A stretch of 64,000 nt of DNA. Origin: Eledone cirrhosa. Lineage: Eukaryota. A model generated the notes under the pieces. It saw only the letters and a program-made list of their open reading frames with translations. It ran no database searches and was not told the origin of the DNA. Made by a program: the position numbers and the translations under genes. The stretch lies in contig OZ024745.1 in the NCBI GenBank assembly GCA_964016885.1, forward strand, positions 13,392,001-13,456,000, read 5' to 3'. Shown here piece after piece: positions 1 to 64,000 of this stretch; the stretch's first letter is position 1, and each line of letters opens with the position of its first letter.

Positions 1-237
1 TGTACTGGTGGTGTATGTCAATGTATAGTTGACAGTAGTCACAGTTATCCAATGTACTGGTGGTGTATGTCAATGTATAGTTGACAGTAGTCACAGTTAT
101 CCAATGTACTGGTGGTGTATGTCAATGTACAGTTGACAGTAGTCACAGTTATCCAATGTACTGGTGGTGTATGTCAATGTATAGTTGACAGTAGTCACAG
201 TTATTCAATGTGCTGGCGATGTGTGTCCGTGTATAGT
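1..237. repeat. 52-bp minisatellite (4 near-perfect copies plus a degenerate fifth; runs off the left window edge)
   Basis: Unit tgtactggtggtgtatgtcaatgtatagttgacagtagtcacagttatccaa starts at 1, 53, 105 and 157; a degenerate copy starts at 209. Confidence 0.95.
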
Positions 238-619
238 TTCGGTGTTGTTGATTATAACCGACTCTGAACTTTGTAGCTTTAGAAAACTCTCGTGTAGAGT
301 CCCACTGCGTCTGTTGTATGAGACGGAGAAAGTGTGAGAGAAAGAGAGCTAGATAGATAGGGAGATAGATGGCAAGGTGTGAGAGAGAAAGGAGTAATGT
401 AAAAGAAAGAGGTGAAGTAAAGTGTGTGTTAAGGAATTGTTTAGGGATACTGTGTATTAAGATTGATTTCTTGCCTCACACAAGAATAAAATAGGTCAGC
501 AAGTGCGTCCCTCAATCTCTGGCTCCTTGCCTGGTTGTCTCTCTCTCTCTTTACATATAAGGCAAATATATTCATAGTCTCTTCACGCCGACCTTTTATT
601 TTTCTTGGTGCAATACTTG

Positions 620-670
<51 letters not shown>

Positions 671-999
671 GTGTGTGTGTGTATATATATACGAGTGTGT
701 GTGTGTGAATGTATGTATATATATATATGTGTGTGTATATATATATGTCTCTATGTATATGTGCACGTGTGTGTGTGCGTGTATGTTTCTGTGTACGTGT
801 GTGCATGTGTGTGTAGGTAGTGTGTGTCATTAAAATGACTGTCCCAGGGTAGAACACACATAAATGTCACATCCAACAATGTAACACATTGGTGTGATTT
901 CTGCAGCTTATTCCTGTAAAATATCTATTGTGTGTGTGTACGTGTGTGTGTGTGTCTACATGTGTGTGTGTGTACGTGTGTGTGTGTGAGGGACAGAAA

Positions 1000-1079
<80 letters not shown>

Positions 1080-1576
1080 TTGTGTGTGTGTGGGAAAAAT
1101 GTGTGTGAGGGACAGAGAGTGTGTGTAACACTAAAAGTCGCCACCCCTCCCCAATAGGAGTCTAATCCGCCGCCATACACCCATCTACAGGTCCTCCCAT
1201 GTTAGCTAGCAGCCAGGTAAGTAGTACTCATATCAATGTGCTGTTATAACAATCACCTTAGTGAATGGTAGACTAGCAGTGCTGCCACTGGTTACACTGC
1301 ACACACACACACACACACAGGCATACATATATCTAAATATGCATGTACACATGTTAACACACACGCACACACATTTATACATATATATACATATATATAT
1401 ATATCTACACACACTCCCTACACACACACAGACACACTGTTGTCGCCATTAAGCCAACAAGTCCAGACAAGAACCATCCAGGTATACTCTACAGATGTAT
1501 CAATCGTTCTACAACTTTCTCTTTGTCTTCCCTTTCTCTCTTTCTTCTTAGACTAGAAACCTCCATGATTACATCG

Positions 1577-1661
<85 letters not shown>

Positions 1662-1684
1662 GTATATATATATATGTATGTATG

Positions 1685-1893
<209 letters not shown>

Positions 1894-2058
1894 TATATAT
1901 TTCTGCTCCCTCACAAGTTGAGCTTATTAAGTTGTGTGTGTTGGGCTGTTATTTCTATTCAATACACGCTTACCACGTTTGACTAGCGGCGCACGAGGTG
2001 ACAAATTCATCTTTCTGTGTGAACGTTGGCAAATAGTGTTTGTGGCATTTAATCAGAT

Positions 2059-2138
2059 TCTCTCGCTGATGAAGCCCAGAATTATCTGTTACAAACACAC
2101 TCAGGGCGAAACAGATTAGGGATAATCTGTCCGAGAGA
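2059..2138 (+). ncRNA. Type I hammerhead ribozyme with intact core
   Basis: Stem I TCTCTCG(2059-65)/CGAGAGA(2132-38); CTGATGA 2066-72 plus an extra A; stem II GCCC/GGGC; GAAA 2108-11; stem III CAGATTA-GGGA-TAATCTG; GUC triplet 2129-31. Confidence 0.9.
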
Positions 2139-2271
2139 TATAATGGTTATTGAGGCGGTTTGTATATTTTATCATTCTGTCTGCTTCTTGGTTAAATATT
2201 TCAAACAAATGTGGTTTTTCAACCCTTGTAATTTTAGACACACGGTTTACTGTGTTTCTTACTATATATTA

Positions 2272-2341
<70 letters not shown>

Positions 2342-2343
2342 CA

Positions 2344-2393
<50 letters not shown>

Positions 2394-2479
2394 TATCCCG
2401 CCATTGAACTACACTGGCATTTGGTTGGACAATACATGCGTACCTTGGCGCCTTGTGCGTGAAGGAACGTATATCCTAT

Positions 2480-2537
<58 letters not shown>

Positions 2538-2643
2538 ATATATATATATATATAACGAAGGAAATGTGGTAAGGAACCAGATGGACCATAACGCACCAAA
2601 GTACTCAATGCTTAGGGTAGTAGAGTGGGTAATAGGAACGAGT

Positions 2644-2682
2644 AGGACCCCGACGGCTGAGCTCAAGCCGTTTCGACGGCTA
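2644..2682 (-). ncRNA. 3' half of a hammerhead motif (family shared with 7088 and 38698)
   Basis: Minus strand reads gccgtc-GAAA-CGGCT-tgagctc-AGCCG-TC-ggggtcct; no CTGAnGA is found before the adjacent (TA)n. Confidence 0.6.
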
Positions 2683-2705
2683 ATTCTGGACTACATATAT
2701 ATAGC

Positions 2706-2767
<62 letters not shown>

Positions 2768-2895
2768 ATATCTATATATATATATACATACATATATATA
2801 TATAATGTATATATATGCATATATATGAGTGTGTGTGTGTGTAAGTATATGTATGTGTGTATATATATATATATTCATATATATACACACACACG

Positions 2896-2951
<56 letters not shown>

Positions 2952-2996
2952 AATATACATATTCATTCAATATGTACTTATATACCTATTCATTAC

Positions 2997-3083
<87 letters not shown>

Positions 3084-3163
3084 CCTACTGTAGTGGACAA
3101 CTACCAACATGTTTATAACTCCAGTAGCATATCAAAAACAAAAACACCACAATCTGAACACCA

Positions 3164-3234
3164 CTTGTCTAAAGAGAACACGCCAAACGGTCATTATGCA
3201 ATCACTTTGATGTCTTCGAAATACATATAACAGG
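3164..3234 (+). ncRNA. Decayed minimal hammerhead motif
   Basis: cttgt-CTAAAGA (G5A relative to CTGAAGA)-gaacac...gtcttc-GAAA-tacata-TA-acagg; stems I and II pair with GU pairs and one mismatch. Confidence 0.5.
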
Positions 3235-3404
3235 ATTATGTTAGAAACAGAGGATGTACATTTAAAACCGTCTCTCTTTATAATATTGACTCTCCGGTTG
3301 ATTCGTTATTGATATTACTTTAAGGAATACAAGTCATTGAGTGCTTTACGTCTCCCTACTATCAAAGTCGGTGGATTATCTGATCAAACAACTTTCGTCA
3401 ATTG

Positions 3405-3565
<161 letters not shown>

Positions 3566-3616
3566 CATATATATATATAATATAAGATCAAAAGATGGTT
3601 AAAGGAGTTCCATATA

Positions 3617-3683
3617 TTTTATTATGCGCATTTCAAAAACAAACATCATCAAGCAATAATATTTGTGTTTTCATCAGATAAAA
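3617..3683 (-). ncRNA. Minimal (Penelope-type) type I hammerhead ribozyme
   Basis: Minus strand reads TTTTAT-CTGATGA-aaacacaaatattatt...atgatgtttgttttt-GAAA-TGCGCA-TA-ATAAAA; helix III is palindromic; AUA triplet. Confidence 0.8.
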
Positions 3684-4247
3684 CAGGAGAACATGATATG
3701 AAGGCTAAAAAACACTTGTTGATAGTGCAGTTTTAAATCAACATATGAAAAGTGGTTTTAGATTGATGTGCGATATTGGGAAAAATATTTTATTTAGAGA
3801 GGGGGGGGGGTGAAAAGGGAAGGAGATGAGAGGGAGAGATGGGTGATAGAGAGAAAGAGATAGTTTTTATAACTGAGAAAAAGATATATTGTTTTAATAT
3901 AGAGAGGTTGGGAACCGTTGGAAGATAATGTATAAATTAAAGGAATTTGAAAATTAACGAAGGGAAATTATGTATGAAGATAGAGAGAAAAAAATAATAA
4001 TTGTGGGTGAATATTCTAACGTCAAAAGAAGAAATGTATGTATTGTGGCAATTTCAAAATTAGCGAAGAGAAAAGTTGTTATGGTTTGTGTGTAGAAGGA
4101 TTTGAGAAAAATAATGTGAAGTTAAAGTTTGTATATTGAATTGATATGTATTAATAATGAGTTCGTTGATGGGGAGAAAAAAATAATAATAAATTAAGGA
4201 TGAAATTGAGATTAAAAAGATTTATGATAGAGAGAATATACATATAC

Positions 4248-4283
<36 letters not shown>

Positions 4284-4549
4284 ATACATATTATGTATAT
4301 ACATACACACACACACATATATATATATTCTTTTCCTTTTTTCATATATATATATATTTTTTTTTTTTCTGATTGGATTTTCACCTCGAAACTGATACCA
4401 ACCCGGAGTACACCTGAACTTCCACCAGGAAATCTTTCGTATCTTTGAAATTTTATTTGCTTCTTGCATTTAAATATTCCACGACTCTCTACCATTTTTC
4501 CTCTACTCCATCCCGCCCGTCTTCCTCAATCTATCTCATTTATATATAT

Positions 4550-5182
4550 ACTAGCAGTGGTACCCGGCGTTGCACGGGATAAGGTATTTTGGAACACGGG
4601 CCGCCAACAGACCTAATCGTGGAAAAACTGCATGCCTGGATAATATGTAAAGAAAATAAATCGAATACTCTGATGGCTGGATAATCTTTAAGATTTTCTT
4701 CGATGAAGCAGGAAAAATTCAGGTTTTCACCTAATGCGAGCCCTAGGGGATCAAGAAAATGAATTTATTTTAATGTACATAATATGCCTTGAAATTTCGG
4801 GAAAATCGGCTAGACGTAACGCCTCAAAAAAGCCCTAAAAAGCTGAAAAAATGAAGTTTTTCACCTAATGCGGGCCCTAGGCCATAAAAAAGTTGGATTT
4901 TCTTTGCTCACGGTATGAAGAAGAGACTGACTATTACATAGTTACAATTAGAAGGAAATCGGTAACGCCTCAAAACACCCCTAAAAAGCTGGAAAAAAGG
5001 CAGTTTTTCACCTAGGGGATCAAAAAGTTTAATTTTTTATGTGCATAACACTCCCTGAAACATAAGTAATACACATGTAGTGTTTGAAAAAAAATTGGTT
5101 GGGTACTTCTCGAGTTTTAGGGATTCAAACTCACAGACACACACACACAGACACACATCCTCAGTTTTATATATATAGACTA
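4550..5182 (+). mobile_element. Non-autonomous Helitron/Helentron-like (HINE/DINE-1-like) element
   Basis: Starts actagcagtggtacccggcgttgcacggg (short stem-loop); internal repeats of ttttcacctaatgcg..ccctagg; ends with an (ACAG/AC)n tract and ttttatatatatagactag; sits in TA. Confidence 0.6.
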
Positions 5183-5722
5183 GCAGAAAACCACCCGGGG
5201 GCGGTTTTCTGCTAGTCTATATATCTAAAACAGAGAATGTCTGTCTGTCAGCTCACTAAAACTTGAGAACCATCCAACCGATTGTTTTCAAACTTTAGAC
5301 ATGTAATACTTATGGTCCTGTGAGTGTTTTGAGCAAAAGTTATTTCCAATTTTCAATGCCCTAGGGACCGCATTAGGCGATTTAGCGTTCTCTCTATATA
5401 ATTCTTAGTCTTTCTTTTTAGATAGATACATAGATATAACGTTGCGCCCTTATAATATCTGTCTGTATGTCTGGCTGTCTGCATTACGTCATTATGACGC
5501 GCTCAGCGCGATTCCCTCGGCCTCAGTGACCAAAGTCAGTGGAGAGGGGAAGGTAATGTTTCTGTAGCACGTGTTTCAGCGTCTATTCACTCTCTCTCTC
5601 TCTCCCTCCCTCTCGCTATCCCCCTCTCGTAGTCTGTCTCTTTCTTTCACTCTCTCTCTACGCACGTGTTTCCACTGTCGGACAGAGAGACAGAGAAATT
5701 GCTGGTTATATATATAAGTAGA
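5183..5722 (-). mobile_element. Inverted second Helitron-like copy plus a further related fragment
   Basis: 5217-5390 is the diverged reverse complement of the 3' part of the 4550 element (ccctagg..cgcattagg, tgtctgtctgtc); a perfect hairpin lies at the junction; the segment ends tatatataagtagat. Confidence 0.5.
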
Positions 5723-5867
5723 TATCGACAGTCAATCAACAAGATCCCAGGCCTCACTCGCTTAACGAATGGGATAGAGCTCGTTAAATCGGACCGAAGA
5801 AATAATGTTTCCACTGGTCTTTCCAATTGCTAATACTATCTACCGGTTACAAATCCAGGCAGAAGTA

Positions 5868-5980
5868 AAGTCACGTCGCTGAGTGGTTAAAGAATTGGAT
5901 TCGCAATCGTGAGGTTGTGAGTTCGATTCCCGGACCGGTCAATGTGTTATGTCCTTGAGCAAGATACTTTATTTCACGTT
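5868..5980 (+). mobile_element. tRNA-derived SINE, 3'-truncated
   Basis: A-box-like tcgctgagtgg and B-box gttcgattccc, followed by gtccttgagcaagatacttta; same family as 27129. Confidence 0.75.
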
Positions 5981-6141
5981 TCTCTTTCTGTCTCTCTCTC
6001 TCTCTATTTATATGTGTGTGGTGTGTATGTGTATGTGTATGTGTCTGTGTGTATGTGTCTCTCTCTCTCTATTTATATGTGGTGTGGTGTGTATGTGTCT
6101 GTGTCTGTGTGTATGTGTCTGTGTCTGCGTGTATGTGTCTA

Positions 6142-6357
6142 GAGGGACTGTGTTGAAAAATAAACCTCATTTGGTCATTTCGTGAGAGTATCTTGGTAAG
6201 CCTATGAACTTTCCAGCCTATGAAGGTGTGATGTAAGAGCTGTGAAATTTTGCATGCATTAATTTCAATTTTTCTTATTAATAACTACATTGTTTCTTTC
6301 CAAGGACTATGTTTTAAAATAAACCTCATTTGTTCATTCCAACAGAGTGTCTTGGTC
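6142..6357 (-). mobile_element. Fragment of mariner-like MITE (internal ~160-bp subrepeat)
   Basis: agggact.tgttgaaaaataaacctcatttggtcatt occurs twice; homologous to 8656-8900. Confidence 0.6.
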
Positions 6358-6495
6358 AACTTCTCAACCGAGACTCATATCTCAGCTCACTCTCATGGTT
6401 AAGATAGTGAAACTCTTGCAGCGGTGAACAGCTCGCGATACCCATTACATCAGCAATACCCCTCAGTTCTTTCATGAGGTCGATAAGTTTTCTGA
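6356..6495 (-). CDS. Candidate coding exon of an unidentified host gene (RKLIDLMKELRGIADVMGIASCSPLQEFHYLNHE...)
   Basis: Acceptor ttttttgtttag at 6496-97; non-repetitive, protein-like open frame; ends either at donor GTGAGC (6390) or at stop 6356. Confidence 0.4.
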
Positions 6496-6637
6496 CTAAA
6501 CAAAAAACAAAAAAAGACTTCTTCTTCTTCTTCTTCTTCTTCTTCACTGTTTCTACTACCAGTATTACCTTTTGTCGAGGCAGAATACCGATAGTTTCTT
6601 AAGATTCTGCTGTTCTGTCATACATACACACATACAT

Positions 6638-6675
<38 letters not shown>

Positions 6676-7087
6676 GTGTGTGTATTCTCTCTCTCTGTTG
6701 TGTGTGTATGCGTGTGCCTATGCAGGTGAGAGAGTGTTTGTGAGATGTTTCACATTGTTTTTTTCTAGTTTTTGTTGTTTGTTTTTAGATGTCTTTAATG
6801 CCAATGACCTTTGCAAAGCTGTGTAAGTGATATAACAACTGAAACATTTGCTGGTCAATGTCTGACCAAACAATGTAGGAGGGAAAGGAAGAGAAGCAGA
6901 AACCGGCACATAATATTTTAAATGAAAATGAAGACTGTTAAAAAACATAGGTGCCGTGTGTTAGGTTATGGTGGTTCTCTAACGGAAGGCATTTCAAGGG
7001 AGAACATCCTTTAGCTAAGGAGGAATTGATGGTGGTATTGGTGTGGGAGGCTCTAAACTAGGAAAGAGAGACGTACATTATATATAG

Positions 7088-7131
7088 CTGTTGAAACGGC
7101 AAAGAGCTCAGTCGTCGGGTCCCGACTCTTT
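7088..7131 (+). ncRNA. 3' half of a hammerhead motif between TA tracts
   Basis: ctgtt-GAAA-cggc-aaagagctca-gtcg-TC-gggtcccgactcttt; homologous to 2644 and 38698. Confidence 0.55.
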
Positions 7132-7376
7132 CATATATACATATATAATAATAGATTACAGTATTGTAAAAGAGGATAGAAAGAAGAGGTATAAAGAGGT
7201 GCGATACAGAATATTACATGCCAAAAGCAGATGCGTAAGTGCTCGATGGTTTGGTTATCAGGGTTAAATATTAGAGAAAGTTAATATTTAGTGTAAAGGT
7301 TAAGCAGAGCTGTAATAAGCAAAAGAATTAGTGAATGAAAGAGTTACAAGCCGTTAATACATATCTTTATATAGCT

Positions 7377-7412
7377 ATTACACGTGTTTCGCCCAAGGGC
7401 GCTCATCGGAGG
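7377..7412 (-). ncRNA. Minimal hammerhead variant (U4C), inverted partner of 8534
   Basis: Minus strand reads ct-CCGATGA-gcgcccttgggc-GAAA-CACGTG-TA; stem I is degraded. Confidence 0.55.
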
Positions 7413-8533
7413 CAGATATTGAAAGCAAAGATTTTAATTACAGACCCTAAGAGGGTAAAATAATAATTTTACATCGCCATGCACCAGTAATAACTGGGGT
7501 CGGTTTAATCCAATCTTCCTCCTCTTCCATAAATACGTGTCATTGTGTCTCTGTTAGAAATCCTTATTGCATCCGAGTTGTATCAGCTAGACTATGAAAT
7601 AGAATCTATCCATCCATGGGCCCTTGGCGTTTTCAGCAATTTTTTACCTGCTAGAGTCCGTCCCTCTCCAGGTTTGAACTAAACCAATTTCTACCACAGA
7701 GAATGAGAATGAGGGGAAAGTGATAGAGAGAGAAAGGGAGGCGGGAAATCAACCTTAGTATTAGTACTTGGTCAATTACGAAAAGCTTAAAATGGCACAG
7801 TTGACCTCGGCAGGATTCGGGGAGGGGTTGAACTTAGAGAGCAGAAACGCATACCACAAACATTCTATCTGACATTCTAATGACTCTGTCAGTTTGTCAC
7901 CTTCAAGGAGTACAGCGCCGTATAACGAAGTCTCTTGTTTCAATACGAGGGTCGGCTGAATAGTTCATAGGCTAACCAAGATACTCTCATGGAATGACCA
8001 AATGAAGTTTAGTTTTCAACATAGTCCCTGGAAAGAAACAATGCAGTTATTAGTAAGAAGAGATGAATTTAATGCATGCAAGATTATACAGCTCTAGCAT
8101 CATTCCTTCTAAGACTGAAAAGTTCATAGGCTATAAATGGTGCCGTGTTTGGGTGTGAATATGATAGACTATTGGTAAACTCATTAAAGACTGCACACAG
8201 GTATACCTAATGCAAGGGGGCACGTTGGGTTCGAGCATTAGGTATTACCTGTGTGCAGTCTTTCACACATAAACACGGCACCATTTATACTGAGTTGACA
8301 AACCCTACATATGTTAAAATTAAAAAGAAAAAAATATTTTTTCCATGGCTGGTGCTGGTCATAAGTTATACAGTAAACTTTATACTGGCACCGGCAATTA
8401 CCTCCCTTAGCAAACTATACTCCTTTCACCGTGTTTATACCAATAACATTTACAATTACTATGCATGGCGATGTAAAATTATTATTTTACCCTCTTAGGG
8501 TCTGTAATTAAAATCTTTGCTTTCAATATCTGC

Positions 8534-8568
8534 CTCCGATGAGCCCCTTGTGCGAAACACGTGTAAGA
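8534..8568 (+). ncRNA. Minimal hammerhead variant (U4C)
   Basis: ct-CCGATGA(8536-42)-gccccttgtgc-GAAA(8554-57)-CACGTG-TA-ag; palindromic helix III; GUA triplet. Confidence 0.6.
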
Positions 8569-8624
8569 TTTATATAAAGATATGTTTTAACGGCTTGTAA
8601 CTCTTTCATTCACTAATTCTTTTG

Positions 8625-8655
<31 letters not shown>

Positions 8656-8659
<4 letters not shown>

Positions 8660-8900
8660 ACTATGTTGAAAAATAAACCTCATTTGGTCATACCATGACA
8701 GTATTTTGGTCAGCCTATGAACTTTTCAGTCTTAGAAGGAATGATGCTAGAGCTGTATAATCTTGCATGCATTAAATTCATCTCTTCTTACTAATAACTG
8801 CATTGTTTCTTTCCAGGGACTATGTTGAAAACTAAACTTCATTTGGTCATTCCATGAGAGTATCTTGGTTAGCCTATGAACTATTCAGCCGACCCTCGTA
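8656..8900 (-). mobile_element. Mariner/Tc1-like MITE end (inverted copy at 7944-8132)
   Basis: Terminus reads TA-CGAGGGTCGGCTGAATAGTTC on the minus strand, the tacgaggg start typical of mariner TIRs; internal subrepeat. Confidence 0.6.
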
Positions 8901-9559
8901 TTGAAACAAGAGACTTCGTTATACGGCGCTGTACTCCTTGAAGGTGACAAACTGACAGAGTCATTAGAATGTCAGATAGAATGTTTGTAGTATGCGTTTC
9001 TGCTCTCTAAGTTCAACCCCTCCCCGAATCCTGCCGAGGTCAACTGTGCCATTTTAAGCTTTTCGTAATTGACCAAGTACTAATACTAAGGTTGATTTCC
9101 CGCCTCCTTTTCTCTCTCTATCACTTTCCCCTCATTCTCATTCTCTGTGGTAGAAATTGGTTTAGTTCAAACCTGGAGAGGGACGGACTCTAGCAGGTAA
9201 AAAACTGCTGAAAACACCAAGGGCCCATGGATGGATAGATTCTATTTCATAGTCTAGCTGATACAACTCGGATGCAATAAGGATTTCTAACAGAGACACA
9301 ATGACACGTATTTATGGAAGAGGAGGAAGATTGGATTAAACCGACCCAAATTATTACTGGTGCAATAGTATGATTCCAAAATGAAACAGCAAAAGTCGAT
9401 CTTTCTGTTTGACATCAAACATCGGCCCCAACCTGCTTCAATATAATTTAATTTCTCTAAATTTAAATAAATATTGGGTCATCAAGTATGAAATTTGTAT
9501 AAATTTGTTTTTTTCTACAAATTTCTACAAATTTCATACTCGATGACCCAATATTTATA

Positions 9560-9716
9560 ATTCTTTCTACTTGTTAGCACAAGGCCAGCAATTATCCCAG
9601 TGTATTACTGATATTTTATTTTATCGACCCCGTAAAGATGAAAGGCAAAGTTAACCTCGGCGGGATTTGAACTCAGAATGGCCGTAACTCTTTGCTGCAA
9701 AGCATGGCGTCCGATT
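9560..9716 (-). mobile_element. Abundant tRNA-derived SINE (family of 31349)
   Basis: ttatcgacccc..gatgaaaggcaaagttaacctcggcgggatttgaactcag is the reverse complement of the B-box plus core. Confidence 0.85.
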
Positions 9717-10019
9717 TGTTATGATGCTTCCTCTGTTTGTTTTTTTGTTTTTGTTTTCGTTAATCTGAACTTGAAGTTTTCCCATACGCTGGTGTATAAA
9801 AGACACCTTTAAAAAATGTGCATCTTATCACGTATAACTTTTGTAAGATGGCCACTGACAATGAATATTTATTACCAGTCTTCTGGTTGAACTACTTAAG
9901 GAACGGAACCAACAGAAAGACAACAATAATGATAATAATGCAGGAAATTATACATAAACATGGCGGTTATTGAGGAAACGAACTGACATACTCGTTAAAG
10001 ACATAACACATTAATGTTA

Positions 10020-13000
10020 TTGATGTATCATATCTTGTGTACTGTGATATGTCATATCTTGTGTACTGTGATGTGTCACATCTTGTGTACTTTACTGTGA
10101 TGTGTCATATCTTGTGTACTGTGATGTGTCATATCTTGAGTACTGTGATGTGTCATATCTTGTGTACTGTGATGTGTCATATCTTGTGTACTGTGATGTG
10201 TCATATCTTGAGTACTGTGATGTGTCATATCTTGAGTACTGTGATGTGTCATATCTTGTGTAATGTGATGTGTCATATCTTGTGTACTGTGATGTGTCAC
10301 ATCTTGTATACTGTGATGTGTCATATATTGTGTACTGTGATGTGTCATTTCTTGTTTACTGTGATGTGTCATATCTTGTGTACTGTGATGTGTCATATCT
10401 TGTGTACTGTGATGTGTCACATCTTGTGTACTGTGATGTGTCATATCTTGTGTACTATGATGTGTCATATCTTGTGTACTGTGATGTGTCACATCTTGTG
10501 TACTGTGATGTGTCACATCTTGTGTACTGTGATGTGTCACATCTTGTGTACTGTGATGTGTCATATCTTATGTACTGATGTGTCACATCTTGTGTACTGA
10601 TGTGTCACATCTTGTGTACTGTGATGTGTCATATCTTGTGTACTGATGTGTCACATCTTGTGTACTGATGTGTCACATCTTGTGTACTGTGATGTGTCAC
10701 ATCTTGTGTACTGATGTGTCACATCTTGTGTACTGTGATGTGTCATATCTTGTGTACTGATGTGTAACATATTGTGTACTGTGATGTGTCATATCTTGTG
10801 TACTGTGATGTGTCATATCTTGTGTACTGTGATGTGTCACATCTTGTGTATGTGATGTGTCACATCTTGTGTACTGTGATGTGTCATATCTTGTGTACTG
10901 TGATGTGTCATATCTTGTGTACTGTGATATGTCACATCTTGTGTACTGTGATGTGTCACATCTTGTGTACTGTGATGTGTCATATATTGTGTACTGTGAT
11001 GTGTCATATCTTGTGTACTGTGATGTGTCATATCTTGTGTACTGTGATGTGTCACATCTTGTGTACTGTGATGTGTCACATCTTGTGTACTGTGATGTGT
11101 CATATCTTGTGTACTGTGATGTGTCATATCTTGTGTACTGTGATGTGTCACATCTTGTGTACTGTGATGTGTCACATCTTGTGTACTGTGATGTGTCACA
11201 TCTTGTGTACTGTGATGTGTCACATCTTGTGTACTGTGATGTATCATATCTTGTGTACTGTGATGTGTCATATCTTGTGTACTGTGATGTGTCACATCTT
11301 GTGTACTGTGATGTGTCACATCTTGTGTACTGTGATGTGTCATATCTTGTGTACTGTGATGTGTCACATCTTGTGTACTGTGATGTGTCACATCTTGTGT
11401 ACTGTGATGTGTCATATCTTGTGTACTGTGATGTGTCACATATTGTGTACTGTGATGTGTCATATCTTGTGTACTGTGATGTGTCATATCTTGTGTACTG
11501 TGATGTGTCACATCTTGTGTACTGTGATGTGTCACATCTTGTGTACTGTGATGTGTCATATCTTATGTACTGATGTGTCACATCTTGTGTACTGATGTGT
11601 CACATCTTGTGTACTGTGATGTGTCATATCTTGTGTACTGATGTGTCACATCTTGTGTACTTATGTGTCACATCTTGTGTACTGTGATGTGTCACATCTT
11701 GTGTACTGATGTGTCACATCTTGTGTACTGTGATGTGTCATATCTTGTGTACTGATGTGTCACATATTGTGTACTGTGATGTGTCATATCTTGTGTACTG
11801 TGATGTGTCATATCTTGTGTACTGTGATGTGTCACATCTTGTGTATGTGATGTGTCACATCTTGTGTACTGTGATGTGTCATATCTTGTGTACTGTGATG
11901 TGTCATATCTTGTGTACTGTGATGTGTCACATCTTGTGTACTGTGATGTGTCATATATTGTGTACTGTGATGTGTCATATCTTGTGTACTGTGATGTGTC
12001 ACATCTTGTGTACTGTGATGTGTCACATCTTGTGTACTGTGATGTGTCATATCTTGTGTACTGTGATGTGACATATCTTGTGTACTGTGATGTGTCACAT
12101 CTTGTGTACTGTGATGTGTCACATCTTGTGTACTGTGATGTGTCATATCTTGTGTACTGTGATGTGTCACATCTTGTGTACTGTGATGTATCATATCTTG
12201 TGTACTGTGATGTGTCATATCTTGTGTACTGTGATGTGTCATACATTGTGTACTGTGATGTGTCATACATTGTGTACTGTGATGTGTCATATCTTGTGTA
12301 CTGTGATGTGTCATATCTTGTGTACTGTGATGTGTCACATCTTGTGTACTGTGATGTGTCATATCTTGTGTACTGTGATGTGTCACATCTTGTGTACTGT
12401 GATGTTCATATCTTGTGTACTGTGATGTGTCACATCTTGTGTACTGTGATGTGTCATATCTTGTGTACTGTGATGTGTCATATCTTGAGTACTGTGATGT
12501 GTCATATCTTGTGTACTGTGATGTGTCATATCTTGTGTACTGTGATGTGTCACATCTTGTGTACTGTGATGTGTCATATCTTGTGTACTATGATGTGTCA
12601 TATCTTGTGTACTGTGATGTGTCACATCTTGTGTACTGTGATGTGTCACATCTTCTGTACTGTGATGTGTCACATCTTGTGTACTGTGATGTGTCATATC
12701 TTATGTACTGATGTGTCACATCTTGTGTACTGTGATGTGTCATATCTTGTGTACTGATGTGTCACATCTTGTGTACTGATGTGTCACATCTTGTGTACTG
12801 TGATGTGTCACATCTTGTGTACTGATGTGTCACATCTTGTGTACTGTGATGTGTCATATCTTGTGTACTGATGTGTAACATATTGTGTACTGTGATGTGT
12901 CATATCTTGTGTACTGTGATGTGTCATATCTTGTGTACTGTGATGTGTCACATCTTGTGTATGTGATGTGTCACATCTTGTGTACTGTGATGTGTCATAT

Positions 13001-16000
13001 CTTGTGTACTGTGATGTGTCATATCTTGTGTACTGTGATATGTCACATCTTGTGTACTGTGATGTGTCACATCTTGTGTACTGTGATGTGTCATATATTG
13101 TGTACTGTGATGTGTCATATCTTGTGTACTGTGATGTGTCATATCTTGTGTACTGTGATGTGTCACATCTTGTGTACTGTGATGTGTCACATCTTGTGTA
13201 CTGTGATGTGTCATATCTTGTGTACTGTGATGTGTCATATCTTGTGTACTGTGATGTGTCACATCTTGTGTACTGTGATGTGTCACATCTTGTGTACTGT
13301 GATGTGTCATATCTTGTGTACTGTGATGTGTCACATCTTGTGTACTGTGATGTGTCACATCTTGTGTACTGTGATGTATCATATCTTGTGTACTGTGATG
13401 TGTCATATCTTGTGTACTGTGATGTGTCACATCTTGTGTACTGTGATGTGTCACATCTTGTGTACTGTGATGTGTCATATCTTGTGTACTGTGATGTGTC
13501 ACATCTTGTGTACTGTGATGTGTCACATCTTGTGTACTGTGATGTGTCATATCTTGTGTACTGTGATGTGTCACATCTTGTGTACTGTGATGTGTCACAT
13601 CTTGTGTACTGTGATGTATCATATCTTGTGTACTGTGATGTGTCATATCTTGTGTACTGTGATGTGTCATATCTTGTGTAATGTGATGTGTCATATCTTG
13701 TGTACTGTGATGTGTCATATATTGTGTACTGTGATGTGTCATATCTTGTGTACTGTGATGTGTCACATATTGTGTACTGTGATGTGTCATATCTTGTGTA
13801 CTGTGATGTGTCATATCTTGTGTACTGTGATGTGTCACATCTTGTGTACTGTGATGTGTCACATCTTGTGTACTGTGATGTGTCACATCTTGTGTACTGT
13901 GATGTGTCATATCTTATGTACTGATGTGTCACATCTTGTGTACTGATGTGTCACATCTTGTGTACTGTGATGTGTCATATCTTGTGTACTGATGTGTCAC
14001 ATCTTGTGTACTTATGTGTCACATCTTGTGTACTGTGATGTGTCACATCTTGTGTACTGATGTGTCACATCTTGTGTACTGTGATGTGTCATATCTTGTG
14101 TACTGATGTGTCACATATTGTGTACTGTGATGTGTCATATCTTGTGTACTGTGATGTGTCATATCTTGTGTACTGTGATGTGTCACATCTTGTGTATGTG
14201 ATGTGTCATATCTTGTGTACTGTGATGTGTCACATCTTGTGTACTGTGATGTGTCATATATTGTGTACTGTGATGTGTCATATCTTGTGTACTGTGATGT
14301 GTCACATCTTGTGTACTGTGATGTGTCATATCTTGTGTACTGTGATGTGACATATCTTGTGTACTGTGATGTGTCACATCTTGTGTACTGTGATGTGTCA
14401 CATCTTGTGTACTGTGATGTGTCATATCTTGTGTACTGTGATGTGTCACATCTTGTGTACTGTGATGTATCATATCTTGTGTACTGTGATGTGTCATATC
14501 TTGTGTACTGTGATGTGTCATACATTGTGTACTGTGATGTGTCATATCTTGTGTACTGTGATGTGTCATATCTTGTGTACTGTGATGTGTCACATCTTGT
14601 GTACTGTGATGTGTCATATCTTGTGTACTGTGATGTGTCACATCTTGTGTACTGTGATGTTCATATCTTGTGTACTGTGATGTGTCACATCTTGTGTACT
14701 GTGATGTGTCATATCTTGTGTACTGTGATGTGTCATATCTTGAGTACTGTGATGTGTCATATCTTGTGTACTGTGATGTGTCATATCTTGTGTACTGTGA
14801 TGTGTCACATCTTGTATACTGTGATGTGTCATATCTTGTGTACTGTGATGTGTCATATCTTGTGTACTGTGATGTGTCATATCTTGTGTACTGTGATGTG
14901 TCACATCTTGTGTACTGTGATGTGTCATATCTTGTGTACTGTGATGTGTCACATCTTATGTACTGATGTGTCACATCTTGTGTACTCTGATGTGTCATAT
15001 CTTGTGTACTGATGTGTCACATATTGTGTACTGTGATGTGTCATATCTTGTGTACTGTGATGTGTCATATCTTGTGAACTGTGATGTGTCACATCTTGTG
15101 TATGTGATGTGTCACATCTTGTGTACTGTGATGTGTCATATCTTGTGTACTGTGATATGTCACATCTTGTGTACTGTGATGTGTCACATCTTGTGTACTG
15201 GGTGTGTCATATCTTGTGTACTGTGATGTGTCACATCTTGTGTACTGTGATATGTCACATCTTGTGTACTGTGATGTGTCACATCTTGTGTACTGTGATA
15301 TGTCACATCTTGTGTACTGTGATGTGTCACATCTTGTGTACTGTGATGTGTCACATCTTGTGTACTGTGATGTGTCATATCTTGTGTACTGTGATGTGTC
15401 ACATCTTGTGTACTGTGATGTGTCATATCTTGTGTACTGTGATGTGTCAAATCTTGTGTACTGTGATGTGTCACATCTTGTGTACTGTGATGTGTCATAT
15501 CTTGTGTACTGTGATGTGTCATATCTTGAGTACTGTGATGTGTCACATCTTGTGTACTGTGATGTCATATCTTGTGTACTGTGATGTGTCACATCTTGTG
15601 TACTGTGATGTGTCATCTCTTGTGTACTGTGATGTGTCATATATTGTGTACTGTGATGTGTCACATCTTGTGTACTGTGATGTGTCATATCTTGTGTACT
15701 GTGATGTGTCACATCTTGTGTACTGTGATGTGTCATATCTTGTGTACTGTGATGTGTCACATCTTGTGTACTGTGATGTGTCACATCTTGTGTACAGTGA
15801 TGTGTCACATCTTGTGTACTGTGATGTGTCATATCTTGTGTACTGTGATGTGTCACATCTTGTGTACTGTGATGTGTCATATCTTGTGTACTGTGATGTG
15901 TCACATCTTGTGTACTGTGATGTGTCATATCTTGTGTACTGTGATGTGTCATATCTTGTGTACTGTGATGTGTCACATCTTGTGTACTGTGATGTGTCAT

Positions 16001-19000
16001 ATCTTGTGTACTGTGATGTGTCATATCTTGTGTACTGTGATGTGTCACATCTTGTGTACTGTGATGTGTCACATCTTGTGTACTGTGATGTGTCTATCTT
16101 GTGTACTGTGACGTGTCATATCTTGTGTACTGTGATGTGTCACATCTTGTGTACTGTGATGTGTCACATCTTGTGTACTGTGATGTGTCATATCTTGTGT
16201 AATGTGATGTGTCATATATTGTGTACTGGGATGTGTCACATCTTGTGTACTGTGATGTGTCATATCTTGTGTAATGTGATGTGTCATATCTTGTGTACTG
16301 TGATGTGTCACATCTTGTGTACTGTGATGTTTCACATCTTGTGTACTGTGATGTGTCACATCTTGTGTACTGTGGTGTGTCATATCTTGTGTAATGTGAT
16401 GTGTCATATATTGTGTACTGTGATGTGTCACATCTTGTGTACTGTGATGTGTCATATCTTGTGTACTGTGATGTGTCACATCTTGTGTACTGTGATGTGT
16501 CATATCTTGTGTACTGTGATGTGTCACATCTTGTGTACTGTGATGTATCACATCTTGTGTACTGTGATGTGTCATATCTTGTGTACTGTGATGTGTCACA
16601 TCTTGTGTACTGTGATGTGTCATATCTTGTGTACTGTGATGTGTCATATCTTGTGTACTGTGATGTGTCACATCTTGTGTACTGTGATGTGTCACATCTT
16701 GTGTACTGTGATGTGTCATATCTTGTGTACTGTGATGTGTCATATATTGTGTACTGTGATGTGTCATATCTTGTGTACTGTGATGTGTCATATCTTGTGT
16801 ACTGTGATGTGTCACATCTTGTGTAGTGTGATGTGTCATATCTTGTGTACTGTGATGTGTCATATCTTGTGTACTGTGATGTGTCACATCTTGTGTACTG
16901 TGATGTATCATATCTTGTGTACTGTGATGTGTCATATCTTGTGTACTGTGATGTGTCATATATTGTGTACTGTGATGTGTCATATCTTGTGTACTGTGAT
17001 GTGTCACATCTTGTGTACTGTGATGTGTCATATCTTGTGTACTGTGATGTGTCACATTTTGTGTACTGTGATGTGTCATATCTTGTGTACTGTGATGTGT
17101 CACATCTTGTGTACTGTGATGTGTCATATCTTGTGTACTGTGATGTGTCACATCTTGAGTACTGTGATGTGTCATATCTTGTGTACTGTGATGTGTGATA
17201 TCTTGTGTACTGTGATGTGTCACATCTTGTATACTGTGATGTGTCATATCTTGTATACTGTGATGTGTCATATCTTGTGTACTGTGATGTGTCATATCTT
17301 GTGTACTGTGATGTGTCATATCTTGTGTACTGTGATGTGTCACATCTTGTGTACTGTGATGTGTCACATCTTGTGTACTGTGATATGTCACATCTTGTGT
17401 ACTGTGATGTGTCCCATCTTGTGTACTGTGGTGTGTCATATCTTGTGTATGTGATGTGTCACATCTTGTGTACTGTGATGTGTCATATCTTGTGTACTGT
17501 GATGTGTCACATTTTGTGTACTGTGATGTGTCACATCTTGTGTACTGTGATGCGTCATATCTTGTGTACTGTGATATGTCACATCTTGTGTACTGTGATG
17601 TGTCATATCTTGTGTACTGTGATGTGTCATATCTTGAGTACTGTGATGTGTCACATCTTGTGTACTGTGATGTGTCATATCTTGTGTACTGTGATGTGTC
17701 ACATCTTGTGTACTGTGATGTGTCATATCTTGTGTACTGTGATGTGTCATATATTGTGTACTGTGATGTGTCACATCTTGTGTACTGTGATGTGTCATAT
17801 CTTGTGTACTGTGATGTGTCATATCTTGTGTACTGTGATGTGTCACATCTTGTGCACTGTGATGTGTCATATTTTGTGTACTGTGATGTGTCACATCTTG
17901 TGTATAGTGATGTGTCACATCTTGTGTACTGTGATGTGTCATATCTTGTGTACTGTGATGTGTCACATCTTGTGTACTGTGATGTGTCACATCTTGTGTA
18001 CTGTGATGTGTCATATCTTGTGTACTGTGATGTGTCATATCTTGTGTACTGTGATGTGTCACATCTTGTGTACTGTGATGTGTCATATCTTGTGTACTGT
18101 GATGTGTCACATCTTGTGTACTGTGATGTGTCATATCTTGTGTACTGTGATGTGTCATATATTGTGTACTGTGATGTGTCACATCTTGTGTACTGTGATG
18201 TGTCATATCTTGTGTACTGTGATGTGTCATATCTTGTGTACTGTGATGTGTCATATCTTGTGTACTGTGATGTGTCACATCTTGTGTACTGTGATGTGTC
18301 ACATCTTGTGTACTGTGATGTGTCACATCTTGTGTACTGTGATGTGTCATATCTTGTGTACTGTGATGTGTCATATATTGTGTACTGTGATGTGTAACAT
18401 CTTGTGTACTGTGGTGTGTCATATCTTGTGTGATGTGATGTGTCATATCTTGTGTACTGTGATGTGTCATATCTTGTGTACTGATGTGTCACATATTGTG
18501 TACTGTGATGTGTCATATCTTGTGTACTGTGATGTGTCATATCTTGTGTACTGTGATGTGTCACATCTTGTGTATGTGATGTGTCACATCTTGTGTACTG
18601 TGATGTGTCATATCTTGTGTACTGTGATGTGTCATATCTTGTGTACTGTGATATGTCACATCTTGTGTACTGTGATGTGTCACATCTTGTGTACTGTGAT
18701 GTGTCATATATTGTGTACTGTGATGTGTCATATCTTGTGTACTGTGATATGTCACATCTTGTGTACTGTGATGTGTCATATCTTGTGTACTGTGATGTGT
18801 CACATCTTGTGTACTGTGATGTGTCACATCTTGTGTACTGTGATGTGTCATATCTTGTGTACTGTGATGTGTCATATCTTGTGTACTGTGATGTGTCACA
18901 TCTTGTGTACTGTGATGTGTCACATCTTGTGTACTGTGATGTGTCACATCTTGTGTACTGTGATGTGTCACATCTTGTGTACTGTGATGTATCATATCTT

Positions 19001-22000
19001 GTGTACTGTGATGTGTCATATCTTGTGTACTGTGATGTGTCATACATTGTGTACTGTGATGTGTCATATCTTGTGTACTGTGATGTGTCATATCTTGTGT
19101 ACTGTGATGTGTCACATCTTGTGTACTGTGATGTGTCATATCTTGTGTACTGTGATGTGTCACATCTTGTGTACTCTGATGTGTCATATCTTGTGTACTG
19201 TGATGTGTCACATCTTCTGTACTGTGATGTGTCATATCTTGTGTACTGTGATGTGTCATATCTTGTGTACTGTGATGTGTCATATCTTGAGTACTGTGAT
19301 GTGTCATATCTTGTGTACTGTGATGTGTCACATCTTGTATACTGTGATGTGTCACATCTTGTGTACTGTGATGTGTCATATCTTGTGTACTGTGATGTGT
19401 CATATCTTGTGTACTGTGATGTGTCACATCTTGTGTACTGTGATGTGTCATATCTTGTGTACTGTGATGTGTCACATCTTATGTACTGATGTGTCACATC
19501 TTGTGTACTGTGATGTGTCATATCTTGTGTACTGATGTGTCACATATTGTGTACTGTGATGTCTCATATCTTGTGTACTGTGATGTGTCATATCTTGTGT
19601 ACTGTGATGTGTCACATCTTGTGTATGTGATGTGTCACATCTTGTGTACTGTGATGTGTCATATCTTGTGTACTGTGATATGTCACATCTTGTGTACTGT
19701 GATGTGTCACATCTTGTGTACTGGGTGTGTCATATCTTGTGTACTGTGATGTGTCACATCTTGTGTATGTGATGTGTCACATCTTGTGTACTGTGATGTG
19801 TCATATCTTGTGTACTGTGATATGTCACATCTTGTGTACTGTGATATGTCACATCTTGTGTACTGTGATGTGTCACATCTTGTGTACTGTGATGTGTCAT
19901 ATCTTGTGTACTGTGATATGTCACATCTTGTGTACTGTGATGTGTCACATCTTGTGTACTGTGATGTGTCACATCTTGTGTACTGTGATGTGTCACATCT
20001 TGTGTACTGTGATGTGTCATATCTTGTGTACTGTGATGTGTCATATCTTGAGTACTGTGATGTGTCACATCTTGTGTACTGTGATGTGTCATATCTTGTG
20101 TACTGTGATGTGTCACATCTTGTGTACTGTGATGTGTCATATCTTGTGTACTGTGATGTGTCATATATTGTGTACTGTGATGTGTCACATCTTGTGTACT
20201 GTGATGTGTCATATCTTGTGTACTGTGATGTGTCATATCTTGTGTACTGTGATGTGTCACATCTTTTGTACTGTGATGTGTCACATCTTGTGTACTGTGA
20301 TGTGTCATATCTTGTGTACTGTGATGTGTCATATCTTGTGTACTGTGATGTGTCACATCTTGTGTACTGTGATGTGTCACATCTTGTGTACTGTGATGTG
20401 TCATATCTTGTGTACTGTGATGTGTCATATCTTGTGTACTGTGACGTGTCATATCTTGTGTACTGTGATGTGTCATATCTTGTGTACTGTGACGTGTCAT
20501 ATCTTGTGTACTGTGATGTGTCACATCTTGTGTACTGTGATGTGTCACATCTTGTGTACTGTGATGTGTCACATCTTGTGTACTGTGATGTGTCATATCT
20601 TGTGTAATGTGATGTGTCATATATTGTGTACTGTGATGTGTCACATCTTGTGTACTGTGATGTGTCATATCTTGTGTAATGTGATGTGTCATATCTTGTG
20701 TACTGTGATGTGTCACATCTTGTGTACTGTGATGTTTCACATCTTGTGTACTGTGATGTGTCACATCTTGTGTACTGTGGTGTGTCATATCTTGTGTAAT
20801 GTGATGTGTCATATATTGTGTACTGTGATGTGTCATATCTTGTATACTGTGATATGTCACATCTTGTGTACTGTGATGTGTCATATCTTGTGTACTGTGA
20901 TGTGTCACATCTTGTGTACTGTGATGTGTCATATCTTGTGTACTGTGATGTGTCATATCTTGTGTACTGTGATGTGTCACATCTTGTGTACTGTGATGTA
21001 TCACATCTTGTGTACTGTGATGTGTCATATCTTGTGTACTGTGATGTGTCACATCTTGTGTACTGTGATGTGTCATATCTTGTGTACTGTGATGTGTCAT
21101 ATCTTGTGTACTGTGATGTGTCACATCTTGTGTACTGTGATGTGTCACATCTTGTGTACTGTGATGTGTCATATCTTGTGTACTGTGACGTGTCATATCT
21201 TGTGTACTGTGATGTGTCACATCTTGTGTACTGTGATGTGTCACATCTTGTGTACTGTGATGTGTCATATCTTGTGTACTGTGATGTGTCATATATTGTG
21301 TACTGTGATGTGTCATATCTTGTGTACTGTGATGTGTCATATCTTGTGTACTGTGATGTGTCACATCTTGTGTAGTGTGATGTGTCATATCTTGTGTACT
21401 GTGATGTGTCATATCTTGTGTACTGTGATGTGTCACATCTTGTGTACTGTGATGTATCATATCTTGTGTACTGTGATGTGTCATATCTTGTGTACTGTGA
21501 TGTGTCATATATTGTGTACTGTGATGTGTCATATCTTGTGTACTGTGATGTGTCACATCTTGTGTACTGTGATGTGTCATATCTTGTGTACTGTGATGTG
21601 TCACATTTTGTGTACTGTGATGTGTCATATCTTGTGTACTGTGATGTGTCACATCTTGTGTACTGTGATGTGTCATATCTTGTGTACTGTGATGTGTCAT
21701 ATCTTGAGTACTGTGATGTGTCATATCTTGTGTACTGTGATGTGTGATATCTTGTGTACTGTGATGTGTCACATCTTGTATACTGTGATGTGTCATATCT
21801 TGTGTACTGTGATGTGTCATATCTTGTGTACTGTGATGTGTCATATCTTGTGTACTGTGATGTGTCACATCTTGTGTACTGTGATATGTCACATCTTGTG
21901 TACTGTGATGTGTCCCATCTTGTGTACTGTGGTGTGTCATATCTTGTGTATGTGATGTGTCACATCTTGTGTACTGTGATGTGTCATATCTTGTGTACTG

Positions 22001-25000
22001 TGATGTGTCACATCTTGTGTACTGTGATGTGTCACATCTTGTGTACTGTGATGCGTCATATCTTGTGTACTGTGATATGTCACATCTTGTGTACTGTGAT
22101 GTGTCATATCTTGTGTACTGTGATGTGTCATATCCTTGAGTACTGTGATGTGTCACATCTTGTGTACTGTGATGTGTCATATCTTGTGTACTGTGATGTG
22201 TCACATCTTGTGTACTGTGATGTGTCATATCTTGTGTACTGTGATGTGTCATATATTGTGTACTGTGATGTGTCACATCTTGTGTACTGTGATGTGTCAT
22301 ATCTTGTGTACTGTGATGTGTCATATCTTGTGTACTGTGATGTGTCACATCTTGTGTACTGTGATGTGTCATATTTTGTGTACTGTGATGTGTCACATCT
22401 TGTGTACTGTGATGTGTCACATCTTGTGTATAGTGATGTGTCACATCTTGTGTACTGTGATGTGTCATATCTTGTGTACTGTGATGTGTCATATCTTGTG
22501 TACTGTGATGTGTCACATCTTGTGTACTGTGATGTGTCACATCTTGTGTACTGTGATGTGTCATATCTTGTGTACTGTGATGTGTCATATCTTGTGTACT
22601 GTGATGTGTCACATCTTGTGTACTGTGATGTGTCACATCTTGTGTACTGTGATGTGTCACATCTTGTGTACTGTGGTGTGTCATATCTTGTGTGATGTGA
22701 TGTGTCATATCTTGTGTACTGTGATGTGTCATATCTTGTGTACTGTGATGTGTCACATCTTGTGTATAGTGATGTGTCACATCTTGTGTACTGTGATGTG
22801 TCATATCTTGTGTACTGTGATGTGTCATATCTTGTGTACTGTCATGTGTCACATCTTGTGTACTGTGATGTGTCATATCTTGTGTACTGTGATGTGTCAT
22901 ATCTTGTGTATTGTGATGTGTCACATCTTGTGTACTTTGATGTGTCATATCTTGTGTACTGTGATGTGTCACATCTTGTGTACTGTGATGTCACATCTTG
23001 TGTACTGTGGTGTGTCATATCTTGTGTACTGTGATGTGTCATATCTTGTGTACTGTGATGTGTCACATCTTGTGTACTGTGATGTGTCATATCTTGTGTA
23101 CTGTGATGTGTCACATCTTGTGTACTGTGATGTGTCATATCTTGTGTACTGTGATGTGTCATATCTTGTGTACTGTGATGTGTCACATCTTGTGTACTGT
23201 GATGTGTCATATCTTGTGTACTGTGATGTGTCATATCTTGTGTACTGTGATGTGTCACATCTTGTGTACTGTGATGTGTCATATCTTGTGTACTGTGACG
23301 TGTCACATCTTGTGTTCTGTGATGTGTCATATCTTGTGTACTGTGATGTGTCATATATTGTGTACTGTGATGTGTCACATCTTGTGTACTGTGGTGTGTC
23401 ATATCTTGTGTGATGTGATGTGTCATATCTTGTGTACTGTGATGTGTCATATCTTGTGTACTGTGATGTGTCACATCTTGTGTACTGTGATGTGTCATAT
23501 CTTGAGTACTGTGATGTGTCATATCTTGTGTACTGTGATGTGTCACATCTTGTGTACTGTGATGTGTAATATCTTGTGTACTGTGATGTGTCACATCTTG
23601 TGTACTGTGATGTGTCATATCTTGTGTACTGTGATGTGTCATATCTTGTGTACTGTGATGTGTCACATCTTGTGTACTGATGTGTCACATCTTGTGTACT
23701 GTGATGTGTCATATCTTGTGTACTGTGATGTGTCACATCTTGTGTACTGTGATGTGTCATATCTAGTGTACTGATGTGTCACATCTTGTGTACTGTGATG
23801 TGTCATATCTTGTGTACTGTGATGTGTCATATCTTGTGTACTGTGATGTGTCACATCGTGTGTACTGTGATGTGTCACATCTTGTGTACTGTGATGTGTC
23901 ATATCTTGTGTACTGTGATGTGTCATATCTTGTGTACTGTGATATGTCACATCTTGTGTACTGTGATGTGTCATATCTTGTGTACTGTGATGTGTCATAT
24001 CTTGTGTACTGTGATGTGTCGTATCTTGTGTACTGTGATGTGTCATATCTTGTGTACTGTGATGTGTTATATCTTGTGTACTGTGATGTGTCATATCTTG
24101 TTTACTGTGATGTGTCATATCTTGTGTACTGTGATGTGTCATATCTTGTGTACTGTGATGTATCATATCTTGTGTACTGTGATGTGTCACATCTTGTGTA
24201 CTGTGATGTGTTATATCTTGTGTACTGTGATGTGTCATATCTTGTGTACTGTGATGTGTCATATCTTGTGTACTCTGATGTGTCATATCTTGTGTACTGA
24301 TGTGTGACATCTTGTGTACTGTGATGTGTCACATCTTGTGTACTGTGATGTGTCATATCTTGTGTACTGTGATGTGTCATATCTTGTGTACTGTGATGTG
24401 TCACATCTTGTGTACTGTGATGTGTCACATCTTGTGTACTGTGATGTGTCATATCTTGTGTACTGTGATGTGTCATATCTTGTGTACTGTGATGTGTCAC
24501 ATCTTGTGTACTGTGATGTGTCATATCTTGTGTACTGTGATGTGTCATATCTTGTGTACTGATGTGTCACATCTTGTGTACTGTGATGTGTCATATCTTG
24601 TGTACTGTGATGTGTCATATCTTGTGTACTGTGATGTATCATATCTTGTGTACTGTGATGTGTCACATCTTGTGTACTGTGATGTGTTATATCTTGTGTA
24701 CTGTGATGTGTCATATCTTGTGTACTGTGATGTGTCATATCTTGTGTACTGTGATGTGTCATATCTTGTGTACTGATGTGTGACATCTTGTGTACTGTGA
24801 TGTGTCACATCTTGTGTACTGTGATGTGTCATATCTTGTGTACTGTGATGTGTCATATCTTGTGTACTGTGATGTGTCACATCTTGTGTACTGTGATGTG
24901 TCACATCTTGTGTACTGTGATGTGTCATATCTTGTGTACTGTGATGTGTCATATCTTGTGTACTGTGATGTGTCACATCTTGTGTACTGTGATGTGTCAT

Positions 25001-25115
25001 ATCTTGTGTACTGTGATGTGTCATATCTTGTGTACTGATGTGTCACATCTTGTGTACTGTGATGTGTCATATCTTGTGTACTGTGATGTGTCATATCTTG
25101 TATACTTTACTGTGT
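10020..25115. repeat. 24-bp satellite array, ~15.1 kb (~630 units) with higher-order structure
   Basis: Consensus TGTGATGTGTCAYATCTTGTGTAC with 22- and 23-bp deletion variants; source of the VMCHILCT / DVSYLVYC / THHSTQD ORFs. Confidence 0.98.
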
Positions 25116-25180
25116 TTTGAGTTAAATGTTGCATGTACGCTGATAGCTAGAGCTAACCAATGGAAAACCCGTCCAACCTG

Positions 25181-25270
25181 CAATTAGCTACAATAGCCTA
25201 GTGTACCTACAATTAGCTACAATAGCCTAGTGTACCTACAATTAGCTACAATAGCCTAGTGTACCTACAA
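25181..25270. repeat. 29-bp tandem repeat, 3 copies
   Basis: caattagctacaatagcctagtgtaccta at 25181, 25210 and 25239. Confidence 0.9.
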
Positions 25271-25627
25271 CCAGCATAAATAAGCAGACAAAACTATACT
25301 AAAGTTTCTATCAAAATATAGATCGACAACAGCTGAATGTAAAAGAATGACACGGAAAAATACATACTTAATTTATCGACCCAATTAATCCCGGTGAAAT
25401 TTGAAATCAAAATGAAGGGAGATAAATCAAAATTTTACTTGGCATTGAGCCTGTCTTCTTCTCTATTATTTCTGACAGACAAAGGTACTCAAGTTAAGCA
25501 TAGATTTGTAAAAAAAAAAAATAATAATAAATAAATAAATAAGACAAATGATCGCCTTGCGTTTTATTCGTCACGTGGCAAATACCTCCGGAAGTGAAAG
25601 TTTGCAACCTACTTACTACACACTCAC

Positions 25628-25637
25628 GTTCATAATC
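25628..25637 (-). CDS. Candidate 10-nt microexon GATTATGAAC
   Basis: Minus strand reads tctttattgtttcaaattcactAG|GATTATGAAC|GTGAGT. Confidence 0.25.
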
Positions 25638-25929
25638 CTAGTGAATTTGAAACAATAAAGAGCATATCATCAAGAGGAAAGACATTAGTTACACCTAACG
25701 TGTCTTTACAGTAACATTAAGATATCTTTAGCTGGCCTATACTCATAAAGCATGCAGGGAAGTAATAAATGATGTCTATATTTGAATATTTTCACATAAT
25801 CGACTGTCCTCTAGCTTACACACTTAGATCACACATCTATATACACATATGTACTAATATATATCTGTACACACACACACTCATATATATATCGCTCTAC
25901 CGATTCTACTGCCAATTCACCAATACTTA

Positions 25930-26150
25930 AAATAATAGTTTCTGATTTAGGCACAAGACCAGCAATGTTGAGGGAGGCGAAACTCGATTAAATCGACCCC
26001 AATGCATTACTGGTGCTTTAGTTTATCGACCCAATGAGGATGAAAGGCAAAGCTAATCTCGGCGGAATTTGAACTTACAACATAAAGAACCGTAACTCTA
26101 TGCCACAAAACTTGTTGTCCGACGCCCTACCGATACTGCCAATCCACCGC
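25930..26150 (-). mobile_element. tRNA-derived SINE (family of 31349)
   Basis: Reverse complement of the family consensus: ggcacaag.ccagcaa...atcgaccc...gaaaggcaaag...tgccaatccaccgc. Confidence 0.85.
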
Positions 26151-26285
26151 TCCACCAATACTTAAAATAATGAAACTCTAAAATTCCACCTTTAGATAAT
26201 TTTAAGCGTTAAAATGTAAAATTGTTCCTCATCTTACACATGAAGGATAGCATGGATTATCTACGCTAAGAGAACATTTTTGGAT

Positions 26286-26378
26286 CCGTCAAATATGTCG
26301 GATCGCCTTATACGCTGTCAAATATGTCGTGTTGCCTTGTACGCCGTCAAATATGTCGGGTCACCTTATACGCGGTCA
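26286..26378. repeat. 30-bp tandem repeat, ~3 diverged copies
   Basis: gtcaaatatgtcgg.tcgccttatacgc repeated. Confidence 0.8.
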
Positions 26379-26889
26379 TATGGGATATATTTCAATGTGT
26401 CCCCTAAAGACATCTCCTGGTTAACATTTATCTGGTTTTCAAATCATTTCACATTCACCCGCAGGTGAAATAATTAGGTCAATCTTTAAATGTCGGTACT
26501 TATACATCAAAGAGTGGTTATTCGAGTGAGTATCAAAGGAAAGAGAAAATCTGTGTGTGGTGTGGGGAGGGGGGAGGGGAATTACGAGAGTTAAAATTGG
26601 TTTGCAAATTCTATTGACTGTTAGCTTATCTGAAATGAATGTTTCGGCTCCGGGACGATGAAATGCTACACCTTCAGCGATTCGAACACAGAAAGTAAAC
26701 TTACGAAATGCTAATCTTTAGTCGGTCACTATGTATGCATGTATGGTCCCGTAACTCCCAAGTGAATTGTAGGGGCGCCATGTTGATATACGGTGTTTAT
26801 AGGGCATATCTCATCTCCAGGTCTGAATACAGCAGATTTCTTCCAGAGAAGGATAGAAAGCGAGAAAAAGATATAGAGGAAGAATCGAA

Positions 26890-27042
26890 ACCAGTACTAG
26901 ACTGGTACTTTTTTTATCGTCCTAGAAATTATGAAAGGTAAAGTTAACCTTGGTGGGACTTAAACTGAGATAGCAGAGAGCAGAAATAAATACCACAAAC
27001 TATTCTATCCGGCATTCTAACGACTCTTCCAATTCGCCGCCG
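26890..27042 (-). mobile_element. Diverged SINE copy (family of 31349)
   Basis: ctggtacttttttttatcg...atgaaaggtaaagttaaccttggtgggacttaaact...ccaattcgccgcc. Confidence 0.7.
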
Positions 27043-27128
27043 TCTGTCAATATATTTTCTTTAAATTAACCTCAAACAATATCAATGTCAATAAATATGA
27101 AATATTTATCATCAGTCACCACTTGGTT

Positions 27129-27482
27129 GAGGCACGTAGCCTAGTGGTAAGCGAGTTGGAATTACAATCAAAATGTCATGCGTTCGATTCCTGAACTCAG
27201 TTGTGTGTTGTGTTCTTGATCAAAACATTTCATTTCACATTGCTCCAGTATACTCAGCTGAAAATGAGTATCAGCAGTAGCTGAGGTTTAACCCTGCGAT
27301 AGACTGGTACCTTGTCCAGGAGGAGTCTTGTATTCTCAGTCACGTCATGTCGCGGAAACTAGGATAAGCACCTGCCTGGACTTTAACCCTGCGATGGACA
27401 GGCGTCCTGTCTAGAAGGGAGTCTTGTACTTTCATTCGCCTCGCGCCACAGTACCGGGAGAGGCAGCGGCATGATGAGCCGT
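27129..27482 (+). mobile_element. tRNA-derived SINE with V-SINE-like block; 3' part tandemly duplicated
   Basis: tagcctagtgg (A box) and gttcgattcct (B box); aaccctgcgat.gact/aggc..cctgtc.ag occurs twice (~27289 and ~27385). Confidence 0.75.
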
Positions 27483-28399
27483 GACAGACTTTAGACATTT
27501 TTTCGTGTTAGTCACCGCTTCATATCTCTTATTTCAGAAACACTAAACAGCAAATAAAAGTGAGTCTCACAAAAGACATATTACACATTGTGAACATCAA
27601 GTAAAGCTTGAGGTTTTCTAGTGAAACACAACCAATCCATTACATTCAAGTTTAGACTTGATAAATGTTGCAGGAAAATTAAAACTGAAACGATTTTGTA
27701 ATATAGAGACGTAACAGAATTATTAGGGAATTAGGGTATCAGCTTTTTACCCTTAAAATGCTGACAAACCTTTTACGATAATAATGGACTAAATGAGAAC
27801 AGTTTGGTCAGCAGTCACTAATGTTTGGACACAGATAAACAATAATAATAAAAGTTTCTTACCAGGTAATGACGAAACTACCTGCATAAACGTTATTCTT
27901 TCTACCTTTGATTTCTATTTTTCCCTCCTTCTCTTTCCTGCCTTCTCTATATCTCTTTCACACTCTTTCTTATCCTGCTTCTCTCTCTCTCTCTCTCTCT
28001 CTCTCTTACCCCCCTCTCCTCTTTACTCTAATACTATTCCTTATACACACTTCTTCACTCTGCTCAATTTATTCTTCACACACGCCACTCCCCCTCTCTA
28101 ACTCCATACACCTTCTCTCCCCGTCACTCCTCTCTCTCTATCCTCTGTCCACCCCTCTCTAACTCCATACACCTTCTCCCCCCGTCACTCCTCTCTATCC
28201 CCCCCCTTCCTTCATATCTCTACCTTCACTCTCCGCAATCCAGTTAACATCTCTTACCTTCACACTTTCCATCTCATATCTCCCTCCTTTTACATTTCTA
28301 CCTCTCACTACCTCCTCTTTCTCTCTTCAATCCTGTTTTTACCTATAACTCCCCTCCCCAGTCCCACTTACCTATAAAGAAACCAATAACAACAACAAC

Positions 28400-28712
28400 A
28401 ATGGCACAAGGCCAGCAATTTGAAGGGCATGGAAAGTAGATTAAATCTACTCCAGTACATTACTGGTACTTTATTTTATCGACCCCGTAAAATTGAAAGG
28501 CAAAGTTAACCTCGGCGGGATTTGAACTCAGAACATAAAGGGATGTAACTATATACCGCAACACATGTTGTCCGACACTCTACCGATTCTGCTAATCCAA
28601 CATCCTGAATAATGGTTTCTGATAGGCACAAGGCCAACAATTGTTTTCTTCGGGGGGGGGGGGGGTTACTGGTGCTTTTTGTTACCGAATCCGTAAGGTG
28701 GGATTTGAACTC
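28400..28712 (-). mobile_element. Two adjacent SINE copies (family of 31349), the second internally deleted
   Basis: ggcacaaggccagcaatt at 28403 and 28625; core and B-box on the minus strand. Confidence 0.8.
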
Positions 28713-28907
28713 TTTGTTTTGTGGAGGGACTCGTATATTAGGAGTTTGTATTTAGGGAAGGGGTCGGGGTGACTGCTGGAGTTATTAGGGGTCTTTGTTT
28801 TCAGGAGGGATTCATTTAATTCTACCCCATCTCCTACATCTAAGTAATCCATTAACACAATATTGAAGTTGTTTGTTATTTCAGCGCCGATGGATATGGT
28901 TGTTGTC

Positions 28908-29830
28908 TAGGGTAAGTTATTACAAATAACAGTTATACAAGGGTGGGTTATTACAAATAACAGTTATACAAGGGTAGCTTATTACAAATAACAGTTATAC
29001 TAGGGTAGGATATTACAAATAACAGTTAAATAGGGTAGGTTATTACAAATAACAGTTATACAAGGGTAGGTTATTACAAATAACAGTTATACAAGGGTAG
29101 GTTATTACAAATAACAGTTATATTAGGGTAGGTTATTAAAAATAACAGTTATACTAGGATAGGGTATTACAAATAACAGTTATACAAGGGTAGGTTATTA
29201 CAAATAACAGTTATACTAGGGTAGGTTATTACAAATAACAGTTATACTAGGTAGTGTATTACAAATAACAGTTATACTAGGGTAGTGTATTACAAATAAC
29301 AGTTATACTAGGTAGTGTATTACAAATAACAGTTATACTATGGTAGGTTATTACAAATAACAGTTATACTGGGGTAGTGTATTACAAATAACAGTTATAC
29401 TAGGGTAATGTATTACAAATAACAGTTACACAAGGTATTACAATAACAGTTATACTAGGGTAGTGTATTACAAATAACAGTTATACTAGGGTAGTGTATT
29501 ACAATAACAGTTATACTAGGTAGTGTATTACAAATAACAGTTATACTAGGGTAAGATATTACAATAACAGTTATAATAGGGGAGTGTATTACAAATAACA
29601 GTTATACTAGGGGAGTGTATTACAATAGCAGTTATACTAGGGTAAGGTATTACAATAACAGTTATAATAGGGGAATGTATCACAAATAACAGTTATAATA
29701 TGAGAGTGTATTACAATAACAGTTATACTAGGTAGTGTATTACAAATAACAGTTATATTAGGTAGTGTATTACAAATAACAGTTATATTAAGGTAGTGTA
29801 TTACAAATAACAGTTATATTAAGGTAGTGT
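28908..29830. repeat. ~31-bp minisatellite, ~30 copies
   Basis: Unit agggtaggttattacaaataacagttatact with 29-31-bp variants. Confidence 0.95.
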
Positions 29831-29949
29831 TCTCATGTTTAGCAATAACTGTAAAACAAAATCCGTTATAAACTTGTATCAACTTGTTTCCTTCAAAATC
29901 AAACCTATGTTGCTATGATTAGACATTTCATAGAAACAAACTGTTGCTT

Positions 29950-31308
29950 GCATGTATGTGTGTCGGTATTTATGTATGTGTATATGTATGTGTGTCTGTA
30001 TCTGTGTATGTGTGTATGAGTACATGTATGTGTGTCTTTATCTGTGTATGTGTGTATGTATGTGTATGTGTGTATGTGTGCCTGTATTTGTGTATTTATG
30101 TATGTGCCTGTGTGTCTGTCTGTGTGTATGTGTGTATGTGTGTATGTGTGTATGTGTGTATGTGTGTCTGTGTATGTGTATGTGTGTCTGTATCTGTGTA
30201 TGTGTGTGTTTATGTATATGTGGATATATGTATATGTGTGTATGTGTTTGTATGTGTACTTGTATGTATTTCCCTGCATTTCTTGATATATATGTGTGTG
30301 TTTGTACGTGTGTGTGCTTGTATGAATTTAGCTGTATCTGTGTGCATCCTTATATGTATGTCTGTGTGTTTGTATGTGTCTGTGTGTGTCTGTATGTGCC
30401 TGTATGTGTCTGTATGTGTCTGTATGTATCTGTATGTATCTGTATGTATATGTGTGTGTCTGTGTGTGTCTGTGTGTGTCTGTGTATGTCTGTGTGTGTC
30501 TGTGTGTGTCTGTATGTATCTGTATCTGTATGTGTATCTGTGTGTGTCTGTGTGTCTGTGTATCTGTGTGTATCTGTGTGTGTCTGTATGTGTCTGTATG
30601 TGTCTGTGTGTATCTGTGTGTGTCTGTATGTGTCTGTGTGTGTGTCTGTGTGTGCCTGTGTGTGTCTGTGTATGTCTGTGTGTCTGTGTGTGCCTGTGTA
30701 TGTCTGTGTGTCTGTGTGTCTGTGTGTGTCTGTGTGTCTGTGTGTCTGTCTGTATCTGTGTGTGTCTGTGTGTCTGTGTGTCTGTGTATGTCTGTGTGTG
30801 TCTGTGTGTGTCTGTGTGTCTGTGTATGTCTGTGTGTGTCTGTGTGTGTCTGTGTGTCTGTGTATGTCTGTGTGTGTCTGTGTGTCTGTGTGTCTGTGTA
30901 TGTCTGTGTGTGTCTGTGTGTGTCTGTGTGTCTGTGTGTCTGTGTGTCTGTGTGTCTGTGTATGTCTGTGTGTGTCTGTGTGTGTCTGTGTGTCTGTGTG
31001 TCTGTGTATGTCTGTGTGTGTCTGTGTGTGTCTGTGTGTGTCTGTGTGTGTCTGTGTGTCTGTGTATGTCTGTGTGTGTCTGTGTGTGTCTGTGTGTCTG
31101 TGTGTCTGTGTGTCTGTGTGTGTCTGTGTGTGTCTGTGTGTGTCTGTGTGTGTCTGTGTGTCTGTGTATGTCTGTGTATGTCTGTGTGTGTCTGTGTGTG
31201 TCTGTGTGTCTGTGTGTCTGTGTGTCTGTGTATGTCTGTGTGTGTCTGTGTGTGTCTGTGTGTGTCTGTGTGTCTGTGTATGTCTGTGTGTGTCTGTGTG
31301 TGTCTGTG
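29950..31308. repeat. Compound (TG)n/(TGTC)/(TGTA) microsatellite
   Basis: Direct reading; source of the CVCVSVCL ORFs. Confidence 0.95.
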
Positions 31309-31348
31309 TTGCTACAAAATAACAAGTTGTAGTATAATGGGATTATTT

Positions 31349-31537
31349 GTGGTGGATTGGCAGTATCGGTAGAGGGTCGGACGCCATGCTTTCCAGCATA
31401 GTTACGTCCCTTTACGATCTGAGTTCAAATCCCGCCGAGGTTGACTTTGCCTTTCATCCTTACTGGGTCGATAAAATAAAGTACCAGTAATCCACTGGGT
31501 AATTGCTGGCCTTGTGCCTAAAGTAGAAACAATTATT
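31349..31537 (+). mobile_element. tRNA-derived SINE, most abundant family in the window (octopus-type by my recollection)
   Basis: tggcagtatcgg (A box), gagttcaaatccc (B box), core gactttgcctttcatcct..ggtcgataaaataaagtaccag, tail gctggccttgtgcctaaa.tagaaac. Confidence 0.88.
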
Positions 31538-31684
31538 TGTTTTTTATAGGTTTACCTGTTTATGTATTTTAATCGATTATATTGATCTGGAATCGAACTG
31601 TTACTGAGTTAGGCACTAATGATATTGATCTCATAAAGCACGAAAGCCCAACTACATACATACGTATGTATGTATGTATGTATG

Positions 31685-31715
<31 letters not shown>

Positions 31716-31786
31716 CTTTGTATGTATGTATGTATGTATGTATGTATGTATGTATGTATGTATGTATGTATGTATGTATATATGTA

Positions 31787-32390
31787 TGTCAGGTCACCAG
31801 TTGGTGCTACTGGTAACATGTATTCCAGTACAACCTGTCTCATGGTTGGGTCGTTGGCGACTAAACTGGCAACCCCACCAAGGTTTCTTGGTGAGGAGGG
31901 TGACTTTGGACATCCTGCAGGACTAAAAACAAAACTTGTCAAAAGGGCAAAGGTGCGCTTAAGAGTCAATGGCCATCCAAAATCACTGGGAGAGATGACC
32001 CCTAGCCTTTGTCAAGGCAGAATTCTAGGAGAAGGAAAACTCTGATATAACACCTGCAACCCTGATGGTATCCAATGATGTTGACTTGTTCTTCTTTTTG
32101 GTAAATATCATCTTGGTTAAGAGAGTGGGACTGGCTTTGTGCAGTGCCTTTGGTCACTATAAAAGCTTCACGGCACAGGCATTGCTTTATATCTGGAGAT
32201 CTCTCTGTACTTGTCGTCACATGGTACCATGGGCCCAGCACTATGTGTCAATAATTGTCACAAGTGTAGTGTTTGTACCAGAGTTTTCAAGTCGCTGGCT
32301 CGACTAAATGTCACACTCGTTCAGCGCATCGGTAGGGGTTCTCCTACATGGATATAAAGCAGTAGCCGTACTTGAAAACGAGTTGGCAGC
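31787..32390 (+). mobile_element. RTE-like LINE 5' UTR or non-autonomous derivative, copy 1
   Basis: Follows (TATG)n; structured 5' block; ctaggagaaggaaaactctga motif resembles RTE-clade 5' UTRs; homologous to 32454-32965. Confidence 0.5.
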
Positions 32391-32453
32391 CACCATGTAT
32401 ATATGTATTATGTATATATGTTTATGTATGTATGTATGTATGTAAGTATGTAT

Positions 32454-32965
32454 GTCGGGTCACTCTTGGGTGCTACTGGTAACATGTAAGCCAGTACAAC
32501 CTGTTGCATGGTCGGGTTGTCGGCGACTAAACCGGCAACCCCACCAAGTTTACTTGGTGAGGAGGGTGACTTTGGACACCCTGTGGGATAAAAACAAAAC
32601 CAGAAATGTGTAAATATGTATATACATGTATGCATGTGTATATATGTATATATGTATATATACATGTATGCATATGTGTGTATATGCGCGGGGACATAGC
32701 AATAATTGGGTTGGACACCCGATCGTGTGGTTAAACCATTAGCAGTGAAGGACCCCTAGCTTTTGTCAGGGCATTCTTCTAGGAGAAGGCAACTCAGGAA
32801 ACTGGGATAACTCCGATATAAAACCTGTGGCTCGGTAGTTACCGATGATGTTGATCTTTTCTTTTTTTCGGATTATAGCTACTGTCGCTCAGTGAGTGGG
32901 ATTGGCTCAGTGCACAGTCTTTCCTCACTTTAAAAAATATCTTCACGCACTGGCATTGCACGATA
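32454..32965 (+). mobile_element. RTE-like LINE 5' UTR or non-autonomous derivative, copy 2 (interrupted by TA/TG microsatellite)
   Basis: Diverged direct repeat of 31787; also preceded by (TATG)n. Confidence 0.5.
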
Positions 32966-33101
32966 GAATTAATTAATAATTATTATTGATGCTATATCGT
33001 TCAATGGCCATACTCGATAACGAGGGGACAGCCATCATATATATATGTATTTGTATATGTATGTATGAATGTACGAATGAATGCGAATGGATCATTTGTA
33101 C

Positions 33102-33156
33102 CTTCCTGTTTCTAGTTTCCAGCCAGAATTCTGTATTCAATACATATAGTCTAATC
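33102..33156 (-). CDS. Candidate 55-nt coding exon (IRLYVLNTEFWLETRNRK)
   Basis: Acceptor ttttccgtgtAG and donor AAG|GTACAA; only one open frame, ending in phase 0. Confidence 0.3.
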
Positions 33157-33194
33157 CTACACGGAAAACTTAAGTGTATCTTACTGCATGAGAT

Positions 33195-33372
33195 CTACAC
33201 AGAACCTAGTCTACACAGAGAAGGTAAATGTATCTTACTACACAGAACCTAGTCTACACAGAGAAGGTAAATGTATCTTACTACACAGAACCTAATCTAC
33301 ACAGAGAAGGTAAATGTATCTTACTACACAGAACCTAGTCTACACAGAGAAGGTAAATGTATCTTACTACAC
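33195..33372. repeat. 43-bp tandem repeat, 4 copies
   Basis: ctacacagaacctagtctacacagagaaggtaaatgtatctta at 33195, 33238, 33281 and 33324. Confidence 0.95.
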
Positions 33373-33934
33373 GAGGCAAATAAAACCACCACAACCAACA
33401 TAAGCAAAACACAGCTGTTGTAAAAATTATACAAGAATGCAACGTGACTATGTTCGGTGCATGTGTGTGTGCAGATTGTGTATATGTAGTGTGTGTGTGC
33501 ATGCAGCTTGTGTATATGCATTAGTGTGTGTGTGTGTGAAACATGTGCCTGTGCAGTAATATGAGTGTAGCATGTTTATATGCTGTGTGTGCCTGTGTCA
33601 CATGTGTGTGTGTGTGTAATATGTTGTTTATGTATGTGTAAGTAGAGTAGTATGTGCGTGTGATGTATGTGTGATATGTGTGCGTGTGATGTGTGTGTGT
33701 GCTGTATGTGTGTGTAGTATGTGTGTGTGGTGTATGTACACGCTATTTATATGTGTACAGTAGTCTATACACTATGAAGTGAGAGCTGACACACAGACAA
33801 GGAATCACACAGAAGAGTATAATTCTAGAAAGAGTTAAGATCCAGTGTTTCAACTAGTGTGACAGTGTTGAACAAAGCCACTAACTACTACACACCACCG
33901 GATATCGAACTCATTACCTCAGCATTATATAAGA

Positions 33935-34345
33935 GGGCGGTGGACTGGCAGTATCGGTAGAGGGTCGGACGCTATGCTTTGCAGCAAAGAGTTACGGCCC
34001 TTTACGGTCTGAGTTCAAATCCCACCGAGGCTAACTTTGCCTTTCATCCTTGCGGGGTCGATAAAACGAAGTACCAGTAATACCCTGGTTCGATTTTATT
34101 GACTTGCCCTTCCTCCCAAAATTGCCGGCATTGAGCCTAAATCAGAAACCATTATACAATAAGAATAGGGCGGTGGATTGGCAGCGTCGGTAGAGTGTCG
34201 GACAACATGCAGCATGAAGATACGGCCTTTTACGTTCAAATCTCGCCGAAGTTAGCTTTGCTTTTCACCTTACTGGGTCAATAAAATAAAGTACTAGTAA
34301 TGCACTGAGGTCGATTTAATCGATTTTCCTCTCCCCACAAAATAT
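33935..34345 (+). mobile_element. Two tandem tRNA-derived SINE copies (33935-34155 and 34168-34345)
   Basis: Both start gggcggtgga.tggcag and carry the B box and core of the 31349 family. Confidence 0.88.
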
Positions 34346-34413
34346 AATATTTAACCATATAATACTATAACATCATATAAGGTCATATTTCTAGCTAGAT
34401 GTCTGTTTGTCTA

Positions 34414-36439
34414 TTAGACTCGTTAGTTTTTAGTAAAGAATTAGCGTTAGATAGAAATAGGACCGAGAAGTAACTGGTAGATAAAGTAGAAGAAGCAATT
34501 AGAAGTGGCAACGTAGTCAGCGTGCTAGCAGCGAGAACGGCCTTGGACCAGTTCTTCGAAGGCAAAGCACGAGGGCTGTACGAGCAGAGCGGCGCGCCGG
34601 GAGGGGCTATGGATTTCGGTCCATATCTCGACGGCCTGCCGCGACTCTCGGACAGCGAGGCGGAGTTCTGCGAAAGGCCAATTTCAGCCGCTGAGATAGG
34701 GGACGCGCTGAGCCAATGCGGCAAAAGCAAATCTCCAGGTCTCGACGGTCTACCCTACGAATTTTACGTAGCAATGCCGGACTTGTTCTCTGTTCTCCTG
34801 GAAGGGGTCTACTGCAACTGGCAGGGATGCCCTCTCTCCTCCCTTCTGTACGTACTGACTCTCGAGCCACTACTGCGGAAGTTGGAGCTATTTCAGGGCA
34901 TCCCTCTGGAACCAAGACTGCGGAAAGCGGCGTCGGCCTACGCCGACGACGTGACAGTAATGGTGTAGATCACCTCGCAAATCGAGGAAGTCGGCACCCT
35001 GAAGGAATACGAAAGGTTCACAGGAGCGAAGCTGAACCGGGACAAGTCCATCGGTTGCAACTCGGATCGTGGAGAGGCAAACCGATGCCTTCCGATGGCG
35101 TCGTCGGACGCTCGACGGAAGGACAAGTGAAGCTGCTCGGTGTCTGGTTCCAGGTGGAGAAGAACTGGAACAAGGAGACGGCCAAGGTGTTTGCACTCAC
35201 CCAGAAGTGGGCCGAGTGCAAACTATCCTTGAAAGGTCGAGCGGAGGTGGCGAACACTTTTATAGCGTCTGTCATCTACTACCACTTGACCGTCGTGTCT
35301 TGTCCAGCCAAAACGCTCACCAAAATGGAGCGCGCGCTCTTCCAATTCCTTGGGAAGAAGCGGGTTCCTTTGGTGAGAAGATACATCTGCTGCCAACATC
35401 CTTCCAACGGAGGGCTAGGGATACCGTGGCTAACGATGCGCAAACACGCTCTCAGGCTGCGGCATCTCCACGTATTCCTCACCGGACAACCGGTATGGGC
35501 CCCGTTCGTGTGGCAAGCCTTCCCACGTCTCGTCTCGCTGACCGAACTGCAGTCCTGGGTCAAGCAAAGACCTAGGAAAATGGGCGACTGGCACTTCGTC
35601 ATTCTATAGAGGGTTGGTCTGCAGCAAGTGCGACGACGCGCTCGGAGAAACTCTAGGCGTGGAACTGGCCAGTCTGTTCGGTAGGACCTTCCGCCCGGGA
35701 CCGATGGACAACTTCCATAAGTCCCTGGCCTGGCAGTACTACCGAGGAGCTCTACCAGTTCGAGACAAGCTCTACAGACACGGGTGCCCGGGCAGGGACC
35801 CTCGAAAAAGATCTGTCCGAGATGTGTGCGAGACGAAGAAACTGTCGCGCACGCATTCGTACACTGCCCGGGCGTTACTGACATGTGGGGCTATGTAGAA
35901 CGACTATTGTCGCGGGTGGGACCAATCCGGTTGTCCACCGAGTCCATCGTCATGATCAAACCGCCACCCTCCTTCAAAAACGAAGGAGAGGCGGTTTTCC
36001 TTTGTGTGATAGCTATAGCGAAAGAGGTTGTATGGTGGACAAGGTTAAAAGGGCTGAGGTCAGACACCTTTCTCTCCGGCCAACAACTGATTCTTTTTTT
36101 CAAATACCACTTTGGAAGAAGAATCAGGATGGAGAGAGAGGTGCTGTAGCCCAGCAAGTTTTATGAAAGGTGGGTGAAAGTGGCGAGAATGGCCCGAGTG
36201 AATGGGCCTTCTCTCTATATCAGCCTGTAGGTTGAGGAAAAAGAGGAAGATGAGGGTTGCACATTTTTGCGGGGGTATGTGTTACCCATATGTAATGTCC
36301 ACCCCCACCCCCCTATTAGGAAAATCGATTAATTTTTAAATTGCATTTGTGATAGTATTTTACACGTTTTTATTGTATGTAAACTTCCCCCTTTGTATTT
36401 GTCCCCTTCTTTTGTGCCCCTGTGGCTAATAAAGAAACA

Positions 36440-36440
<1 letters not shown>
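34414..36440 (+). mobile_element. 5'-truncated, decayed Tx1/L1-clade non-LTR retrotransposon (ORF2 pseudogene)
   Basis: KSPGLDGLPYEFY, QGCPLSSLLYVLTLEPLL, AYADDVTV, VKLLGVWF, LSLKGRAEVAN, GGLG, C-terminal CPRC..ETVAHAFVHC zinc motif; stops and frameshifts; AATAAA at ~36428 followed by (ATCT)n; GC- and CpG-rich relative to flanks. Confidence 0.93.
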
Positions 36441-36485
<45 letters not shown>

Positions 36486-36610
36486 CCTATAATCTACTTA
36501 TCTACCTGTCTATCTGCCTGTCTGTCAAGTGCTAGACGTTGCTCCCATTTACAGTTTACATTCCCCGAAGTATCAATAATGGATGGCTAATTACGAGAGC
36601 GTAGACTTAC

Positions 36611-36683
36611 TTGGTGGAACACATATTAATTGGATAGACTTTGAAAATTCCCAGTCATTTTTCTTGGCGGCTTGGTCGTCTTT
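36611..36683 (-). CDS. Candidate 73-nt coding exon (KDDQAAKKNDWEFSKSIQLICVPP)
   Basis: Acceptor gtgtttacgttAG and donor GTAAGT at 36610; single open frame. Confidence 0.3.
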
Positions 36684-37760
36684 CTAACGTAAACACCGAA
36701 TCGTTTGTCATTCTAGTTTATGTACATTAATTAATCTCCCCATCAACTTGTAATATTGTCCAACACTTCAAATATCTAAATACTATTAACCTCCTTATCG
36801 CCTGATATACAGTTTTACAGTCATTACCGTCTTTGAAGCAATTGGGAGTTCAAGAAATGAAAAGTATTATCAGCTGCATAAGAGTGTGACTAAACTAAAT
36901 CTATAACAGGTTTAATGTCCTTTACGAAACTAAATATGTGGAGAAACACAACTCGAGTGTTAGACTGGTTTAACTAGATCAAGGGCGAATCCTGAAGCAA
37001 ATTTATCCGATTTAACGCAATATATTTAAAAACCGCTTCCATAAAACCTTACAGTTCTAATCTCAATACATAGCTATACTATGTGGACAACTCGGAATTT
37101 TAGAACACTATAGATGTTCACATATAATAAGAGGAGTGCCAGTAAAAAAGAAACACAGAAGTGTTTCAAGTTTCTATAGGAAGGTAGGATAGCTAGTTTC
37201 ACACTACACACCATATGACATTGAGACTCTACATTAACTTTCACAATATATAACTATATACTATATGATATTGAAACTGTATGACCTAGTTTCACACTAC
37301 ATCATATGACATTGAAACTAAACTTCTATAGAAATATTCAACAAAGTTATGACTTTGAATATGGTACATTAATATGTCTGCCATTATTGTTATGACATAG
37401 AATATGGTACATTAATATGTCTGCCATTATTATTTTGACATAGTTTACAATGACCGACTAAAACCAAACTAGCTGATCAATCAGCACGTGGAACTGTAAA
37501 CAAAATGATGACATCATCATCATACTAGTGTTGTTAACATATGTTTAATACAAACGTTGTCACATATTCTTTTAGTAATTCAAGTAAACAAACGACAAAA
37601 TGGTGGCGCTAGTGTAATACTTGAGCTCAGGTTACATATAGTATTGATAATTAAATATTTGTGTAGCCTTGAGATCCTGTTTGGAAATTCCTATATTCCA
37701 ATAATTGTTTCTTTGGATAATCGGAGTTTGACCGTAAATAGAGGTTACTGTATATATAGT

Positions 37761-37905
37761 GGAGGCGCCTGGCCTCGTAGTAAGGATGTTGGACTTACGA
37801 TTATAATGTCGTGTGTAAAACACTACATTTACCATTGCCCCAGTTTACTAAGCTGAACATGAGTACCAGTAATAGCTGGGGGTTTAACCCTGCGATGGAC
37901 TGGCG
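37761..37905 (+). mobile_element. Deleted copy of the 27129 SINE family
   Basis: ggaggcgcctggcctcgtagtaagg head; ends aaccctgcgatggactggcg. Confidence 0.7.
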
Positions 37906-37916
37906 TGAGATGTGTT

Positions 37917-37950
37917 AAATCCCGACCGCGGCGCCAAGCGGTTTCGGATT
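37917..37950 (-). ncRNA. 3' half of a hammerhead motif
   Basis: Minus strand reads aatcc-GAAA-CCGC-ttggcgcc-GCGG-TC-gggattt; the 5' core is absent before the TA tract at 37980. Confidence 0.5.
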
Positions 37951-38143
37951 GTGTGTTCAGCAAGTCTTTTTCAATGGTGTATGTGTATATATATATATGA
38001 TTGTTTAATTTATTAATTCATCATTGAGCCACATCGTGAATGGTTGCCAAAACATATACATCTGTGACTTTGTTTAGTTTGTGTATATGTAAATCTTTAT
38101 ATTTAATAATCTGCATTAGGTTGAGATGCAATTTGGGCAATAT

Positions 38144-38625
38144 TGGGCTGCGCTTTCTAGCAACCAGCCAACTCGCCGTAAGCAACCAATCACATTCTTT
38201 CTGACTTGACCACTGCCACGTCACGATTTTTAGCCATTTTGAATTTGTTTCTGGCGGGGATCATTTTGGAAAATTACTTGTCCTATTAGTTTGTTTCCTG
38301 ACGAGTTCGAAGCTCGAGATTTTATCCTTAATAGGATATCTCAAAATGCGAACGAAACCCAAGGGTAGAGACATAATCATGGTAAGTGTGTACGCATTTC
38401 TTCTAACTATAATTATATACCTAATTGTTTATGGTTGACGGTATATTTAGTCGATTTCCACGTGCTGTTGAAATGTTGGGTAAATATTCTATGGCGATTG
38501 GTCGAAGAGATTGGTGTCGTTTATTTATCTTATATTTCTTCATAGGTGCCTTTTAATCTTATAGCCTGGTCTAATTGATTTTTTATGTGGTTGATTATGC
38601 TAATTGGGAGAGGAAATGGTGTATA
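38144..38625 (+). mobile_element. Penelope-like pseudo-LTR: promoter motifs, hammerhead, ATG and intron
   Basis: CCAAT 38186, CCACGTCACG 38216, TGGCGGG 38252, HHR 38292-373, ATG|GTAAGT 38379-87, acceptor ttcttcatAG 38545; 38144-38303 is repeated at 39704-39863. Confidence 0.65.
38292..38373 (+). ncRNA. Type I hammerhead ribozyme with intact core
   Basis: TGTTTC-CTGACGA(38298-304)-GTTCG...CGAAC-GAAA(38354-57)-CCC-AA-GGG-TA-GAGACA; GUA triplet; extra hairpin in loop II. Confidence 0.88.
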
Positions 38626-38691
38626 TATATATTATCAAATGATTCTATGGACATACTTTATAGTATATATATATATATATATATATATAGC

Positions 38692-38736
38692 AAAGAGTTA
38701 GGACCCCGACGGCTGAGCTCCGGCAGTTTCGACAGA
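38692..38736 (-). ncRNA. 3' half of a hammerhead motif between long TA tracts
   Basis: Minus strand reads ctgtc-GAAA-ctgccggagctcagccG-TC-ggggtcctaactcttt; homologous to 2644 and 7088. Confidence 0.55.
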
Positions 38737-38745
38737 TAGATCCGA

Positions 38746-38891
<146 letters not shown>

Positions 38892-38943
38892 CGAAAGAGT
38901 GAAGAAAAACATGGTCAACAGTACAAAAAGGGTTTTATTTACA

Positions 38944-39052
38944 GTATTAACAATTGTTTCATTGATTAGGGTGTCTAAAGGTTGCTAATCACTTGAAGTT
39001 GTGTCACTCAATTTTAAATACAATGTATGCCTAATCAGATCATCGGAATAAC
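38944..39052 (-). ncRNA. Degenerate minimal hammerhead (U4C) with long loop II
   Basis: Minus strand reads TATT-CCGATGA-tcTGATTAGG...CCTAATCAat-GAAA-CAATTG-TT-AATAc. Confidence 0.55.
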
Positions 39053-39107
39053 AATACAGAGTACTCACAACCTCTAACTGGATTACAAATAACGATAATT
39101 TGTTATC

Positions 39108-39195
<88 letters not shown>

Positions 39196-40375
39196 GCATT
39201 GACACATAGTTATAGAAATGATTTCTACAGAACTAGAACTGTTTCATTTGTATATATATATATATATATATATATTGGAAAATGTGTGTAATCCTTGGTA
39301 CAGTTAGGTATATTAAGACAGGGGGAAAGAAAAAATGGCTTCACTTGTGCTTTCAACAAATTTATTTTCTTCACAAAATCCCAAAAGAATTTTTCTTAAA
39401 AAAAATTATTTTATAAATTAAGTTGTTGGTTGTTGGTTAGGTCTTAGGAGTTCTTGGTTAACGTAGGAGGTATTGTTTCGTTTTTAGAAAGACCTTTCAC
39501 GCTGAGGTGCGCTTGTCAAACTGATGTGTATGTGGTGTGTTGTTCTATATATAGGGATTTAACATGTCTGTGGTGTAGTGGGGGTTTCTTTTCTCCCCCT
39601 TTAATAAGTGCATGGGTGTAGGTGTGTTGAAAAAGTGTTCATAGCAGTAATGAGTTGAGACGGTGAGTAGGGTTGGGTGGGGAGAAATGTAGGAAGTGCT
39701 ATATGGGCTGCGCTTTCTAGCAACCAGCCAACTCGCCGTAAGCAACCAATCACATTCTTTCTGACTTGACCACTGCCACGTCACGATTTTTAGCCATTTT
39801 GAATTTGTTTCTGGCGGGGATCATTTTGAAAAATTACTTGTCCTATGAGTTTGTTTCCTGACGTGTATATATATATACAAATGAAACAGTTCTAGTTCTG
39901 TAGAAATCATTTCTATAACTATGTGTCAATGCATATACATATAGGGTGTTTCAAACAATCTGATATCATTTGAGATGTAAATATCTCAGAAACTACACAG
40001 TCTAAGATATCAAGACTGAGCTGGCTTAATGTTGAGTAACATAAGATTTATTCCACAAAATTTGTCAACATTATGACGCTAATGCACATTATATATATAT
40101 ATATTTCCAACGCATCTCCTTCATCATACTCCGGGATAACCCCTTCTCTATCCTGTCCGCCGTGGCTGCGATGCGGCGGCCAGTGCGTGGGCGGCCAGTG
40201 CACGGGCTCCCATTTGCTTATAATAGTGAGAGATGGGGAGAGCAAGAGAGACGAAGGCAGTGAAAGTGAGAGAACATCAACACTTCTTTACTTATTTATT
40301 TCACTCTCCACATTTGTCACAGTAAATATTTAAAATCAATATAGGTTTAATATTTAATGTAACAACCCTGGAAAC

Positions 40376-43300
40376 AGGGGAGAGTGTATGTATGTGTTTA
40401 GGTGCAGGGTAGAGTGTATGTATGTGTATAGGTGCAGGGTAGAGTGTATGTATGTGTATAGGTGCAGGGTAGAGTGTATGTATGTGTATAGGTGCAGGGT
40501 AGAGTGTATGTATGTGTATAGGGGCAGGGTAGAGTGTATGTATGTGTATAGATGCAGGGGAGAGTGTATGTATGTGTATAGATGCAGGGGAGAGTGTATG
40601 TATGTGTTTAGGTGCAGGGTAGAGTGTATGTATGTGTTTAGGTGCAGGGTAGAGTGTATGTATGTGTATAGGTGCAGGGTAGAGTGTATGTATGTGTATA
40701 GATGCAGGGGAGAGTGTATGTATGTGTATAGATGCAGGGGAGAGTGTATGTATGTGTATAGATGCAGGGGAGAGTGTATGTATGTGTTTAGGTGCAGGGT
40801 AGAGTGTATGTATGTGTATATGTGCAGGGGAGAGTGTATGTATGTGTATAGGTGCAGGGTAGAGTGTATGTATGTGTATAGATGCAGGGTAGAGTGTATG
40901 TATGTGTATAGATGCAGGGGAGAGTGTATGTATGTGTATAGGGGCAGGGTAGAGTGTATGTATGTGTTTAGGTGCAGGGTAGAGTGTATGTATGTGTATA
41001 TGTGCAGGGGAGAGTGTATGTATGTGTATAGGTGCAGGGGAGAGTGTATGTATGTGTATAGATGCAGGGGAGAGTCTATGTATGTGTATAGGTGCAGGGT
41101 AGAGTGTATGTATGTGTATATGTGCAGGGTAGAGTGTATGTATGTGTATAGATGCAGGGGAGAGTGTATGTATGTGTATAGGTGCAGGGTAGAGTGTATG
41201 TAAGTGTATAGATGCAGGGGAGAGTGTATGTATGTGTATAGGTGCAGGGTAGAGTGTATGTATGTGTATAGGTGCAGGGTAGAGTGTATGTATGTGTATA
41301 GGTGCAGGGTAGAGTGTATGTATGTGTATAGGTGCAGGGGAGAGTGTATGTATGTGTATAGGTGCAGGGGAGAGTGTATGTATGTGTATATGTGCAGGGT
41401 AGAGTGTATGTAAGTGTATAGGTGCAGGGGAGAGTGTATGTATGTGTATATGTGCAGGGGAGAGTGTGTGTATGTGTATAGGTGCAGGGGAGAGTGTATG
41501 TATGTGTATAGATGCAGGGGAGAGTGTATGTATGTGTATAGGTGCAGGGTAGAGTGTATGTATGTGTATATGTGCAGGGTAGAGTGTATGTATGTGTATA
41601 GATGCAGGGGAGAGTGTATGTATGTGTATAGATGCAGGGGAGAGTGTATGTATGTGTATAGGTGCAGGGTAGAGTGTATGTATGTGTATAGGTGCAGGGG
41701 AGAGTGTATGTATGTGTATAGGTGCAGGGTAGAGTGTATGTATGTGTATAGGTGTAGGGGAGAGTTTATGTATGTGTATAGGTGCAGGGTAGAGTGTATG
41801 TAAGTGTATATGTGCAGGGGAGAGTGTATGTATGTGTATAGGTGCAGGGGAGAGTGTATGTATGTGTATATGTGCAGGGTAGAGTGTATGTATGTGTATA
41901 GGTGCAGGGTAGAGTGTATGTATGTGTATATGTGCAGGGTAGAGTGTATGTATGTGTATATGTGCAGGGTAGAGTGTATGTATGTGTATAGGTGCAGGGT
42001 AGAGTGTATGTATGTGTATATGTGCAGGGGAGAGTGTATGTATGTGTATATGTGCAGGGTAGAGTGTATGTATGTGTATAGGTGCAGGGTAGAGTGTATG
42101 TATGTGTATAGGTGTAGGGGAGAGTTTATGTATGTGTATAGGTGCAGGGTAGAGTGTATGTAAGTGTATATGTGCAGGGGAGAGTGTATGTATGTGTATA
42201 GGTGCAGGGGAGAGTGTATGTATGTGTATATGTACAGGGTAGAGTGTATGTATGTGTATAGGGGCAGGGTAGAGTGTATGTATGTGTATAGATGCAGGGG
42301 AGAGTGTATGTATGTGTATAGGTGTAGGGGAGAGTGTATGTATGTGTATAGGTGCAGGGGAGAGTGTATGTATGTGTATAGGTGCAGGGGAGAGTGTATG
42401 TATGTGTATAGGTGCAGGGGAGAGTGTATGTATGTGTATAGGTGCAGGGGAGAGTGTATGTATGTGTATAGGTGCAGGGGAGAGTGTATGTATGTGTATA
42501 GGTGCAGGGGAGAGTGTATGTATGTGTATAGGTGCAGGGGAGAGTGTATGTATGTGTATAGATGCAGGGGAGAGTGTATGTATGTGTATAGGTGCAGGGG
42601 AGAGTGTATGTATGTGTATAGGTGCAGGGGAGAGTGTATGTATGTGTATAGGTGCAGGGGAGAGTGTATGTATGTGTATAGGTGCAGGGGAGAGTGTATG
42701 TATGTGTATAGGTGCAGGGGAGAGTGTATGTATGTGTATAGATGCAGGGGAGAGTGTATGTATGTGTATAGGTGCAGGGGAGAGTGTATGTATGTGTATA
42801 GGTGCAGGGGAGAGTGTATGTATGTGTATAGGTGCAGGGGAGAGTGTATGTATGTGTATAGGTGCAGGGGAGAGTGTATGTATGTGTATAGGTGCAGGGG
42901 AGAGTGTATGTATGTGTATAGATGCAGGGGAGAGTGTATGTATGTGTATAGGTGCAGGGGAGAGTGTATGTATGTGTATAGGTGCAGGGGAGAGTGTATG
43001 TATGTGTATAGGTGCAGGGGAGAGTGTATGTATGTGTATAGGTGCAGGGGAGAGTGTATGTATGTGTATAGATGCAGGGGAGAGTGTATGTATGTGTATA
43101 GGTGCAGGGGAGAGTGTATGTATGTGTATAGGTGCAGGGGAGAGTGTATGTAAGTGTATATGTACAGGGTAGAGTGTATGTATGTGTATATGTGCAGGGT
43201 AGAGTGTATGTATGTGTATAGGTGCAGGGGAGAGTGTATGTAAGTGTATATGTGCAGGGGAGAGTGTATGTAAGTGTATATGTGCAGGGGAGAGTGTATG

Positions 43301-46300
43301 TATGTGTATAGGTGCAGGGTAGAGTGTATGTAAGTGTATATGTGCAGGGGAGAGTGTATGTATGTGTATAGGTGCAGGGGAGAGTGTATGTATGTGTATA
43401 GGTGCAGGGTAGAGTGTATGTATGTGTATATGTGCAGGGTAGAGTGTATGTATGTGTATAGGTGCAGGGGAGAGTGTATGTAAGTGTATATGTGCAGGGG
43501 AGAGTGTATGTATGTGTATAGGTGCAGGGTAGAGTGTATGTATGTGTATATGTGCAGGGTAGAGTGTATGTATGTGTATAGGTGCAGGGTAGAGTGTATG
43601 TATGTGTATATGTGCAGGGTAGAGTGTATGTATGTGTATAGGTGCAGGGGAGAGTGTATGTAAGTGTATATGTGCAGGGTAGAGTGTATGTATGTGTATA
43701 GGTGCAGGGGAGAGTGTATGTATGTGTATAGGTGCAGGGGAGAGTGTATGTATGTGTATAGGTGCAGGGTAGAGTGTATGTATGTGTATAGGTGCAGGGG
43801 AGAGTGTATGTAAGTGTATAGGTGCAGGGTAGAGTGTATGTATGTGTATAGGTGCAGGGTAGAGTGTATGTATGTGTATAGGTGCAGGGTAGAGTGTATG
43901 TATGTGTATAGGTGCAGGGGAGAGTGTATGTATGTGTATATGTGCAGGGGAGAGTTTATGTATGTGTATAGGTGCAGGGTAGAGTGTATGTATGTGTATA
44001 GGTGCAGGGTAGAGTGTATGTATGTGTATAGGTGCAGGGGAGAGTGTATGTATGTGTATAGGTGCAGGGTAGAGTGTATGTATGTGTATAGGTGCAGGGG
44101 AGAGTTTATGTATAGGTGCAGGGGAGAGTTTATGTATAGGTGCAGGGTAGAGTGTATGTAAGTGTATATGTGCAGGGGAGAGTGTATGTATGTGTATAGG
44201 TGCAGGGTAGAGTGTATGTATGTGTATATGTGCAGGGGAGAGTGTATGTATGTGTATAGGTGCAGGGTAGAGTTTATGTATGTGTATAGGTGCAGGGTAG
44301 AGTGTATGTATGTGTATAGGTGCAGGGGAGAGTGTATGTATGTGTATATGTGCAGGGGAGAGTGTATGTATGTGTATAGGTGCAGGGGAGAGTGTATGTA
44401 TGTGTATATGTGCAGGGGAGAGTTTATGTATGTGTATAGGTGCAGGGTAGAGTGTATGTATGTGTATAGGTGCAGGGTAGAGTGTATGTATGTGTATAGG
44501 TGCAGGGTAGAGTGTATGTATGTGTATAGGTGCAGGGTAGAGTGTATGTATGTGTATAGGTGCAGGGGAGAGTGTATCTATGTGTATAGGTGCAGGGGAG
44601 AGTGTATGTATGTGTATAGGTGCAGGTGAGTGTGTATGTATGTGTATATGTGCAGGGTAGAGTGTATGTATGTGTATAGGTGCAGGGTAGAGTGTATGTA
44701 TGTGTATATATGCAGGGGAGAGTGTATGTATGTGTATAGGTGCAGGGTAGAGTGTATGTATGTGTATAGGTGCAGGGGAGAGTGTATCTATGTGTATAGG
44801 TGCAGGGGAGAGTGTATGTATGTGTATAGGTGCAGGGTAGAGTGTATGTATGTGTATATATGCAGGGGAGAGTGTATGTATGTGTATAGGTGCAGGTTAG
44901 AGTGTATGTATGTGTATAGATGCAGGGTAGAGTGTATGTATGTGTATAGATGCAGGGTAGAGTGTATGTATGTGTATAGGTGCAGGAGAGAGTGTATGTA
45001 TGTGTATAGGTGCAGGGGAGTGTGTATGTATGTGTATAGATGCAGGGTAGAGTGTATGTATGTGTATAGGTGCAGAGGAGAGTGTATGTATGTGTATAGG
45101 TGCAGGGGAGAGTGTATGTATGTGTATATGTGCAGGGGAGAGTGTATGTATGTGTATAGGTGCAGGGGAGTGTGTATGTATGTGTATAGATGCAGGGTAG
45201 AGTGTATGTATGTGTATAGGTGCAGAGGAGAGTGTATGTATGTGTATAGGTGCAGGGTAGAGTGTATGTATGTGTATAGGTGCAGGGTAGAGTGTATGTA
45301 TGTGTATAGGTGCAGGGGAGAGTGTATGTATGTGTATAGGTGCAGGGTAGAGTGTATGTATGTGTATAGGTGCAGGGTAGAGTGTATGTATGTGTATAGG
45401 TGCAGGGTAGAGTGTATGTATGTGTATAGGTGCAGGGTAGAGTGTATGTATGTGTATAGGTGCAGGGTAGAGTGTATGTATGTGTATAGGTGCAGGGGAG
45501 AGTGTATGTATGTGTATAGGTGCAGGGTAGAGTGTATGTATGTGTATAGGTGCAGGGTAGAGTGTATGTATGTGTATAGGTGCAGGGGAGAGTGTATGTA
45601 TGTGTATAGGTGCAGGGTAGAGTGTATGTATGTGTATATATGCAGGGGAGAGTGTATGTATGTGTATAGGTGCAGGTTAGAGTGTATGTATGTGTATAGA
45701 TGCAGGGTAGAGTGTATGTATGTGTATAGATGCAGGGTAGAGTGTATGTATGTGTATAGGTGCAGGAGAGAGTGTATGTATGTGTATAGGTGCAGGGGAG
45801 TGTGTATGTATGTGTATAGGTGCAGAGGAGAGTGTATGTATGTGTATAGGTGCAGGGGAGTGTGTATGTATGTGTATAGGTGCAGGGGAGAGTGTATGTA
45901 TGTGTATAGGTGCAGGGTAGAGTGTATGTATGTGTATAGGTGCAGGGTAGAGTGTATGTATGTGTATAGGTGCAGAGGAGAGTGTATGTATGTGTATAGG
46001 TGCAGGGGAGAGTGTATGTATGTGTATAGGTGCAGGGGAGAGTGTATGTATGTGTATAGGTGCAGGGGAGAGTGTATGTATGTGTATAGGTGCAGGAGAG
46101 AGTGTATGTATGTGTATAGGTGCAGGGGAGTGTGTATGTATGTGTATAGATGCAGGGTAGAGTGTATGTATGTGTATAGGTGCAGGGGAGAGTGTATGTA
46201 TGTGTATAGGTGCAGAGGAGAGTGTATGTATATGTATAGGTGCAGGGTAGAGTGTATGTATGTATATAGGTGCAGGGGAGAGTGTATGTATGTGTATAGG

Positions 46301-49300
46301 TGCAGGGTAGAGTGTATGTATGTGTATAGGTGCAGGGGAGAGTGTATGTAAGTGTATATGTGCAGGGTAGAGTGTATGTATATGTATATGTGCAGGGTAG
46401 AGTGTATGTATGTGTATAGGTGCAGGGGAGAGTGTATGTATGTGTATAGGTGCAGGGGAGAGTGTATGTAAGTGTATATGTGCAGGGTAGAGTGTATGTA
46501 TATGTATAGGTGCAGGGTAGAGTGTATGTATGTGTATAGGTGCAGGGGAGAGTGTATGTATGTGTATATGTGCAGGGGAGAGTGTATGTATGTGTATAGG
46601 TGCAGGGAAGAGTGTATGTATGTGTATAGGTGCAGGGGAGAGTGTATGTATGTGTATAGGTGCAGGGTAGAGTGTATGTATGTGTATAGGTGCAGGGGAG
46701 AGTGTATGTATGTGTATAGGTGCAGGGGAGAGTGTATGTATGTGTATAGGTGCAGGGGAGAGTGTATGTATGTGTATATGTGCAGGGGAGAGTGTATGTA
46801 TGTGTATAGATGCAGGGTAGAGTGTATGTATGTGTATAGGTGCAGAGGAGAGTGTATGTATGTGTATAGGTGCAGGGTAGAGTGTATGTATGTGTATATA
46901 TGCAGGGGAGAGTGTATGTATGTGTATAGGTGCAGGGTAGAGTGTATGTATGTGTATAGGTGCAGGGGAGAGTGTATGTAAGTGTATATGTACAGGGTAG
47001 AGTGTATGTATGTGTATATGTGCAGGGTAGAGTGTATGTATGTGTATAGGTGCAGGGTAGAGTGTATGTATGTGTATAGGTGCAGGGGAGAGTGTATGTA
47101 TGTGTATAGGTGCAGGGGAGAGTGTATGTGTATAGGTACAGGGGAGAGTGTATGTATGTGTATAGGTGCAGGGGAGAGTGTATGTATGTGTATAGGTGCA
47201 GGGTAGAGTGTATGTATGTGTATAGGTGCAGGGGAGAGTGTATGTATGGGTATATGGGCAGGGGAGAGTGTATGTATGTGTGTAGGTGCAGGGTAGAGTG
47301 TATGTATGTGTATAGGTGCAGGTTAGAGTCTATGTATGTGTATATGTGCAGGTTAGAGTATATGTATGTGTATATGTGCAGGGTAGAGTGTATGTATGTG
47401 TATAGGTGCAGAGGAGAGTGTATGTATGTGTATAGGTGCAGGGTAGAGTGTATGTATGTGTATAGGTGCAGGCGAGAGTGTATGTATGTGTATAGGTGCA
47501 GGGTAGAGTGTATGTATGTGTATATGTGCAGGGGAGAGTGTATGTATGTATATGGGTGCAGGGTAGAATGTATGTATGTGTATAGATGCAGGGGAGAGTG
47601 TATGTATGTGTATAGGTGCAGGGTAGAGTGTATGTATGTGTATAGGTGCAGGGTAGAGTGTATGTATGTGTATAGGTGCAGGTTAGAGTCTATGTATGTG
47701 TATATGTGCAGGTTAGAGTATATGTATGTGTATAGGTGCAGGCGAGAGTGTATGTATGTGTATAGGTGCAGGGTAGAGTGTATGTATGTGTATAGGTGCA
47801 GGGTAGAGTGTATGTATGTGTATAGGTGCAGGGGAGAGTGTATGTGTATAGGTGCAGGGGAGAGTGTATGTATGTGTATAGGTGCAGGCGAGAGTGTATG
47901 TATGTGTATAGGTGCAGGGTAGAGTGTATGTATGTGTATAGGTGCAGGTTAGAGTCTATGTATGTGTATATGTGCAGCTTAGAGTATATGTATGTGTATA
48001 GGTGCAGGCGAGAGTGTATGTATGTGTATAGGTGCAGGGTAGAGTGTATGTATGTGTATAGGTGCAGGGTAGAGTGTATGTATGTGTATAGGTGCAGGGG
48101 AGAGTGTATGTGTATAGGTGCAGGGGAGAGTGTATGTATGTGTATAGGTGCAGGGGAGAGTGTATGTATGTGTATAGGTGCAGGGGAGAGTGTATGTATG
48201 TGTATAGGTGCAGGGTAGAGTGTATGTATGTGTATAGGTGCAGGGGAGAGTGTATGTATGTGTATAGGTGCAGGGTAGAGTGTATGTATGTGTATAGGTG
48301 CAGGGTAGAGTGTATGTATGTGTATAGGTGCAGGGTAGAGTGTATGTATGTGTATAGGTGCAGGGTAGAGTGTATGTATGTGTATAGGTGCAGGGGAGAG
48401 TGTATGTATGTGTATAGGTGCAGGGGAGAGTGTATGTATGTGTATAGATGCAGGGGAGAGTGTATGTATGTGTATAGGTGCAGGGGAGAGTGTATGTATG
48501 TGTATAGGTGCAGGGGAGAGTGTATGTATGTGTATAGGTGCAGGGTAGAGTGTATGTATGTGTATATGTGCAGGGGAGAGTGTATGTATGTGTATAGGTG
48601 CAGGGTAGAGTGTATGTATGTGTATAGATGCAGGGTAGAGTGTATGTATGTGTATAGGTGCAGGGTAGAGTGTATGTATGTGTATAGGTGCAGGGGAGAG
48701 TGTATGTATGTGTATAGGTGCAGGGGAGAGTGTATGTATGTGTATAGATGCAGGGTAGAGTGTATGTATGTGTATATGTGCAGGGTAGAGTGTATGTATG
48801 TGTATAGGTGCAGGGTAGAGTGTATGTATGTGTATATGTGCAGGGTAGAGTGTATGTATGTGTATAGGTGCAGGAGAGAGTGTATGTATGTGTATAGGTG
48901 CAGGGTAGAGTGTATGTATGTGTATAGGTGCAGGGGAGAGTGTATGTATGTGTATAGGTGCAGGGGAGAGTGTATGTATGTGTATAGGTGCAGGGGAGAG
49001 TGTATGTATGTGTATAGGTGCAGGGTAGAGTGTATGTATGTGTATAGGTGCAGGGGAGAGTGTATGTATGTGTATAGGTGCAGGGTAGAGTGTATGTATG
49101 TGTATATGTGCAGGGGAGAGTGTATGTATGTGTATAGGTGCAGGGTAGAGTGTATGTATGTGTATAGGTGCAGGGTAGAGTGTATGTATGTGTATAGATG
49201 CAGGGTAGAGTGTATGTATGTGTATAGGTGCAGGGTAGAGTGTATGTATGTGTATAGGTGCAGGGGAGAGTGTATGTATGTGTATAGGTGCAGGGTAGAG

Positions 49301-52300
49301 TGTATGTATGTGTATAGATGCAGGGTAGAGTGTATGTATGTGTATAGGTGCAGGGTAGAGTGTATGTATGTGTATAGGTGCAGGGTAGAGTGTATGTATG
49401 TGTATATGTGCAGGGGAGAGTGTATGTATGTGTATAGGTGCAGGGTAGAGTGTATGTATGTGTATAGGTGCAGGGTAGAGTGTATGTATGTGTATAGGTG
49501 CAGGGGAGAGTGCATGTATGTGTATAGGTGCAGGGTAGAGTGTATGTATGTGTATAGGTGCAGGGGAGAGTGCATGTATGTGTATAGGTGCAGGGGAGAG
49601 TGTATGTATGTGTATAGGTGCAGGGTAGAGTGTATGTATGTGTATATGTGCAGGGGAGAGTGTATGTATGTGTATAGGTGCAGGGTAGAGTGTATGTATG
49701 TGTATATGTGCAGGGGAGAGTGTATGTATGTGTATAGGTGCAGGGTAGAGTGTATGTATGTGTATAGGTGCAGGGTAGAGTGTATGTATGTGTATAGGTG
49801 CAGGGGAGAGTGCATGTATGTGTATAGGTGCAGGGTAGAGTGTATGTATGTGTATAGGTGCAGGGGAGAGTGCATGTATGTGTATAGGTGCAGGGGAGAG
49901 TGTATGTATGTGTATAGGTGCAGGGTAGAGTGTATGTATGTGTATATGTGCAGGGTAGAGTGTATGTATGTGTATAGGTGCAGGGTAGAGTGTATGTATG
50001 TGTATAGGTGCAGGGGAGAGTGCATGTATGTGTATAGGTGCAGGGTAGAGTGTATGTATGTGTATAGGTGCAGGGGAGAGTGTATGTATGTGTATAGGTG
50101 CAGGGGAGAGTGTATGTATGTGTATATGTGCAGGGTAGAGTGTATGTATGTGTATAGGTGCAGGGGAGAGTGTATGTATGTGTATAGGTGCAGGGGAGAG
50201 TGTATGTATGTGTATATGTGCAGGGTAGAGTGTATGTATGTGTATAGGTGCAGGGGAGAGTGTATGTATGTGTATAGGTGCAGGGGAGAGTGTATGTATG
50301 TGTATAGGTGCAGGGTAGAGTGTATGTATGTGTATAGGTGCAGGGGAGAGTGTATGTATGTGTATATGTGCAGGGGAGAGTGTATGTATGTGTATAGGTG
50401 CAGGGTAGAGGGTATGTATGTGTATAGGTGCAGGGTAGAGTGTATGTAAGTGTATAGGTGCAGGGTAGAGTGTATGTAAGTGTATATGTGCAGGGTAGAG
50501 TCTATGTATGTGTAAATATGCAGGGTAGAGTGTATGTATGTGTATAGGTGCAGGGTAGAGTGTATGTAAGTGTATAGGTGCAGGGTAGAGTGTATGTATG
50601 TGTATAGGTGCAGGGTAGAGTGTATGTATGTGTATAGGTGCAGGGTAGAGTGTATGTATGTGTATATGTGCAGGGTAGAGTGTATGTATGTGTATATGTG
50701 CAGGGTAGAGTCTATGTATGTGTAAATATGCAGGGTAGAGTGTATGTATGTGTATAGGTGCAGGGTAGAGTGTATGTAAGTGTATAGGTGCAGGGTAGAG
50801 TGTATGTATGTGTATAGGTGCAGGGTAGAGTGTATGTATGTGTATAGGTGCAGGGGAGAGTGTATGTATGTGTATATGTGCAGGGTAGAGTGTATGTATG
50901 TGTATAGGTGCAGGGGAGAGTGTATGTATGTGTATAGGTGCAGGGTAGAGTGTATGTATGTGTATAGGTGCAGGGGAGAGTGTATGTATGTGTATATGTG
51001 CAGGGTAGAGTGTATGTATGTGTATAGGTGCAGGGGAGAGTGTATGTATGTGTATAGGTGCAGGGGAGAGTGTATGTATGTGTATATGTGCAGGGGAGAG
51101 TGTATGTATGTGTATAGGTGCAGGGGAGAGTGTATGTATGTGTATAGGTGCAGGGGAGAGTGTATGTATGTGTATAGGTGCAGGGGAGAGTGTATGTATG
51201 TGTATAGGTGCAGGGGAGAGTGTATGTATGTGTATAGGTGCAGGAGAGAGTGTATGTATGTGTATAGGTGCAGGGGAGTGTGTATGTATGTGTATAGGTG
51301 CAGAGTAGAGTGTATGTATGTGTATATGTGCAGGGGAGAGTGTATGTATGTGTATAGGTGCAGGGGAGAGTGTATGTATGTGTATAGGTGCAGGGTTGAG
51401 TGTATGTATGTGTATAGGTGCAGGAGAGAGTGTATGTATGTGTATAGGTGCAGGGTAGAGTGTATGTATGTGTATAGGTGCAGGGTAGAGTGTATGTATG
51501 TGTATAGGTGCAGGGGAGAGTGTATGTATGTGTATATGTGCAGGGGAGAGTGTATGTATGTGTATAGGTGCAGGGTAGAGTGTATGTATGTGTATAGGTG
51601 CAGGGTAGAGTGTATGTATGTGTATAGGTGCAGGTGAGTGTGTATGTATGTGTATATGTGCAGGAGAGAGTGTATATATGTGTATAGGTGCAGGGTAGAG
51701 TGTATGTATGTGTATAGGTGCAGGGTAGAGTGTATGTATGTGTATAGGTGCAGGGTAGAGTGTATGTATGTGTATAGGTGCAGGAGAGAGTGTATGTATG
51801 TGTATAGGTGCAGGGTAGAGTGTATGTATGTGTATAGGTGCAGGGGAGAGTGTATGTATGTGTATAGGTGCAGGGGAGAGTGTATGTATGTGTATAGGTG
51901 CAGGGGAGAGTGTATGTATGTGTATAGGTGCAGGGTAGAGTGTATGTATGTGTATAGGTACAGGGTAGAGTGTATGTATGTGTATAGGTGCAGGGTAGAG
52001 TGTATGTATGTGTATAGGTGCAGGGGAGAGTGTATGTATGTGTATAGGTGCAGGGTAGAGTGTATGTATGTGTATAGGTACAGGGTAGAGTGTATGTATG
52101 TGTATAGGTGCAGGGTAGAGTGTATGTATGTGTATAGGTGCAGGGTTGAGTGTATGTATGTGTATAGGTGCAGGGTAGAGTGTATGTATGTGTATAGGTG
52201 CAGGTGAGTGTGTATGTATGTGTATATGTGCAGGGTAGAGTGTATGTATGTGTATAGGTGCAGGGGAGAGTGTATGTATGTGTATAGGTGCAGGGGAGAG

Positions 52301-55300
52301 TGTATATATGTGTATAGGTGCAGGGTAGAGTGTATGTATGTGTATAGGTGCAGGGTAGAGTGTATGTATGTGTATAGATGCACAGGAGAGTGTATGTATG
52401 TGTATAGGTGCAGGGTAGAGTGTATGTATGTGTATAGGTGCAGGGGAGAGTGTATGTATGTGTATATGTGCAGGGTAGAGTGTATGTATGTGTATAGGTG
52501 CATGGGAGAGTGTATGTAGGTGTATATGTGCAGGGGAGAGTGTATGTATATGTATAGGTGCAGGGTAGAGTGTATGTATGTATATATGTGCAGGGTAGAG
52601 TGTATGTATGTGTATATGTGCAGGGTAGAGTGTATGTATGTGTATATGTGCATGGGAGAGTGTATGTATGTGTATAGGTGCAGGGGAGAGTCTATGTATG
52701 TGTATAGGTGCAGGGGAGAGTCTATGTATGTGTATAGGTGCAGAGTATAGTGTATGTATGTGTATAGGTGCAGGGTAGAGTGTATGTATGTGTATATGTG
52801 CAGGGGAGAGTGTATGTATGTGTATATGTGCAGGGGAGAGTGTATGTATGTGTATAGGTGCAGGGTAGAGTGTATGTATGTGTATATGTGCATGGGAGAG
52901 TGTATGTATGTGTATAGGTGCAGGGTAGAGTGTATCTATGTGTATAGGTGCAGGGTAGAGTGTATGTATATGTATAGGTGCAGGGTAGAGTGTATGTATG
53001 TGTATAGGTGCAGGGTAGTGTGTATGTATGTGTATAGGTGCAGGGTAGAGTGTATGTATGTGTATAGGTGCAGGGGAGAGTGTATGTATGTGTATAGGTG
53101 CAGGGTAGAGTGTATGTATATGTATAGGTGCAGGGTAGAGTGTATGTATGTGTATAGGTGCAGGGTAGTGTGTATGTATGTGTATAGGTGCAGGGGAGAG
53201 TGTATGTATGTGTATAGGTGCAGGGGAGAGTGTATGTATGTGTATAGGTGCAGGGTAGAGTGTATGTATATGTATAGGTGCAGGGTAGAGTGTATGTATG
53301 TGTATAGGTGCAGGGTAGTGTGTATGTATGTGTATAGGTGCAGGGTAGAGTGTATGTATGTGTATATGTGCATGGGAGAGTGTATGTATGTGTATAGGTG
53401 CAGGGTAGAGTGTATGTATGTGTATAGGTGCAGGGTAGAGTGTATCTATGTGTATAGGTGCAGGGTAGAGTGTATGTATATGTATAGGTGCAGGGTAGAG
53501 TGTATGTATGTGTATAGGTGCAGGGTAGAGTGTATGTATGTGTATAGGTGCAGGGTAGAGTGTATCTATGTGTATAGGTGCAGGGGAGAGTGTATGTATG
53601 TGTATATGTGCAGGGTAGAGTGTATGTATGTGTATATGTGCATGGGAGAGTGTATGCATGTTTATAGGTGCAGGGGAGAGTGTATGTATGTGTATAGGTG
53701 CAGGGGAGAGTGTATGTATGTGTATAGGTGCAGGGGAGAGTGTATGTATGTGTATAGGTGCAGAGGAGAGTGTATGTATGTGTATAGGTGCAGGGGAGAG
53801 TGTATGTATGTGTATAGGTGCAGGGGAGCGTGTATGTATGTGTATAGGTGCAGGGGAGTGTGTATGTATGTGTATATGTGCAGGGTAGAGTGTATGTATA
53901 TGTATAGGTGCAGGGTAGAGTGTATGTATGTGTATAGGTGCAGGGTAGAGTGTATGTATGTGTATAGGTGCAGGGTTGAGTGTATGTATGTGTATAGGTG
54001 CAGGGTAGAGTGTATGTATGTGTATAGGTGTAGGGTAGAGTGTATGTATGTGTATAGGTGCAGGGGAGAGTGTATGTATGTGTATAGGTGCAGGGGAGAG
54101 TGTATGTATGTGTATAGGTGCAGGGGAGAGTGTATGTATGTGTATAGGTGCAGGGGAGAGTGTATGTATGTGTATAGGTGCAGGGTTGAGTGTATGTATG
54201 TGTATAGGTGCAGGGTAGAGTGTATGTATGTGTATAGGTGCAGGGTAGAGTGTATGTATGTGTATAGGTGCAGGGTAGAGTGTATGTATGTGTATAGGTG
54301 CAGGGTAGAGTGTATGTATGTGTATAGGTGCAGGGTAGAGTGTATGTATGTGTATAGGTGCAGGGTTGAGTGTATGTATGTGTATAGGTGCAGGGTAGAG
54401 TGTATGTATGTGTATAGGTGCAGGTGAGTGTGTATGTATGTGTATATGTGCAGGGTAGAGTGTATGTATGTGTATAGGTGCAGGGTTGAGTGTATGTATG
54501 TGTATAGGTGCAGGGTAGAGTGTATGTATGTGTATAGGTGCAGGTGAGTGTGTATGTATGTGTATATGTGCAGGGGAGAGTGTATGTATGTGTATAGGTG
54601 CAGGGGAGAGTGTATGTATGTGTATAGGTGCAGGGGAGAGTGTATATATGTGTATAGGTGCAGGGTAGAGTGTATGTATGTGTATAGGTGCAGGGTAGAG
54701 TGTATGTATGTGTATAGGTGCAGGGGAGAGTGTATGTATGTGTATAGGTGCAGGGGAGAGTGTATGTATGTGTATAGGTGCAGGGTAGAGTGTATGTATG
54801 TGTATAGATGCAGGGGAGAGTGTATGTATGTGTATAGGTGCAGGGTAGAGTGTATGTATGTGTATAGGTGCAGGGGAGAGTGTATGTATGTGTATATGTG
54901 CAGGGTAGAGTGTATGTATGTGTATAGGTGCATGGGAGAGTGTATGTAGGTGTATATGTGCAGGGGAGAGTGTATGTATATGTATAGGTGCAGGGTAGAG
55001 TGTATGTATGTATATATGTGCAGGGTAGAGTGTATGTATGTGTATATGTGCAGGGTAGAGTGTATGTATGTGTATATGTGCATGGGAGAGTGTATGTATG
55101 TGTATAGGTGCAGGGGAGAGTCTATGTATGTGTATAGGTGCAGAGTATAGTGTATGTATGTGTATAGGTGCAGGGTAGAGTGTATGTATGTGTATAGGTG
55201 CAGGGGAGAGTGTATGTATGTGTATAGGTGCAGGGTAGAGTGTATGTATGTGTATAGGTGCAGGGTAGAGTGTATGTATGTGTATAGGTGCAGGGTAGAG

Positions 55301-58300
55301 TGTATGTATGTGTATAGGTGCAGGGGAGAGTGTTGTATGTGTATATGTGCATGGGAGAGTGTATGTATGTGTATAGGTGCAGGGTAGAGTGTATCTATGT
55401 GTATAGGTGCAGGGTAGAGTGTATGTATGTGTATAGGTGCAGGGTAGAGTGTATGTATGTGTATAAGTGCAGGGTAGAGTGTATGCATGTTTATAGGTGC
55501 AGGGGAGAGTGTATGTATGTGTATAGGTGCAGGGGAGAGTGTATGTATGTGTATAGGTGCAGGGGAGAGTGTATGTAAGTGTATATGTGCAGGGGAGAGT
55601 GTATGTATGTGTATAGGTGCAGGGGAGAGTGTATGTAAGTGTATAGATGTAGGGTAGAGTGTATGTAAGTGTATAGGTGCAGGGGAGAGTGTATGTATGT
55701 GTATAGGTGCAGGGTAGAGTGTATCTATGTGTATATGTGCAGGGTAGAGTGTATGTATGTGTATATGTGCAGGGGAGAGTGTATGTATGTGTATAGGTGC
55801 AGGGGAGAGTGTATGTATGTGTATAGGTGCAGGGGAGAGTGTATGTATGTGTATAGGTGCAGGGGAGTGTGTATGTATGTGTATAGGTGCAGAGTAGAGT
55901 GTATGTATGTGTATATGTGCAGGGGAGAGTGTATGTATGTGTATAGGTGCAGGGGAGAGTGTATGTATGTGTATAGGTGCAGGGAAGAGTGTATGTATGT
56001 GTATAGGTGCAGGGGAGAGTGTATGTAAGTGTATAGGTGCAGGGTAGAGTGTATGTATGTGTATAGGTGCAGGGTAGAGTGTATGTATGTGTATAGGTGC
56101 AGGGTAGAGTGTATGTATGTGTATAGGTGCAGGGTAGAGTGTATGTATGTGTATATGTGCAGGGTAGAGTGTATGTATGTGTATAGGTGCAGGGGAGAGT
56201 GTATGTATGTGTATAGGTGCAGGGTAGAGTGTATGTAAGTGTATAGGTGCAGGGTAGAGTGTATGTATGTGTATAGGTGCAGGGGAGAGTGTATGTATGT
56301 GTATATGTGCAGGGTAGAGTGTATGTATGTGTATAGGTGCAGGGGAGAGTGTATGTATGTGTATAGGTGCAGGGTAGAGTGTATGTATGTGTATAGGTGC
56401 AGGGTAGAGTGTATGTAAGTGTATAGGTGCAGGGTAGAGTGTATGTATGTGTATAGGTGCAGGGTAGAGTGTATGTATGTGTATAGGTGCAGGGGAGAGT
56501 GTATGTATGTGTATATGTGCAGGGTAGAGTGTATGTATGTGTATAGGTGCAGGGGAGAGTGTATGTATGTGTATAGGTGCAGGGTAGAGTGTATGTATGT
56601 GTATAGGTGCAGGGGAGAGTGTATGTATGTGTATATGTGCAGGGTAGAGTGTATGTATGTGTATAGGTGCAGGGGAGAGTGTATGTATGTGTATAGGTGC
56701 AGGGGAGAGTGTATGTATGTGTATATGTGCAGGGGAGAGTGTATGTATGTGTATAGGTGCAGGGGAGAGTGTATGTATGTGTATAGGTGCAGGGGAGAGT
56801 GTATGTATGTGTATAGGTGCAGGGGAGAGTGTATGTATGTGTATAGGTGCAGGGGAGAGTGTATGTATGTGTATAGGTGCAGGAGAGAGTGTATGTATGT
56901 GTATAGGTGCAGGGGAGTGTGTATGTATGTGTATAGGTGCAGAGTAGAGTGTATGTATGTGTATATGTGCAGGGGAGAGTGTATGTATGTGTATAGGTGC
57001 AGGGGAGAGTGTATGTATGTGTATAGGTGCAGGGTTGAGTGTATGTATGTGTATAGGTGCAGGAGAGAGTGTATGTATGTGTATAGGTGCAGGGTAGAGT
57101 GTATGTATGTGTATAGGTGCAGGGTAGAGTGTATGTATGTGTATAGGTGCAGGGGAGAGTGTATGTATGTGTATATGTGCAGGGGAGAGTGTATGTATGT
57201 GTATAGGTGCAGGGTAGAGTGTATGTATGTGTATAGGTGCAGGGTAGAGTGTATGTATGTGTATAGGTGCAGGTGAGTGTGTATGTATGTGTATATGTGC
57301 AGGAGAGAGTGTATATATGTGTATAGGTGCAGGGTAGAGTGTATGTATGTGTATAGGTGCAGGGTAGAGTGTATGTATGTGTATAGGTGCAGGGTAGAGT
57401 GTATGTATGTGTATAGGTGCAGGAGAGAGTGTATGTATGTGTATAGGTGCAGGGTAGAGTGTATGTATGTGTATAGGTGCAGGGGAGAGTGTATGTATGT
57501 GTATAGGTGCAGGGGAGAGTGTATGTATGTGTATAGGTGCAGGGGAGAGTGTATGTATGTGTATAGGTGCAGGGTAGAGTGTATGTATGTGTATAGGTGC
57601 AGGTGAGTGTGTATGTATGTGTATATGTGCAGGAGAGAGTGTATATATGTGTATAGGTGCAGGGTAGAGTGTATGTATGTGTATAGGTGCAGGGTAGAGT
57701 GTATGTATGTGTATAGGTGCAGGGTAGAGTGTATGTATGTGTATAGGTGCAGGAGAGAGTGTATGTATGTGTATAGGTGCAGGGTAGAGTGTATGTATGT
57801 GTATAGGTGCAGGGTAGAGTGTATGTATGTGTATAGGTGCAGGGGAGAGTGTATGTATGTGTATAGGTGCAGGGGAGAGTGTATGTATGTGTATAGGTGC
57901 AGGGTAGAGTGTATGTATGTGTATAGGTGCAGGGTAGAGTGTATGTATGTGTATAGGTGCAGGGGAGAGTGTATGTATGTGTATAGGTGCAGGGTAGAGT
58001 GTATGTATGTGTATAGGTACAGGGTAGAGTGTATGTATGTGTATAGGTGCAGGGTAGAGTGTATGTATGTGTATAGGTGCAGGGTTGAGTGTATGTATGT
58101 GTATAGGTGCAGGGTAGAGTGTATGTATGTGTATAGGTGCAGGTGAGTGTGTATGTATGTGTATATGTGCAGGGGAGAGTGTATGTATGTGTATAGGTGC
58201 AGGGGAGAGTGTATGTATGTGTATAGGTGCAGGGGAGAGTGTATATATGTGTATAGGTGCAGGGTAGAGTGTATGTATGTGTATAGGTGCAGGGTAGAGT

Positions 58301-61300
58301 GTATGTATGTGTATAGATGCACAGGAGAGTGTATGTATGTGTATAGGTGCAGGGTAGAGTGTATGTATGTGTATAGGTGCAGGGGAGAGTGTATGTATGT
58401 GTATATGTGCAGGGTAGAGTGTATGTATGTGTATAGGTGCATGGGAGAGTGTATGTAGGTGTATATGTGCAGGGGAGAGTGTATGTATATGTATAGGTGC
58501 AGGGTAGAGTGTATGTATGTATATATGTGCAGGGTAGAGTGTATGTATGTGTATATGTGCAGGGTAGAGTGTATGTATGTGTATATGTGCATGGGAGAGT
58601 GTATGTATGTGTATAGGTGCAGGGGAGAGTCTATGTATGTGTATAGGTGCAGGGGAGAGTCTATGTATGTGTATAGGTGCAGAGTATAGTGTATGTATGT
58701 GTATAGGTGCAGGGTAGAGTGTATGTATGTGTATATGTGCAGGGGAGAGTGTATGTATGTGTATATGTGCAGGGGAGAGTGTATGTATGTGTATAGGTGC
58801 AGGGTAGAGTGTATGTATGTGTATAGGTGCAGGGTAGAGTGTATGTATGTGTATATGTGCATGGGAGAGTGTATGTATGTGTATAGGTGCAGGGTAGAGT
58901 GTATCTATGTGTATAGGTGCAGGGTAGAGTGTATGTATATGTATAGGTGCAGGGTAGAGTGTATGTATGTGTATAGGTGCAGGGTAGTGTGTATGTATGT
59001 GTATAGGTGCAGGGTAGAGTGTATGTATGTGTATATGTGCATGGGAGAGTGTATGTATGTGTATAGGTGCAGGGTAGAGTGTATCTATGTGTATAGGTGC
59101 AGGGTAGAGTGTATGTATATGTATAGGTGCAGGGTAGAGTGTATGTATGTGTATAGGTGCAGGGTAGAGTGTATGTATATGTATAGGTGCAGGGTAGAGT
59201 GTATGTATGTGTATAGGTGCAGGGTAGTGTGTATGTATGTGTATAGGTGCAGGGTAGAGTGTATGTATGTGTATATGTGCATGGGAGAGTGTATGTATGT
59301 GTATAGGTGCAGGGTAGAGTGTATGTATGTGTATAGGTGCAGGGTAGAGTGTATCTATGTGTATAGGTGCAGGGTAGAGTGTATGTATATGTATAGGTGC
59401 AGGGTAGAGTGTATGTATGTGTATAGGTGCAGGGTAGAGTGTATGTATGTGTATAGGTGCAGGGTAGAGTGTATCTATGTGTATAGGTGCAGGGGAGAGT
59501 GTATGTATGTGTATATGTGCAGGGTAGAGTGTATGTATGTGTATATGTGCATGGGAGAGTGTATGCATGTTTATAGGTGCAGGGGAGAGTGTATGTATGT
59601 GTATAGGTGCAGGGGAGAGTGTATGTATGTGTATAGGTGCAGGGGAGAGTGTATGTATGTGTATAGGTGCAGAGGAGAGTGTATGTATGTGTATAGGTGC
59701 AGGGGAGAGTGTATGTATGTGTATAGGTGCAGGGGAGCGTGTATGTATGTGTATAGGTGCAGGGGAGTGTGTATGTATGTGTATATGTGCAGGGTAGAGT
59801 GTATGTATATGTATAGGTGCAGGGTAGAGTGTATGTATGTGTATAGGTGCAGGGTAGAGTGTATGTATGTGTATAGGTGCAGGGTTGAGTGTATGTATGT
59901 GTATAGGTGCAGGGTAGAGTGTATGTATGTGTATAGGTGTAGGGTAGAGTGTATGTATGTGTATAGGTGCAGGGGAGAGTGTATGTATGTGTATAGGTGC
60001 AGGGGAGAGTGTATGTATGTGTATAGGTGCAGGGGAGAGTGTATGTATGTGTATAGGTGCAGGGGAGAGTGTATGTATGTGTATAGGTGCAGGGTTGAGT
60101 GTATGTATGTGTATAGGTGCAGGGTAGAGTGTATGTATGTGTATAGGTGCAGGGTAGAGTGTATGTATGTGTATAGGTGCAGGGTAGAGTGTATGTATGT
60201 GTATAGGTGCAGGGTAGAGTGTATGTATGTGTATAGGTGCAGGGTAGAGTGTATGTATGTGTATAGGTGCAGGGTTGAGTGTATGTATGTGTATAGGTGC
60301 AGGGTAGAGTGTATGTATGTGTATAGGTGCAGGTGAGTGTGTATGTATGTGTATATGTGCAGGGTAGAGTGTATGTATGTGTATAGGTGCAGGGTTGAGT
60401 GTATGTATGTGTATAGGTGCAGGGTAGAGTGTATGTATGTGTATAGGTGCAGGTGAGTGTGTATGTATGTGTATATGTGCAGGGGAGAGTGTATGTATGT
60501 GTATAGGTGCAGGGGAGAGTGTATGTATGTGTATAGGTGCAGGGGAGAGTGTATATATGTGTATAGGTGCAGGGTAGAGTGTATGTATGTGTATAGGTGC
60601 AGGGTAGAGTGTATGTATGTGTATAGGTGCAGGGGAGAGTGTATGTATGTGTATAGGTGCAGGGGAGAGTGTATGTATGTGTATAGGTGCAGGGTAGAGT
60701 GTATGTATGTGTATAGATGCAGGGGAGAGTGTATGTATGTGTATAGGTGCAGGGTAGAGTGTATGTATGTGTATAGGTGCAGGGGAGAGTGTATGTATGT
60801 GTATATGTGCAGGGTAGAGTGTATGTATGTGTATAGGTGCATGGGAGAGTGTATGTAGGTGTATATGTGCAGGGGAGAGTGTATGTATATGTATAGGTGC
60901 AGGGTAGAGTGTATGTATGTATATATGTGCAGGGTAGAGTGTATGTATGTGTATATGTGCAGGGTAGAGTGTATGTATGTGTATATGTGCATGGGAGAGT
61001 GTATGTATGTGTATAGGTGCAGGGGAGAGTCTATGTATGTGTATAGGTGCAGAGTATAGTGTATGTATGTGTATAGGTGCAGGGTAGAGTGTATGTATGT
61101 GTATAGGTGCAGGGGAGAGTGTATGTATGTGTATAGGTGCAGGGTAGAGTGTATGTATGTGTATAGGTGCAGGGTAGAGTGTATGTATGTGTATAGGTGC
61201 AGGGTAGAGTGTATGTATGTGTATAGGTGCAGGGGAGAGTGTTGTATGTGTATATGTGCATGGGAGAGTGTATGTATGTGTATAGGTGCAGGGTAGAGTG

Positions 61301-64000
61301 TATCTATGTGTATAGGTGCAGGGTAGAGTGTATGTATGTGTATAGGTGCAGGGTAGAGTGTATGTATGTGTATAAGTGCAGGGAAGAGTGTATGCATGTT
61401 TATAGGTGCAGGGGAGAGTGTATGTATGTGTATAGGTGCAGGGGAGAGTGTATGTATGTGTATAGGTGCAGGGGAGAGTGTATGTAAGTGTATATGTGCA
61501 GGGGAGAGTGTATGTATGTGTATAGGTGCAGGGGAGAGTGTATGTAAGTGTATAGATGTAGGGTAGAGTGTATGTATGTGTATATGTGCAGGGGAGAGTG
61601 TATGTATGTGTATAGGTGCAGGGGAGAGTGTATGTATGTGTATAGGTGCAGGGAAGAGTGTATGTATGTGTATAGGTGCAGGGGAGAGTGTATGTAAGTG
61701 TATAGGTGCAGGGGAGAGTGTATGTATGTGTATAGGTGCAGGGTAGAGTGTATCTATGTGTATATGTGCAGGGTAGAGTGTATGTATGTGTATATGTGCA
61801 GGGGAGAGTGTATGTATGTGTATAGGTGCAGGGGAGAGTGTATGTATGTGTATAGGTGCAGGGGAGAGTGTATGTATGTGTATAGGTGCAGGGTAGAGTG
61901 TATGTATGTGTATAGGTGCAGGGGAGAGTGTATGTATGTGTATATGTGCAGGGTAGAGTGTATGTATGTGCATAGGTGCAGGGTAGAGTGTATGTATGTG
62001 TATATATGCAGGGGAGAGTGTATGTATGGGTATATGGGCAGGGGAGAGTGTATGTATGTGTATAGGTGCAGGGTAGAGTGTATGTATGTGTATAGGTGCA
62101 GTGTAGAGTGTATGTATGTGTATAGGTGCAGGCGAGGGTGTATGTATGTGTATAGGTGCAGGGGAGAGTGTATGTATGTGTATAGGTGCAGGGGAGAGTG
62201 TATGTATGTGTATAGATGCAGGGTAGAGTGTATGTATGTGTATAGGTGCAGGGGATAGTGTATGTATGTGTATAGGTGCAGGGTAGAGTGTATGTATGTG
62301 TATAGGTGCAGAGTAGAGTGTATGTATGTGTATATGTGCAGGGGAGAGTGTATGTATGTGTATATGTGCAGGGGAGAGTGTATGTATGTGTATAGGTGCA
62401 GGGGAGAGTGTATGTATGTGTATAGGTGCAGGGGAGAGTGTATGTATGTGTATAGGTGCAGGGTAGAGTGTATGTATGTGTATATGTGCAGGGTAGTGTG
62501 TATGTATGTGTATAGATGCAGGGGAGAGTGTATGTATGTGTATAGCTGCAGGGTAGAGTGTATGTATGTGTATAGGTGCAGGGGAGAGTGTATGTATGTG
62601 TATAGCTGCAGGGTAGAGTGTATGTATGTGTATATGTGCAGGGTAGTGTGTATGTATGTGTATAGATGCAGGGGAGAGTGTATGTATGTGTATAGGTGCA
62701 GGGGAGAGTGTATGTATGTATATAGGTGCAGGGGAGAGTGTATGTATGTGTATAGCTGCAGGGTAGAGTGTATGTATGTGTATAGGTGCAGGGGAGAGTG
62801 TATGTATGTATATAGGTGCAGGGGAGAGTGTATGTATGTGTATAGCTGCAGGGTAGAGTGTATGTATGTGTATAGCTGCAGGGTAGAGTGTATGTATGTG
62901 TATATGTGCAGGGTAGTGTGTATGTATGTGTATAGATGCAGGGGAGAGTGTATGTATGTGTATAGGTGCAGGGGAGAGTGTATGTATGTATATAGGTGCA
63001 GGGGAGAGTGTATGTATGTGTATAGCTGCAGGGTAGAGTGTATGTATGTGTATATGTGCAGGGTAGTGTGTATGTATGTGTATAGATGCAGGGGAGAGTG
63101 TATGTAAGTGTATAGGTGCAGGGTAGAGTGTATGTATGTGTATAGGTGCAGGGTAGAGTGTATGTATGTGTATATGTGCAGGGGTGAGTGTATGTATGTG
63201 TATAGGTGCAGAGGAGAGTGTATGTATGTGTATAGGTGCAGGGTAGAGTGTATGTAAGTGTATAGGTGCAGGGTAGAGTGTATGTATGTGTATAGGTGCA
63301 GGAGAGAGTGTATGTATGTGTATAGGTGCAGGGGAGAGTGTATGTATGTGTATATGTGCAGGGGAGAGTGTATGTATGTGTATATGTGCAGGGGAGAGTG
63401 TATGTATGTGTATATGTGCAGGGGAGAGTGTATGTATGTGTATAGGTGCAGGGTAGAGTGTATGTATATGTATAGGTGCAGGGTAGAGTGTATGTAAGTG
63501 TATAGGTGCAGGGTAGAGTGTATGTATGTGTATAGGTGCAGGGGAGAGTGTATGTAAGTGTATAGGTGCAGGGTAGAGTGTATGTATGTGTATAGGTGCA
63601 GGGGAGAGTGTATGTATGTGTATAGGTGCAGGGTAGAGTGTATGTATGTGTATAGGTGCAGGGGAGAGTGTATGTATGTGTATAGGTGCAGGGTAGAGTG
63701 TATGTAAGTGTATAGGTGCAGGGTAGAGTGTATGTATGTGTATAGGTGCAGGGGAGAGTGTATGTAAGTGTATAGGTGCAGGGTAGAGTGTATGTATGTG
63801 TATAGGTGCAGGGGAGAGTGTATGTATGTGTATAGGTGCAGGGTAGAGTGTATGTAAGTGTATAGGTGCAGGGTAGAGTGTATGTATGTGTATAGGTGCA
63901 GGGGAGAGTGTATGTATGTGTATAGGTGCAGGGTAGAGTGTATGTAAGTGTATAGGTGCAGGGTAGAGTGTATGTATGTGTATAGGTGCAGGGGAGAGTG
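40376..64000. repeat. 30-bp satellite array, at least 23.6 kb (~790 units), continuing past the window end
   Basis: Consensus AGAGTGTATGTATGTGTATAGGTGCAGGGK; source of the YVYRCRVECM / PAPIHIHTL ORFs. Confidence 0.98.

What the first reader, a model, noticed from the sequence alone, without database searches (positions are those of the whole stretch)
2059..2138. Textbook, probably monomer-competent hammerhead with an extra A after the core
Seen: 7-bp stem I, 4-bp GC stem II with a 26-nt loop, 7-bp stem III capped by a GGGA (GNRA) tetraloop, GUC cleavage site after 2131, and one A inserted between A9 and G10.1. Known: such an insertion is tolerated in natural HHRs (e.g. CChMVd). Inference: this is the best candidate for an active ribozyme here and would cut any plus-strand transcript crossing it.
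Basis: partly seen in the sequence, partly recalled or inferred. Interest (0 to 1): 0.75.

Follow-up and report, generated by a model that had tools for sequence, protein, structure and literature searches.

The report
Long-braced hammerhead in animal retrozyme
This is one of hundreds of near-identical copies of a small protein-free jumping repeat that carries a likely self-cutting RNA (hammerhead ribozyme), whose large loop is predicted to pair with an upstream strand that likely braces or pauses the cut; cutting itself is untested.

Summary
The motif is exactly as described and is not chance: 572 pattern matches in the genome against 0 for the control. It is a type I hammerhead inside a ~450-bp non-coding tandem unit, a young non-LTR retrozyme family. 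It is not textbook. The extra base after A9 is family-wide and variable (1-3 nt), and the GNRA cap is not conserved. The '26-nt loop' pairs over 16 bp with bases 2036-2053 upstream (-18.1 kcal/mol, 0 of 2000 shuffles as good). A like helix recurs in two sequence-distant families. Copies end at two fixed TA-rich sites, are 5'-truncated and often two-armed, as Penelope-like elements are. None of 68 copies on one contig starts at the cut site. This copy has one hammerhead only and cannot release a monomer. Activity and expression are unshown. New variant of a known kind; moderate interest.

The parts
1579..1791 (.). Left (TA)n microsatellite, likely the target site
   Evidence: the element's left arm runs into it
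1784..1873 (-). Inverted 90-bp arm of the retrozyme (unit positions 131-220); its 3' end at 1784 is fixed end site 2
1870..2272 (+). Main 403-bp arm (unit position 190, across the cut site, to 141); non-coding; 3' end is fixed end site 1
2036..2053 (+). 5' flank strand predicted to pair with loop II (12 bp + 2x2 internal loop + 4 bp; 5 bp in most copies)
2059..2065 (+). Stem I, 5' strand
2066..2072 (+). Catalytic core CUGAUGA (C3-A9)
2073..2073 (+). Extra A between A9 and G10.1; other copies carry 1-3 other bases here
2074..2077 (+). Stem II, 5' strand
2078..2103 (+). Loop II; 2081-2084 and 2087-2098 are the predicted partners of the 5' flank, 2099-2103 the return linker
2104..2111 (+). Stem II 3' strand and GAAA core
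2112..2129 (+). Stem III hairpin with GGGA loop (loop not conserved in the family)
2130..2131 (+). U16.1-C17; predicted cut between 2131 and 2132
   Evidence: site inferred from the hammerhead consensus (own knowledge)
2132..2138 (+). Stem I, 3' strand
2263..2393 (.). Internal TATATA patch running into the right (TA)n microsatellite

Best explanation
The motif is the type I hammerhead of a young, ~450-bp, protein-free tandem repeat with hundreds of copies (a non-LTR retrozyme), which is likely copied into (TA)n microsatellites by a Penelope-like reverse transcriptase, and its loop II is predicted to pair with an upstream strand that likely braces the active fold. Shown: the motif, the repeat unit, tandem arrays, two fixed 3' ends, scattered 5' ends, two-armed inverted insertions, and the flank:loop II complementarity in three families. 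Inferred: tandem copies are transcribed on the hammerhead strand; the flank:loop II hairpin forms first and holds the stem I and stem II 5' strands and the core in its 25-nt loop; the 3' strands then dock, the outer pairs fray, and the inner pairs tie stems I and II together as a pseudoknot; cutting releases monomers that are ligated into circles; the full helix slows re-cutting; the reverse transcriptase primes at two TA-rich sites and reads round across the cut site. This window's copy has a single hammerhead, so it is likely a dead-end insertion that could at most nick a read-through RNA.
For: 1452 candidates, 40 scored; the 41 full-length matches are 98-100% identical; tandem spacing 449-472 bp and six identical 457-nt monomers in one array; no long ORF within the unit. 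56 of 62 3' ends lie at two TATATA patches while 5' ends are spread over the unit; in 19 of 20 two-armed loci one arm ends at each site. Tandem/inverted 5'-truncated insertions and microsatellite bias are PLE traits (passages); intact young PLEs are in this genome. Flank:loop II duplex beats shuffles in this family (0, 0, 1 and 4 of 1000) and in two families only 54-62% alike (2 and 0 of 1000); 89.9% of cells paired over 34 sequences. It starts 0-5 nt from stem I and 0-3 nt from stem II, uses no core or stem base, and occurs in families whose stem II has only 2 canonical pairs. About 40% of hammerheads use a pseudoknot between stems I and II (passages).
Against: No cleavage or expression data. 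No compensatory double change in the flank:loop II helix within the family, and the covariation score does not beat shuffles (101 of 500). The helix is weak in the 38.3-kb family (99 of 1000). With a 5-nt return linker the full 16-17 bp cannot coexist with stem II (geometry from own knowledge), and nested folding favours the non-hammerhead state by 2-4 kcal/mol. None of 68 copies on contig C1 starts at the cut, so the genome holds no footprint of cutting. No autonomous partner with a matching terminal repeat in the two PLE families tested. Published tests found 8 of 9 predicted retrozyme dimers inactive.
Confidence: 0.62

Rival explanations
1. Same retrozyme, but the flank:loop II helix is a lock: it forms first, out-competes stems I and II, and keeps the RNA (circle or multimer) uncut unless a protein or slow refolding opens it.
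For: Nested folding gives the helix P 0.94-0.98 and stems I/II P<0.01 in every construct that includes 2036; the 457-nt circle is 3.2 kcal/mol more stable with the hammerhead unfolded; no copy of 68 starts at the cut; blocked hammerheads are known in viroids, plant retrozymes and some mussel circles (section read).
Against: The helix pairs no core or stem base, unlike viroid locks (own knowledge); nested programs cannot score pseudoknots; it starts right at the ends of stems I and II in three families; one subfamily folds as a hammerhead with no gap.
Confidence: 0.25
2. The unit is the terminal repeat (pLTR) of an autonomous Penelope-like element, and the copies are its truncated ends rather than an independent circle-forming retrozyme.
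For: PLE-type insertion pattern; 24 of 57 Xenopus retrozyme families match known TEs, nearly all PLE termini; only two of many PLE families were tested.
Against: In 41 loci the 5' flanks are (TA)n, inversion joints or unshared sequence, and arrays reach about 7 pure units; no match to 60 PLE loci or five 10-kb PLE stretches except one neighbouring copy.
Confidence: 0.08
3. The hammerhead is no longer active; the family spreads through uncut read-through multimers primed at TA patches, and the motif is kept only because the copies are young.
For: No copy starts at the cut; inserts of up to 3 nt after A9; 8 of 9 tested dimers inactive in another study.
Against: Core and stems I-III are 97% paired and the core is nearly invariant across subfamilies about 73% alike, while flanks and loop III diverge.
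Confidence: 0.05

Closest known systems
Metazoan non-LTR retrozymes (Cervera and de la Pena 2020, PMC7229834: passages and sections 14 and 17 read, supplement not readable; Li, Clavereau and Pollet 2026, 10.64898/2026.07.22.740005: parts 1-3 of 5 read)
   Same: Type I hammerhead in a 150-450-bp, low-GC (36%), non-coding tandem unit; monomers to multimers; PLEs in the same genome; self-paired predicted circle (z -2.6 and -3.1).
   Different: Most published circles are predicted to leave the hammerhead free (some mussel ones excepted); here a 16-17-bp flank:loop II helix is conserved. Two fixed 3' ends and two-armed insertions were not in the sections read. Expression and circles are unshown here.
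Pseudoknot-stabilised hammerheads, incl. human C10orf118 (Perreault et al. 2011, PMC3088659: passages and section 10 read)
   Same: Base pairing between the ends of stems I and II replaces the usual loop-loop contact.
   Different: The examples read have 4-6 pairs; here 15-21, with a short return linker, so a two-state switch is possible.
CChMVd (+) hammerhead with A10 (PMC3705267 and PMC1636495: passages read)
   Same: Extra A between A9 and G10.1; moderate loss of rate with A, 3-4-fold gain with U.
   Different: CChMVd is a plant viroid with one fixed extra A; here the insert is variable (A, U, C, G, UA, AU, UG, AAU) in a genomic repeat.
Penelope-like elements (Craig et al. 2021, PMC8557442: passages read)
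   Same: 5' truncation, partial tandems, adjacent inverted copy, microsatellite bias, an extension at one end only.
   Different: No ORF; the two ends differ by 79 nt rather than a 30-40-bp tail; stem III is stable, not the short palindrome seen in this genome's PLE hammerheads.

Membership tests
Type I hammerhead ribozyme | CUGANGA, GAAA and NUH core around three stems, stem I open | tested here: met
   one extra base after A9
Type I hammerhead ribozyme | Stems kept across homologues | tested here: met
   97.1% of cells paired in each of stems I, II, III over 34 sequences; only one double change
Type I hammerhead ribozyme | [quoted passage not shown] | tested here: inconclusive
   flank:loop II helix is conserved but brace and lock cannot be told apart; a distal stem I is only 71% paired and flank:flank pairing does not beat shuffles
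Type I hammerhead ribozyme | Match to an Rfam hammerhead model | tested here: not met
   likely owing to the long loop II and the insert
Type I hammerhead ribozyme | Site-specific self-cleavage | not testable with these tools
   needs transcription or end mapping
Non-LTR retrozyme | Short non-coding unit with one type I hammerhead per unit | tested here: met
   449-472-bp units, 36% GC, no long ORF
Non-LTR retrozyme | Tandem copies with two or more hammerheads (family level) | tested here: met
   7 cut sites in L031, dimers to multimers in L008, L009, L011, L194
Non-LTR retrozyme | Two hammerheads in tandem at this locus (an 'active' element in Li et al.'s sense) | tested here: not met
   one hammerhead only in 1784-2272
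Non-LTR retrozyme | Expressed as linear and circular monomers | not testable with these tools
   no read data of RNA were available to lay
Autonomous Penelope-like element | RT plus GIY-YIG ORF between terminal repeats | tested here: not met
   no ORF joined to the unit in 41 loci; no match to the two PLE families tested
PLE-mobilised element | 5' truncation, inverted arm, microsatellite target, fixed 3' ends | tested here: met
PLE-mobilised element | Shared terminus with a named autonomous partner | tested here: inconclusive
   two families tested of many

The most novel reading that the evidence does not exclude
A widespread animal hammerhead design in which a 15-21-bp helix between the 5' flank and loop II is a two-state switch: partly formed it braces the active fold, fully formed it parks the ribozyme. 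This would explain how animal retrozyme circles stay uncut, and the paired use of two fixed ends 79 nt apart would show how a Penelope enzyme primes both strands of a break on one circular RNA.
Probability: 0.3. Interest if true: 0.7.

Novelty: new variant of a known kind. Interest (0 to 1): 0.45.

Why it matters
Cervera and de la Pena note that animal retrozyme circles accumulate although their hammerheads look free to cut, and leave the blocking mechanism open. A conserved flank:loop II helix gives a directly testable answer and a natural model of a switchable ribozyme that Rfam does not detect. The two coupled end sites bear on how Penelope-like elements integrate, which still lacks an in vitro system. 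As a single locus the finding is ordinary: one of hundreds of copies, with no sign of a host role.

Tried and rejected
Sequencing runs: no RNA holder listed; contigs of two runs of unknown kind gave no joints or ends; neither says anything on expression. Metagenome pattern scan: 0 matches. Rfam: nothing relevant. An extended distal stem I (the fold) was rejected as the conserved partner of the flank: 71% paired, and flank:flank duplexes were matched by 263-565 of 1000 shuffles in all 7 sequences tried. GNRA cap as a selected feature: rejected, loop III varies and two versions are reverse complements of each other. Internal expansion of the TATATA patches as the cause of the end clustering: rejected, the unit does not resume beyond the (TA)n runs. 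Linear cut monomers as main template: rejected, 0 of 68 copies begin at the cut. No pol III A or B box by simple pattern. The first pair count used a structure shifted by one column and is superseded. The forced-fold gap for family L219 had an index slip and is not used. The whole genome could not be scanned with the covariance model, so distant relatives come only from loci already held. Paper searches (listings only, apart from the six papers named) showed no description of this family or of a long flank:loop II helix; the library lacks most subscription journals, and the unreadable supplement of PMC7229834 (mussel hammerheads and circles) may already show this fold. 'Octopus' and 'cephalopod' were guesses used as search words; the organism was not established.

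Full report
Observation. Bases 2050-2150 fold as a three-way hammerhead junction at -26.4 kcal/mol, z -2.77, with 1 of 200 shuffles as stable. Stem I is the open stem, so the motif is type I. Rfam does not see it. A pattern of the two core halves has 285 + 287 exact matches in the 3.0-Gb genome and 0 for the reversed control.

What it sits in. Window 2000-2240 has 1452 candidates in the genome; 40 were scored and the 41 full-length matches are 98-100% identical. The copies define a 449-472-bp unit of 36% GC with no long ORF of its own. It occurs as partial monomers, dimers and arrays; one array holds 7 cut sites and six identical 457-nt monomers. Subfamilies down to about 73% identity keep the core and stems. 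Predicted circles are more stable than all 60 shuffles in each of two monomers (z -2.6, -3.1). This matches the description of non-LTR retrozymes. The window's copy spans 1784-2272 between two (TA)n runs: a 90-bp inverted arm and a 403-bp arm with the hammerhead. It has one hammerhead, so it cannot release a unit-length RNA.

How copies arise. I mapped ends in 41 of the 100 loci then held, chosen as non-overlapping and close to this subfamily. Reading on the hammerhead strand, 56 of 62 3' ends fall at two TATATA patches, 33 at unit positions 133-143 and 23 at 218-220, and most run into (TA)n. Of the other six, three stop at 192 in a variant subfamily and continue to the second patch, one is near a locus edge and two are elsewhere. 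The 5' ends are spread over the whole unit. Fixed 3' ends with ragged 5' ends imply that the hammerhead strand is the template of reverse transcription (inference). Of 20 two-armed loci with both outer ends at a patch (16, 4 more; L011 and L063 set aside because one end is elsewhere; L267-L269 are duplicates of L266), 19 have one arm at each patch; my arithmetic gives about 2e-5 for independent 50:50 choice. The arms overlap widely in unit coordinates, so they do not divide one linear template between them. Tandem and inverted 5'-truncated insertions, microsatellite bias and a one-sided tail are Penelope-like traits (passages). The genome has a young PLE family with many intact 775-aa frames and a GIY-YIG domain and a second, older one. 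Neither shares sequence with the unit, apart from one neighbouring copy, so the partner is unidentified.

Does the genome record cutting? All 68 matches on contig C1 to the 20 bases after the cut were checked: 47 read directly, 21 inferred from a core match at the expected distance. None starts at the cut; the nearest begins 2-4 bases before it at an inversion joint, and two begin about 15 bases before. The template therefore runs across the site. That fits a ligated circle or an uncut multimer, and excludes cut linear monomers as the main template. It is no evidence that the ribozyme works.

The extra A. None of the 100 matches listed goes straight from A9 to the GCC/GUC strand; by eye the inserts are A, U, C, G, UA, AU, UG and AAU. 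Among 52 distinct copies with an insert of 1-3 bases the counts were A 25, UA 14, U 10, others 3 (the pattern required an insert). In CChMVd the extra A lowers the rate moderately, U raises it 3-4-fold, and C or G harm it (passage). The GGGA cap is not conserved; loop III varies, and two common versions are reverse complements of each other.

Bases 2036-2047 pair with 2087-2098 (12 bp) and 2050-2053 with 2081-2084. The duplex is -18.1 kcal/mol against -6.4 +/- 2.2 for shuffled flank, 0 of 2000 as good; the next best site in the element is -13.5. Most copies have one more pair (-21.7). Over 34 family members 89.9% of cells pair, with 8 of 17 pairs changing on one side only and none on both; the covariation score does not beat shuffles. 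Stronger support comes from two distant repeat families that the covariance model found in held loci. They are 54-62% alike to this region, yet each has a 17-21-pair flank:loop II helix (2 and 0 of 1000 shuffles), and their stem II has only two canonical pairs. The helix is weak in the window's second family at 38.3 kb (99 of 1000) and absent in a PLE-linked minimal hammerhead (682 of 1000). The rival pairing of the flank with the 3' flank is no better than chance.

Brace or lock. In nested folding every construct that includes base 2036 loses stems I and II (P<0.01), while those starting at 2040 or later keep them (0.93-0.98). The gap is 2-4 kcal/mol depending on the ends, and 3.2 in a 457-nt circle. 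Nested programs cannot score pseudoknots. Three points favour a brace: the helix uses no core or stem base; it starts 0-5 bases from the end of stem I and 0-3 from stem II in all three families; and pseudoknots of this kind serve about 40% of hammerheads and are needed for speed. Against a pure brace, a 5-base return linker cannot span 19 base-pair steps (about 53 A against 36-42 A; own knowledge), so the outer pairs must open for stem II to close. Stacking of stem II (-10.0) and of the outer 8 pairs (-12.1) is of like size, so a slow two-state switch is plausible. I put the brace-dominant reading at about 0.6 and the lock at 0.25. All of this step is inference.

Known and new. It works like a non-LTR retrozyme and meets the sequence tests at family level; expression and circles are untested. 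Published animal circles are mostly predicted to leave the hammerhead free, some mussel ones excepted; the supplement that shows them could not be read and may contain this fold. Ten paper searches did not turn up this family or the long helix (listed under Tried and rejected). Earlier notes of this scan on other families of the same genome report two-armed insertions, two fixed ends and pseudoknot-braced hammerheads; they are unchecked leads and show that the pattern is common in this genome.

Verdict. Observation confirmed; interpretation partly supported; new variant of a known kind; interest 0.45.

Noticed in passing
window 37998-38689 (+), core at 38298: A second, unrelated hammerhead repeat family (unit about 672 bp, 4426 candidates, 40 scored), with a long stem II extension, 3-bp stem III and GUA-type site, flanked by (TA)n.
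   Followed up: partly
window, core starting at 3677 (-): A third hammerhead-like motif with a 6-base palindromic stem III, resembling one beside a PLE fragment in L150; likely the dimer-type PLE variant.
   Followed up: no
L175:2738-2871 (-) and L197-L216: Repeat family (2345 candidates) with a type I hammerhead whose stem II is 2 bp and whose loop II pairs with the 5' flank over 17 bp.
   Followed up: partly
L143:125-259 (-) and L217-L236: Repeat family (2372 candidates) with an A-C mismatch at 10.1/11.1 and a 21-pair flank:loop II helix.
   Followed up: partly
L101-L130 (e.g. L124): Very young Penelope-like family: 124 scored matches at 96-100% identity, many with a 775-aa open frame; my relaxed scan found no canonical hammerhead in three 10-kb stretches.
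   Followed up: partly
L132-L159: PLE-like family whose copies carry a minimal hammerhead with a TATATA palindromic stem III.
   Followed up: no
window 1784-1873 (-), unit positions 141-220: The 79 bases between the two fixed end sites fold into two hairpins; a candidate recognition site for the mobilising enzyme.
   Followed up: partly
window 10021-25106 and 40375-64000: Two long satellites, 24 bp x 632 and 30 bp x 788 copies, with strong strand skew.
   Followed up: no
window 34474-36146 (+): Broken open frames that look like a LINE reverse transcriptase region, by eye.
   Followed up: no
window about 2640-2690 and 38697-38750: A short related sequence appears twice between (TA)n runs, by eye.
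   Followed up: no
window about 5865-5940 (+): tRNA-like head of a probable SINE, by eye.
   Followed up: no
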